DNA from: Macrostomum hystrix
Lineage: Eukaryota > Animalia > Platyhelminthes
DNA length: 64,000 nucleotides
Direction of reading: 5' to 3'
Assembly (NCBI GenBank): GCA_950097015.1
Contig: CATNEN010000038.1
Span: 13,888,001 to 13,952,000 of the forward strand
Below, in pieces: positions 1-64,000 of the stretch. The notes beneath the pieces were generated by a model, which did no database searches, was not told the origin of the DNA, and saw only the letters and a list, made by a program, of their open reading frames with translations. The position numbers and the translations under genes are program-made. Positions within the stretch are counted from its first letter, which is position 1. Each line of letters begins with the position of its first letter.

Positions 1-123
1 AGATATGAGAGTTCTATGTGTGGAACAGATATCATTCGACACACTCTAAGTGCTTTAGATAATCCTGAATGCTTTACTGATTACTTTCCGTTCTTATCAT
101 CCTCCACCCTCACCGAATCGCAG

Positions 124-1826
<1,703 letters not shown>

Positions 1827-2629
1827 CTAGGGAATAAACACTGAGCAGCTCTAGCTGTATTATATCAGGTGGGGACACCATAATTAACTATTGTTTCACT
1901 AGCGACTGTCCTGTTTTAAGAGAGAAGTTTTTTATTGAAATAGTTGCTTCTATAATAATATTTTGCCATTATACTAATTGATATTAGCTTAGCATCATTA
2001 TATTTCTATATATTTTACACAATACAGTCAGCTGTGTGTTTTTTAATAATCTTTATTCGCTACTATAAGTAGCACGGTGTGAACAGTTTATAGTTTTAAA
2101 AAAGTTCAAATTTTCAATGCCCCGCATGCGCTTTTTTCATTTGAAAGGAATTTTTCAAAGTTGAATTTTGTAGACTGATTTTCTTCTTAGTGTTGAGTTT
2201 TATTGTAAAATTAACAACTTTTAACAGGTATGCCGTTATTTCACTTCTACATTTTGTATTGGCTTCAACTGGTAATACGAGATCAAAAATGTTTTACTGT
2301 TATTATCGATATTACCATTGTTTGTGGCAGTTGAAATTTAATTCCTATTTTCAGGAGAAACTTTTCAAAATAAGACACGTTTATTTACGTACTCGATTAT
2401 ATGAGATAAGTTCCATATGAGAGCCATACAATAGTTTCTAACGAAATCTGCTTGACAACTAATTCTTATTCATTGGCTTCGGGTGACACTACTCAATTAC
2501 ACAAATCATGCCATCTTTTTGTTTTTTTATAAATCTGAAATGAAATTAATGAAATCGTAATGATGCGCGACTTTTTTGACTTATTCGCTGCTTTATTATA
2601 CACGGCTACAGTTACTGACCAAATGACAC

Positions 2630-3290
2630 AAATACTTCTAGACCAGTTGATACAGGGACTTCTAGACCAGTTAGTACAGGGACTTCTAGACCAGTTAGTA
2701 CAGGGACTTCTAGACCAGTTAGTACAAGGACTTCTAGACCGGTTGATACAGGGACTTCTAGAACAGTTAATACAGGGACTTCTAGACCAGTTAGTACAGG
2801 GACTTCTAGACCAGTTAGTACAGGGACTTCTAGACCAGTTAGTACAGGGACTTCTAGACCGGTTGATACAGGGACTTCTAGAACAGTTGATACAGGGACT
2901 TCTAGACCAGTTGATACAGGGACTTCTAGAACAGTTGATACAGGGACTTCTAGACCAGTTGATACAGGGACTTCTAGACCAGTTGATACAGGGACTTCTA
3001 GAACAGTTGATACAGGGACTTCTAGACCAGTTGATACAGGGACTTCTAGACCAGTTGATACAGGGACTTCTAGAACAGTTGATACAGGGACTTCTAGAAC
3101 AGTTGATACAGGGACTTCTAGACTGGTTGATACAGGGACTTCTATACCGGTTAAAATTGGTACTCCTATACCGGTTAAAATTGGTACTCCTATACCGGTT
3201 AAAATTGGTACTCCTATACCGGTTAAAATTGGTACTCCTATACCGGTTAAAATTGGTACTCCTATACCGGTTAAAATTGGTACTCCTGTA
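2630..3290. repeat. 24-bp minisatellite with two unit types
   Basis: cagggacttctagaccagttgata, switching near 3140 to ctcctataccggttaaaattggta; source of ORFs 2560..3390 and 2612..3337. Confidence 0.95.
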
Positions 3291-3424
3291 TTATATGAGA
3301 ATAATGAGCCTTTTGCAGTACATTTCATCGTCGACAATTCGTAAGCTTGAATATCAAGACAGATTTGAGGTTTTTTACACAGATCGTTAAGCAGTTAATC
3401 TCACATTTTGATAATTGAAAGCAA

Positions 3425-6400
3425 TCATCGGTATTCATTAAAAGTGCTATTCACATAAACGCTGTCATATCTGGCTGCGTTCTGCGTACTCTGCAGCTGC
3501 TCAGTTGAGTTTCGCATTACTGCGTAACTCACTGTGCTCAGCCTGACCACTGCCTCTGCCGGCGTCGCCGACAGCGCTGTCGCGGCGTTCAGTTGTATCG
3601 GTCGGCGAGGCGCGGGTGCGGGCACTTCTGCTAGAGGCCTCGGCGGCTCTGGCAGGGCTCTCTGCGGCTGAAGGACGCCCAGCTCAATGGGCTGCAGCTG
3701 CTCAAACTGAGCTGGCGGTGGGTCATTGTGGCCGCTACGCTTCCTGCGATGGGCAGATGCAGGGAGGAGACTGTGAGGAGAAGCAGGGAGCAATGAGGAG
3801 TTGTGGGGATTAAAAAGAGTCAAATGTCATTTTCGTCAACAAAATCACTGCTCACCTGAGGTTGTGAAATCGAGATTTCATGCAAGTCCAGATGTCGGTA
3901 GAAAAATACCCCACATATCCGCCAGCTGGCAGCAGCAGCAGCAGCAGCGGCAGCATGGATTGCGAGTCTGGCTTGGAATTAGACTGAGCAGCGTTGATGC
4001 AGACAGCCGGAGAGGCTTCAGTGCCGGCACAGCTGCGTTGAGCGCAAGCGGTGCGCGCAGAGGACTTCTCGCTGGACTGGATCGACTCGCGAGTTCTGAG
4101 CATCCGCAGGCCGGCGGCGATGGAGAATGAGCCGATCTGCAGGTTTCAATGAGTTCTGTGCGATATATTTCTGGGCGTGTTTTATTCTTGGATTCGTGTG
4201 GTCGATGGTTGCGCGATGGGGTATGTAGAATTAGAGAATTTGGGATTAGAAAATGTGGGATTAGGGAACGTATGATTGGGGAATATGGGATTAGTGAATG
4301 AAGGATTAGAGAATGTGGGATAAGGGAATATAGGATTAGGGAATGCAGGACTATGGAATTTGGGATTAGAGAATGTGGGATTAGGGAATTTGGGATTAGG
4401 AAATTTGGGATTAGGAAATTTGGGATTAGGGAATGTGGGGGGATTAGGGAATGTGGGGGGATTAGGGAATGTGGGGGATTAGGGAATTTGGGTTTAGGGA
4501 ATGTAAGATTAGGGAATGAGGGATCAGCTAATGTGGGATTAGGGAATGTGGGAAAAGGGAATGTGAAATTATGTAATATTGGATTAAGGAATGTGGGATT
4601 AGGAAGTGTGGGATTAAAGAATGTAGGATAGTAGGATTAAGATAGGGACGATATTGAATTGCGGTTTATTAGATTAGGGGATTCAAGATATAAAGATGTC
4701 ATATTTGGGATATTAGATCTTGGGAAGTCAAATTAGTGGATGTCAGAATAGGAGATATCTGAGTATGAGACTTGCTGCTCACCCGCTCATATTTCCACTC
4801 CCCGCCGCTGTTCCTCAGCTGCCACAGGCTGAGCAAGTTCGCTCCCGTCCTGTCGTCGCCGATTCGCCCATAGTCGCCGAATCGCCTTGGCTTCGCCGTA
4901 GATCCGCCAGTCGGATTGTCGAAAAGCAGCCGATTGCCTCTGGCCAGGACGGCCTGCCGGCTGGAGTTCTGCAGCCTGGCATCGCAGGTTGCTATGCCTG
5001 TTAGACATGGTTGCTATACCTGTTAGACATGGTTGCTATACCTGTTAGACATGGTTGCTATACCTGTTAGACATGGTTGCTATACCTGTTAGACATGGAT
5101 GGTACCTGTTAGACATGGATGGTGCCTGTTAGACATTGTTGCTATACCAGTTAGACATGGTTGCTAGCTGTTAGACATGGTTGCTAGGCTTAGTTTTTTA
5201 TATTGTTAGACATTTCGGTCACTAAACCACTGAGTGGGGTTGAAGCTGCAAAATGAAAGTCACCTCAGCCAGATCATGAACGGAGGCAGTCGCAGTAAAC
5301 ACTGCATTTTTCAGATCATCTCGATAGACAGTTGACGTGAACAATACAATACAATACAATAAGTACAATGTCCACCGACCACAAGTGGCCTGAAAAGGGG
5401 GGCATTGTCAAAAAACACGTCTGTGTTCTGTGCGTCTGACGCACGTCTGACGTGAACGTAGTGGCCTCTTCAACCAGTGATGGCACGGTGGAAAACACGG
5501 GCTGGTTTACGCTGCCGAGGCTGCTCCCAAATGCACCGTTTGTGTCTCGGTACTGCAGCAGAAACTCCAGCTGACTCTCTCGGTCGATGTTGGTGTACAC
5601 AGGCAGTAAGCGGAGTTGACGGGTTCGCTATATACAATTACCAACTCCAGGTGTGGATCACTACGGTGTAGCAAGCTCACAGCTTGGTGGTTGAAGCTTC
5701 GAGTGAAAGATTCAAGTGAGTTCTAACCATCGCTGACTACACCGTCGATGACTTCACCATGATAAACCTACCGTCGATGACTACCGTCGATGACTACACC
5801 GTCGATGACTACACCGTCGATGATCACACCGTCGATGACTACACCGTCGATGACTACACCGTCTATGACTACGACCGTCTATGACTACACCGTCTATGAC
5901 TACACCGTCTATGACTACACCGTCTATGACTACACCGTCTATGACTACGACCGTCTATGACTACACCGTCTATGACTACCGTCGATGACTATACCGTCGA
6001 TGACTACACCGTCGATGATCACACCGTCGATGACTACACCGTCGATGACTACACCGTCTATGACTACGACCGTCTATGACTACACCGTCTATGACTACAC
6101 CGTCTATGACTACACCGTCTATGACTACACCGTCTATGACTACGACCGTCTATGACTACACCGTCTATGACTACACCGTCTACGATTACACCGTCTGTGA
6201 CTACACCGTCTGTGACTACACCGTCTACGATTACACCGTCTATGACTACACCGTCTGTGACTACACTGACGATGAATACACCGTCTATGACTACACCGTC
6301 TATGACTATACGATTACACCGTCTGTGACTACACCGTCTATGATCAAACCGTCGATGACTACACCGTCTATGACTACACTGACGATGAATACACCTTTGA

Positions 6401-6977
6401 TGACTACACAGTGAAAACCCTTCTATTGATAAAAATACTGTCGAGAACTGTGTTCGGTCGACATCTACTTGCACAGTATAAGTACACTTGATAAGTAAAG
6501 TTAATTAGATGTTAAGCCAACACTATTTTACTCTCATTACGCGCATGCGTCGATATAAAGCATTAGTTCTTACCTGAATTTTCAGACCACCTCTGACGAA
6601 TGATAGCAGCAATTTGATAATTTGATTGGCAGACTTCCAGCTGACAGGTAGCTGGACCGAAAATATGTTTTAGTACTGTATTGCTGAGAGCTGCATTAAC
6701 ACGACTTGATGCATCCCAGCTTCTGATGCTGCTGCATTTCCCTTCCGTTCATGTCGGAAGCTGTTTTGAGTTTAATATTATCACCGCGTGCCCTCCACAG
6801 CTCGCAGCTAGCAATGATCGAATGAATTAGTTTTCAGTTGAGACTTTCTTAACAAAATATGTATGTACAGCTAGCTGCCTGTATGACCGTATCAAGAGAA
6901 TACTTACCGGGCAGAACTTGTCCCGATACACAATTAAGAATTGCAAATGCGGTTGCTATCAAAATTGGAAGCCTCAT
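3425..6977 (-). CDS. Putative single-pass receptor (~435 aa) with partial Venus-flytrap/ANF-receptor-like ectodomain. Exons 6977-6908, 6807-6785, 6651-6574, 5722-5681, 5627-5445, 5389-5264, 4968-4783, 4136-3856, 3743-3425
   Basis: All joins are GT-AG and phase compatible (1308 nt, open). Signal peptide MRLPILIATAFAILNCVSG; flytrap-like motifs LKNAVFTATASVHDL and RFGDYGRIGD...LSLWQLRNSGGEWKYERIGSF; hydrophobic SMLPLLLLLLPAGGYVGYF followed by basic MKSRFHNLRKR; Pro/Tyr-rich tail. The three 5' exons are least certain. Confidence 0.55.
4225..4645. repeat. Degenerate G-rich ~20-bp minisatellite (intronic)
   Basis: gggattagggaatgtg-type units. Confidence 0.85.
4988..5186. repeat. 23-bp minisatellite (intronic)
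   Basis: ggttgctatacctgttagacat-type units. Confidence 0.9.
5343..5447 (-). mobile_element. 105-bp retroposon-like insertion with 10-bp target-site duplication
   Basis: Direct repeat TGACGTGAAC at 5333-5342 and 5448-5457; (ATTGT)n tail at the minus-strand 3' end; GTGCGTC-A-GACGCAC hairpin at the 5' end. Confidence 0.75.
5735..6412. repeat. 15-bp minisatellite (intronic)
   Basis: atgactacaccgtct / atgactacaccgtcg units. Confidence 0.95.
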
Positions 6978-9739
6978 AGTGTATAAAACTGTCGATTTGG
7001 CCTTTGATAAGTCAGCGCATAATGATCCAGCTGCACTGGTTAATATTTACTTAATAACTTGAAATTTGCGATTAATTTGTTGTCAGATTTTTTCAGGATG
7101 CTGTACGAGCTCGTAATAATTGTCTCAAAAATATTTTCTTAGCTATAGCTACAGCTTGTTTGTTTCGAGAATAAAATATATTAACTGCTTATAATTGGGC
7201 TTTCGTGAAGTCCAGTTCAGCCACTACACACTTATCATTCTTTGCTTTCTATCTATACTTTTCTCTCTTTTATGAGTTTATTGTTTTTATACATTACGTG
7301 CAAAAAATAGAGAATCTTTACGAGTATAAGGCGTTCATGAATTATGAATTAGCACAACATTAGTAACTATAGTAACCTTTTGTATGGCTGTTGCTAGAAA
7401 TCGCTTAAGAACTTTTGCACAAAAATTTAATAGTACTTAAAGTGATCGTGCTAACAACAATGGGATGTGATGTAAGCTGTTGTAGTCTATATACATGTAC
7501 AGTTACAGACACAGGTAACTTCCCTATAATCCTTGGCCTCACTCGTATATGGACAAGAAAGTAGTTAATTGCCTAAATGTGCTTTTAAGTTCCTTCAAAT
7601 CTTTAATTCTCTACGGATTAATTGCCATACGGATTTCTACGTCTTCGAGTCGCTGTCAGTAAGTGACATTTGCGCGCATGCAATCACACGGGACATTTTG
7701 AACACTCGTTCAACACTGCCATCAAACCAGGCAAAAATACACTATTGTTACATTTTTATAACCATTTAGTTATTTGACAAATGAATTAAATGTACACCAA
7801 AAGCTAGTGATTCCATAGCAGCTTAAACGAGCATTAAGGCCTCGACAAGGTGCCAAAAAGCGAAAATACCTTGTCCAGCAGTAGCCTACATGCAACTTCC
7901 AGTGCCTGCAAGCCGCCTTCCTATGCTGCAGATCCCTGCGCTAGCTATGCCTCGAACCAGACGCGCATGTAGTCACTAACCATCTGCATCAAAGGAGCCT
8001 AGCGGGCCTCGAAGTCAATTGTGGGAAAGCGTCGTGCTAAACCTCAACCAAGCTGATTATTCCCAGCATTGCAGCTTGTAGCATATGGCGTATTTTAGAT
8101 CAGCTCATGTCGGTATTTACCACAGGAAATCGATTAAGCTAAAGACGCATCTGTTTCTCGCTGCAATGTTTAAATAAATTTGATATGGATCTAATTTCGA
8201 TAATTAGCCATTAATCCGCGAGCAGACCTGCTCGAAGAAAGTGCACTAATACCTGGCCCAAAAAGCAAAACAGCAAAATATGTTTACAGCAAAACTGCTT
8301 TACAACTATTATGAAACACATTTGGGTGGCTATATAACTCTTAATTACTTAGTAGGGGCCTATTGTAATAAGTTTTGTTAAATTTTATAAAAAGTGACGC
8401 GTCATTTTAATTTATTTTTTCTAACCGGTAATTATGTCAAGGTAAAATTAAGAACACAAACTTGACTTGTAGCTAGGACAGGTCATACGAGATTGAATTA
8501 GTTGAAATAGCCTTTTTAAAGCTAGTCTAATCGTCACTTTCGCTTCTTAAACAACTATTACCAGCGTTCGATAAATTTCGATCTGTATGAATGTAACGCA
8601 GTTCTCTACTTTATTTGTATTTCTATTGAAGGAAGTGGCTTCGGTTCTGCGACGGCCAGTACCTCTGGCAGTAGGCTTATGCTTATCTATAACGTCTATA
8701 GTTCAAAAATAATAAAGTGGGGTTTTAGTAGCTCATATAAAGTTAGTTGTGAACATTTTACTCTTTAGAATGGAACCTGAAAGTACTTCCTGTGGTCCTA
8801 GTGATGGTAAGCTTTACCTTTAGCCTACTTTTTGCTCTTATAGTTTTTTTATAGCTATGTGAATTTTTATATTTTTTTATTTTATTTTTTTATTTTTATA
8901 TTTTGAATTTTTATATTAAATATTTGTATACATTGAAAAAATATAAGTCGAAAACTAGGCCCATAAGTTCTATTACACGAGATTATTGTGGCATTTTGCC
9001 AGTTTTGACATAACATGATTTTTTATAGTTTTGGCCACAGATACTAGGGGCCTATATTTACTAGATAGGCCATTAAGACAAATTTTCGAATCAAATTTGC
9101 TATTCTACTTTGTGTTTTAGTAGCCATGAGTGAAAAATTTAATTATACTTGCTAAAAAAGTTAATCCAAGATGTAACAAATGCAACCATGGGCTGTACAA
9201 AATTGAGTAAAGGTAAGTTATTCAGACAGCCATTAAAAAGGCCAAAAAATGCACAATTGTAAATTCTTTTTAAAACTAGGCCTATTCATGCGGAACATCA
9301 CACAGGTGACAGTTCATTACACCAAAACAGGTCTGTTATTTGATGGCATTGTGAAGAAGCCTTAAGAGAGTCTAATCAGTAGGCCATAAATTGATGAGCA
9401 AAACAATACCAAATAGTGACTTGTAAATTTCAAATTGACTAGCCATGTTTTTTTATTCAAAGCACTATTGTGTTGCCACTTGCACAAGCTCTGTGCTGTT
9501 GCCACCCAAACCTGCATATATACAGGTTTCCTAGAGACAACACTGTGGCAAAGCACTGTCAGGAGGTACATGAGCTTGACACAGTCCTGCTAACATTCTG
9601 ATCACAATGCCTGTATGTGTGTAGCCTACACTTCAGGGAAAAGGCCTACAACTGCCGTTGAAAACAGATTAAGCTTATTGATAGGCTAATTGTATAGTTC
9701 TTACACTACCAAAGCCTAGGCCTACAGCAGATTACATAT

Positions 9740-10391
9740 AGGGTAATGTATCATCAACCAAACAAGAATTTGGTTGATGTATTTTTTTAACTTCAAACCT
9801 TCAAACTACAAATTTTCTATTTTAGTTATGATGATAAATCAAAAGCCAAGTTATCGAAAACAGTTACATCTTTCTAAAGAGTATCTGCTTTTGCTATTTT
9901 GTCAAATAGAAAAAAAGTTATTTTTTTATCTAAAACCAAACAATGATTTTCATGTATCTTCAAACCAAACAGAGAATTTGATGTTTGGTTTTACTATTTG
10001 AGTGAGTGGTTTAATCTTATTTTAAGGAGTGAACTATCATGAATTATGTCATTTGAAAGCATTTTGAAATCATGCTCTATAAATAACTACATTTATGGTC
10101 ATTAAATTGGCAAGCAACCACATACAATATTCGTCTAAAGTACATACTGAAAAATGTTGTTAAAAAGTATGCTTTTGCAATAAAAATTTCTACTGAGACA
10201 TCAATATCTTTCTTTCTTCTTAATGCTTCATTGCATATCATGCCTCCGCTTATCGATAATTTCTTCAACTTTCAAGTTAGTTGTTCTGTAAAACACAATA
10301 ACTTGTTTCTGTCTTGCACAAAACCAAGGAAGAAGTCAAAATTATTGTTCAGTTTTGAAGATACACTGTTTGGTTGATGATACATTACCCT
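9740..10391. mobile_element. Non-autonomous DNA transposon (MITE) with 25-bp TIRs
   Basis: AGGGTAATGTATCATCAACCAAACA at 9740-9764 and its exact reverse complement at 10367-10391; internal aaccaaaca sub-repeats; no clear TSD. Confidence 0.8.
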
Positions 10392-10590
10392 CAAGCAAAA
10401 AATCTTTTTATTGCTTTAAGCACTCATCTGAGTTAGAAATTTCCATGAAGAAATTTAAGGCAGTTCTTTTGTTTCACAAGTTTAATTATTTCATTAAAGA
10501 TAATGCATTTCTTAGCTACTAGGGGTAATTACTTGAACTTATATTAGTTTCTTATGTTGTGGCTGTGTGGCTATGTCTAGGCCCAATGGT

Positions 10591-10862
10591 CATACATGCG
10601 CAACCTCCCAAATCTTAGCCGGCCTTGCGACTTAGTTTTTGCTCTCATTTGCGACTTAGTTCGTTTCATTGCTCTATTTACGACTTAGTTTGCTCTCATT
10701 TGCTCTCTTTTTCTCTCCCCTTTTTCCTTTTCTTCACGCCTTCCTTTTTTGTCCCTTGGTCCCCCCTATGATTTTTTTGCGCTTGGTCGATTGGTTTTTG
10801 CGAATTACCTTGCTTGGCCCTTGTTTCACCAGGCTGGGTCGGCTGGGTGTTGCGCATGTATG
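10591..10862. mobile_element. 272-bp MITE with 14-bp TIRs and 8-bp TSD (hAT- or P-type)
   Basis: CATACATGCGCAAC (10591-10604) / GTTGCGCATGTATG (10849-10862); CCAATGGT duplicated at 10583-10590 and 10863-10870. Confidence 0.9.
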
Positions 10863-13800
10863 CCAATGGTTATAGCCAAAACCAGAGAGAGAAAAAAGAG
10901 TATAAGGGACTGGTAAGTAAATATGATGTTTTTTAAACTAGAGGGATATTAAACTTTATCCAATATAAAATGTGTGATGATGTTTATTTTTTTTCATTTT
11001 TTTTGAAGTATACATATGCTTTTTCCATCAAAATGCCCACAACCAAAATGGCCAGACAACATAATTGTCACCCACTAGATTAAATTATAATTAATATAAA
11101 TTATAAACATTGTTCCAAATTTTCATTATAATAACTCAGAGCTACCATTTTTTCTAACATTCAATATTCAATTGTTTGAAATTAGTATGCCCCACTAAGC
11201 TTTATCACTTTAAAATATGTTAGAACATTTTTATAGTACTATAATAATTGCTATATATCTATAAGAATAAAATTAGTAGTTCTCAATGTGGGGCAAGTGC
11301 ACACTAGCCATGTATGCCAAATGGGGCAGGTAGCACCAATGTACACCCAAATCTAATTTTTGGTATATATATTTTATGATCCTGACTATATTAAAAAGTT
11401 CCATACATTCAACTTAGCAAAATTACTTAAATAGCTTGGTTGCAAATATGAGGTTTAAAAGGGGTGAATATGGGCTTAGGGGCCTAAACATGACTACATT
11501 TAGGACATGTCTAAGAATTTCTAGAATCTAGAAATTTCTAGAATCCTTAATGTAAGATTAGCAGAGTTAGCTTTTCATGGTTTATCTTTCTATTGTTAGC
11601 AATTTTGTGTCCTCTATAGCCATTAAAGATTAGTATTTGGGACTCAGTAACCACTTAATAATTCAGAAATGTCCTAATAACTGATATTTAGAGCCAAGTT
11701 TTTTGTGCCCATTATTAATATATTGGCAGTCTAATTGACCACAAATTAGTGCCAGTCAATTGTTTTGCATCCTATTCTTGTATTTTCTTATATCTGTGCT
11801 TATACTGCAGCAACATTTTATTGATTGTCAATCTTTGGAGTTTTCCATATTGAGCCTTATTTCTAAGTGACATTTGACCCTTTCGAAATTCAGTAAACCA
11901 ATAAAGAATGGTTGCTTTCTGACTGTTTCTGAGCACTTTTGTAGTTAAATAAAATCATTGCTCATCACTTAATACATTCTGACATAGTTATTTAGATTTG
12001 ATAATGGAAATATGCATTGTGACAAATAAAATTGTGAGAGGCAGGTCTCACCCAAAAATATAGTTAGATATTGATGGTAGTATAATACATAATAGCTCAA
12101 GCAATGTGTTACACTATGGACAAAACTCAAGAAATGAAGTAAAAAAAAATTATTTCTTCAATGTAACCTTTTTAGTTTCAATTGTTGCTTTTTTTCTTCA
12201 CATAGAGCAGAAGCAGGTAGCAGAAAGCAAAATTGGTTTGGTTTTGAGTTTAGGCCATTACTTTTCTTAAAAAAATATGAATAGTAGCTAGAAACAGTAT
12301 TTGAATTATATAAGTTTGTGATAAATACATTTTTAGAGCATGACTCATAAAAGTCTATGCTTTAAAATGTATTCATCAGAAATAAGTATGATCTGTAACA
12401 AAATATACACTTTTAGATAACCCAAGCTAATATTGGCACCCATCTTATTGCTTTGTCAACTAAAGAAAAGCAATAAAAAAATTAGTTTTTCACTTCAAAG
12501 TTAGCTACAGCTAGCTATTGAGCTACAAGCAAGATTGATAAGGATTTAACTCACAATCCTAATGTCAGGTAATTCATAATTTACTGACGATATATATTCA
12601 CCCTGAATTTTGCTTCCCAGACTAAAAATACAGGAGGACTTAAAAAAGCAAGCAATCATAATCACATAAGAATAAAATATTAGCATGTGTCTTAAAACAA
12701 AGAAACTTTGCCAATTAGTCAGGCATTAATAAATTGTTAAATAAAAAATAAATATAAATTAATATGTATGAGTTAACTAAAAAAGTTTGTTTAAAACCCA
12801 GCATTTATGCTTTCATGTGGTGAAGTCAGTAGTATATCGAGGATTTAGTGTCAAGTTCTATCCTATCGCACATCTAGATGGAACTGGTGGGGCTACAATC
12901 CTATTGGCTGACTGAGTTGACATGCATCTGTTTAATAAGGGGCATGAGCACCTCAGTGCTGTGTCACTGTATATTAAGTTATAACTTGGCAGATCTTTAG
13001 CTTCACTTCTGCAGCATCTCTAGTGGTTTGTTTCAACAAAATAAAGTATTAGTATCTATTTCAATGCCCCTACCTTACCTATCGTGCCACTTGCTTATGA
13101 CTCAATCAAACAGTGATTCAATAGATTGCACTCTTGTTTGCAATGGTTGTATTAGTAATAAAGAAACCATTGACGACTACATCGAGTCCAGCTTGCTGAT
13201 GATGCCAGTTTCCGTGAGTCTACCAGGTAGGATGCAACCCGACATTTTCTATAATTCTAATAAAACAAGATCAAGCACAAAACTTAACAGGACACATTGG
13301 ATAAAGCTACTGTGTACTTTAATAGCAAAATACTCGAGAAACATGTTCTAAATAATAGGCTATTGGATTTACTCGATTCAAGCATGGAGCCATATTAAAA
13401 TATTTCTCTAGAATGTTTATGCTTCGTACAATACAGAATAAAATAAAAAAACTGGTTTCTCAGAAAAAATGCTACTGAAAAAACAGTCCAAATCCGCAGC
13501 AATTTCGGTTCAGACTTGTCTTGTTGGCTGTCTGTCCTTCACTTCCTTGGAAAATGCAATTAATTATAATCACTGCAGTCTGTAAGCACTGACAAGGCTT
13601 AAATTATAATTTTTAATTAGGCAACACAACCTGATATTGCGCATTTAATTAGCTTTGAATTAAGAAAAATAAAGTCTTGCAGGCTTGAACAGCGGTTGAG
13701 TAGTTAGGGTTCTTTTTGTTTATATATTGCTTACGGACTTTTAGTACTTTTTTAAACACATGTTTTTTAGTCATTCTTTTAAAGTTTCAAATTAGTTTAT

Positions 13801-14439
13801 ATCCGAGGTAGTTGATTGTCGACAAGTTTTGCTCAGTTTCTAGCCTGTCAGATTTCAATTTCCTTTCCCAAGCCTGGTCGTCGGGTGCAAGGGCGTGTGC
13901 AAAATTACAAAGCGGAGTGGGGAGGATTAGGAAGGGAAAAAGCTATGGGGGAGATGTGTGAAGCACTGTTGACAGTGGCGATAGTGTACCGACTGTAGCT
14001 AGTCTGCTGAGTCACATCACACTCATACTGTGTATATATGTGGCCTGCTAAATATAGCTAAGGATTGGCTTTGAAGCTTCACTTTTTTCCACCTATTGAT
14101 TGGTTGGTACTCGGGAAATTTGGGAGCTGGGGTAGGCTATTTGGGATTTGGGAGCTATAGTTGGTGGATTAAGGCATTGTTGTATGGCATTTTTTCTCCC
14201 ATCGTCATTCTCTCGCCCTCTCTTCCCAATCCACATGTCTATCATAGGCGTACGCGTTTTCTACCTGCTTTCCTGCGGTTTGCACTAGTTCAAACAGAAG
14301 GTATAGATTTTCAAGTTGCAAACATGCCTCATTGAACTGAATTAACCCGGAATCATTATTCTTCACATTTAATCATATTGGGCCAAACGAGTAAAAAAAT
14401 ACTCATTCTTTCTGCTTTCTCTGACCTGCCCTTCTAGCT

Positions 14440-17400
14440 ATGCTAACAGTGGAGCAGTACAACGGTCACGACAATGGTGGACAGGACTCATCGGTCGCAG
14501 TACACAGTAGCCAGCCATTTCCAGTCCAGTCTCAGCAGCTGCAAAGCTCTGAAGCGTCTTCCGGTGCCGCCGGCGGTGGAGTCGGCGTTGGTGGCTACGA
14601 GAAATCTGAAGATGGTTGCGATGAATCGAATGCCGATTCGGAAGGCAGAGCGCGTAGGTTACTCAACTCTGGTTTTATAGAAAGTAGTGACATGTTTAAG
14701 GAAACTGAATTTAAATGAGTTCCTGAATAAAAAAGTAACGACAAGCCTCCAAGCCTTCTCGAGAGGCACCTTAAAGCGTTAACCGCTCTGCCACCGAACC
14801 CTTTTTGAGTCGTTAACGGAAGTTAGTTTTAGTAGCGAGGTTTAGGAATTAACAGACAGTGGTTTCAGAAGTAGCGGAAGTCATTTGAGGAAGTAGCGGA
14901 AGATAGTTTAAGAAGTGGCGGAAGATGGTTCAAGAAGTAGCGAAAGTTGTTTGAGCTATTTACTGAAGCTAGTTTGAGAAGTAGCGGAATGTGGTTTAAG
15001 AAGTAGCGGAATGTTGTTTAAGAAGTAGCGGAATGTTGTTTAAGAAGTAGCGGAATGGGGTTTAAAAAGTAGCGGAATGTTGTTTAAGAAGTAGCGGAAT
15101 GGGGTTTAAAAAGTAGCGGAATGTTGTTTAAGAAGTAGCGGAATGTGGTTTAAGAAGTAGCGGAATGTTGTTTAAGAAGTAGCGGAATGGGGTTTAAAAA
15201 GTAGCGGAATGTTGTTTAAGAAGTAGCGGAATGTGGTTTAAGAAGTAGCGGAATGTGGTTTAAGAAGTAGCGGAATGTTGTTTAAGAAGTAGCGGAATGT
15301 GGTTTAAGAAGTAGCGGAATGTTGTTTAAGAAGTAGCGGAATGTGGTTTAAGAAGTAGCGGAATGTTGTTTAAGAAGTAGCGGAATGGGGTTTAAAAAGT
15401 AGCGGAATGTTGTTTAAGAAGTAGCGGAATGTGGTTTAAGAAGTAGCGGAATGTTGTTTAAGAAGTAGCGGAATGGGGTTTAAAAAGTAGCGGAATGTTG
15501 TTTAAGAAGTAGCGGAATGGGGTTTAAGAAGTAGCGGAATGTGGTTTAAGAAGTAGCGGAATGTGGTTTAAGAAGTAGCGGAAGATAGTTTAAGAAGTGG
15601 CGGAAGATGGTTTAAGAAGTGGCGGAAGATGGTTTAAGAAGTGGCGGAATGTTGTTTAAGAAGTAGCGGAATGTTGTTTAAGAAGTAGCGGAATGGGGTT
15701 TAAGAAGTAGCGGAATTTTGTTTAAGAAGTAGCGGAATGTGGTTTAAGAAGTGGCGGAAGATGGTTTAAGAAGTGGCGGAATGTTGTTTAAGAAGTAGCG
15801 GAATGGGGTTTAAGAAGTAGCGGAATGGGGTTTAAGAAGTGGCGGAAGATGGTTTAAGAAGTGGCGGAATGTGGTTTAAGAAGTAGCGGAATGGGGTTTA
15901 AGAAGTGGCGGAAGATGGTTTAAGAAGTGGCGGAATGTTGTTTAAGAAGTAGCGGAATGTTGTTTAAGAAGTAGCGGAATGGGGTTTAAGAAGTAGCGGA
16001 ATTTTGTTTAAGAAGTAGCGGAATGGGGTTTAAGAAGTAGCGGAAAAGTTTTTTAGAAGTAGCGAAATAAAGTTTTTTCGAAGCCCATAGCGGACGTTAC
16101 TTTAGTGGCTTAAAATCTTTAAGAAGTAACAAAAACTAGTTTAGGAAGCTACCAAATGTTTTTCAACAGCAGCTTAACAAAGTCGCAGAAATGTCAGTTT
16201 TTTTCGTGAATGTGCAAAATAGTTTTCACTTTTGACTTACTTACCGGGCTTATTTTTCGTGACCGATATTTCTGTTTATCTGTGCCTACTAGCTGGCCGT
16301 TTGCTAGACAAAAACATAGTTAGAATGCACAGCGGAAAACTGGATCAGTTATTGCGCTTGGCAGGTGATTTTATTTGACTAAGCTGTTTACATTCAGTCT
16401 GCTTGTAAATTAGTTGTCTGGTTTGGTAGAATATTTTTGCGCCTGAGTACTAGAGTAATACAAGACTCGATATTAAACAGTAAAGGATGTTTTTAGAATA
16501 GAAAAATACGCAACGTTTTTAATTTACAGTTAACTTTTTTAACTAACGGAACCTTGAATAAGTAACGCAAGTTGGTTAGCGATTAGTTCTAAATGGCAAC
16601 ATTATGAGATATAATGTCCTGAGTAATTACTTTGCTTTTAAAATGGCTCAATAGCTATGTGGCCTAGGTTGAATTAAGGACAGTTCTGTTCTTCCTTGCT
16701 AATGATATACAGGTGAGAGCCTGTTAAGCCTTGTTTTATCTGTTCCCCTTTCTTTACCTCTATTGTCGATACGAGAGAGGTGAACTCAGTGTGTAGTTTT
16801 TTTATGGAAGCCATTTTTATGCTTGCCGTGTATCTTGTTTCTCCGCGTCATTGCTCCCTCCCGTCTACCCCTTGTGGGGGCTAGGATTTCTGCTCAACAT
16901 GCATATTTCATTTCGCATATTTGAGCATGCCCACAGTGCTTGCCTCTTCTTACTCAGCTAGACACTGATTTGTATCGGAAGACAAGTAGTCACATAGATT
17001 GTGTGTTGGAAGACAAGTAGTCACATAGATTGTGTATTGGAAGACAAGTAGTCACATAGATTGTGTATTGGAAGACAAGTAGTCACATAGATTGTGTATT
17101 GGAAGACAAGTAGTCACATAGATTGTGTGTTGGAAGACAAGTAGTCACATAGATTGTGTGTTGGAAGACAAGTAGTCATATAGATTGTGTGTTGGAAGAC
17201 AAGTAGTCACATAGATTGTGTGTTGGAAGACAAGTAGTCACATAGATTGTGTGTTGGAAGACAAGTAGTCACATAGATTGTGTGTTGGAAGACAAGTAGT
17301 CACATAGATTGTGTGTTGGAAGACAAGTAGTCACATAGATTGTGTGTTGGAAGACAAGTAGTCACATAGATTGTGTATTGGAAGACAAGTAGTCACATAG

Positions 17401-18600
17401 ATTGTGTGTTGGAAGACAAGTAGTCACATAGATTGTGTATTGGAAGACAAGTAGTCACATAGATTGTGTATTGGAAGACAAGTAGTCACAGATTGTGTAT
17501 TGGAAGACAAGTAGTCACATAGATTGTGTATTGGAAGACAAGTAGTCACATAGATTGTGTATTGGAAGACAAGTAGTCACATAGATTGTGTATTGGAAGA
17601 CAAGTAGTCACATAGATTGTGTATTGGAAGACAAGTAGTCACATAGATTGTGTATTGGAAGAAAAGTGGACACATGGAGAGTGTATCGGAAGGCAAGTGG
17701 ACAGATAGATAGTGTATTGGAAGACACGTAGACACGAAAAGGGGGTAATGTTAGATAAACAGACACAGAAGAGCTTAATGATAGACAAATGGATACATAT
17801 AAAGAATGTAATGCTAGATAAATAGACACATAGAAGAGAGTATTGTTAGACAAATAGACACAAAAGAGAGTGCAACGTGAGACAGTAGACACAAAGAAGA
17901 GTGTAGTATGAGACAAGTGGGCACATAGAAATGGTAATGCTAGACAAATAGACCCTTCAAATGTAAAATGTCAGTTGTAAAGCCTGACATTTGACCTCCA
18001 GTGTGCCGTTCTACCTTCTCTCTTGTGTTTCTTGTTGACCTTGGAGTCTAGACTTGAAATCTGAGCTTGCCCTTAAAACCAAGCCCTAGAAGCATTGGGA
18101 CTGATTATTCAGCTATGAACCAGGGGTAACTAGTTCTATTTGCCTATACTTGTTTATCTGTTTATCCAGATAGATGGTCTGTCTGCTTGTCTGTGTCTGT
18201 GAGTGTTTATTTATCATTCTATTATTCGTCTTTCCCCGCCCTGCCGCAGACAAATCACGTGACGAGCGCATCCGGGAGGCCAAGCGCCAGTACCAAGCTG
18301 AGCGGCAGCGTCGCCTTGCCGAGCTGATGGCCGCCCAGCGTCAGGCAGATGAGCTCCGTCGACGTCAAGAGGCCGAACGTCGACGCCGCATAGAAGAATC
18401 TCGTCGTCGCGACGCTGAGCGTCGCCGAATTGTCGAAGAGCGCCGGCGTCGATTAGAAGCGGCCGAAATGGAACGCAGGGAGACGCTGCTGCGGCGTCTC
18501 TACGATCGGGATAATCGGGCGGACTCGGCCAGGACGGAACGGCGAGGCCGGTCTGGCATAGCCTTCGCCTTCGGCAGCAGCACCCCGCGTGACGTCTGTG

Positions 18601-18644
<44 letters not shown>

Positions 18645-21600
18645 AACAAGTCCGCTAACCCGGCTTCCGCTGCCGATGCCGCTGACTCTGCCGCAGCCGG
18701 CGGCCTCGCTAGTGCCGCTGGCGGCGGTGGCGTCAGTCACAGGCGGGCCGTCAGCTGCGCTGGTCGCGGCGGTGTCGGATCAGCAGGTGTGTTCTAACTC
18801 GCTAACCTGTTCTAACCATTCATATCAGTTCTAACTGATATCAGTTCTAATCCCAATCACTGTGCTCTTATTGGGGGACTCAATGCCAAGTTTTGAACAA
18901 ACTGGGCTCAAAAATCGGATTAGCAAAAGTTCTAACCGAAAGTGTGTGCTAATCCAGCAATTATTATAATCTTTTTGTGTTTTATTAGTTTTTATGACTT
19001 ATTTAACCGCGCTTTGATATGATTTAGATTCCTAACTTTATTCATTAATGTTGTTTGAATTCAGTTTGAAGGCTATTATTTATTAGACTTGTATAAATTA
19101 ATGAGTATTTGCTTAACAATGGATTTATCTGTCTATCTTAGCCTGTGAAATGGCTTGTAGACTCGTCTATAGTTACCTAGTCTATTTTGGATGATAACTA
19201 GAATCTCAAAGCAGGGATAAAATTAGTGTTTTTTTAGACGCCTCATTTCCAGTCCATTCATTGAACAACTGTCTGTACATTTGAAGGTCATTTTTTAAAT
19301 TGACTCACTAAAACCCAACTGTATAATTATGGAAACCAAGCAGAATCTCATTTAGGTGGAATCACAAATGGCTATAAAATCAATTTGTATTTCCAGTTTG
19401 TCCTAGGCTGTTTCGCCTCTATCCGCAGCTGTATCTGCTGCCTTATCATGGTCGAGGCCCTTCGCCGCCTCCATATTTGCGCGGTAAACTTGAAAATAAA
19501 GGAAATTAATATGAAATAATATTTGTTTTATTAAAACAGGACATATTGCTTCAGGGTTCGACTGTTGATTATAAGATTTAAGATTCGAGGCTTAAAATGC
19601 GTGCCCTTTGTAATATTGTATTTAAGGAATTTTTTTAAAAATAGTTTTAAGTATTCGATATAGTAAACTACTTACTTGACTAAGTAGCATGGAATGCGTT
19701 TTTCTTGGAGAGCTCGTATTGTTGTGCAATTTATTGCGCTGCCTCTGCATGGCTCAGTTAACCTTGACCTTTAAATTGAAGAATTCCTTCACCCTTGAAT
19801 GCCCGCCAAATATAGCCGGCTCAATGCCAGACATGTCCGCTATTGGCAAAACTAATCTAGCCTCCAACGATAGCAGCAGCGATGCGACCACTTCGTCAAC
19901 TGACGCCGCTGCGGCTGGCGTTACAAAGCGGCGCTTGGCTCCCTCCCAGCCAGCTCTGAATGCCATCAGTGAGACTGAGGTGGCTGTGCTCAACGAATCA
20001 GAATCTAAGCCAAGTAGTAGAAGAACAATATCTGCTAAAGTGGCTGCAACAAAGCAGCAGCAGCAGAGAAAGTCTTTGTTTGGCAGTCAGCTACCGCCTA
20101 GGCGTGGCGTGTCAATGACTGATGTGTCCTCTGTGAGGTCGCAGAAACCGACTGTACAGGGTAAGGCAGGAGAGGCGAAGGCCATTGGACGAACACACTC
20201 TGATCAATTGAGACATTTAATTCCAAATTTTAGTTTGACATTTTCAAACCAGTTTTTAACCAAAATTTTAAACTAGTTAGTTTCTTAATTGTCCTTAATC
20301 TCATGATCTCATATTCACATAATTCATGCAATTAATTAACTTGCTAGTTGTACTTTTATCAGGTGATATAAAGCAGTTAGCTATTCGTTATTTTAACAAA
20401 ATGTGATTTTGCTTGTATTCATGATTGTTTAGTAATTTTTAGATTGCTCTGGATTAACTAGTATCTACCGGGGGGCCCATGCGTTTAAGGACAACTTAAA
20501 AATAATCAAATGTATATACGAGGGGTGTCCAAAAAGTAGTGATACTTTTGCTCGTACAGCCTTACTGCATGCTTGAAAATCAGCAAGTTTGGTGTTGTTG
20601 GAAAGCGAAAAATATCAGCTTTAATTTGACTGCAAACATTTAACAAAAAGACAACCTATAACAAAGTTATGAATAGAAACACACAACATGGTCAGCCATA
20701 GAGTTACAATGAATTTATGCATGGTGTAACAGGTCAAGAAGTTTCGACAGTTAGTACGACTCATCATCATCAGGGAGGGAAGCTTTCTCGACATAATTAC
20801 CCCCCGATTGCACGCACTTCTCCCAGCGACGAAACAAGTGATCAATCGCATCTGCGTAGATCTGTCGCGGAATCACGTGCAAAAGTACTCTGCGGACTTC
20901 CTGTTCCAGGTGATCACGGCTGACATGGACACGGCCCCTCAGGTGGCGCTTCAATTGAGGGAAAAGGGCAAAATCCGCAGGCGCGAGATCTGGCGAATAT
21001 GGCGGATGAGGCAGAAGGTCAAACTTTAGCTTTTTGATGGCCTCCATTGTTTGGTGGGCAGTGTGCGGCCGGGCGTTGTCATGATGCAGGATGACTGGCT
21101 TGACTCCCGAGCGCCGCTTATTTTGGATGTCTGCCTTCAGGCTTGCAAGGAGAGACGAATAACGGTCTGCGTTGATCATCGTATTCGGCTCCAGGAAGTC
21201 AATGGTGATTGGGCCATTACAGTCAAAGAAAACTGACAGCATGATTTTCTTACAGTGAGTTTCACGGCGAGCCTTGAGTGGTGGGTCGGAACCCTTAAGT
21301 GTCCACACTTTAGACTCTTGCTTTGTCGGCGGGTCAAAATGTGGAACCCACGTCTCGTCGCCAGTAACAATCAACTGGCGGAACTGATTCCAGCCACCGC
21401 GTTGACTTACCAGATTCAGGTTCCCTTGGCATGTCTGCTGGCGCTGCAGTCGCATATCAGCAGTGAGGAGCTTTGGGACCCAGCGGGCGCTCAGCTTAAC
21501 GAAGTTCATATTGGTCAGGCAGAGATGAACCGTTGATCGTGGCGTGTCGAGTCTGTCAGCAATCTCACGAATTGTCATTCTGCAGTCTTCTTCCAGCAGA

Positions 21601-24600
21601 TCAAGAATCCGGTCAGCCAAAGCCTTTGAGCTTGGTGCAGATGGCCTTCCTGGCCTTGGCAAGTCAGCCAAATTTGTTCTTCCTGACTCAAATTGCTCGA
21701 CCCATCTGTACACCGTCATGCGACTTACTGCTTCAGCTCCGTGAATGCTGCACAGATGATGGTAAATCTCCTGTCCACTTTTCCCAATACTCCATAGTGT
21801 GTGAATTGCGTGTCGCTGTCCTTCCTTTGAGCGCACGTCCATAACTGTCAGTTGAACAGAATCTGGTCTTTAAAAAGCAAGCACTTGTGAAAGAAAAATG
21901 AGCTGGCAGTGCAGAAGCAGGCAGGCAGGCAGAAGCAAGCAGGCAGTGCGAAGAAGACTTAGCCACAATTTACCACAGACAAAAAAGCAACCCTCGTACG
22001 CTCGTAAAATGCTACCCCAGTATTTATTGGTTTACATTTATTGATTTGTTAAGCTCTAAAGCTTCATGAATCTTTGAGGCAGATAAAACTCAACAAAGTC
22101 AACCATACAGTATTTTTGTAAGTCTATGAGCAACCCTTGCTCAAATAGACAGTGATAACTTTTTTTAAAAACAACATATGAGGATGATTTTTTAGTCAAA
22201 TTAAGGCTGATATTTTTCGCTTTCCAACAACACCAAACTTGCTGATTTTCAAGCATGCAGTAAGGCTATACGAGCAAAAGTATCACTACTTTTTGGACAC
22301 CCCTCGTACATTTTTAATATAAAAACATCCAACAAACAAAAACTTTAACATTTTAACTGACCGCCATATTGTCTAGATGGCAACTAAAAATAACATTTAC
22401 TCAATGTAGCCCCCCTCCACTGCATACACGGCTTCAATGCGAGACCGAAACTTGGTACAGGCACCTCTGATGACGGCAGGGCCCTGAGCTGACCAGGCAG
22501 CACTAACAGCAACTTGGAGAGTCTCCACGGTAGCATAAGTTGTTAAACATGCAACGCGGGCCACGTTGTTCCACACAAAGTAATCGAGAGGGGAACAGTC
22601 TGGACTCGATGGTGGCCAAGTGGTCGCATCCCAGAAGTCCTCGCCGAGCTCCTGGCGAAGAAATTCTTGAGTAGCGACAGCCGTGTCGGCAGGAGCGCCG
22701 TCCTGCTGAAAAACAAACGTACCTGGGGCAAAGTTGTGTCGAATCCATGGCAGTACATGACCCTGCAGCATGCGGATGTACTCGGCTGAGTTGATTTTCA
22801 CTCCAGCTGGTACCCAGATCGGGGGAGCCACCCTGCCGTCCGAAGCCACGACACCGAGAAACATGGCACCTTTGGCATGTTGCTGGCGAGGCATATAGCG
22901 GTGTTCCTCCGCAGCAGAGCTGGAGTCTCCTGACGGTGCCAGATATCGGTCATTCTGTCGATTGAAGGCCCTGTCGACGGTACAGAACTTCTCATCGCTG
23001 AAGATCAGAACCTTCCCGGCGTCCGGTCCTTTCAGTCGGTTGATTAATTGACGGCACCGTTCTGCTCGAACAGATCTGGCAGTTGCTGTTAATGCCTGCG
23101 ATTCCTTAATCTTATACGAACTGAGGTCAAGGTCTTCGTGTACCAGCCTCTGCATCGTGCTCCTTGAAACACCACTTGACCTGGCAAGCTCCCTGATGGA
23201 CACTCGAGGGTCAGCTTTGATCCTCTCAGCCACAGTTTCGCGAAGCTCCTCTGACCTGATTGGTCTTGGAGAGTTGTGGGGTTTCCTTTCAACTGCCGCA
23301 GCAGCTCCAACTTCTTCAATGTCGCTCTTGACGGCGTAAACAAACGACCTTGCAACATTGAGGTTCTCTGCTATCTGTGCTGGGCTTATACCCCGCGCGA
23401 GCTGGTCTACCACCATCAAACGTTTAGCGCGATTCATGGCTAATGCTAAGTTGCCGAAAATTTTCGCGGCAGCTACAGACTATATAGATACTATTTTGTC
23501 TATGACCAAAACTATTATGCTCTAGCTACCGCTGGCTTTGCTTTCTTCTATTTTTAAGGTTGTCCTTAAACGCATGGGCCACCCGGTACGCTAAAACACT
23601 GCCTGGTATTTATAACAAATTTTGTCACATTTTTAACAGCCTGTCGTGTTGTGATTGCGGTTTATAATGCAATAAAAATTGTTGCTTTTTCAAAGTCAGT
23701 CACTATAAAAGTACATACGAGCCTTTCCCCACCCGCCTTGAAATTTAGTGTCTTCGGCAGGCAGCGAGGCGGCTTCGTCGCCAGCTAGAAAGTCTCGACA
23801 GGCTGTGAAGTCCAGTTTGGGCACAGAAAATGAGGGTAAGTCAAGTGTTTATTGTGTGCGAAATTTGTTTATGCAACCCTTTTAGGCTTATTACGCTTTC
23901 TGCTTTACTTTCAGTAGAGCAGTGTGCTTTTTTCGCATATAAAAGCAAGATTTTTTTGTACTTAACAATCCAGATGAGCAAGCGGACTCCGCAAACGGAG
24001 TCACCTATCTTTATCAGGCTAATTCTGCCGGTAAACAAAATGATGAAAAATGATTTTATATTTACTGTTCTTTTTTATACTGTCCTAAGTCTGTAGTTTG
24101 TTAATATTGGTAAATTATCTTCTGTTTTGTATCGAAGACTTGCCACTTTGAAGTTTCATCGATTTTTAAAACGTCGAATTTTTTTCTCTATTGTATAGAA
24201 ATGTATCATTCCTAGTTTTTTATTTGATAATTGGTCTTTTATTTTAATAGCCACTTTCCAACACACAAGAAATTGCTTCATATCTATATTTATTTAAAAC
24301 CATTTAATCTAGATAATCTGATTTAAGCAGTTAAACCATCCCAGATGCTCAGATTTGAGCAGTCCCTCCAACCCAGATGCCCAGATTTGAGCAGTCCCTC
24401 CAACCCAGATGCTCAGATTTGAGCAGTCCCTCCAACCCAGATGCCCAGATTTGAGCAGTCCCTCCAACCCAGATGCTCAGATTTGAGCAGTCCCTATAAC
24501 CCAGATGCTCAGATTTGATCAGTCCCTCCAACCCAGATGCTCAGATTTGAGCAGTTCCTATAACCCAGATGCTCAGATTTGATCAGTCCCTCCAACCCAG

Positions 24601-27600
24601 ATGCCCAGATTTGAGCAGTCCCTATAACCCAGATGCTCAGATTTGAGCAGTCCCTATAACCCAGATGCTCAGATTTGAGCAGTCCCTATAACCCAGATGC
24701 CCAGATTTGAGCAGTCCCTCCAACCCAGATGCCCAGATTTGATCAGTCCCTATAACCCAGATGCTCAGATTTGAGCAGTCCCTATAACCCAGATACTCAG
24801 ATTTGAGCAGTCACTCCATCCCAGATGCTCAGATTTGAGCAGTCCCTATAACCCAGATACTCAGATTTGATCAGTCCCTATAACCCAGATGCTCAGATTT
24901 GATCAGTCCCTATAACCCAGATGCTCAGATTTGAGCAGTCCCTATAACCCAGATGCTCAGATTTGAGCAGTCCCTATAACCCAGATGCTCAGATTTGAGC
25001 AGTCCCTATAACCCAGATGCTCAGATTTGATCAGTCCCTATAACCCAGATGCTCAGATTTGAGCAGTCCCTATAACCCAGATGCTCAGATTTGAGCAGTC
25101 CCTATAACCCAGATGCTCAGATTTGAGCAGTCCCTATAACCCAGATGCTCAGATTTGAGCAGTCCCTATAACCCAGATGCTCAGATTTGAGCAGTCCCTC
25201 CAACCCAGATGCTCAGATTTGAGCAGTCCCTCCAACCCAGATGCTCAGATTTGAGCAGTCCATATAACCCAGATGCTCAGATTTGAGCAGTCACTCCATC
25301 CCAGATGCTCAGATTTGATCAGTCCCTCCAACCCAGATGCCCAGATTTGAGCAGTCCCTATAACCCAGGTGCTCAGATTTGAGCAGTCCCTCCAACCCAG
25401 ATGCTCAGATTTGAGCAGTCCCTATAACCCAGATGCTCAGATTTGAGCAGTCCCTCCAACCCAGATGCTCAGATTTGAGCAGTCCATATAACCCAGATGC
25501 TCAGATTTGAGCAGTCACTCCATCCCAAATTCTCAGATTTGAACAGTCACTCCATCCCAGATCCTCAGATTGAGCAGTCACTCCACCCGAGATGCTCAGA
25601 TTTGAGCAGATCTGATATTTAAAAATAACTTTTGAAATTGCATTCCACCACACGCAGTGAAACGGTCAAAAGCTTCGTCCGTAGCGGCCGCCCAGTCGGA
25701 TGCCGACAAGAAGCCCCGAACACCCATTGTCGCTGGGCGGAAGGCCAGTGTGGACAATGCAGCTGCGACAATGGGATTAAATTCTCGTATGACCGCCTCG
25801 GTTATCGCCTCTTCATCTGCGATTGGCAAAGCTGATAAACTCGCGTCACCTAGGAAACCGCCAGCGTTGCCAAGGACGCCAGTTGGCGTTAGCAATAGTA
25901 CTAGCGGAACTGCCAAGTCTAGCCTGATGACTAAATCAATGATTGACCTGCCATCAGCTAAGAAGGTTAGTATCGTGTTTTTAGCCTCGCATTTATTTAT
26001 TTAAATGATTTACTTTTCGGACGAATCTTAGCTTACCTGTCTATTGCACTTGTTCGTCGCACGCCCAGGTTCGCACTAGGCAATTGTTCAACTCTACACC
26101 AACTAAGTCTTCTAGACGGGTAATGAAATAATATACGAGTATTTGTTCAAGGAATAGTTAAAAGGGAGAAAGATTATCTAGTGCATTTGTTTCCTCATTA
26201 TTTATCCACGGTGATTAGTGCCTGCATGCGAATGTACGTTTATGCTTCTGATCGATCGATCTATTTTGGCATTGTCTTTTAATTCAGGGATGAAGGGAAT
26301 GGGATCTTTATGAAGGCAATGGGATCTTAATGAAGGCAATGGGATCTTTATGAAGGGAATGGGATCTTTATGAATGGAATGGGATCTATATGAAGGCAAT
26401 GGGATCTTTATGAATGGAATGGGATCTTTATGAAGGCAATGGGATCTTTATGAATGGAATGGGATCTTTATGAAGGCAATGGGATCTTTATGAAGGCAAT
26501 GGGATCTTAATGAAGGCAATGGGATTTTTATGAAGGGAATGGGATCTTTATGAAGGCAATGGGATCTTTATGAAGGGAATGGGATCTTAATGAAGGCAAT
26601 GGGATCTTTATGAAGGCAATGGGATCTTTATGAAGGCAATGGGATCTTAATGAAGGCAATGGGATCTTAATGAAGGCAATGGGATCTTTATGAAGGGAAT
26701 GGGATCCTAATGAAGGCAATGGGATCTTTATGAAGGCAATGGGATCTTTATGAAGGCAATGGGATCTTAATGAAGGCAATGGGATCTTAATGAAGGCAAT
26801 GGGATCCTAATGAAGGCAATGGGATCTTTATGAAGGCAATGGGATCTTTATGGATGGAATGGGATCTTTATGAAGGCAATGGGATCTTTATGAAGGCAAT
26901 GGGATCTTTATGAAGGCAATGGGATCTTAATGAAGGCAATGGGATTTTTATGAAGGGAATGGGATCTTTATGAAGGCAATGGGATCTTAATGAAGGCAAT
27001 GGGATCTTAATGAAGGCAATGGGATACTAATGAAGGCAATGGAATCTTTATGAAGGCAATGGGATCTTTATGAATGGAATGGGATCTTTATGAAGGCAAT
27101 GGGATCTTAATGAAGGCAATGGGATCTTTATGAAGGCACTGGGATCTTTATGAAGGCAATGGGATCTTTATGAATGGAATGGGATCTTTATGAAGGCAAT
27201 GGGATCTTAATGAAGGCAATGGGATCTTTATGAATGGAATGGGATCTTTAAGAAGGCAATGGGATCTTTATGAAGGGAATGGGATCTTTATGAAGGCAAT
27301 GGGATCTTTATGAAGGGAATGAGATCTTTATGAAGGGAATGGGTTATTGATAGACTGAATGGGATCTCGATAAACGGAATGCATTTTTGGCAAAGTTATA
27401 TTCTATTAATTTTTGTGTTGTTTTCTTTCTTTTGAAATTTCATGTTATATGTTTTAGGAGTACTTTTAATGCAAGTTAACATTGCATGATTATTCCTCCA
27501 TGGTTGAAAACTCTGTGCAATAAGAAGTTATTTTATTCTGCATGTCTCTGGATGACTTTATTAATTAACTTTTTAATTATATATATAATTCCTTCATTAA

Positions 27601-30600
27601 TTTGCGTGTTATGCATCCTGCAACCTTACATTGAAATATAATCTGCGTTTTATCATGAAATATCTCGGGATCCTACAATAAAGGGCAAAAGGAAACGAAC
27701 ATTATTATTGTTCTTGTACTTAAATTTAAGAACTAACACTTCTGTTCCTATTATTCCTTATCTGACACTTCTGCTTCTGACTGTCTGACACTTTTTCCTG
27801 ACTATTTCCTGTCTGCCACTTCTGTTCCTGACTATTTCCTGTCTGCCACTTCTGTTCCTGACTATTTCCTGTCTGATACTTCTGTTCCTGACCATTTCAT
27901 GTCTGACACTTCAGTTCCTTCCTGTCTGACACTTCAGTTCCTTCCTGTCTGACACTTCAGTTCCTTCCTGTCTGACACTTCAGTTCCTTCCTGTCTGACA
28001 CTTCAGTTCCTTCCTGTCTGACACTTCAGTTCCTTCCTGTCTGACACTTCAGTTCCTTCCTGTCTGACACTTCAGTTCCTTCCTGTCTGACACTTCAGTT
28101 CCTTCCTGTCTGACACTTCAGTTCCTTCCTGTCTGACACTTCAGTTCCTGACTTTCTGACAATTTTTAGGCGGAATCAATCTTTCTTGACTTGATCAATC
28201 TTGATTGACGGAATCAATCTTTCTTGACTTGATCAATCTTGATTGACGGAATCAATCTTTCTTGACTTGATCAATGTTGATTGACGGAATCAATCTTTCT
28301 TGACTTGATCAATCTTGATTGACGGAATCAATCTTTCTTGACTTGATCAATGTTGATTGACGGAATCAATCTTTCTTGACTTGATCAATCTTGATTGACG
28401 GAATCAATCTTTCTTGACTTGATCAATCTTGATTGACGGAATCAATCTTTCGTGACTTGATCAATCTTGATTGACGGAATCAATCTTTCTTGACTTGATC
28501 AATCTTGATTGACGGAATCAATCTTTCTTGACTTGATCAATCTTGATTGACGGAATCAATCTTTCTTGACTTGATCAATCTTGATTGACGGAATCAATCT
28601 TTCTTGACTTGATCAATCTTGATTGACGGAATCAATCTTTCTTGACTTGATCAATCTTGATTGACGGAATCAATCTTTCTTGACTTGATCAATCTTGATT
28701 GACGGAATCAATCTTTCTTGACTTGATCAATCTTGATTGACGGAATCAATCTTTCTTGACTTGATCAATGTTGATTGACGGAATCAATCTTTCTTGACTT
28801 GATCAATCTTGATTGACGGAATCAATCTTTCTTGACTTGATCAATGTTGATTGACGGAATCAATCTTTCTTGACTTGATCAATCTTGATTGACGGAATCA
28901 ATCTTTCTTGACTTGATCAATCTTGATTGACGGAATCAATCTTTCTTGACTTGATCAATCTTGATTGACGGAATCAATCTTTCTTGACTTGATCAATCTT
29001 GATTGACGGAATCAATCTTTCTTGACTTGATCAATCTTGATTGACGGAATCAATCTTTCTTGACTTGATCAATCTTGATTGACGGAATCAATCTTTCTTG
29101 ACTTGATCAATCTTGATTGACGGAATCAATCTTTCTTGACTTGATCAATCTTGATTGACGGAATCAATCCTTCAATCTTTAGGCGGAAGCGGCGGCAGCG
29201 GTGCCGGCCGGCTTAAAGAGACCGCCGATCGCCTCGGCCGCAGCTTCGCCCAGTGTTGCGCAACAGCAGCAGCGCTCTGCCAAAGCCACTAGCAGCAGAT
29301 CGGCACTGTCAGCTACGTCAGCAGCCGCGTCGCCAGCCGTGCCGAAGTCGCAGTCAGCTCAGGACTTGAAGCAGCAGCAGCAGCAGCCAGCAGGCGAGGC
29401 AGTCGAACAGAAGGCTTCGATTGTCGACGAAGAATCGCGCGACACAAACCAGGTGTCGGTGAGCTCCGTCCTGCCCGATGTGGACGCCTCCGACGCTAAG
29501 CGCCGATTCGAGGAGCAGCGCCGGCTTCACCGGGAGAAGCTCGAGGCCGACAAGCGCGCCGAAGAGGAGCGACGCCAGCGCGAGGAGGAATTCCGTCGGC
29601 GACGCGTTGAAGAGCAGCGCCGGCGCGAGGAGGAGGCCCGGCAGCGCGAGGCGGAGTCTCGGCTTGCCAAAGAGGCCGAGGAGCGTGCCGAGGCGGCCGC
29701 CGCGGAGGAGCGAGCCTTGATCGAAGCGCAACGGCTGAAGGAGGTTTATTATAATGCTTCTTGTACAGATGTATTCCCACCTGTCCATTCTACTGCCATT
29801 CCCAGTCTCTGTCCACTATATGCCCCGTGTAGTGACTTTAGATACCTTATTGTACCTCATCTAAGGTTTTATTCTATTCGAAGTTATATTATGCATATTC
29901 TATTCCCATGTGTCCACTCTGTTCCCATATCTGTCCACTTTATTCCCATGTGTCCACTCTGTTCCCATATCTGTCCACTCTATTCCTATATCTGTCTCTT
30001 CTATTCCCATGCCTCTCCATTCTATTCCCACACCTGTCCACTCTATTCCCATACCTGTCTAATTTATTCCCACCACAGTCAATTTGCATTTCCCGTTCCC
30101 ACTTTCGCCCTAACAGAAAGAAGAGGCCGATCGTCAGGCCCGCGAACGGGAAGAGCGCGAGCGTCAGGAACGCCTGGCCGCTGAAGAGACGGACCGTCTC
30201 GAGCGTCGCAAGAAGCTCGAGGCTATCATGAATCGCGTCAAAGTTGGCGGCGGTCCCGCGTCCTCTGGCAGCCCGACGCCCGACAAGCAGCCCCAGCCGC
30301 CGCCGACTATTCAGCTTCTGCCAGCGTCCAGCGGCAACGAGGATGTCAGGAACATCAGCCCTCCCGCCGCCGCGGCTGCAGATGAGGACAGCAACGGTGA
30401 CGACAGCAACGACGAAGATGCCAATGACGAGTCGGGAGCTGGCGGTGCGATGCCGTTGCCGATGACTGTGTCGATGCCCCCGGCCCTGCTTAGCCAGGAG
30501 CTCCAGCTGGCCCCTAAAGCGGCGCCTTCGACGCCTCAGACGCTACAGCAGCAGCAGCCTGCAGCCGTCGGGAGTCCGGCCCTATCCGCTCTGGCCGGCC

Positions 30601-31500
30601 GTCTGAAAGGTACAAAAGCGGCCGAGATTCTAGCGAGGCACAGCAGCCAGCAGAATCTGGCCGCCTCCGCAGCCGCAGCCTCCTCTGCTACAACAGCCGT
30701 ACTAACTCCTGCCGCACCTGCTGCCGATTCAGTCACCGCTGCTGAGTTAGAGACACGTCCGGATCAAGTTCAACCCGCTGAAGAAGTAGATAAATACGGG
30801 ATTGGTGCTTTGCGATTGAGCCTGTGTTAGCTATTGGAGTAGGGTGTTACATATAGGAGTAGGGTGTTATATATTGGAGTAGGGTGTTAGATATTGGAGT
30901 AGGGTGTTACATATAGGAGTAGGGTGTTATATATTGGAGTAGGGTGTTAGATATTGGAGTAGGGTGTTACATATAGGAGTAGGGTGTTATATATTGGAGT
31001 AGGGTGTTAGATATTGGAGTAGGGTGTTACATATAGGAGTAGGGTGTTATATATTGGAGTAGGGTGTTATACTCGTATATTGGAGTAGAGTGTTATACTC
31101 GTATATTGGAGTAGGGTGTTGGATGTTGTTTCGGGTTCAATATTGACGTAGTGACTCAATTATTTTATTTTTCTGCTTCTCCTAGGAGCAGGACGAGGAC
31201 GTCGACCCGCCCGGCCTGCTGTCCAGTACCATCGAGACTCGCCTAGCCGAAGTTCGCGCTCGCCTGCGAACCACCGACGCCACTGACGCCGATACCATCG
31301 CCCTCGCCGCCGTAGACGTTGCCATTGTTGGCGACAACGGCGACGATTCGGCGAAGGACGACATTAAAATTAGCGAAGACGAAGAAGCTGAAAGCGGAGT
31401 AGGATCACCAACCGCCGAGGAGGCTGAGGGCGACGGCGAGGCTGCGGCGACGGCGACTGCGGGCTCGGAGACGGCCGAGCAACCGTTGATTGCTCTGTGA
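14440..31500 (+). CDS. MAP7: MAP7/ensconsin-like microtubule-associated protein (~1011 aa). Exons 14440-14653, 18250-18786, 19816-20160, 23749-23835, 25658-25965, 29183-29743, 30117-30785, 31186-31500
   Basis: Phase-compatible GT-AG joins (3036 nt, open). N-terminal E/R coiled coil followed by FAFGSSTPR; Ser/Pro/basic linker; C-terminal coiled coil ending ERRKKLEAIMNRVK (MAP7-domain motif); acidic tail. Confidence 0.85.
14770..14801 (-). mobile_element. tRNA-derived SINE head fragment
   Basis: Reverse complement gggttcggtggcagagcggttaacgc contains a Pol III A-box and resembles the head at 46167. Confidence 0.4.
14865..16065. repeat. 22-bp minisatellite, MAP7 intron 1
   Basis: aagtagcggaatgttgtttaag units. 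Confidence 0.95.
16965..17665. repeat. 31-bp minisatellite, MAP7 intron 1
   Basis: ggaagacaagtagtcacatagattgtgtatt units with a degenerate tail to about 17950. Confidence 0.95.
18603..18644 (+). repeat. Pure (GCT)14 coding microsatellite (poly-Ala)
   Basis: In MAP7-like exon 2, directly after FGSSTPRDVCE. Confidence 0.9.
20519..22306 (-). mobile_element. Full-length mariner (DD34D) element, 1788 bp, with ~113-bp TIRs
   Basis: CGAGGGGTGTCCAAAAAGTAGTGATAC... at 20519-20631 and reverse complement at 22194-22306 (2 mismatches); TA at 20517-20518 and 22307-22308. Confidence 0.95.
20751..21842 (-). CDS. Mariner transposase (DD34D), intact 363 aa
   Basis: WVPKLL, TGDETW, HHDNARPH and YSPDLAPADF motifs; 34 residues between the 2nd and 3rd Asp. 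Confidence 0.96.
   Translation of the reverse strand: MDVRSKEGQRHAIHTLWSIGKSGQEIYHHLCSIHGAEAVSRMTVYRWVEQFESGRTNLADLPRPGRPSAPSSKALADRILDLLEEDCRMTIREIADRLDTPRSTVHLCLTNMNFVKLSARWVPKLLTADMRLQRQQTCQGNLNLVSQRGGWNQFRQLIVTGDETWVPHFDPPTKQESKVWTLKGSDPPLKARRETHCKKIMLSVFFDCNGPITIDFLEPNTMINADRYSSLLASLKADIQNKRRSGVKPVILHHDNARPHTAHQTMEAIKKLKFDLLPHPPYSPDLAPADFALFPQLKRHLRGRVHVSRDHLEQEVRRVLLHVIPRQIYADAIDHLFRRWEKCVQSGGNYVEKASLPDDDESY
22397..23437 (-). CDS. maT-like transposase, 346 aa, DD38D spacing
   Basis: FSDEK, FNRQNDR, FQQDGAPAD and WPPSSPDCSPLDY motifs; N-terminal HTH region. Confidence 0.93.
   Translation of the reverse strand: MNRAKRLMVVDQLARGISPAQIAENLNVARSFVYAVKSDIEEVGAAAAVERKPHNSPRPIRSEELRETVAERIKADPRVSIRELARSSGVSRSTMQRLVHEDLDLSSYKIKESQALTATARSVRAERCRQLINRLKGPDAGKVLIFSDEKFCTVDRAFNRQNDRYLAPSGDSSSAAEEHRYMPRQQHAKGAMFLGVVASDGRVAPPIWVPAGVKINSAEYIRMLQGHVLPWIRHNFAPGTFVFQQDGAPADTAVATQEFLRQELGEDFWDATTWPPSSPDCSPLDYFVWNNVARVACLTTYATVETLQVAVSAAWSAQGPAVIRGACTKFRSRIEAVYAVEGGYIE
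24338..25610. repeat. 32-bp minisatellite, MAP7 intron 4
   Basis: cccagatgctcagatttgagcagtccctataa units. Confidence 0.95.
26288..27350. repeat. 20-bp minisatellite, MAP7 intron 5
   Basis: tgaaggcaatgggatcttta units. Confidence 0.95.
27760..28160. repeat. 30-bp then 23-bp minisatellite
   Basis: gtctgccacttctgttcctgactatttcct, then ctgtctgacacttcagttccttc. Confidence 0.9.
28171..29170. repeat. 38-bp near-perfect minisatellite ending at the MAP7 exon 6 acceptor
   Basis: cggaatcaatctttcttgacttgatcaatcttgattga, about 26 copies. Confidence 0.95.
29895..30072. repeat. Short ~20-bp degenerate minisatellite
   Basis: ctattcccatatctgtccact-type units. Confidence 0.75.
30830..31120. repeat. 20-bp minisatellite with a 60-bp higher-order unit
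   Basis: attggagtagggtgtta(c/t/g)at; lines 30841-31020 repeat exactly every 60 bp. Confidence 0.92.
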
Positions 31501-33654
31501 TATGCTTAGATAAAATGCCGAGATCTAGCAACATTTTTACGCTTAGTAATTTTATTCGCCCGATTTGCTATGTGCCGTCTTAATTCCTCTATGACAAATA
31601 ATAACAAATCCGTTGCCATAGCAACACAGAAAATTAAATTTTTCAAATGATATATTATAATTATGGAGTCTTATTCACGTTTTTTTGCGTTGATAATTGC
31701 TATGGCAACTAGATTTGTTGTTGTCCTATATTTGTCAGTGCATCATACTCGCTGGCTGTGCTTTATCATATTTAGCTGGCAGTAGACAACCTGCTCTTTT
31801 AAATGTTCTGCTTTAATTATTCTTTTTTCTATTGTTTACACACAGCAACAGAAGTTTTAGTCAGCCCGCTAATCTAATCTAGTATTAATTATAGTTTTTC
31901 TCTGCATTGAACCATTGCATTCTTATACCCGCACACTTGTATACCATGTAATTGTTTGTCATTTTTACTATCTAAACAATCTAGTGTCTAATTTTATCTT
32001 TTAACTATTATAAAACATTTTTTAATCTATAGGCCTCTCAAAATTTGCTACTAGTAGAGCTTCCAGTATATTATACGCTCGTACATATATGAATATGTTC
32101 GAATAGCTTATACCTTTTGTATGCTATATAGTCAGTACTATAATATAGGTTACCATAGCAACGCAGCTGACATTCAAATCTATGATTCTGTATGTATATT
32201 TGTTTGCTTAGAAACTATATGGATCTCGATTATGTTTTATTTTCTGGTCAAACAAAAGAGTGTGTTATATTATTGTGTGTTAATTATTCTGTGATGCAGA
32301 TATGATATTTATATCTTATTATATGTAGGCATTGCTAGACAAAATTTTTACTAAAACTCCCCCGTCTCATAGCCCTGTACCGTTGGCTCCCGTCTTTCAT
32401 AATCATTAATATTAAATGATCTGCTATTTAATTCTACCGCCTACTACTTACAGTAGCTGCTGGGTATGTTTTTTGTTTGCTACAATTCTGATAGTTTCTT
32501 TCTTGTTTCAGTTTCTTTAAGCGTATTATCGCAAACTCAATCTGAAAATTTGTGTTTTTTTCTTTAACGTTTTTCGCCTCAGCATTAGTTAGTTTGCCTG
32601 GCTGCAGTCTTTGTAACTATAATATTATTGTCGATGCAAATTTCCCTGTTTGATTATGTAATTAGGCGCAGAGTAACATTTAATGCTTTACACAGGGTGG
32701 GCCGTTGTATTCTGAATAGAATAATGCAAGCGAGCTCTATAACTGTGTGATATAGATCCGTGTTTCTCCTCTCACTAAGAAAACTGCCTTTCTATTTTGT
32801 TGTTTCAACAAGTGATATTGTTGTTTGTTAAATTAGATTTTTCCTATACATCTCTTGGAACAATTGAATACTACAATATTTTTACAGATTAAGAGAGGCC
32901 CAATACAATCAGAATTCTAACAAATTTATTTCTTTTTTTCTGCAGTTTTTATAATCATGTACTAATATTTCTGGCTGCTTCTGGCTGCTTATACGGCTAA
33001 TCCTTCACTGGCCAGTTTAGACACACACACATTGCACTAAACTGTACTCCAGTAATGCAGCTTTGCTTGCGAAGCCTTTTTGTACTTTTTGATTGTCTGC
33101 TTCTTGGCTACTATGGCATTGGTTCGTTGCTTGTCATCATTTCTGATTTTATTTGCTCCTATTTTGTGTTAAAAAATTCCTTCTAGCACTTTTGTAGATC
33201 CTGGCCAATGGGAATTACGCGCTGAACAATTATTAAAATCCCTATTTAATTAGCTGTAAAATCCCGTGAATCGCCTTCCGCTCATTAAATAAAAAATATA
33301 AAAATAAATCAGCTAGTTAGCGCTTATCCATGCAGCTTCTGTGCCGCTCGCTTCTTCAACATTTTTTCTATAATGTCAACTTTTAGTAGAAGCAACTAAC
33401 AGCGGGCATTGTGACAAGATTTTCATTACTGTCCGAAAGTCAATGGGTGCAGAGTTTTGATAATATACTAAATAAATAAATAAACCATTACGCCATAATG
33501 GGATCTATTTGCGGGATCTGACATTTGCCTTCATTTCTCGCGCAAAGTCTGTGACCTTTGTTGTTATTTAACCGCAAATTAGGTTGCATTTTCATACATT
33601 TGCTTAAGTCCTCCATTCCACAAACTCTCTTGCATGTTGCGTTATAAACTAACA

Positions 33655-34642
33655 TTGTTCAAACAGATTTCCCAGATCCTCATTGTTCAAACAGATTTCC
33701 CAGATCCTCAGATTGTTCAAACAGATTTCCCAGATCCTCAGATTGTTCAAACAGATTTCCCAGATCCTCCGATTGTTCAACCAGATTTCCCAGATCCTCA
33801 GATTGTTCAAACAGATTTCCCAGATCCTCAGATTGTTTAAACAGATTTCCGAGATCCTCCGATTGTTTAAACAGATTTCCCAGATCCTCCGATTGTTTAA
33901 ACAGATTTCCCAGATCCTCAGATTGTTTAAACAGATTTCCCAGATCCTCCGATTGTTTAAACAGATTTCCCAGATCCTCAGATTGTTTAAACAGATTTCC
34001 CAGATCCTCCGATTGTTTAAACAGATTTCTCAGACCCTCAGATTGTTTAAACAGATTTCCCAGATCCTCAGATTGTTCAAACAGATTTCCCAGATCCTCA
34101 GATTGTTCAAACAGATTTCCCAGATCCTCAGATTGTTCAAACAGGTTTCCCAGATCCTCAGATTGTTTAAACTGATTTCCCAGATCCTCAGATTGTTTAA
34201 ACTGATTTCCCAGATCCCCAGATTGTATCTACAGATTTCCCTGATCCCCAGATTGTATCAACAGATTTCCCTGATCCCCAGATTGTATCAACAGATTTCC
34301 CTGATCCCCAGATTTTACCTACAGATTTCACTGATCCCAGATTGTACCAACAGATTTCCCTGATATCCAGATTGTACCAACTGATTTCCCTGATCCCCAG
34401 ATTGTACCAACAGATTTCCCTGATCCCCAGATTGTATCAACAGATTTCCCTGATCCCCAGATTGTTCCAACTGATTTCCCTGATCCCCAGATTGTACCAA
34501 CTGATTTCCCTGATCCCCAGATTGTACCAACTGATTTCCCTGATCCCCAGATTGTACCAACAGATTTCCCTGATCCCCAGATTGTACCAACAGATTTCCC
34601 TGATCCCCAGATTGTACCAACTGATTTCCCAGATCCCGAGAT
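33655..34642. repeat. 30-bp minisatellite upstream of KRTCAP2
   Basis: acagatttcccagatcctcagattgttcaa drifting to cagatttccctgatccccagattgtaccaa. Confidence 0.95.
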
Positions 34643-34751
34643 TTACTCTACTCTTAGTAGAATGCTAATTTTCCTTAATAAAAAATATCTTCAGCTAAAG
34701 AATTTGTCTCCTTCGAAAGAAGCCCAGCAATCGATTGAAACACAGAAGAAA

Positions 34752-35171
34752 ATGGCTCTATCTTGTGGCGCCTCCTGCCTGTTCTCGGGCCTGGTCTCCC
34801 TGCTGCTGTTCGCTGGCATGCAGCTGTTTCGCGCCCAGCTAGCCGACAGTAAGCTGGGCACGATATTAGGCGGCGGCCTGGGCTCTCTGCTGTTCATTCT
34901 GCTGCTCACAGCTGTGAATAATTTTGAAAACGCTTTCATTCAGCGAGGCTTTCAATCGCAACTGTTTCCCGAGGTATTTGCCAGCCTAGTATTGGCCTGC
35001 ATCGCCTCCGGCATGGTACACCGTGTCTGCATCACCACCTGCTTCATCTTCTCACTGGTGGCCCTGTACTACATCAACAGCCTGTCACAGAAGATCTACG
35101 CCGCACCAGCTGAGGCTGCAGCCGCTGCCGCCATTGCCAACGCTAATTCGGCGAAGAAGAAGCGAAAATAG
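34752..35171 (+). CDS. KRTCAP2: Keratinocyte-associated protein 2 (KCP2, oligosaccharyltransferase accessory subunit), single exon, 139 aa
   Basis: LLFAGMQ...TILGGGLGSLLF...LTAVNNFEN...GFQSQLFPEV...ASGMVHRVCITTCFIFS; C-terminal KKKRK ER-retrieval signal. Confidence 0.95.
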   Translation: MALSCGASCLFSGLVSLLLFAGMQLFRAQLADSKLGTILGGGLGSLLFILLLTAVNNFENAFIQRGFQSQLFPEVFASLVLACIASGMVHRVCITTCFIFSLVALYYINSLSQKIYAAPAEAAAAAAIANANSAKKKRK

Positions 35172-35204
35172 ACAGTTTAAAAGGCCGGCTGGGCATCTGG
35201 CGAT

Positions 35205-35355
35205 AGGTCTATAGATATTTGATAATGGGATGTGTCTATGGATATTTGATAGTGGGGAATGTGTCTATAAGCATTCGATAATGGGATGTGTCTATGGATA
35301 TTTGATAGTGGGATGTGTCTATGAACATTCGATAATGGGATGTGTCTATGGATAT
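35205..35355. repeat. Short ~30-bp repeat in the KRTCAP2 3' region
   Basis: gataatgggatgtgtctatggatattt-type units. Confidence 0.75.
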
Positions 35356-36332
35356 CAGCCACGTGTCTTTAGATATTGAAGCAAGCAAGCAAGATTTTCA
35401 TTTTAGTATATTGATGTGTCTATAGAAATCAGTCACGTGTTTAGAAATATTAGCGACGTGTCCATTGATATAAGTGATGTGTCTACCGAACACTGGGTGA
35501 GAGAAATAAATTTATATTAGACCATCTATATGCCCAGGCACTAACGCACATCACAAATTTGGCCATCCATAGTGATAGTTCTTTTCTAAAAAATTTTGTT
35601 CTTTAGCTCGTTTTGAAGCCATTTTCTATGTTGAATTATTTTAATTATGTTATCATTATATTGCTTAACACCCACTTTGTTGGCACTGTCACGTACAATA
35701 TATTTTAATGGGGCTAGTTTGGTCACAGAAGGTATTGAAAAAATCAATGTTTGTAATGACATTTCAATCCGCAAACCCTCCCGCAATGTCTTGTGTGGAA
35801 CTAAATTCTGCTTCTGATTTAATTTATTTCTTTTGAACTGCAATAAACTATACGTTCTACTAGCAGTACTCGAGTAAGTAGTAGTAATTGGGCATGCTTT
35901 TTTTCTCCGTTTCCTAGTTATACCTAGCATGTGTGTGTATTTAATAAAAATTTCGGTGTTCCTGGTTTTTTAATGCTTTTCAATCTACTTTTAGTAGTAC
36001 GTATCAGGTGAAATTCAAAACTCCTCAAAGTAGTGTAAAATCAGTAGCCGAGTGTACTTCTGTGCCAATTCTTAGTCATACAAGTAATTCTCTGTACTAC
36101 TGTGGAAATTAAAAGCCCCAGTCATTAATTGCATTAAACGGTGGCGGTCTCATATTTTCATAGATCAATTTTGAGTACAATTAAACACTGTTAGATTATT
36201 TCGGTTTTAGTTGGCCTGGTTTGAACAATTGTTTATTCAATTATGGAAAATATATACCAGTTTTCTGTTTGCTGCTTGCTAGTGGAAATACTTTTTTGTC
36301 TTCCTTTTATTTCCTCCTTGTGTTGTCTGAGT

Positions 36333-37062
36333 CATCCTCATGTTGAGCATACTCAACAGTTCACATCCTCATGCTGGGCATACTCAATAGTTCACATCCT
36401 CATGCTGAGCATACTCAATAGTTCACATCCTCATGCTGAGCATACTCAATAGTTCACATCCTCATGCTGAGCATACTCAATAGTTCACATCCTCATGCTG
36501 AGCATACTCAATAGTTCACATCCTCATGCTGGGCATACTCAATAGTTCACATCCTCATGCTGAGCATACTCAACAGTTCACATCCTCATGCTGGGCATAC
36601 TCAATAGTTCACATCCTAATGCTGAGCATACTCAATAGTTCACATCCTCATGCTGAGCATACTCAATAGTTCACATCCTCATGCTGAGCATACTCAATAG
36701 TTCACATCCTCATGCTGAGCATACTCAATAGTTCACATCCTCATGCTGAGCATACTCAATAGTTCACATCCTCATGCTGAGCATACTCAATAGTTCACAT
36801 CCTAATGCTGAGCATACTCAATAGTTCACATCCTCATGCTGAGCATACTCAATAGTTCACATCCTAATGCTGAGCATACTCAATAGTTCACATCCTCATG
36901 CTGAGCATACTCAATAGTTCACATCCTAATGCTGAGCAAACTCAATAGTTCACATCCTCATGCTGAGCATACTCAATAGTTCACATCCTCATGCTGAGCA
37001 TACTCAATAGTTCACATCCTCATGCTGAGCATACTCAATAGTTCACATCCTCATGCTGAGCA
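36333..37062. repeat. 31-bp minisatellite upstream of PCCB
   Basis: gttcacatcctcatgctgagcatactcaata units ending about 20 bp before the AG at 37082-37083. Confidence 0.95.
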
Positions 37063-37092
37063 GCCACCTACTCAATTTTGCAGCACTAAACC

Positions 37093-40000
37093 ATGTTGAG
37101 CTCTGGTGTTCGCAGCCTTCTCGCCGCCTCATCTGCGGTCAATCGGTGCTGGAGCCTCCAGGGCGTCCGCACCACTTACTCCGCCGCGCTGACTCTGCGA
37201 GTGCGCGATAAAATCGAAGAGACTCGCCGACGCTCCCTGGAGGGCGGTGGAGCCAAGCGCATCGAAGCCCAGCACCAGAAGGGCAAACTGACAGCCCGTG
37301 AGCGCATCGAGCTGCTCATGGATCCCGGCAGCTTCCGCGAGTACGACGCCTTTGTTGAGCACGACTGCGTCGATTTCGGCATGGAAAAGTCCAAGACGCC
37401 AGCCGACAGCGTCATCACTGGCCACGGCCTCATTCACGGCCGGCCGGCGTTTGTGTTCAGCCAGGATTTCACCGTCTACGGCGGCAGCTTGTCGCTGGCG
37501 CACGCCAAGAAAATCTGCAAGGCGAGTCGATTAGTTTTCTGTTTTAGTGCTCGGCAGCTATATAATGTCACTGGTGACCATGCCAAGGTCAAATGAAGTC
37601 TTGTAAGACAAGGTCGAGTACTTCGTCCTGTGAAGTCCATGTCTTCATCTTGTGAAGTAAAGTCCATGACGTCGTCCTGTCAAGTCCGTGACGTCATTTT
37701 GTGAAGTCCATGACGTCATCTTCTGAAATCAAGTCCATGACGTCATCTTCTGAAATCAAGTCCATGACGTCATCTTCTGAAATCAAGTCCATGACGTCAT
37801 CTTCTGAAATCAAGTCCATGACGTCATCTTGTGAAATCTATGACGTGCTCTTGTGAAATAAAGTTCATGACGTCATCTTGTGAGATCAAGTCCATGATGT
37901 CATATTGTAAAATCGATGACATCGTTATGTCAACACCATGTCATCATCTTGTGACGTAGTCTTGGGTTGTCTCTCGCTTTATCTACAGTGGCACATCTGA
38001 ATGATATAGTCTTTGGTGTCTGTATGTACTCATTGAAGACTTGTCTTGGCATTTATTATGTCGGTGTAATTTCATCATTATTATATCTGCATCGTACCAT
38101 CTTTGATGACCGTGTAGTGTCATTTACGCTATTCAATGTCAATTTCCTACCGCCGCAGGTGATGGACCAGGCTATGGTTGTCGGCGCTCCGGTCATCGGT
38201 CTGAACGACAGTGGCGGCGCCCGCATCCAGGAGGGCGTGGCCAGCCTGGCCGGCTATGCCGACATCTTCGAGCGCAACGTCCTGGCCTCGGGCGTCGTGC
38301 CCCAGATCTCCATGATCATGGGACCCTGCGCCGGCGGCGCTGTGTACTCACCGGCCCTGACCGACTTCATCTTCATGGTTGAGCAGTCGTCCTACCTGTT
38401 TATTACTGGCCCTGATGTGGTCAAGACTGTGACAGGTGAGGATTCTGGCAACTTTGAGGATTCGGCTTCAAGCCATCATTTCCAGCCAGATTAAGGCTAT
38501 ATTTCCAGCTACTTACCTTTATTTCCTGCATAATTGAGCCATAATTTCCAACTAGATTGGGCCTTTATTTCAAGCTAGATTGAGCCATCATTTCCAGCTA
38601 GATTGAGCCTTCGTTACCAGTCAGATTCAAGCTATATTTCAAACTAGATTAAGCCTTTGTTTACAGTTAGATTAAGCCATAATTTCCAGCTAGATTGAGC
38701 CTTCGTTTACAGCTAGATTAAGCCATCATTTCCAGCTAGATTGAGCCTTTGTTTAAAGCTAGATTAAGCCATCATTTCCAGCTAGATTGAGCTTTTGTTT
38801 AAAGCTAGATTAAGCCATCATTTCCAGCCAGATTAAGCCATCATTTCCAGCCAGATTAAGCCATCATTTCCAGCTAGATTAAGCCATCATTTCCAGCCAG
38901 ATTAAGCCATCATTTCCAGCTAGATTAAGCCTTCTTTTACAGCTACGGCTCGTAGATTAATTTATAGCTATATTTAACCAACTAGCTAGCTAGACGGCTA
39001 TTCCCCATTAACACCGCAGGCGAGACCGTGACCCAGGAGGAGCTGGGCGGCTCCAAGACCCACACCGTGACATCTGGCGTGGCCCATCGCGCCTTCGAGA
39101 ACGATGTTGACGCGCTGGCCACTCTGCGCGAGTTGTACACCTTCCTGCCAATGTCCAACCGCGATCGGGCTCCTATTCGCGACTGCCAGGTGCGTTGCTG
39201 ACCTAGTTAATGAGTTGAATACCCCACTCCATGAATGACACATTTTTAGTCTATGACGCATTCTTTGACTCCATGACTCATTCTTAGATTCCGTGACTCA
39301 TTCTTAGATTCCGTGACTCATTCTTAGATTCTATGACTCATTTTTGGATTATGTCTCATTCTAGATTCTATGACTCATTATTAGATTCCGTGACTCATTC
39401 TTAGATTCCATGGCTAATTCTAATATTCTATGACTCATTTTTAGATTCCATACCTCATTCTAGATTCTATGACTCATTCTTAGATTCCATGACTCATTCT
39501 AGATTCTATGACTCATTCTTAGATTCCATGAACCGGTACAGTAACAGTACTAACTAATTAAACGCCTGAGCGATCGACCTACTTTAGACTCGATGACCTA
39601 AAATTGAACTATGAGTCGAAAAATGTTACTCGCTGACAGCAACAACTTCAGTGCCTGAATGCATGACTGTTGTGCATAGGATTGAATGTTTTAGATTTAA
39701 TTTGTCAAGCACTTTAACCAACATATTAATCAACTTACAGGGCTTGGTAAGCAAAACTGTTCAAATATGGTCATTGTCAGTTTGATTGCTGATCTTGCGA
39801 ATTTTTTAAGTCATGTGTTGATTTTTCGCCTATATCGAGCTGTATATCAAATTAATTTCCTGGTGTGTCCTTTTGCTCAAACTTTTCCTTATCGCTGAAT
39901 GAACCGTTTACCAGTGTTCTTACTTTACAAATTAATTGACCATTGAACAGAATTTATTTTACTAAATATTATTAGTTGTTTATAGTTTATGACTAAAGTA

Positions 40001-41994
40001 CTTAGCAAACAATAGATTTTATAGAAACTCGAGTATTGATTCAATCGATTTTATCGATCTATCGATTTTATCGATCTATCGATTTTATCGATCTATCGAT
40101 TTTATCGATCTATCGATTTTATCGATCTATCGATTTTATCGATCTATCGATTTTATCGATCTATCGATTTTATCGATCTATCGATTTTATCGATCTATCG
40201 ATTTTATCGATCTATCGATTTTATCGATCTATCGATTTTATCGATCTATCGATTTTATCGATCTATCGATTTTATCGATCTATCGATTTTATCGATCTAT
40301 CGATTCATTAATTGTTAAGTTTTATTGAATTATCAAGTCTATAGATATTTTGCGCAAATTTCGATCAGAAAATCCAATTATCGACTCTATCGATTTATCA
40401 ACTTTTTAAGCATTTTGAGGATCAGATAATCCATTAGGTGACCCATTTATCGATTGTTTGACCCACGCATGTGACGCCGCATCTGCAGGACCCACCGGAC
40501 CGCGTGGTGCCCGCCCTGGACACCGTGGTGCCCCTGGAGACCACCACCGCCTACGACATGCTGGATGTGATTCGCGGCATTGTAGACGAGGAAGAATTCT
40601 TCGAGATCATGCCAAAGCACGCCAAGAACCTTGTGATTGGCTTCGGTCGCATGCACGGCCAGACAGTTGGTTTCCTTGGCAACCAGCCCAAGGTGGCCGC
40701 TGGCTGTTTGGACATCAACGCTTCAATCAAGGGCGCCAGGTTTGTTCGCTTCTGCGACGCATTCAACATTCCGCTGGTGACCCTTGTTGACGTGCCCGGC
40801 TTCCTGCCCGGCACTCAGCAGGAGTTCAACGGCATCATCAAGCACGGAGCCAAGCTCATCTACGCCTACGCTGAGGCCACCGTGCCAAAGATCACCGTCA
40901 TTACGCGCAAGGCCTACGGTGGAGCCTACTGTGTTATGAGCTCCAAGTGAGTGCGCGACTGCTCAAGCAGCGATTGGTTTGCATTGGCCTTTCTGCTCAT
41001 CAGCTTCCTTTATCCCTACCTTCCTTCCCTCCCCCACGTTTCCTTCTCCTTACCTACCTTCTCCACCACCTTCCCTTTCCCCTCCTCCCTTCCTTCTCCC
41101 ACACCTTCCCTTTCTCCTCCTCCCTTCCTTCTTCCCCACCTTCCCTTTCCCCTCCTCCCTTCCTTCTCCCCCACCTTCCCTTTCCCTCCTCCCTTCCTTT
41201 TTCCCCACCTTCCCTTTCTCCTCCTCCCTTCCTTCTTCCCCACCTTCCCTTTCCCCTCCTCCCTTCCTTCTCCCCCACCTTCCCTTTCCCCTCCTCCCTT
41301 CCTTCTCCCCCACCTTCCCTTTCCCTCCTCCCTTCCTTCTCCCCCACCTTCCCTTTCCCTCCTCCCTTCCTTCTCCCCCACCTTCCCCTTCCCTCCTCCC
41401 TTCCTTCTTCCCCACCTTCCCTTTCTCCTCCTCCCTTCCTTCTTCCGCACCTTCCCTTTCCCTCCTCCCTTCCTTCTTCCCCAAATTCCCTTTCCCTTCC
41501 CTTTTCCCCACCTTCCTTCTTACCCACCTTCCTTCTTACCCACCTTCCTTCTTCCCCTCCTTCCTTCTTCCCCACCTTCCTTATTCCCCAACTTCCCTTC
41601 TCTCCAACCTCCCTTCTCCCCAACTTCCATTCTTCCTTACCTTCCCTCTTCCCCCTTCTTATTTGAGAGTGGTGTCAGCCCCACCAAGCAACCAACCCCT
41701 CTCCCTGAAAGGCACCTGCGCGGTGACGTCAACTACGCCTGGCCAAGCGCCGAGATTGCCGTGATGGGCGCCCAAGGCGCCGTCAAGATCATCTTCCGCG
41801 GCAAGGACCAGGCCAAGGCCGAGGCCGACTACATCGACAAGTTCGCCAATCCCTTCCCGGCCGCTGTGCGCGGCTACGTCGACGACATCGTGAAGCCGCG
41901 CTTCACCCGGCAGCTGATCTGCCGGGACCTGGAGCTGCTGCGCACCAAGTCTCTGACCAACCCGTGGCGCAAGCACGGCAACATGCCGCTGTGA
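37093..41994 (+). CDS. PCCB: Propionyl-CoA carboxylase beta chain, mitochondrial (538 aa). Exons 37093-37521, 38159-38435, 39020-39189, 40489-40946, 41712-41994
   Basis: [68 protein letters not shown]; Arg/Ser-rich transit peptide; exons total 1617 nt. Confidence 0.97.
37660..37905. repeat. 27-bp minisatellite, PCCB intron 1
   Basis: cgtcatcttctgaaatcaagtccatga units. Confidence 0.85.
38470..38945. repeat. 23-bp degenerate minisatellite, PCCB intron 2
   Basis: tttccagctagattaagccatca units. Confidence 0.85.
39235..39530. repeat. ~20-bp minisatellite, PCCB intron 3
   Basis: atgactcattcttagattcc units. Confidence 0.85.
40045..40305. repeat. Perfect 17-bp minisatellite
   Basis: atcgattttatcgatct, about 15 copies. 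Confidence 0.95.
41005..41660. repeat. Polypyrimidine low-complexity repeat, PCCB intron 4
   Basis: cccaccttccctttccctcctcccttccttct-type units, almost no G. Confidence 0.92.
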
Positions 41995-42734
41995 GTGCGC
42001 CCGGCACCCGGTATTCAATTCGATTCGATAATCTCTCTTGAGTTTGACTCCAGACTGACTCTCCCCAAACGCAGTGGCCCCGTTTTATTAACTATATAGT
42101 TAGTCTTGTGTGCAACTTTCTGTTGTCTCTGTCATAGGCATAGATTGCTAGGCAATGCCCCTGTATTGTGTAGAATGTTCCGCATGGTCTTTTTGTTTAC
42201 AAATGAAACGCTACTCATCGATCTCTTAATTTTTTAATCAAGAATGACAAAAAGGGTCGATCAGCAGCTCACTCAGTAGTATATATCAGTTAGTTTTCTT
42301 AGACAGCTTCATAATTTGCGTTGACTCAACTCGGTCTGTCGTTTTTTTAGTTTTAAAAAAAAATGAAAATTTATTCATACTCTTGCCGTAAGTTGCTTGA
42401 CTGGTTTTTTAGTTGTCGTGATGATGTCAGAAAATACTCCACCAACACCCACCTTAGACTCAATAGCCAGAAGTAGACACAGAAATGATGCAAAACATTG
42501 TTCATCAAGTTTTTTGACCCACCGCCTGCTGTCTGCTTTCGATGTTTGGTACAAACAAATATAAATTAGGTGTGAAGCTTTTCATCGATTTTTTCCAGAA
42601 TTTTCTAAATTAGAATTTTTGCTGTTGTTTTTAAGACTGTCACTACAGAAATAGCCTGCATTAATTAAATTCTATACTGCGACCTGCTTTGCTCTCTTAT
42701 TTCTTCTTAATTTGTGCGTCACCTGCTCAGAACA

Positions 42735-43925
42735 TTGTCTTGCAGTTGTGTAAAGGCATCTAAACTGTCTTGCAGTTGTGTCACAGGCATCTAAGCTGTC
42801 TTGCAGTTGTGTCACAGGCATCTAAGCTGTCTTGCAGTTGTGTCACAGACATCTAAGCTGTTTTGCAGTTGTGTCACAGGCATCTAAGCTGTTTTGCAGT
42901 TGTGTCACAGGCATCTAAACTGTCTTGCAGTTGTGTCACAGGCATCTAAACTGTCTTGCAGTTGTGTCACAGGCATCTAAACTGTCTTGCAGTTGTGTCA
43001 CAGGCATCTAAGCTGTCTTGCAGTTGTGTCACAGGCATCTAAGCTGTTTTGCAGTTGTGTCACAGGCATCTAAGCTGTTTTGCAGTTGTGTCACAGGCAT
43101 CTAAACTGTCTTGCAGTTGTGTCACAGGCATCTAAGCTGTTTTGCAGTTGTGTCACAGGCATCTAAGCTGTTTTGCAGTTGTGTCACAGGCATCTAAACT
43201 GTCTTGCAGTTGTGTCACAGGCATCTAAACTGTCTTGCAGTTGTGTCACAGGCATCTAAACTGTCTTGCAGTTGTGTCACAGGCATCTAAACTGTCTTTG
43301 CGTTGTGTCACAGGCATCTAAACTGTCTTGCAGTTGTGTCACAGGCATCTAAACTGTCTTGCAGTTGTGTCACAGGCATCTAAGCTGTCTTGCAGTTGTG
43401 TCACAGGCATCTAAACTGTCTTGCCGTTGTGTCACAGGCATCTAAACTGTCTTGCAGTTGTGTCACAGGCATCTAAGCTGTCTTGCAGTTGTGTCACAGG
43501 CATCTAAGCTGTCTTGCAGTTGTGTCACAGGCATCTAAGCTGTTTTGCAGTTGTGTCACAGGCATCTAAGCTGTTTTGCAGTTGTGTCACAGGCATCTAA
43601 ACTGTCTTGCAGTTGTGTCACAGGCATCTAAGCTGTTTTGCAGTTGTGTCACAGGCATCTAAGCTGTTTTGCAGTTGTGTCACAGGCATCTAAACTGTCT
43701 TGCAGTTGTGTCACAGGCATCTAAACTGTCTTGCAGTTGTGTCACAGGCATCTAAACTGTCTTGCAGTTGTGTCACAGGCATCTAAGCTGTTTTGCAGTT
43801 GTGTCACAGGCATCTAAACTATCTTGCAGTTGTGTCACAGGCATCTAAACTGTCTTGCAGTTGTGTCACAGGCATCTAAGCTGTTTTGCAGTTGTGTCAC
43901 AGGCATCTAAACTGTCTTGCAGTTT
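42735..43925. repeat. 31-bp minisatellite between PCCB and the TIR gene
   Basis: gtcttgcagttgtgtcacaggcatctaaact units. Confidence 0.95.
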
Positions 43926-44109
43926 CGTCCGCGAGACCGGCCTGCCCAAGTTACTAATATTACATTTGGTAAACCCGAGAACAGCCAGCCGACGAAATGC
44001 ATGCACTCCCAGCTGATAAAAATACTACTCTACTTTTAGTAGAGTACTTTAAAACCTCCAAAAACGAATACTTAAAAATAAACGTGTCAAGGACACTGTC
44101 ATGGCGTAA

Positions 44110-44345
44110 TAAACAATTGCATGCAGAAATCGGGCCAGATGTGCAGCCGACAGCACAGCCGCAGCTATTGCGCGGCGCATCTGAAGGCTGCGTACAGCTG
44201 TTCAGTCCATGGACTGGGGGGACGCCACACCCACCTTCAATTATCCCAGCTGATGCTGGTACCCATTTTACAGCTGGGTGAACTGAAGCAATGCAGAGTT
44301 AAGTGTCTTGCTAAAGGACACAAATTGTTTCAGTGGAGTCGGGAG
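44110..44345 (-). mobile_element. SINE fragment with a conserved central domain
   Basis: Reverse complement contains tgtgtcctttagcaagacacttaac...cacccagctgtaaaatgggtaccagc, a motif typical of tRNA-derived conserved-domain SINEs; head missing; boundaries approximate. Confidence 0.6.
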
Positions 44346-45804
44346 TAATTATTAATTATGCAGAAATGAATATACTATAGGTGATTGATGGTGAACTTGT
44401 GATTTTTGACAAGTTTCTGCTGTTATTTCTTTTTTAAGGCTTTAGTCTGTTTAAACAATTAAATATGAAAATCGTGAATTTTTTGTATCTCGCTAGTGTA
44501 TTTTTAGGCGAAAATCGGTCGTCAAAAAAATTCCACTACACACTGTTACGTTAATGCAGCTAACTATTATTAGTAGTCCTTGAAAAAATCTCGAGCAGTG
44601 AAAGCCTACGATAAAAACTGGCTAACTTTAGCACTACTATCAAACTATAACTATACTGCTCAAAGTGCAGACTCGACCCAGTCTCAAATGGCTAAAAATC
44701 CTTGCATTTCAATGAAGCGTTAATAAAAAATTAACGAGGTTTGGAAGCCAAGAACGCCTCGATATTCAATACCGTATATACGATCAAATATATTTTAATG
44801 TATAATTCGAGATTACAACATATATCGTGAGCAATATTTAGCGTACCATCCTTCTGCTCGTATTTATTTATCAATAAAGCAGTTGTTAAATAGCAATGAT
44901 GTTTCATACAGTTGACGCTAAAAAATAATCGGTTTTAATTTATTAAATCTTTAACATAAAACAAAACAATTTGCATATTATTGTATTTTAAAGTAAAAGA
45001 GGCACGAGAAAATCAATCTTGTGCAGCATATTATAGCGAAACGTTCTTGTCAAACACAATTTTGTCTTGAGATATTGTTATGATAATTCGCTCTAATTTA
45101 GTTTTCGCATGCGTGTGTCTTTTTGTACGTCTACGTAATCATTGTATTGTACATCTTTGAATAGAGATGATCTATTTAAATTCTATGCATGCCAGACTAT
45201 ATTACTGTTATTCTCAACTTTTTTCTTTCGAGATAGTTGTTTATTTTAGTCCCATAGTATAAAACTATGTAACATAATAACTTTGTAACATATGCTTTAT
45301 TCTCGATATTATATCACAATTTCGACTTATCAACTGTCTTTATTTCTAAGCTACACAAACCCTACACTAACTTTTTTATGTGTGGTTAGAGAATAGGATT
45401 TGTCTTCATTAAAACAAAACATTATCATAAATTCATGCCGGCCTATAGTTATATTTTTGTATATTTACTTTTGTCGAACTGAATTCTAAATCTGACTGGC
45501 TTTTCATTCAATTATGATATGAAATTTGGATTCATTTGATGTGTTTTGATATTTTAAATGAAAGATTTTTTAATTATATGTACAAATATGTGAGTACAAT
45601 TTTTTTGAGAAAGATAACTTAACATATATTTATGCAGTTCAAAATGTCGATTTTTTAGGTCCATTTATCTTATTTTGCTTATTGTGGTTTTGAAAGCACT
45701 TTTAAAGTAGTAACTATTTTACTTAGTGTCTTGATAACAATACCGCACATTTAAGAAAATGATTTGTTCTGTTACAGAAGAGGATTTGAAGTTGCTGGCT
45801 CAAA

Positions 45805-48800
45805 ATGGATGCAGCTCAGACATCAGAGACAGAGTCCACTCAGTCATCCATTATTGAAGCGGCCTTATCAGACTTTCATCCAATTCTGCAAGATTTGAAG
45901 CAGTCACTGGAGACATCGTTTGAAAATAGTCGCGAGTTTCGAAACACTCTGCTATGCCTTCAGCGAGCCGTTCAATGCAAGCAGCACAAGCCACGCTCAT
46001 CAGAAGCAACCCTGGCCAACATCAGGCAACAGATGGCTACTGCTATTGCTGGCGAGAACATTCTGTCCGACCTGTGCATTCTGGCTCGAAAAAGTCTCTT
46101 TCAAGGTGACGCGCACTTATGCAGTAATACTATATTATTGTATATTAATATTAGTAGTGTGCACCTGGGGCTGAGTGGCAGAGCGGTCTAACGCGTTTGC
46201 CTCTTGCACCAAGGTCCATGAGCTCGATTCCGCAGTGAGGCCACATTCATTTGTGGCGCAGCCGCGGAGAGAAGGCTTTGGGGCTTGTCGTGCAATTGAC
46301 GCATGCAGTTGACGCCCTGCGTCAATTTAATTTAAAATTATTGAAAATATTTTTACTCGACTGCCGGGCGGAACAAACAGGAGCGAGAGAGGCAGGGCAG
46401 CCAGATAATCGGCTCAGGGAGGGGGGCAGAGGGGCGAACGCGGAGGGGGGGCGCAGCGCACGCACAAAGGGGGGGCAGAAAGGACGAGACGCGGGGGTGG
46501 CCAGCCGGTCATTAACCCACGTAAGCGTTAGACAAAGTGCACGCTTATGGACCATAAAATGCTTATATTCGTAGAGAAAATAGCATAAAGGTCAACTTTT
46601 CAGGAGTGAAGCTTTGTAAAATTTGTTGAAGCAAAACATGCTGTGTAAGGTTTTACAAAATAAGATAGCCTTCCAAATAAAATGATCACAATTTAAATCA
46701 GTAGAAAGTGAAAGTTTCTTATCTCCGTACCGAGCGTATTTTTCGGCGAAACCAGTGTCGTAAACGTTTTTCTAAGAAACGTAGTCTCCTGACCTTCACT
46801 CCTACCAAATATTAAACGTCTAGCTTAAGTACACGAAAAAAATCCAATTAGTAAAAAAGATAACAAGCAAACTTTTCCAATGCTTTAACCCAGGGGTCGG
46901 CAAATTTATTAGCTAGCGGGCCAAAAAGAGAACCTAAAAGACGACAGAGGGCCGCATTTACTATAAAAACGTGAGACAGGGGAGATGAGACACGGGAGAT
47001 GAGACACGGGAGAGATGAGACACGGGAGAGATGAGACACGGGAGAGATGAGACACGGGAGAGATGAGACACGGGAGAGATCAGACACAGAAGAGATGAGA
47101 CACGGGAGAGATCAGACACAGAAGAGATGAGACACGGGAGAGATCAGACACAGAAGAGATGAGACACGGGAGAGATGAGACACGGGAGAGATCAGACACA
47201 GAAGAGATGAGACACGGGAGAGATGAGACACGGGAGAGATGAGACACGGGAGAGATGAGACACGGGAGAGATGAGACACGGGAGAGATGAGACACGGGAG
47301 AGATGAGACACGGGAGAGATCAGACACAGAAGAGATGAGACACGGGAGAGATCAGACACAGAAGAGATGAGACACGGGAGAGATGAGACACGGGAGAGAT
47401 CAGACACAGAGGAGATGAGACACGGGAGAGATGAGACACGGGAGAGATGAGACACGGGAGAGATGAGACACGGGAGAGATGAGACACGGGAGAGATGAGA
47501 CACGGGAGAGATGAGACACGGGAGAGATGAGACACGGGAGAGATGAGATGAGGATACTATAGGTGTCGGAAAAAGCAACTGGCCGGATTTGGGAGCTTCG
47601 AGGGCAGCATCTGGCCCGCGGGCCGGAGTTTGCCGATCCCTATTGATTTGCAAATGAGTCGCTAAAAGAAAAGCACTTAATCGGCCCGGCAGACATGCAG
47701 CAAAACAGCAGCAGACCTGAGGGAGAACTCCGTCTGCTGGAGCTAGTTCTCGCCATCTGCCACTCCTGCACCGACGCCAGCTGGGAGTTCTCCTCTCACC
47801 TGGTGGGCACTGCCAATGCGGTTCGACTTATCCAGGACTTGCTAGCAGTGTGGACACAGAAGCACATCGAAAATAAGCTGGACGATGATGCGGGAAAGTG
47901 CCTAGAGCGTGGACTGGCTATAATCTACAATGTTCTATGGCAAGATTCTGTTAATCTAGGCAACGCCCTGTTCGCAATGAGACAATTTGGCATAGCTCAA
48001 CTAACTAGCAGGCTGCTGCAGGCCTCACCAGACAGGAGGTGTCGGCTATTTGCCTTCCTAATTCTAGTTTACCTATGCTCGGATGAGGAATCCGCTGAAA
48101 TGTTGTATCCGGGTGATTCTGTTCGGCATCAGGATCAGATCCGGCTGCAAATGAGCGAGCTGCTGAAAGCTGTTGCTAAAGCTGACGGCAGCAGAAATAG
48201 AAGAACTGATGATGGCTTTCACATCGTCGAGGTGCTCCAATGTGAGTCGGGCCTTAAGATGCTTCTGGATTGTCTACTTGACAGCTAATGGGCTGATCCA
48301 CCTACTGATTGAGTAGATAATCCCATCTGATCCACCTACTGATTGAGTAGATAATCCCTTCTGATCCACCTACTGATTGAGTAGATAATCCCTTCTGATC
48401 CACCTACTGATAAAGTAGATAATCCCTTCTGATCCACCTGCTGATTGAGTAGATAATCCCTTCTGATCCACCTACTGATAAAGTAGATAATCCCTTCTGA
48501 TCCACCTACTGATAAAGTAGATAATCCCTTCTGATCCACCAACTGATAAAGTAGATAATCCCATCTGATCCACCTACTGATTGAGTAGATAATCCCTTCT
48601 GATCCACCTACTGATTGAGTAGATAATCCCTTCTGATCCACCTACTGATAAAGTAGATAATCCCTTCTGATCCACCTGCTGATTGAGTAGATAATCCCTT
48701 CTGATCCACCTACTGATAAAGTAGATAATCCCATCTGATCCACCTACTGATAAAGTAGGTAATCCCATCTGATCCACCAACTGATAAAGTAGGTAATCCC

Positions 48801-51800
48801 ATCTGATCCACCTACTGATAAAGTAGATAATCCAATCTGATCCACCAACTGATAAAGTAGATAATCCAATCTGATCCACCTACTGATAAAGTAGATAATC
48901 CCATCTGATCCACCAACTGATAAAGTAGATAATCCCTTCTGATCCACCAACTGATAAAGTAGATAATCCCATCTGATCCACCAACTGATAAAGTAGATAA
49001 TCCCATCTGATCCACCAACTGATAAAGTAGATAATCCCATCTGATCCACCTACTGATAAAGTAGATAATCCCATCTGATCCACCTACTGATAAAGTAGAT
49101 AATCCCATCTGATCCAACAACTGATAAAGTAGATAATCCCATCTGATCCACCAACTGATAAAGTAGATAATCCCATCTGATCCACCAACTGATAAAGTAG
49201 ATAATCCCTTCTGATCCACCAACTGATAAAGTAGATAATCCCATCTGATCCAACAACTGATAAAGTAGATAATCCCATCTGATCCACCAACTGATAAAGT
49301 AGATAATCCCATCTGATCCACCAACTGATAAAGTAGATAATCCCATCTGATCCACCACCTGATAAAGTAGATAATCCCATCTGATCCACCAACTGATAAA
49401 GTAGATAATCCCATCTGATCCACCAACTGATAAAGTAGATAATCCCATCTGATCCACCTACTGATAAAGTAGATAATCCCATCTGATCCACCAACTGATA
49501 AAGTAGATAATCCCATCTGATCCACCAACTGATAAAGTAGATAATCCCATCTGATCCACCAACTGATAAAGTAGATAATCCCATCTGATCCACCAACTGA
49601 TAAAGTAGATAATCCCTTCTGATCCAACAACTGATAAAGTAGATAATCCCATCTGATCCACCTACTGATAAAGTAGATAATCCCTTCTGATCCACCAACT
49701 GATAAAGTAGATAATCCCATCTGATCCACCAACTGATAAAGTAGATAATCCCATCTGATCCACCACCTGATAAAGTAGATAATCCCATCTGATACACCTA
49801 CTGATAAAGTAGATAATCCCATCTGATACACCAACTGATAAAGTAGATAATCCCATCTGATCCAACTACTGATAAAGTAGATAATCCCATCTGATCCACC
49901 AACTGATAAAGTAGATAATCCCATCTGATCCACCACCTGATAAAGTAGATAATCCCATCTGATACACCTACTGATAAAGTAGATAATCCCATCTGATACA
50001 CCAACTGATAAAGTAGATAATCCCATCTGATCCAACTACTGATAAAGTAGATAATCCCATCTGATCCAACTACTGATAAAGTAGATAATCCCATCTGATC
50101 CACCAACTGATAAAGTAGATAATCCCATCTGATCCACCTACTGATAAAGTATATAATCCCATCTGATCCAGCAACTGATAAAGTAGATAATCCCATCTGA
50201 TCCACCAACTGATAAAGTAGATAATCCCATCTGATCCACCACCTGATAAAGTAGATAATCCCATCTGATCCACCACCTGATAAAGTAGATAATCCCATCT
50301 GATACACCTACTGATAAAGTAGATAATCCCATCTGATCCACCACCTGATAAAGTAGATAATCCCTTCTGATCCACCACCTGATAAAGTAGATAATCCCTT
50401 CTGATCCACCAACTGATAAAGTAGATAATCCCATCTGATACACCTACTGATAAAGTAGATAATCCCATCTGATCCACCACCTGATAAAGTAGATAATCCC
50501 ATCTGATACACCTACTGATAAAGTAGATAATCCCTTCTGATCCACCTACTGATAAAGTAGATAATCCCATCTGATCCACCAACTGATAAAGTAGATAATC
50601 CCATCTGATCCACCAACTGATAAAGTAGATAATCCCTTCTGATCCACCACCTGATAAAGTAGATAATCCCTTCTGATCCACCACCTGATAAAGTAGATAA
50701 TCCCATCTGATCCACCACCTGATAAAGTAGATAATCCCATCTGATCCACCACCTGATAAAGTAGATAATCCCATCTGATCCACCAACTGATAAAGTAGAT
50801 AATCCCATCTGATCCACCTACTGATAAAGTAGATAATCCCATCTGATCCACCAACTGATAAAGTAGATAATCCCTTCTGATCCACCACCTGATAAAGTAG
50901 ATAATCCCATCTGATCCACCACCTGATAAAGTAGATAATCCCATCTGATCCACCACCTGATAAAGTAGATAATCCCATCTGATCCACCACCTGATAAAGT
51001 AGATAATCCCATCTGATCCACCAACTGATAAAGTAGATAATCCCATCTGATCCACCACCTGATAAAGTAGATAATCCCTTCTGATCCACCAACTGATAAA
51101 GTAGATAATCCCTTCTGATCCACCACCTGATAAAGTAGATAATCCCTTCTGATCCACCACCTGATAAAGTAGATAATCCCATCTGATCCACCACCTGATA
51201 AAGTAGATAATCCCATCTGATCCACCACCTGATAAAGTAGATAATCCCATCTGATCCACCAACTGATAAAGTAGATAATCCCATCTGATCCACCACCTGA
51301 TAAAGTAGATAATCCCTTCTGATCCACCACCTGATAAAGTAGATAATCCCTTCTGATCCACCAACTGATAAAGTAGATAATCCCATCTGATCCACCAACT
51401 GATAAAGTAGATAATCCCATCTGATCCACCACCTGATAAAGTAGATAATCCCTTCTGATCCACCAACTGATAAAGTAGATAATCCCATCTGATCCACCAC
51501 CTGATAAAGTAGATAATCCCTTCTGATCCACCACCTGATAAAGTAGATAATCCCTTCTGATCCACCACCTGATAAAGTAGATAATCCCATCTGATCCACC
51601 AACTGATAAAGTAGATAATCCCATCTGATCCACCTACTGATAAAGTAGATAATCCCATCTGATCCACCTACTGATAAAGTAGATAATCCCATCTGATCCA
51701 CCTACTGATAAAGTAGATAATCCCATCTGATCCACCTACTGATAAAGTAGATAATCCCATCTGATCCACCTACTGATAAAGTAGATAATCCCATCTGATC

Positions 51801-54800
51801 CACCAACTAATAAAGTAGATAATCCCATCTGATCCACCTACTGATAAAGTAGATAATCCCATCTGATCCAGCAACTGATAAAGTAGATAATCCCATCTGA
51901 TCCACCAACTGATAAAGTAGATAATCCCATCTGATCCACCAACTGATAAAGTAGATAATCCCATCTGATCCACCAACTGATAAAGTAGATAATCCCATCT
52001 GATCCACCACCTGATAAAGTAGATAATCCCATCTGATCCACCACCTGATAAAGTAGATAATCCCATCTGATCCACCTACTGATAAAGTAGATAATCCCAT
52101 CTGATCCACCAACTGATAAAGTAGATAATCCCATCTGATCCACCTACTGATAAAGTAGATAATCCCATCTGATCCACCAACTGATAAAGTAGATAATCCC
52201 ATCTGATCCACCTACTGATAAAGTAGATAATCCCATCTGATCCACCAACTGATAAAGTAGATAATCCCATCTGATCCACCAACTGATAAAGTAGATAATC
52301 CCATCTGATCCACCTACTGATAAAGTAGATAATCCCATCTGATCCAGCAACTGATAAAGTAGATAATCCCATCTGATCCACCAACTGATAAAGTAGATAA
52401 TCCCATCTGATCCACCAACTAATAAAGTAGATAATCCCATCTGATCCACCAACTAATAAAGTAGATAATCCCTTCTGATCCACCTACTGATAAAGTAGAT
52501 AATCCCATCTGATCCAACAACTGATAAAGTAGATAATCCCATCTGATCCACCAACTGATAAAGTAGATAATCCCATCTGATCCACCAACTGATAAAGTAG
52601 ATAATCCCATCTGATCCACCAACTGATAAAGTAGATAATCCCATCTGATCCACCAACTGATAAAGTAGATAATCCCATCTGATCCACCTACTGATAAAGT
52701 AGATAATCCCATCTGATCCACCAACTGATAAAGTAGATAATCCCATCTGATCCACCAACTGATAAAGTAGATAATCCCATCTGATCCACCAACTAATAAA
52801 GTAGATAATCCCTTCTGATCCACCTACTGATAAAGTAGATAATCCCATCTGATCCAACAACTGATAAAGTAGATAATCCCATCTGATCCACCAACTGATA
52901 AAGTAGATAATCCCATCTGATCCACCACCTGATAAAGTAGATAATCCCATCTGATCCACCACCTGATAAAGTAGATAATCCCATCTGATCCACCTACTGA
53001 TAAAGTAGATAATCCCATCTGATCCACCAACTGATAAAGTAGATAATCCCATCTGATCCACCTACTGATAAAGTAGATAATCCCATCTGATCCACCAACT
53101 GATAAAGTAGATAATCCCATCTGATCCACCTACTGATAAAGTAGATAATCCCATCTGATCCACCAACTGATAAAGTAGATAATCCCATCTGATCCACCAA
53201 CTGATAAAGTAGATAATCCCATCTGATCCACCAACTGATAAAGTAGATAATCCCATCTGATCCACCACCTGATAAAGTAGATAATCCCATCTGATCCACC
53301 ACCTGATAAAGTAGATAATCCCATCTGATCCACCACCTGATAAAGTAGATAATCCCATCTGATCCACCAACTGATAAAGTAGATAATCCCATCTGATCCA
53401 CCACCTGATAAAGTAGATAATCCCTTCTGATCCACCAACTGATAAAGTAGATAATCCCTTCTGATCCACCACCTGATAAAGTAGATAATCCCTTCTGATC
53501 CACCACCTGATAAAGTAGATAATCCCATCTGATCCACCACCTGATAAAGTAGATAATCCCATCTGATCCACCACCTGATAAAGTAGATAATCCCATCTGA
53601 TCCACCAACTGATAAAGTAGATAATCCCATCTGATCCACCACCTGATAAAGTAGATAATCCCTTCTGATCCACCACCTGATAAAGTAGATAATCCCTTCT
53701 GATCCACCAACTGATAAAGTAGATAATCCCATCTGATCCACCAACTGATAAAGTAGATAATCCCATCTGATCCACCACCTGATAAAGTAGATAATCCCTT
53801 CTGATCCACCAACTGATAAAGTAGATAATCCCATCTGATCCACCACCTGATAAAGTAGATAATCCCTTCTGATCCACCACCTGATAAAGTAGATAATCCC
53901 TTCTGATCCACCACCTGATAAAGTAGATAATCCCATCTGATCCACCAACTGATAAAGTAGATAATCCCATCTGATCCACCTACTGATAAAGTAGATAATC
54001 CCATCTGATCCACCTACTGATAAAGTAGATAATCCCATCTGATCCACCTACTGATAAAGTAGATAATCCCATCTGATCCACCTACTGATAAAGTAGATAA
54101 TCCCATCTGATCCACCTACTGATAAAGTAGATAATCCCATCTGATCCACCAACTAATAAAGTAGATAATCCCATCTGATCCACCTACTGATAAAGTAGAT
54201 AATCCCATCTGATCCAGCAACTGATAAAGTAGATAATCCCATCTGATCCACCAACTGATAAAGTAGATAATCCCATCTGATCCACCAACTGATAAAGTAG
54301 ATAATCCCATCTGATCCACCAACTGATAAAGTAGATAATCCCATCTGATCCACCACCTGATAAAGTAGATAATCCCATCTGATCCACCACCTGATAAAGT
54401 AGATAATCCCATCTGATCCACCTACTGATAAAGTAGATAATCCCATCTGATCCACCAACTGATAAAGTAGATAATCCCATCTGATCCACCTACTGATAAA
54501 GTAGATAATCCCATCTGATCCACCAACTGATAAAGTAGATAATCCCATCTGATCCACCTACTGATAAAGTAGATAATCCCATCTGATCCACCAACTGATA
54601 AAGTAGATAATCCCATCTGATCCACCAACTGATAAAGTAGATAATCCCATCTGATCCACCTACTGATAAAGTAGATAATCCCATCTGATCCAGCAACTGA
54701 TAAAGTAGATAATCCCATCTGATCCACCAACTGATAAAGTAGATAATCCCATCTGATCCACCAACTGATAAAGTAGATAATCCCATCTGATCCACCAACT

Positions 54801-57800
54801 GATAAAGTAGATAATCCCATCTGATCCACCAACTAATAAAGTAGATAATCCCTTCTGATCCACCTACTGATAAAGTAGATAATCCCATCTGATCCAACAA
54901 CTGATAAAGTAGATAATCCCATCTGATCCACCAACTGATAAAGTAGATAATCCCATCTGATCCACCACCTGATAAAGTAGATAATCCCATCTGATCCACC
55001 ACCTGATAAAGTAGATAATCCCATCTGATCCACCTACTGATAAAGTAGATAATCCCATCTGATCCACCAACTGATAAAGTAGATAATCCCATCTGATCCA
55101 CCTACTGATAAAGTAGATAATCCCATCTGATCCACCAACTGATAAAGTAGATAATCCCATCTGATCCACCTACTGATAAAGTAGATAATCCCATCTGATC
55201 CACCAACTGATAAAGTAGATAATCCCATCTGATCCACCAACTGATAAAGTAGATAATCCCATCTGATCCACCAACTGATAAAGTAGATAATCCCTTCTGA
55301 TCCACCAACTGATAAAGTAGATAATCCCATCTGATCCACCAACTGATAAAGTAGATAATCCCATCTGATCTCACCAGGCATTCTGCAGTTCAGCAAGCGT
55401 GACCAGCACAAACCGGTGCTGATCGGCCTGGACTGCCTTTCAGTCCTGAAGCCGCTGCTGCAGAAACGCCATGCCGCCAGGGATGACGAAGTTCGAGCCT
55501 TCCTGGAGATCGCCCTGTCGCTGGCGCTTTATCCGACTTGCTCCGACGAGGTCAAGAAGGCCCTGGAAGCAGATCTGGCTGCTCTGTCTGCGTACAGCGA
55601 GAAATGGAAAAACTCTTGCCAAATGCGCTCGCTGATCTTGCTAATTAGAGGCAAATTTGGTATATTAATTTGGCTACATAATCCTACTAATAGTAGGATA
55701 AAATGTGTCAATCGACTAAAAACCGATGCGTACAACAGCATTTTCATTTCAGAGCCTAATTCCGCTCCGGCGAGATCCAACGAAGCAGTTTGGACTACTG
55801 ACGCTTTCGCAGATGACAACGAGGGTACTTCAACAAACTTTTAACGTTTGTTAAATACTAAATTATCCATTTTATATGGTTGCTGGAAGCGTCTTTATTG
55901 AATTAACGTGCTAGTACTTTCCTGTATTAAGTTTAATTACTTGTACTTTAGGAATAATCGGAAGTTACTTGAATTAACGAAAGTTACTTGTATGAACGGA
56001 AGTAACTTGTATCAACGGAAGTTACTTGTCTTAATGGACGTTACTTGTATTAATGGAAGTTACTTGAATTAACGGAAGTTGCTTGTATCAATGGAAGTTA
56101 CTTGTATTAACGGAAGTTACTCGTATTAACGGAAGTTGCTTGAATTAACGAAAGTTACTTGTATTAAAGGAAGTTACTTGTAATAACGAAAGTTACTTGT
56201 ATCAATGGAAGTTACTTAAATTAACGGAAGTTACTTGTATTAACGAAAGTTACTTGTATGAACGGAAGTACAAGCTACGAGTTACTTGTATGATACTCGT
56301 AGCTTGTATCAACGGAAGTTACTTGTCTTAATGGACGTTACTTGTATTAATGGAAGTTACTTGTATTAACAAAAGTAACTTTTATTAACGAAAAAACTTG
56401 TATTAATTAACGGAAGTTACTTGTATCATTTTAGAGACATTGGCACCCAACACTACAATAGAAGTAGAGGACGATGGTACTGCTGATGTCAACAGAGGTA
56501 CGAGTATTATAACTGATTGCAGTCGGTTGATTGTGCATTTATTGATATCTTAGCTATGCAAATATGATACAGCTAAAATTTCGAAGAATTTTTTATCGCA
56601 AATTGATAGAGTTTGTCGCGCAAGTTGCCAATACAGAAACAGATTTGCGTGACGCTAATCCAAAGCAGCAGCAGAAAATTTCTGGTAAGAGCCATTGCTA
56701 GTGGCCCAGTCTGTGTACAAGGTGGGGCCTAGTCTGTGTACCAGGTGTGTGGCCTAGTCTGTGTACAAGGTGTGGCTTAATCTGGGAACAAGGTATTGCC
56801 TAGTCTGTGTACACGTTTTGACCTAGTCTGTGTACAAGGTATGGCCTAGTCTGTGTACAAGGATAGCCTAAGTCTGTATACAAGGTGTGTGGCCTAGTCT
56901 GTGTACAAGGTGTGGCTTAGTCTGGGTACAAGGTATTGCCTAGTCGGTGTACAAGTTATGACCTAGTCCTCGCACCAATTTCACAAAGCCAACCTGCGCT
57001 AAACTTCAGCCAGTCAGCTGATTGTCGGCTACTCAAGGAATGCCCCAGCAGACGCCACATTTGCCAAATGGCTTGTGGACCAGCTGAACAAGATTGGACA
57101 GGCGGTTAGTCGGACACCAGCTCAATATTTTTACGATTTGAGTGAGAAATTGACTCAAATTTACTTGAAAACTATATTTTGACCAGAGCTGGACAGTCGA
57201 TATAACTCCCAAGCTTTTGGAAGAGCCACCTCAGCAGCCAGAGCGTCTCTGTACCATAGATGCTATCAATGATTGCCGGGCCCTGATCTCCTGCGTATCG
57301 AGGGCCTACGAGGAGGACTGCGTCTGCAGGCACGGTAAGACAGCGTTGAACGGCTGAATGCGGGTCAGGGTGTGGCGCATTTAGGAGCAAGTAATTACAC
57401 GCTAACAGATTTCATTGGGCTATGACTACAATCAAGGACAATCAGCTACTCCCAAACCACCCAACAACCACCCAGCAACCACCCAGCAACCACCCAGCAA
57501 CCACCCAGCAACCCCCAGCAGCCACCCAGCAACCACCTAACAACCCCCAGCAACCATCCAGCAACCACGGCAGCAGGCAAGCCGTCGATCCCTACCATCC
57601 CTACAGAAGTGCAGCTCGCCTCGGAACTGCGCAAGCCCTGGATTGCTCTACGCTGCAATTCCGCACAGGACAGCTACAGCCCAGGCGGCTGGCTCCTGGC
57701 CTGTCTGGGCGATCGGGCCACCTGGGAAGCTTTGCTGGATTTCTCAAACAGAAATCTTTGGGCAGATTCATTGGACAAGCTGAGCAAACTGCTCAAAGAG

Positions 57801-58106
57801 CCACTAGAACCGTTCGTCGTCACCCAGTCGTCCACAATCGGCCAGCAGCGGTCGCGTCTAGACCCAGTCGCGAACTTCAAGAACTGGACGCCGTCGGAAG
57901 TTGGCGAATGGCTGGACAAACACGAGCTGCCCAAGGATCGCCTGAATTACCTGGACGGTGGCCACCTGCAGTTTCTTGCCGATCTAAAGAAGCACGCACC
58001 TGAAGCTTTCTACCGGATGCTGCGTGAGGACCTGGGTTTGAGTGGCTTCCTGTTAGTGTACCGGTTCGCCATGGCTGTTGAAAGCCTGCAAATTTACGGC
58101 CGATGA
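45805..58106 (+). CDS. ARM-like repeat / TIR / SAM domain protein (~694 aa). Exons 45805-46105, 47693-48241, 55378-55659, 55753-55824, 56435-56497, 56610-56684, 57010-57104, 57187-57334, 57607-58106
   Basis: Phase-compatible GT-AG joins (2085 nt, open). TIR: QLIVGYSRN..DATFAKWLVDQL, AINDCRALISCVSRAYEEDCVCRHEVQLASELRKPWIALR, GWL; SAM: NWTPSEVGEWL...LDGGHLQFL; helical ARM-like N-terminal half. Confidence 0.85.
46167..46330 (+). mobile_element. tRNA-derived SINE-like element in intron 1 of the TIR gene
   Basis: A-box TGGCAGAGCGG and degenerate B-box GAGCTCGATTCC at tRNA-like spacing; no intact cloverleaf. Confidence 0.55.
46891..47642. mobile_element. hAT (Charlie-like) MITE containing a 16-bp minisatellite
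   Basis: Left end CAGGGGTCGGCAAA...GCGGGCCA; right end TGGCCCGCGGGCCGGAGTTTGCCGATCCCTA; TSD not recognisable. Confidence 0.7.
46972..47548. repeat. 16-bp purine-rich minisatellite
   Basis: gagacacgggagagat units. Confidence 0.95.
48290..55372. repeat. 34-bp minisatellite, ~7.1 kb (~208 copies), filling intron 2 of the TIR gene
   Basis: ctgataaagtagataatcccatctgatccaccaa units; source of all minus-strand ORFs from 48336 to 55411. Confidence 0.98.
55955..56425. repeat. 20-bp minisatellite (intronic)
   Basis: aacggaagttacttgtatt-type units. Confidence 0.9.
56703..56968. repeat. ~23-bp minisatellite (intronic)
   Basis: ggcctagtctgtgtacaaggtgt units. Confidence 0.85.
57455..57570. repeat. 11-bp repeat (intronic)
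   Basis: cagcaaccacc units. Confidence 0.8.
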
Positions 58107-58824
58107 GAGGAACTTCTGTTGCTGACTTTCCTTCTGACAAAACTGAGACTCGTTTCACCAGTATTCCAGACAATCTTAACAAATTTACAGCTGAATTTTA
58201 TGCGCTAGAACCACTTACACTCCAGTGAATTTTATATTTCACAAATGAACATTTTACTGAGGACGTTGCGTCAAAATATTTTTTTCGTTAACTGTTGGAA
58301 TTTTTTCTACGTGTGTAAGTATTTTTTATATTGAATAGATAAGGACAATATAAAACTGAAAGTTTTGCTCAAACACCTTCCGTAATAACCAATTTAGAAA
58401 TTTTAGACAATAAAATATCAAGCCGTTTTTTTAGTGACAGGGGTCAAGCAACACCGTCACGTGATGCTTGCGAGGCAAGGAACTAGGCCGACAATTGGAG
58501 TTATATAGGAAAAATATCTGAGGTGTCACGTGAGCGGGTAAATTAAAGTTGTTCTATTTTTAGAAACAAGGTCAAGGTCAAATGTGATGCGAGTATTGCG
58601 GGAATTTTTTTTGCCACGGGTTCTATTTTTAGCTTTTTGTACATATCGTACAAAAATTTCCTAGTGAATAAATCATTAGACAGCTTATACAATACTAATT
58701 TCGACTGTTCATAAAAGTAGTGGATCTGTCAGTGGATCAGAGGATTTGTACTATTTAATCAAAATCTATTTGTAATTTCATAGACGCGCCTAAATATGTG
58801 CGAAAGACATAATATTTCAGAAAG

Positions 58825-59874
58825 TTAATCTGCGCCTAAACTACTAGAAGTAGTGCAGTAGTTGACAAAATTAGCAAACAGCATCATGTCCTGGCAGTGG
58901 CATAGGGTCAGGCGGTGAATGCCGTGCAGATCGCACTGGCTCAGGATGCCATCAGCCTCCTTGTGTTTGAGATCCACGCCGTTCTGTGCGTACAGGTAGA
59001 CCAGCTTTCTCAGACTCAAGAGTTGGAATTTGATCAGCAATTGCTCTGGTACATCAGAGTCATCTTATGCAGCATAATTACCCGAAAAACAAAGCATAAC
59101 TTTAAAATTATAAAACGAAGCCTAGTATCAGGCGGTTTCGCAAAGCCGACATTTTACAACACCGAAATAAAAAACCCAAAACCCTTTGAAATTTCATTGC
59201 CTAGATAAAATACTTTACAACGTCCCAATGTCTCCATCACTGCAATGAATTTTGGCGTCGTGAAATTCCGATATCATGAAAAAAATTGTCCTACTCCTAC
59301 GTTGCGAAATTTCGTGTTTGTGAAACACCTTCGCGAAAATGCTGTGGGTTAACTCGGAACACACTTACGAAAATAATCTCGTAAATTGAGAGGCAGGATG
59401 AGCGACGTGAGAAATAGGGGTGTCACGGAATGGGGTAGCGCCTGAAAATAACGAGGTGGAGAGATAAGAAGGGGCCACAACGGTAAATCGATAATTAGTC
59501 AGTATGTACATACGTACAGGTAAACAATAACAGAAGGGGAGGAGCACTTTGTGAAGGGAAAGAGAGAGGGAGGGCCAAATTTCGCGACACCTGTACAGGT
59601 GGATGCTGTGTTTTTTTATAAATGAGTTTTTAGACATTTAAATCAGCAATCAGCACCTTCAACAGCGTGCTCACCTGACTCTCCGTGCTCAATATCCCGA
59701 AGAAGCCGTCAATCAGCTGTTGAAAGTTGAGCTCCAGATTGCCCATTGACACTATAGCGACAGCTCATCATGCTGCGCGAACTGCTGCAGTCGCCGCGAG
59801 GAGCAGTTGACGCCGAACAGGCACAGGCAGTAGGCAAGCTGGGGCAATAGGTTAATTGCTTTTTTCCTAGCTTC
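58825..59874 (-). pseudogene. Degenerate calmodulin/EF-hand-like locus (exon-like blocks ~59874-59675 and ~59063-58825)
   Basis: LPQLAYCLCLFGVNCSSRRLQQF / GNLELNFQQLIDGFF and LRKLVYLYAQNGVDLKHKEADGILSQCDLHGIHRLTLCHCQDMM parallel calmodulin helix-loop spacing; a frameshift is needed near 59755 and splice phases do not join cleanly. Confidence 0.35.
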
Positions 59875-59984
59875 CTGAAGACACGAACATCAATGACATC
59901 AATCTCAATGACAATTTAATATTACACAGAGCTGTCCCGTTGCACTCTCGGGGTAAAACTGCAGACTCTGTAGCTGATTTTCGA

Positions 59985-60730
59985 GGGTGTCAGGAGCAGG
60001 CAGTGAGATGTCAGGAAGGGTATCAGATGCAGACAGTGAGAAATCAGGGATAATGTCAGATTCAGGCTGTGAGATGTCAGGGGTGTCAGGAGCAAGCAGT
60101 GAGATGTCAGGGAGGGTGTCAGGAGCAGGCAGTGAGATGTCAGGGAGGGTGTCAGGAACAGGCAGTGAGATGTCAGGAAGGGTATCAGATGCAGGCAGTG
60201 AGATTTCAGGGATGATGTCAGATGCAGGCTGTGAGATGTCAGGGATGGTGTCAGGAGCAAGCAGTGAGAGATCAGGGAGGGTGTCAGGAGCAGGCAGTGA
60301 GATGCCAGGAAGGGTATCAGATGCAGGCAGTGAGATTTCAGGGATGATGTCAGATGCAGGCTGTGAGATGTCAGGGGTGTCAGGAGCAAGCAGTGAGATG
60401 TCAGGGATGGTGTCAGGAGCAAGCAGTGAGAGATCAGGGAAGGTGTCAGGAGCAAGCAGTGAGATGTCAGGAAGGGTATCAGATGCAGGCTGTGAGATGT
60501 CAGGGGGTGTCAGGAGCAAGCAGTGAGATGTCAGGGGGTGTCAGGAGCAAGCAGTGAGATGTCAGGAAGGGTATCAGATGCAGGCTGTGAGATGTCAGGG
60601 GGTGTCAGGAGCAAGCAGTGTGATGTCAGGGATGGTGTCAGGAGCAAGCAGTGAGAGATCAGGGAGGGTGTCAGGAGCAAGCTGTGAGATGTCAGGGAGG
60701 GTGTCAGTAGCAGGGAGTGAGATGTCAGGT
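59985..60730. repeat. ~33-bp minisatellite with alternating variants
   Basis: gtcaggagcaagcagtgagatgtcagggaggg-type units. Confidence 0.92.
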
Positions 60731-61199
60731 CAGGCTGTCTGATGCAGTGAAATAATAAGACATGCATCAAACGCATGCACTGTTATACCAATATAAAATA
60801 ATAAATGTTTAAAATGTATGACATGTCAGGTGGACGACATGGACGCCATTGTGTACTAATTTCGTAGAAGATTTTGCATCTTCAGAGCTGCAACAAAAAT
60901 TACTAATTATAGTTGGGAAAAGTTTTAGAAAGCTCAACGTTGGCTATGTACAGACAAAAATTAAAAGCTCCGAATATCGCTTTCTATTTTTAATTCGCAC
61001 CAAACTAGAGAAAAAGTTAGTCTAGAAAGTATTCATGTGAAAAAATATAATATCCCTATAGAGTTCTGTTCTTTATTTTATTCTTTCAGTTGAGGCGCCA
61101 ATTCTAAGAATAGAACGCATCTACTGAAATGCAAAATACAAACAAAAAGCGTCTGCCATATTGATTGGTTTTAACTTAGGCAAGCTAATTGTTCTACTG

Positions 61200-62309
61200 T
61201 TAGTAGCCATTCGGGGGCGTAGTTCCGTACATGACGGACCGGCATTCGTCTTCGTGCTGGGATATGCTGTGCCATGGCACAGTGGAGTGACAATAGCGGC
61301 ACTCTTTGACGTGGCGATTCTTTTCGAGACGCTTCAGCGGGTGGTTGCGACTGTACCAGTTGCGGATCAGGTAGCCAGGCTCCGTCCCGCGTGCCGTGTC
61401 GCTTGAGGCCGCCTCCACCTGGCGGTTTGAGGCGACAAGAAAGTTGAGTACTGTTTCTATGAGGGCCGAGAACTGCGTCTAGACGCATCAAATCAAATCA
61501 TGTCGAATGTATTATGTCGGATGTATCATGTCGGATGTATTATGTCGGATGAATTGTCAAATTTACGGTACCGAATTTAAGTTAGTAGGATGTGACGAGT
61601 CGCAAGTCGCATGTGCTTGTTGAATGTTTCATATTTCGAAAGTATCATGTCGAATGTATCATGTTAAATGTATCATGTTGGATGTATCAGGCTGAATGAA
61701 TCATGTTGAATGTGCAATGCTGAATGTATCATGCAGAATGTATTATGTCGAATGAATTATATCGAATTTACGGTACCGAATTAAACTTTGTTGGATTTGA
61801 CGTGTCTCAGTCGCATGTGCTTGTCAAATGTCGATACTCAAGTGTGAGTGTGAAAAAGCAACAAAAGCGAAAGGCCACCCCACCTCCTTCTTGCACTTGG
61901 CCTGGTGAGCCAGCAGCGAGGCGGAGCCGAACTCTATGCCACAGAAGCGACACGGCATGCCCTTGGAGTTGCAGCCCGCGAAGTCGAAGTCCAGATCGCG
62001 CCTCAAAAACTCCGGTATGGTGCCGCTCATGTCGCGCAGATATTTCTGCTCCGCGTCCTGGGCGGAGGACCAGTTCAGCGGGACTGGCATCATGATGGCC
62101 GGCTCCTCGCCCAGGAAGGTGCGAATTCCTGAGGGCAGCTCGTTGGCCAATTGAAACTGTCCGACATTGGTCAGCTGCTCCGGCCCGAAGGGGCTCGGCC
62201 TGCTGAAGCCGGACCGGTGGGACGATGCTCCATCGGAGTTGGTCTTGTTGGCTGTGCTGTCAAACTTGACATGTCTGCGGCTGCCCCCGTTGCCATTTGA
62301 AGACGACAT
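61200..62309 (-). CDS. Two-finger C2HC zinc-finger protein (zf-C2HC_2 type, ZNF474/ZC2HC1-like), 214 aa. Exons 62309-61884, 61418-61200
   Basis: CRFCGIEFGSASLLAHQAKC and CRYCHSTVPWHSISQHEDEC, both C-x2-C-x11-H-x3-C; phase-0 GT-AG join. Confidence 0.75.
61497..61755. repeat. Degenerate 15-bp repeat in the zinc-finger gene intron
   Basis: atgtcgaatgtatc-type units, in two blocks. Confidence 0.7.
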
Positions 62310-62896
62310 GATTCGTTGAGTTCTGGTGCTCAGAGCTGGGTTTCTATCGTACTATAGAAAGTTGAATAAAACGTTTTCCATTTCTTACGGCTTGGGTTAC
62401 TCAGTTTCACTCTTCGGCCGAGGCTTAGCGCCCGATCTTGTAGGATTGGCCAGAGACGATGTCGATGTTGCAAAGTCGGCTGAGGACTCGTTTATCAGTG
62501 GCCTGGGTTTTTTCCGTCTTAAATATGTAATTTACGTCAAGGTCACGGTCTAGATCAGCCAATCAAAACGCACCTGCCTTGCCATAGATTGAAATTCGGT
62601 ATTTCCACGATGTCTATTTTTAGAGGGTTCGATCCAGGCATGTACAGATGGGTAATTCACAAGGTCGTCCTCATGCATCTTCAGGTCATGCCCCAATAAA
62701 AAACTGCGAACTAGAGCATGTGTTATTGCCAACTAAAATCTTCAGAAAAAATAGTGTCAATGAAAACAGTGGTGTATTTTCAAAATGCGTCAAAAAATCC
62801 TAAAAAATAATCGGGGCTTCTGCAAGCAATGGCCAAAGTATGCTCAGGCGTGAGCATATGAACTCAGATTTTAAGAAAGACGTTCCATAGTAATTT

Positions 62897-63043
62897 CTAT
62901 TTATAAGGGCTGATTATTGACGATTTTGGTCGCTCTTTTGATCGGAACTTGTAGACGACGTTCACCAGGACGATGAAAGCGACGAGGATGGCGCACAGGC
63001 TGGCAGTGGAGATTCCCGCGTGGGCTAATGGGCTTCTGACGGC
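62897..63043 (-). CDS. Probable last exon of a membrane protein whose gene extends beyond the window
   Basis: Acceptor ttttccccacag, then AVRSPLAHAGISTASLCAILVAFIVLVNVVYKFRSKERPKSSIISPYK* (TM helix plus basic stop-transfer). Confidence 0.55.
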   Translation of the reverse strand, partial: AVRSPLAHAGISTASLCAILVAFIVLVNVVYKFRSKERPKSSIISPYK

Positions 63044-63094
63044 CTGTGGGGAAAATTAATCACGGGCTAAAATAGACTGAATGGCTGGCTGGGG

Positions 63095-64000
63095 CACAGG
63101 AATAGCAGTGGTTTAGCAGGAATTGCAGTGGGTTATCAGGAATAGCAATGGGTTATCAGGAATAGCAATGGGTTATCTGGAATAGCAGTGGGTTATCAGC
63201 AATAGCAGTGGGTTATCAGGAATAGCAGTGGGTTATCTGGAATAGCAGTGGGTTATCAGGAATAGCAGTGGTTTATCAGGAATAGCAATGGGTTATCAGG
63301 AATAGCAGTGGGTTATCAGGAATAGCAGTGGTTTATCAGGAATAGCAATGGGTTATCAGGAATAGCAGTGGGTTATCAGGAATAGCAGTGGGTTATCAGG
63401 AATAGCAGTGGGTTATCAGGAATAGCAGTGGGTTATCAGGAATAACAATGGGTTATCAGGAATAGCAGTGGGTTATCAGGAATAGCAGTGGGTTATCAGG
63501 AATAGCAGTGGGTTATCAGGAATAGCAGTGGGTTATCAGGAATAGCAGTGGGTTATCAGGAATAGCAGTGGGTTATCAGGAATAGCAGTGGGTTATCAGG
63601 AATAACAATGGGTTATCAGGAATAGCAGTGGGTTATCAGGAATAGCAGTGGGTTATCAGGAATAGCAGTGGGTTATCAGGAATAGCAGTGGGTTATCAGG
63701 AATAGCAGTGGGTTATCAGGAATAACAATGGGTTATCAGGAATAGCAGTGGGTTATCAGGAATAGCAGTGGGTTATCAGGAATAGCAGTGGGTTATCAGG
63801 AATAGCAGTGGGTTATCAGGAATAGCAGTGGGTTATCAGGAATAGCAGTGGGTTATCAGGAATAGCAATGGGTTATCAGGAATAGCAGTGGGTTATCAGG
63901 AATTGCAGTGGGTTATCAGGCATAGCAGTGGGTTATCAGGAATAGCAGTGGTTTATCAGGAATTGCAGTGGGTTATCAGGAATTGCAGTGGGTTATCAGG
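63095..64000. repeat. 20-bp minisatellite running off the window end
   Basis: aatagcagtgggttatcagg units. Confidence 0.96.

What the first reader, a model, noticed from the sequence alone, without database searches (positions are those of the whole stretch)
5333..5457. Candidate recent intron gain: a TSD-flanked retroposon-like insert in a coding exon supplies its own splice sites and restores the frame
Seen: a 10-bp direct repeat (TGACGTGAAC, 5333-5342 and 5448-5457) flanks 105 bp ending in an (ATTGT)n tail. Removing the 115 bp gives the continuous minus-strand frame ...VEEATTFTS-TVYRDDLKNAVFTATASVHDLAE. Left in, 115 bp would frameshift the gene. However, the insert contains GAC|GTGCGT (donor 5444; the same hexamer is the PCCB intron 3 donor), a TTTGAC branch-like site and CCCCCCTTTTCAG| (acceptor 5390). 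Splicing this 55-nt segment leaves 60 nt (20 aa, DATCGRWTLYLLYCIVLFTS) with the frame intact. The neighbouring predicted intron (5680-5628) is 53 nt, so the size is plausible. Inference: a short retroposon acting as an intron generator. Most described introners are DNA-transposon derived.
Basis: partly seen in the sequence, partly recalled or inferred. Interest (0 to 1): 0.85.

Follow-up and report, generated by a model that had tools for sequence, protein, structure and literature searches.

The report
LINE fragment inside a dead gene's exon
A very young, cut-short copy of a jumping gene (a LINE) did land inside a real protein-coding exon of this flatworm, but that gene also has a premature stop codon upstream, so this is most likely an ordinary insertion in a dead gene and not a new intron.

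Summary
A 10-bp direct repeat (5333-5342 and 5448-5457) flanks a 105-bp insert ending in (ATTGT)n. Removing one repeat plus the insert restores a reading frame.

The insert is the last ~83 nt of an abundant APE+RT LINE: the final ORF codons, the stop, the whole 3' UTR and the tail. A 24-nt filler of unknown origin sits at its 5' junction. It is 100% identical to the youngest copies, so it is recent.

The host sequence is a genuine coding exon. Macrostomum lignano proteins match both flanks with no insert, so they act as a cross-species empty site.

Those homologs also reveal the rest of the gene, and it looks dead:
- Exon 2 carries an in-frame TGA (6751-6749) inside a conserved block.
- The exon 3 acceptor expected from homology reads TG, not AG.
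- The genome has no intact paralog.

No RNA run was listed for the locus, so splicing could not be tested.

Best reading: a young 5'-truncated LINE insertion in a unitary pseudogene. The intron-gain idea is unsupported and unlikely.

Earlier notes of this scan report SINE-made introns elsewhere in this genome; this case differs. Retrotransposon-derived introners are already published.

The parts
5448..5457 (-). Target-site duplication, copy upstream in gene orientation (GTTCACGTCA on the minus strand; codes ..FTS)
   Evidence: Exact 10/10 repeat; sequence read
5424..5447 (-). 24-nt filler at the 5' junction, not part of the LINE.
   Evidence: Not shared with any other copy; no source in LINE copies or nearby, and all its 12-mers are unique in the window; local repeat D10
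5343..5423 (-). 5'-truncated LINE 3' end: the last ~5 ORF codons, the stop TGA, the complete ~50-nt 3' UTR (with the TTTTCAG|G acceptor-like motif, AG at 5391-5390) and the (ATTGT)4 tail (about 5362-5343)
   Evidence: 83-100% identity to at least 38 other copies; ORF end and 3' UTR defined in long copies; APE + RVT_1
5333..5342 (-). Target-site duplication, downstream copy. Its first two bases (GT) could equally be the end of the tail.
5390..5444 (-).
   Evidence: Enumeration; no RNA run listed
5264..5599 (-). Host exon 3, interrupted by the insert. It is conserved with M. lignano proteins on both sides. The bases before 5599 are TG, not AG. Its 3' end at 5264 (GAG|GTGA) is inferred.
   Evidence: phmmer hit P0001 at E 1.5e-7; BLASTP/tblastn alignments; acceptor analysis
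5600..6573 (-). Host intron 2 (974 nt).
   Evidence: Boundaries fixed by the homology junction ..S|V..; tandem repeat
6574..6807 (-). Host exon 2, 57-61% identical to M. lignano P0008/P0009
   Evidence: the genome search E 1.9e-20; tblastn E 1e-24
6749..6751 (-). In-frame TGA (premature stop) inside the conserved block of exon 2, where all three M. lignano proteins aligned there (P0008, P0009, P0010) lack a stop; P0008 and P0009 have Leu
6808..6907 (-). Host intron 1, 100 nt, GTAAGT...GCTAG
   Evidence: Phase-consistent join of exons 1 and 2
6908..6977 (-). Host exon 1: ATG plus a hydrophobic signal-peptide-like leader, phase 1, in frame with exon 2
   Evidence: The signal-peptide call is by eye only.

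Best explanation
A LINE of an abundant, recently active family (one ORF with an APE endonuclease and a reverse transcriptase, an (ATTGT)n tail) inserted by target-primed reverse transcription into exon 3 of a Macrostomum-specific gene, in the sense orientation. Reverse transcription stopped after about 83 nt, which left the last ORF codons, the stop, the 3' UTR and the tail. The 5' end was joined untidily with 24 extra nucleotides, and 8-10 bp of target were duplicated. The net +115 nt shifts the host frame. In this genome the host gene is a single-copy (unitary) pseudogene: besides the insert, it has a premature TGA at codon 43 in exon 2, and it probably lacks the ancestral exon 3 acceptor. 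The insert is therefore a neutral or gene-killing insertion, not a functional new intron. Shown: the insertion, its family, its youth, the coding nature of the target and the TGA. Inferred: the mechanism of the 5' junction, the loss of the acceptor, the order of the lesions and the lack of expression.
For: TSD and tail. At least 39 family copies, with the window copy 100% identical to the youngest ones over 82 nt. Long copies encode Exo_endo_phos + RVT_1 in one ORF of 940-1100 aa that ends at the TGA inside the inserted fragment. Other truncated copies have 11-13-bp TSDs. Target is coding: the M. lignano protein A0A1I8F705 matches the upstream flank (E 1.5e-7 against 1.8 billion proteins). Its paralogs match the downstream flank with no insert (13/26 identities including AVFT..SV.DLAEV). 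Pseudogene: TGA at 6751-6749 sits between conserved residues of exon 2. No canonical acceptor reproduces the conserved exon 2/3 junction. There is no second copy of the gene in the genome. No RNA holder was listed for 5187-5733.
Against: No RNA or population data could be examined, so transcription and splicing are untested. The exons show no frameshifts and only short in-frame gaps against M. lignano, so any decay is recent. The TGA could in principle be an assembly error or a private allele of the sequenced line. Weak in-frame AGs exist at 5578 and 5545. The M. lignano gene models are fragmentary and frameshifted relative to each other.
Confidence: 0.78

Rival explanations
1. One reading: the insert supplies a donor (5444) and an acceptor (5390). 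A 55-nt intron is spliced out, 60 nt (20 aa) stay in frame, and the gene remains functional. This would be a retroposon-made intron plus a small exonised segment.
For: The GT..AG pair exists and keeps the frame. GTGCGT looks like a donor used at 39190 in the PCCB region. The insert is in sense orientation with a pyrimidine-rich TTTTCAG. Earlier notes of this scan report SINE-made introns elsewhere in this genome (not checked here).
Against: The upstream in-frame TGA and the non-canonical exon 3 acceptor mean the product would be truncated regardless. The donor is in one-off filler, not in the element. The acceptor motif is absent from older subfamilies. Eight alternative pairs keep the frame equally well. 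The supporting 'neighbour intron' is not real. No RNA holder was listed.
Confidence: 0.04
2. The gene was functional until very recently and the LINE insertion is the primary knock-out lesion. The TGA and the odd acceptor are later changes, private to the sequenced line, or errors. This would be an insertional null allele that may still be polymorphic.
For: The insert is extremely young (100% identity, perfect TSD). The flanking exons are free of frameshifts and still 55-61% identical to M. lignano.
Against: The order of the three lesions cannot be resolved from one assembly. Two additional independent point lesions in about 500 nt argue that constraint was already relaxed.
Confidence: 0.15
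3. The flanking ORF is not a gene at all but a chance open frame between minisatellites.
For: No Pfam, PDB or Atlas match. The locus is embedded in minisatellite arrays. An 88-codon open frame is not rare by chance.
Against: Three collinear blocks match M. lignano proteins with exact exon phases and a signal-peptide-like first exon.
Confidence: 0.02

Closest known systems
5'-truncated ('dead on arrival') non-LTR retrotransposon insertions made by target-primed reverse transcription, as known for L1, CR1, L2 and RTE-type LINEs (from general knowledge)
   Same: The fragment is the 3' end of an APE+RT element and carries a simple-repeat tail. It is flanked by a target-site duplication of about 10 bp. 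Truncation points vary between copies, and there are extra nucleotides at the 5' junction.
   Different: Nothing essential differs. The clade of this flatworm LINE was not determined here. The tail is (ATTGT)n, not poly(A).
Introners and other transposon-derived spliceosomal introns (PMC9860276; PMC12130899, which reports about 5% of confidently categorised examples as non-LTR retrotransposons)
   Same: A mobile element inserted in a coding exon, with GT..AG motifs that could in principle remove part of it in frame.
   Different: There is no evidence of splicing. Only part of the insert would be removed. The donor is not carried by the element. The host gene has a premature stop. No other copy was shown to form an intron.
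Unitary pseudogene (a single-copy gene disabled in one lineage while relatives keep it)
   Same: Single copy in this genome, homologs in M. lignano, a nonsense codon, a frameshifting TE insertion, a probable splice-site loss, and no RNA holder listed.
   Different: Decay is slight, so it is recent or still polymorphic. The functional state of the M. lignano copies is itself unverified.

Membership tests
LINE (non-LTR retrotransposon) insertion by TPRT | Sequence is homologous to the 3' end of an element encoding an endonuclease and a reverse transcriptase | tested here: met
   shared 3' end, with bodies over 1.4 kb in other copies; Exo_endo_phos + RVT_1; ORF stop and 3' UTR lie inside the fragment
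LINE (non-LTR retrotransposon) insertion by TPRT | The 3' terminal simple-repeat or A-rich tail abuts the target | tested here: met
   (ATTGT)4 next to the downstream TSD copy; the same tail in all copies
LINE (non-LTR retrotransposon) insertion by TPRT | A target-site duplication flanks the insert | tested here: met
   10/10 repeat; 11-13-bp TSDs in other truncated copies L005, L006, L014, L018
LINE (non-LTR retrotransposon) insertion by TPRT | An empty site exists in a homologous sequence | tested here: met
   M. lignano P0009 and P0010 read through the site without the insert. This is at protein level and across species only; no same-species empty allele was available.
Introner / TE-made spliceosomal intron | The insertion lies in a protein-coding exon | tested here: met
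Introner / TE-made spliceosomal intron | The element is removed from the mRNA by splicing, leaving an intact frame | not testable with these tools
   The look-up of sequencing runs listed no run, so read laying could not be used. Only paper GT..AG pairs exist.
Introner / TE-made spliceosomal intron | The host gene is otherwise intact, so that splicing preserves a functional product | tested here: not met
   In-frame TGA at 6751-6749; no canonical acceptor at the conserved exon 2/3 junction
Introner / TE-made spliceosomal intron | The splice signals are supplied by the element and/or its TSD, and so recur in other copies | tested here: not met
   The donor lies in the locus-specific 24-nt filler. 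The acceptor motif is only in the young subfamily's 3' UTR.
Unitary pseudogene | A disabling mutation in sequence homologous to a coding gene of relatives, with no intact copy in the genome | tested here: met
   TGA plus the 115-nt insert; this is the only locus matching the gene
Unitary pseudogene | Loss of expression, or degradation of the transcript | tested here: inconclusive
   No RNA holder was listed. The tool states that this does not show silence.

The most novel reading that the evidence does not exclude
In residual transcripts of this locus, or in M. hystrix lines that lack the TGA, the young LINE 3' UTR motif TTTTCAG|G acts as a splice acceptor and pairs with a donor in the junction filler or in the upstream exon. 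A LINE fragment would then be part intron and part new coding sequence: a retrotransposon-made intron caught at birth in an animal.
Probability: 0.04. Interest if true: 0.55.

Novelty: new member of a known kind. Interest (0 to 1): 0.15.

Why it matters
As it stands, this is a routine example of LINE insertional mutagenesis or decay in a lineage-specific gene, and it matters little beyond annotation. It is useful as a caution for the scan: a TSD-flanked insert in an exon with GT..AG motifs that keep the frame is not enough to call intron gain, because eight such pairs exist here by combinatorics alone. The whole host gene must be checked for other lesions. Retrotransposon-derived introners are already documented (PMC12130899), and earlier notes of this scan report SINE-made introns in this genome, so the concept would not be new even if it were true here.

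Tried and rejected
- **Pfam:** scans of the flanking ORF pieces, the M. lignano homologs, and candidate downstream exons gave nothing.
- **The search for homologous proteins:** the 104-aa read-through ORF found no candidate, although P0001 shares several 5-residue words with it. That blank is therefore a miss by the word index, not evidence of absence.
- **Names given by UniProt to the M. lignano proteins ('Tub domain', 'PBPb domain'):** neither Tub (PF01167) nor Lig_chan (PF00060) matches near the locus. I do not adopt those names.
- **Other protein searches:** the PDB sequence search and the ESM Atlas on P0009 gave nothing usable. The weaker phmmer hits (FG-GAP repeat proteins, a prenyltransferase) look like compositional resemblance and were dropped.
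- **Source of the 24-nt filler:** none was found in LINE copies or in local sequence. A 7-nt match to the reverse complement of the LINE just upstream of the truncation point is within chance.
- **Rescue of the exon 2/3 frame by one mini-exon:** 475 paper solutions exist. All run through the minisatellite and add residues absent from M. lignano, so they were rejected as noise.
- **A 53-nt GT..AG segment in exon 2 that would remove the TGA:** I rejected this by eye, without a tool call. It would shift the frame and delete conserved residues.
- **Joined models:** database searches were made exon by exon, by reference. Joins were only translated locally, in scripts, to check phases.

Full report
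**1. The observation.**
On the minus strand the sequence reads: host ..ACG TTC ACG TCA, then 105 nt, then GTTCACGTCA again, then host sequence. The 10-bp direct repeat at 5333-5342 and 5448-5457 is exact (family D8). The insert ends in four ATTGT units. The last GT of the downstream repeat copy could equally be tail, so the duplication is 8-10 bp.

**2. What the insert is.**
A search of the window's own genome (220 Mb, 42 contigs) found at least 38 further places matching window 5341-5423 at 83-100% identity. The host flanks 5200-5720 are single copy.

Aligning the copies in element orientation shows two things:
- All of them end in the same (ATTGT)n tail.
- Most of them continue upstream into a shared body of more than 1.4 kb. 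The window copy shares only its last ~83 nt.

Long copies encode one ORF of about 940-1100 aa with an Exo_endo_phos (APE) domain followed by RVT_1. That ORF ends ...FIRDCAAKRAF at the TGA within TTTTGACAATG. So the window fragment contains the last few ORF codons, the stop, the complete ~50-nt 3' UTR and the tail.

The family is very large, with 1,629 first-look candidates. The window copy is 100% identical over 82 nt to the youngest copies, so the insertion is recent. Other 5'-truncated copies carry 11-13-bp duplications, which makes a 10-bp TSD typical for the family.

The 24 nt at the element's 5' junction (5447-5424) are not LINE sequence. They have no detectable source. They contain short local duplications of the junction sequence (D10). 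I read them as the filler often seen at 5' junctions of truncated LINE insertions; that is inference.

**3. Is the target a coding exon? Yes.**
Pfam and a first word-based search were blank. An exhaustive phmmer search with the upstream piece (window 5448-5627, minus strand, 60 aa) found a Macrostomum lignano protein, UniRef100_A0A1I8F705 (E 1.5e-7; 57% identity over 53 aa). Three M. lignano paralogs followed.

Two of them (P0009, P0010) continue past the point that corresponds to the insertion site. They align to the window's downstream flank with 13 of 26 identities, including AVFT..SV.DLAEV (pairwise E 1e-5; linked HSPs). A third (P0001) ends ..SIWLR. That is exactly the +1 frame of the window at GATCTGGCTGAGGTGA, so the nucleotides there are conserved too.

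The homologs therefore serve as an empty site across species. The best matches being Macrostomum proteins also fits the identification of this genome as M. hystrix in earlier notes. I did not verify that identification otherwise.

**4. The rest of the host gene.**
The same homologs match a second, stronger block at window 6808-6575 on the minus strand (E 1.9e-20; 61% identity). Together with an upstream ATG this gives a phase-consistent model:

| Part | Coordinates (minus strand) | Notes |
|---|---|---|
| Exon 1 | 6977-6908 | Hydrophobic, signal-peptide-like leader (by eye); phase 1 |
| Intron 1 | 6907-6808 | 100 nt, GTAAGT..GCTAG |
| Exon 2 | 6807-6574 | Conserved with M. lignano |
| Intron 2 | 6573-5600 | 974 nt, starts GTAAGA, holds the 15-mer minisatellite |
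| Exon 3 | from 5599 | Carries the LINE insert |

Two further defects appear.

- **(a) A premature stop.** An in-frame TGA at 6751-6749 lies in the middle of the conserved block of exon 2. On both sides the conserved residues continue in the same frame, and P0008 and P0009 have Leu at that position. Translation would stop at codon 43, and no in-frame ATG follows within exon 2.
- **(b) A missing acceptor.** The exon 2/3 junction conserved in the proteins (..S|V..) requires exon 3 to start at 5599. The two preceding bases are TG, not AG, although a pyrimidine-rich stretch precedes them.
  - In-frame AGs occur only at 5578 and 5545. Both sit behind purine-rich sequence, and using either would delete conserved residues.
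  - One-mini-exon rescues exist only as 475 combinatorial paths through the minisatellite.

There is no second copy of this gene in the genome.

**5. The proposed new intron.**
Removing 5444-5390 does preserve the frame. So do seven other GT/GC..AG pairs, all using the acceptor at 5390. The existence of one such pair is therefore not informative.

The donor lies in the locus-specific filler. The acceptor-like TTTTCAG|G is a variant of the young subfamily's 3' UTR, whereas older subfamilies read CTTTCCTGACC there. The element therefore does not carry a dedicated pair of splice sites.

A frame rescued at the insert would still sit downstream of a premature stop.

The tool warns that this does not show silence.

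**6. Interpretation.**
The best-supported reading is a young, 5'-truncated LINE insertion, made by target-primed reverse transcription, in exon 3 of a lineage-specific gene that is a unitary pseudogene in this genome (confidence about 0.78).

The order of the three lesions is unresolved. The exons show no frameshifts against M. lignano, so decay is recent. The LINE might even be the first hit (rival, about 0.15).

**7. Comparison with what is known.**
Membership as a LINE/TPRT insertion is met on all four defining features tested. Membership as an introner fails on two tested features (intact host gene; signals supplied by the element) and is untestable on the key one (splicing).

Retrotransposon-derived introners are already described. 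About 5% of confidently categorised examples are non-LTR retrotransposons (PMC12130899; see also PMC9860276). Earlier notes of this scan report SINE-made introns elsewhere in this genome (unchecked). This locus is not such a case on present evidence.

**8. Limits.**
- The M. lignano models are fragmentary and mutually frameshifted.
- The host protein family remains unnamed. The UniProt names 'Tub' and 'PBPb' were not reproduced.
- All database searches used single exons by reference. Joins were only translated locally to check phases.

Noticed in passing
window 4783-4968 (-), about 3900-4000 (-), 3425-3823 (-): Possible further exons of the same minus-strand gene. First, a 62-codon open frame bounded by ..CTGCAG| and |GTGAGC (4968-4783). 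Second, a Leu-rich transmembrane-like stretch ending at ..CTCAG|GTGAGC near 3850. Third, a 132-aa ORF ending in a stop at 3425. None has a Pfam match, and I did not test whether they belong to the host gene.
   Followed up: partly
window 982-1687, 2634-3287, 4219-4629, 4987-5186, 5734-6409: The first 7 kb of the window is packed with minisatellites of 15-, 22-, 24- and 32-nt units. Two of them sit in or next to the introns of the host gene.
   Followed up: no
window 48812-55411 (-): A very long tandem array whose units give open frames with a repeating motif of about 34 aa (..DQMGLSTLSVGGSDGIIYFISWWIRWDYLLYQ..). It lies inside the span that another note calls a SARM1-like gene, and is probably an intronic minisatellite.
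   Followed up: no
window 20751-21842 (-) and 22397-23437 (-): Two intact-looking ORFs side by side. The first (363 aa) matches Transposase_1, DDE_3 and the Mos1 HTH, so it is mariner/Tc1-like. The second (346 aa) matches only HTH domains.
   Followed up: partly
L008 / L010 (G000:C38:32317420-32318400): Two copies of the same LINE 3' end lie about 900 bp apart. Each is followed by a GGTTGTTACTGAAGT-type minisatellite, which suggests a local duplication or an array seeded at the LINE tail.
   Followed up: no
L025 / L032 (G000:C19) and L002 (G000:C31): These two small contigs carry the same LINE copy with identical flanks, so they are probably duplicated or alternative-haplotype contigs. The C19 copy (seen in L003, and in L025) has a 1-nt deletion before the ORF stop, so its ORF runs through the 3' UTR and tail.
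   Followed up: partly
M. lignano proteins P0001, P0008, P0009, P0010: The four M. lignano models of the host-gene family differ by frameshifts and a missing segment. P0001 switches frame before ..SIWLR, and P0010 lacks ..KSSVFTNLDSEYQLE... Either the predictions are flawed or some paralogs are decaying there too.
   Followed up: no
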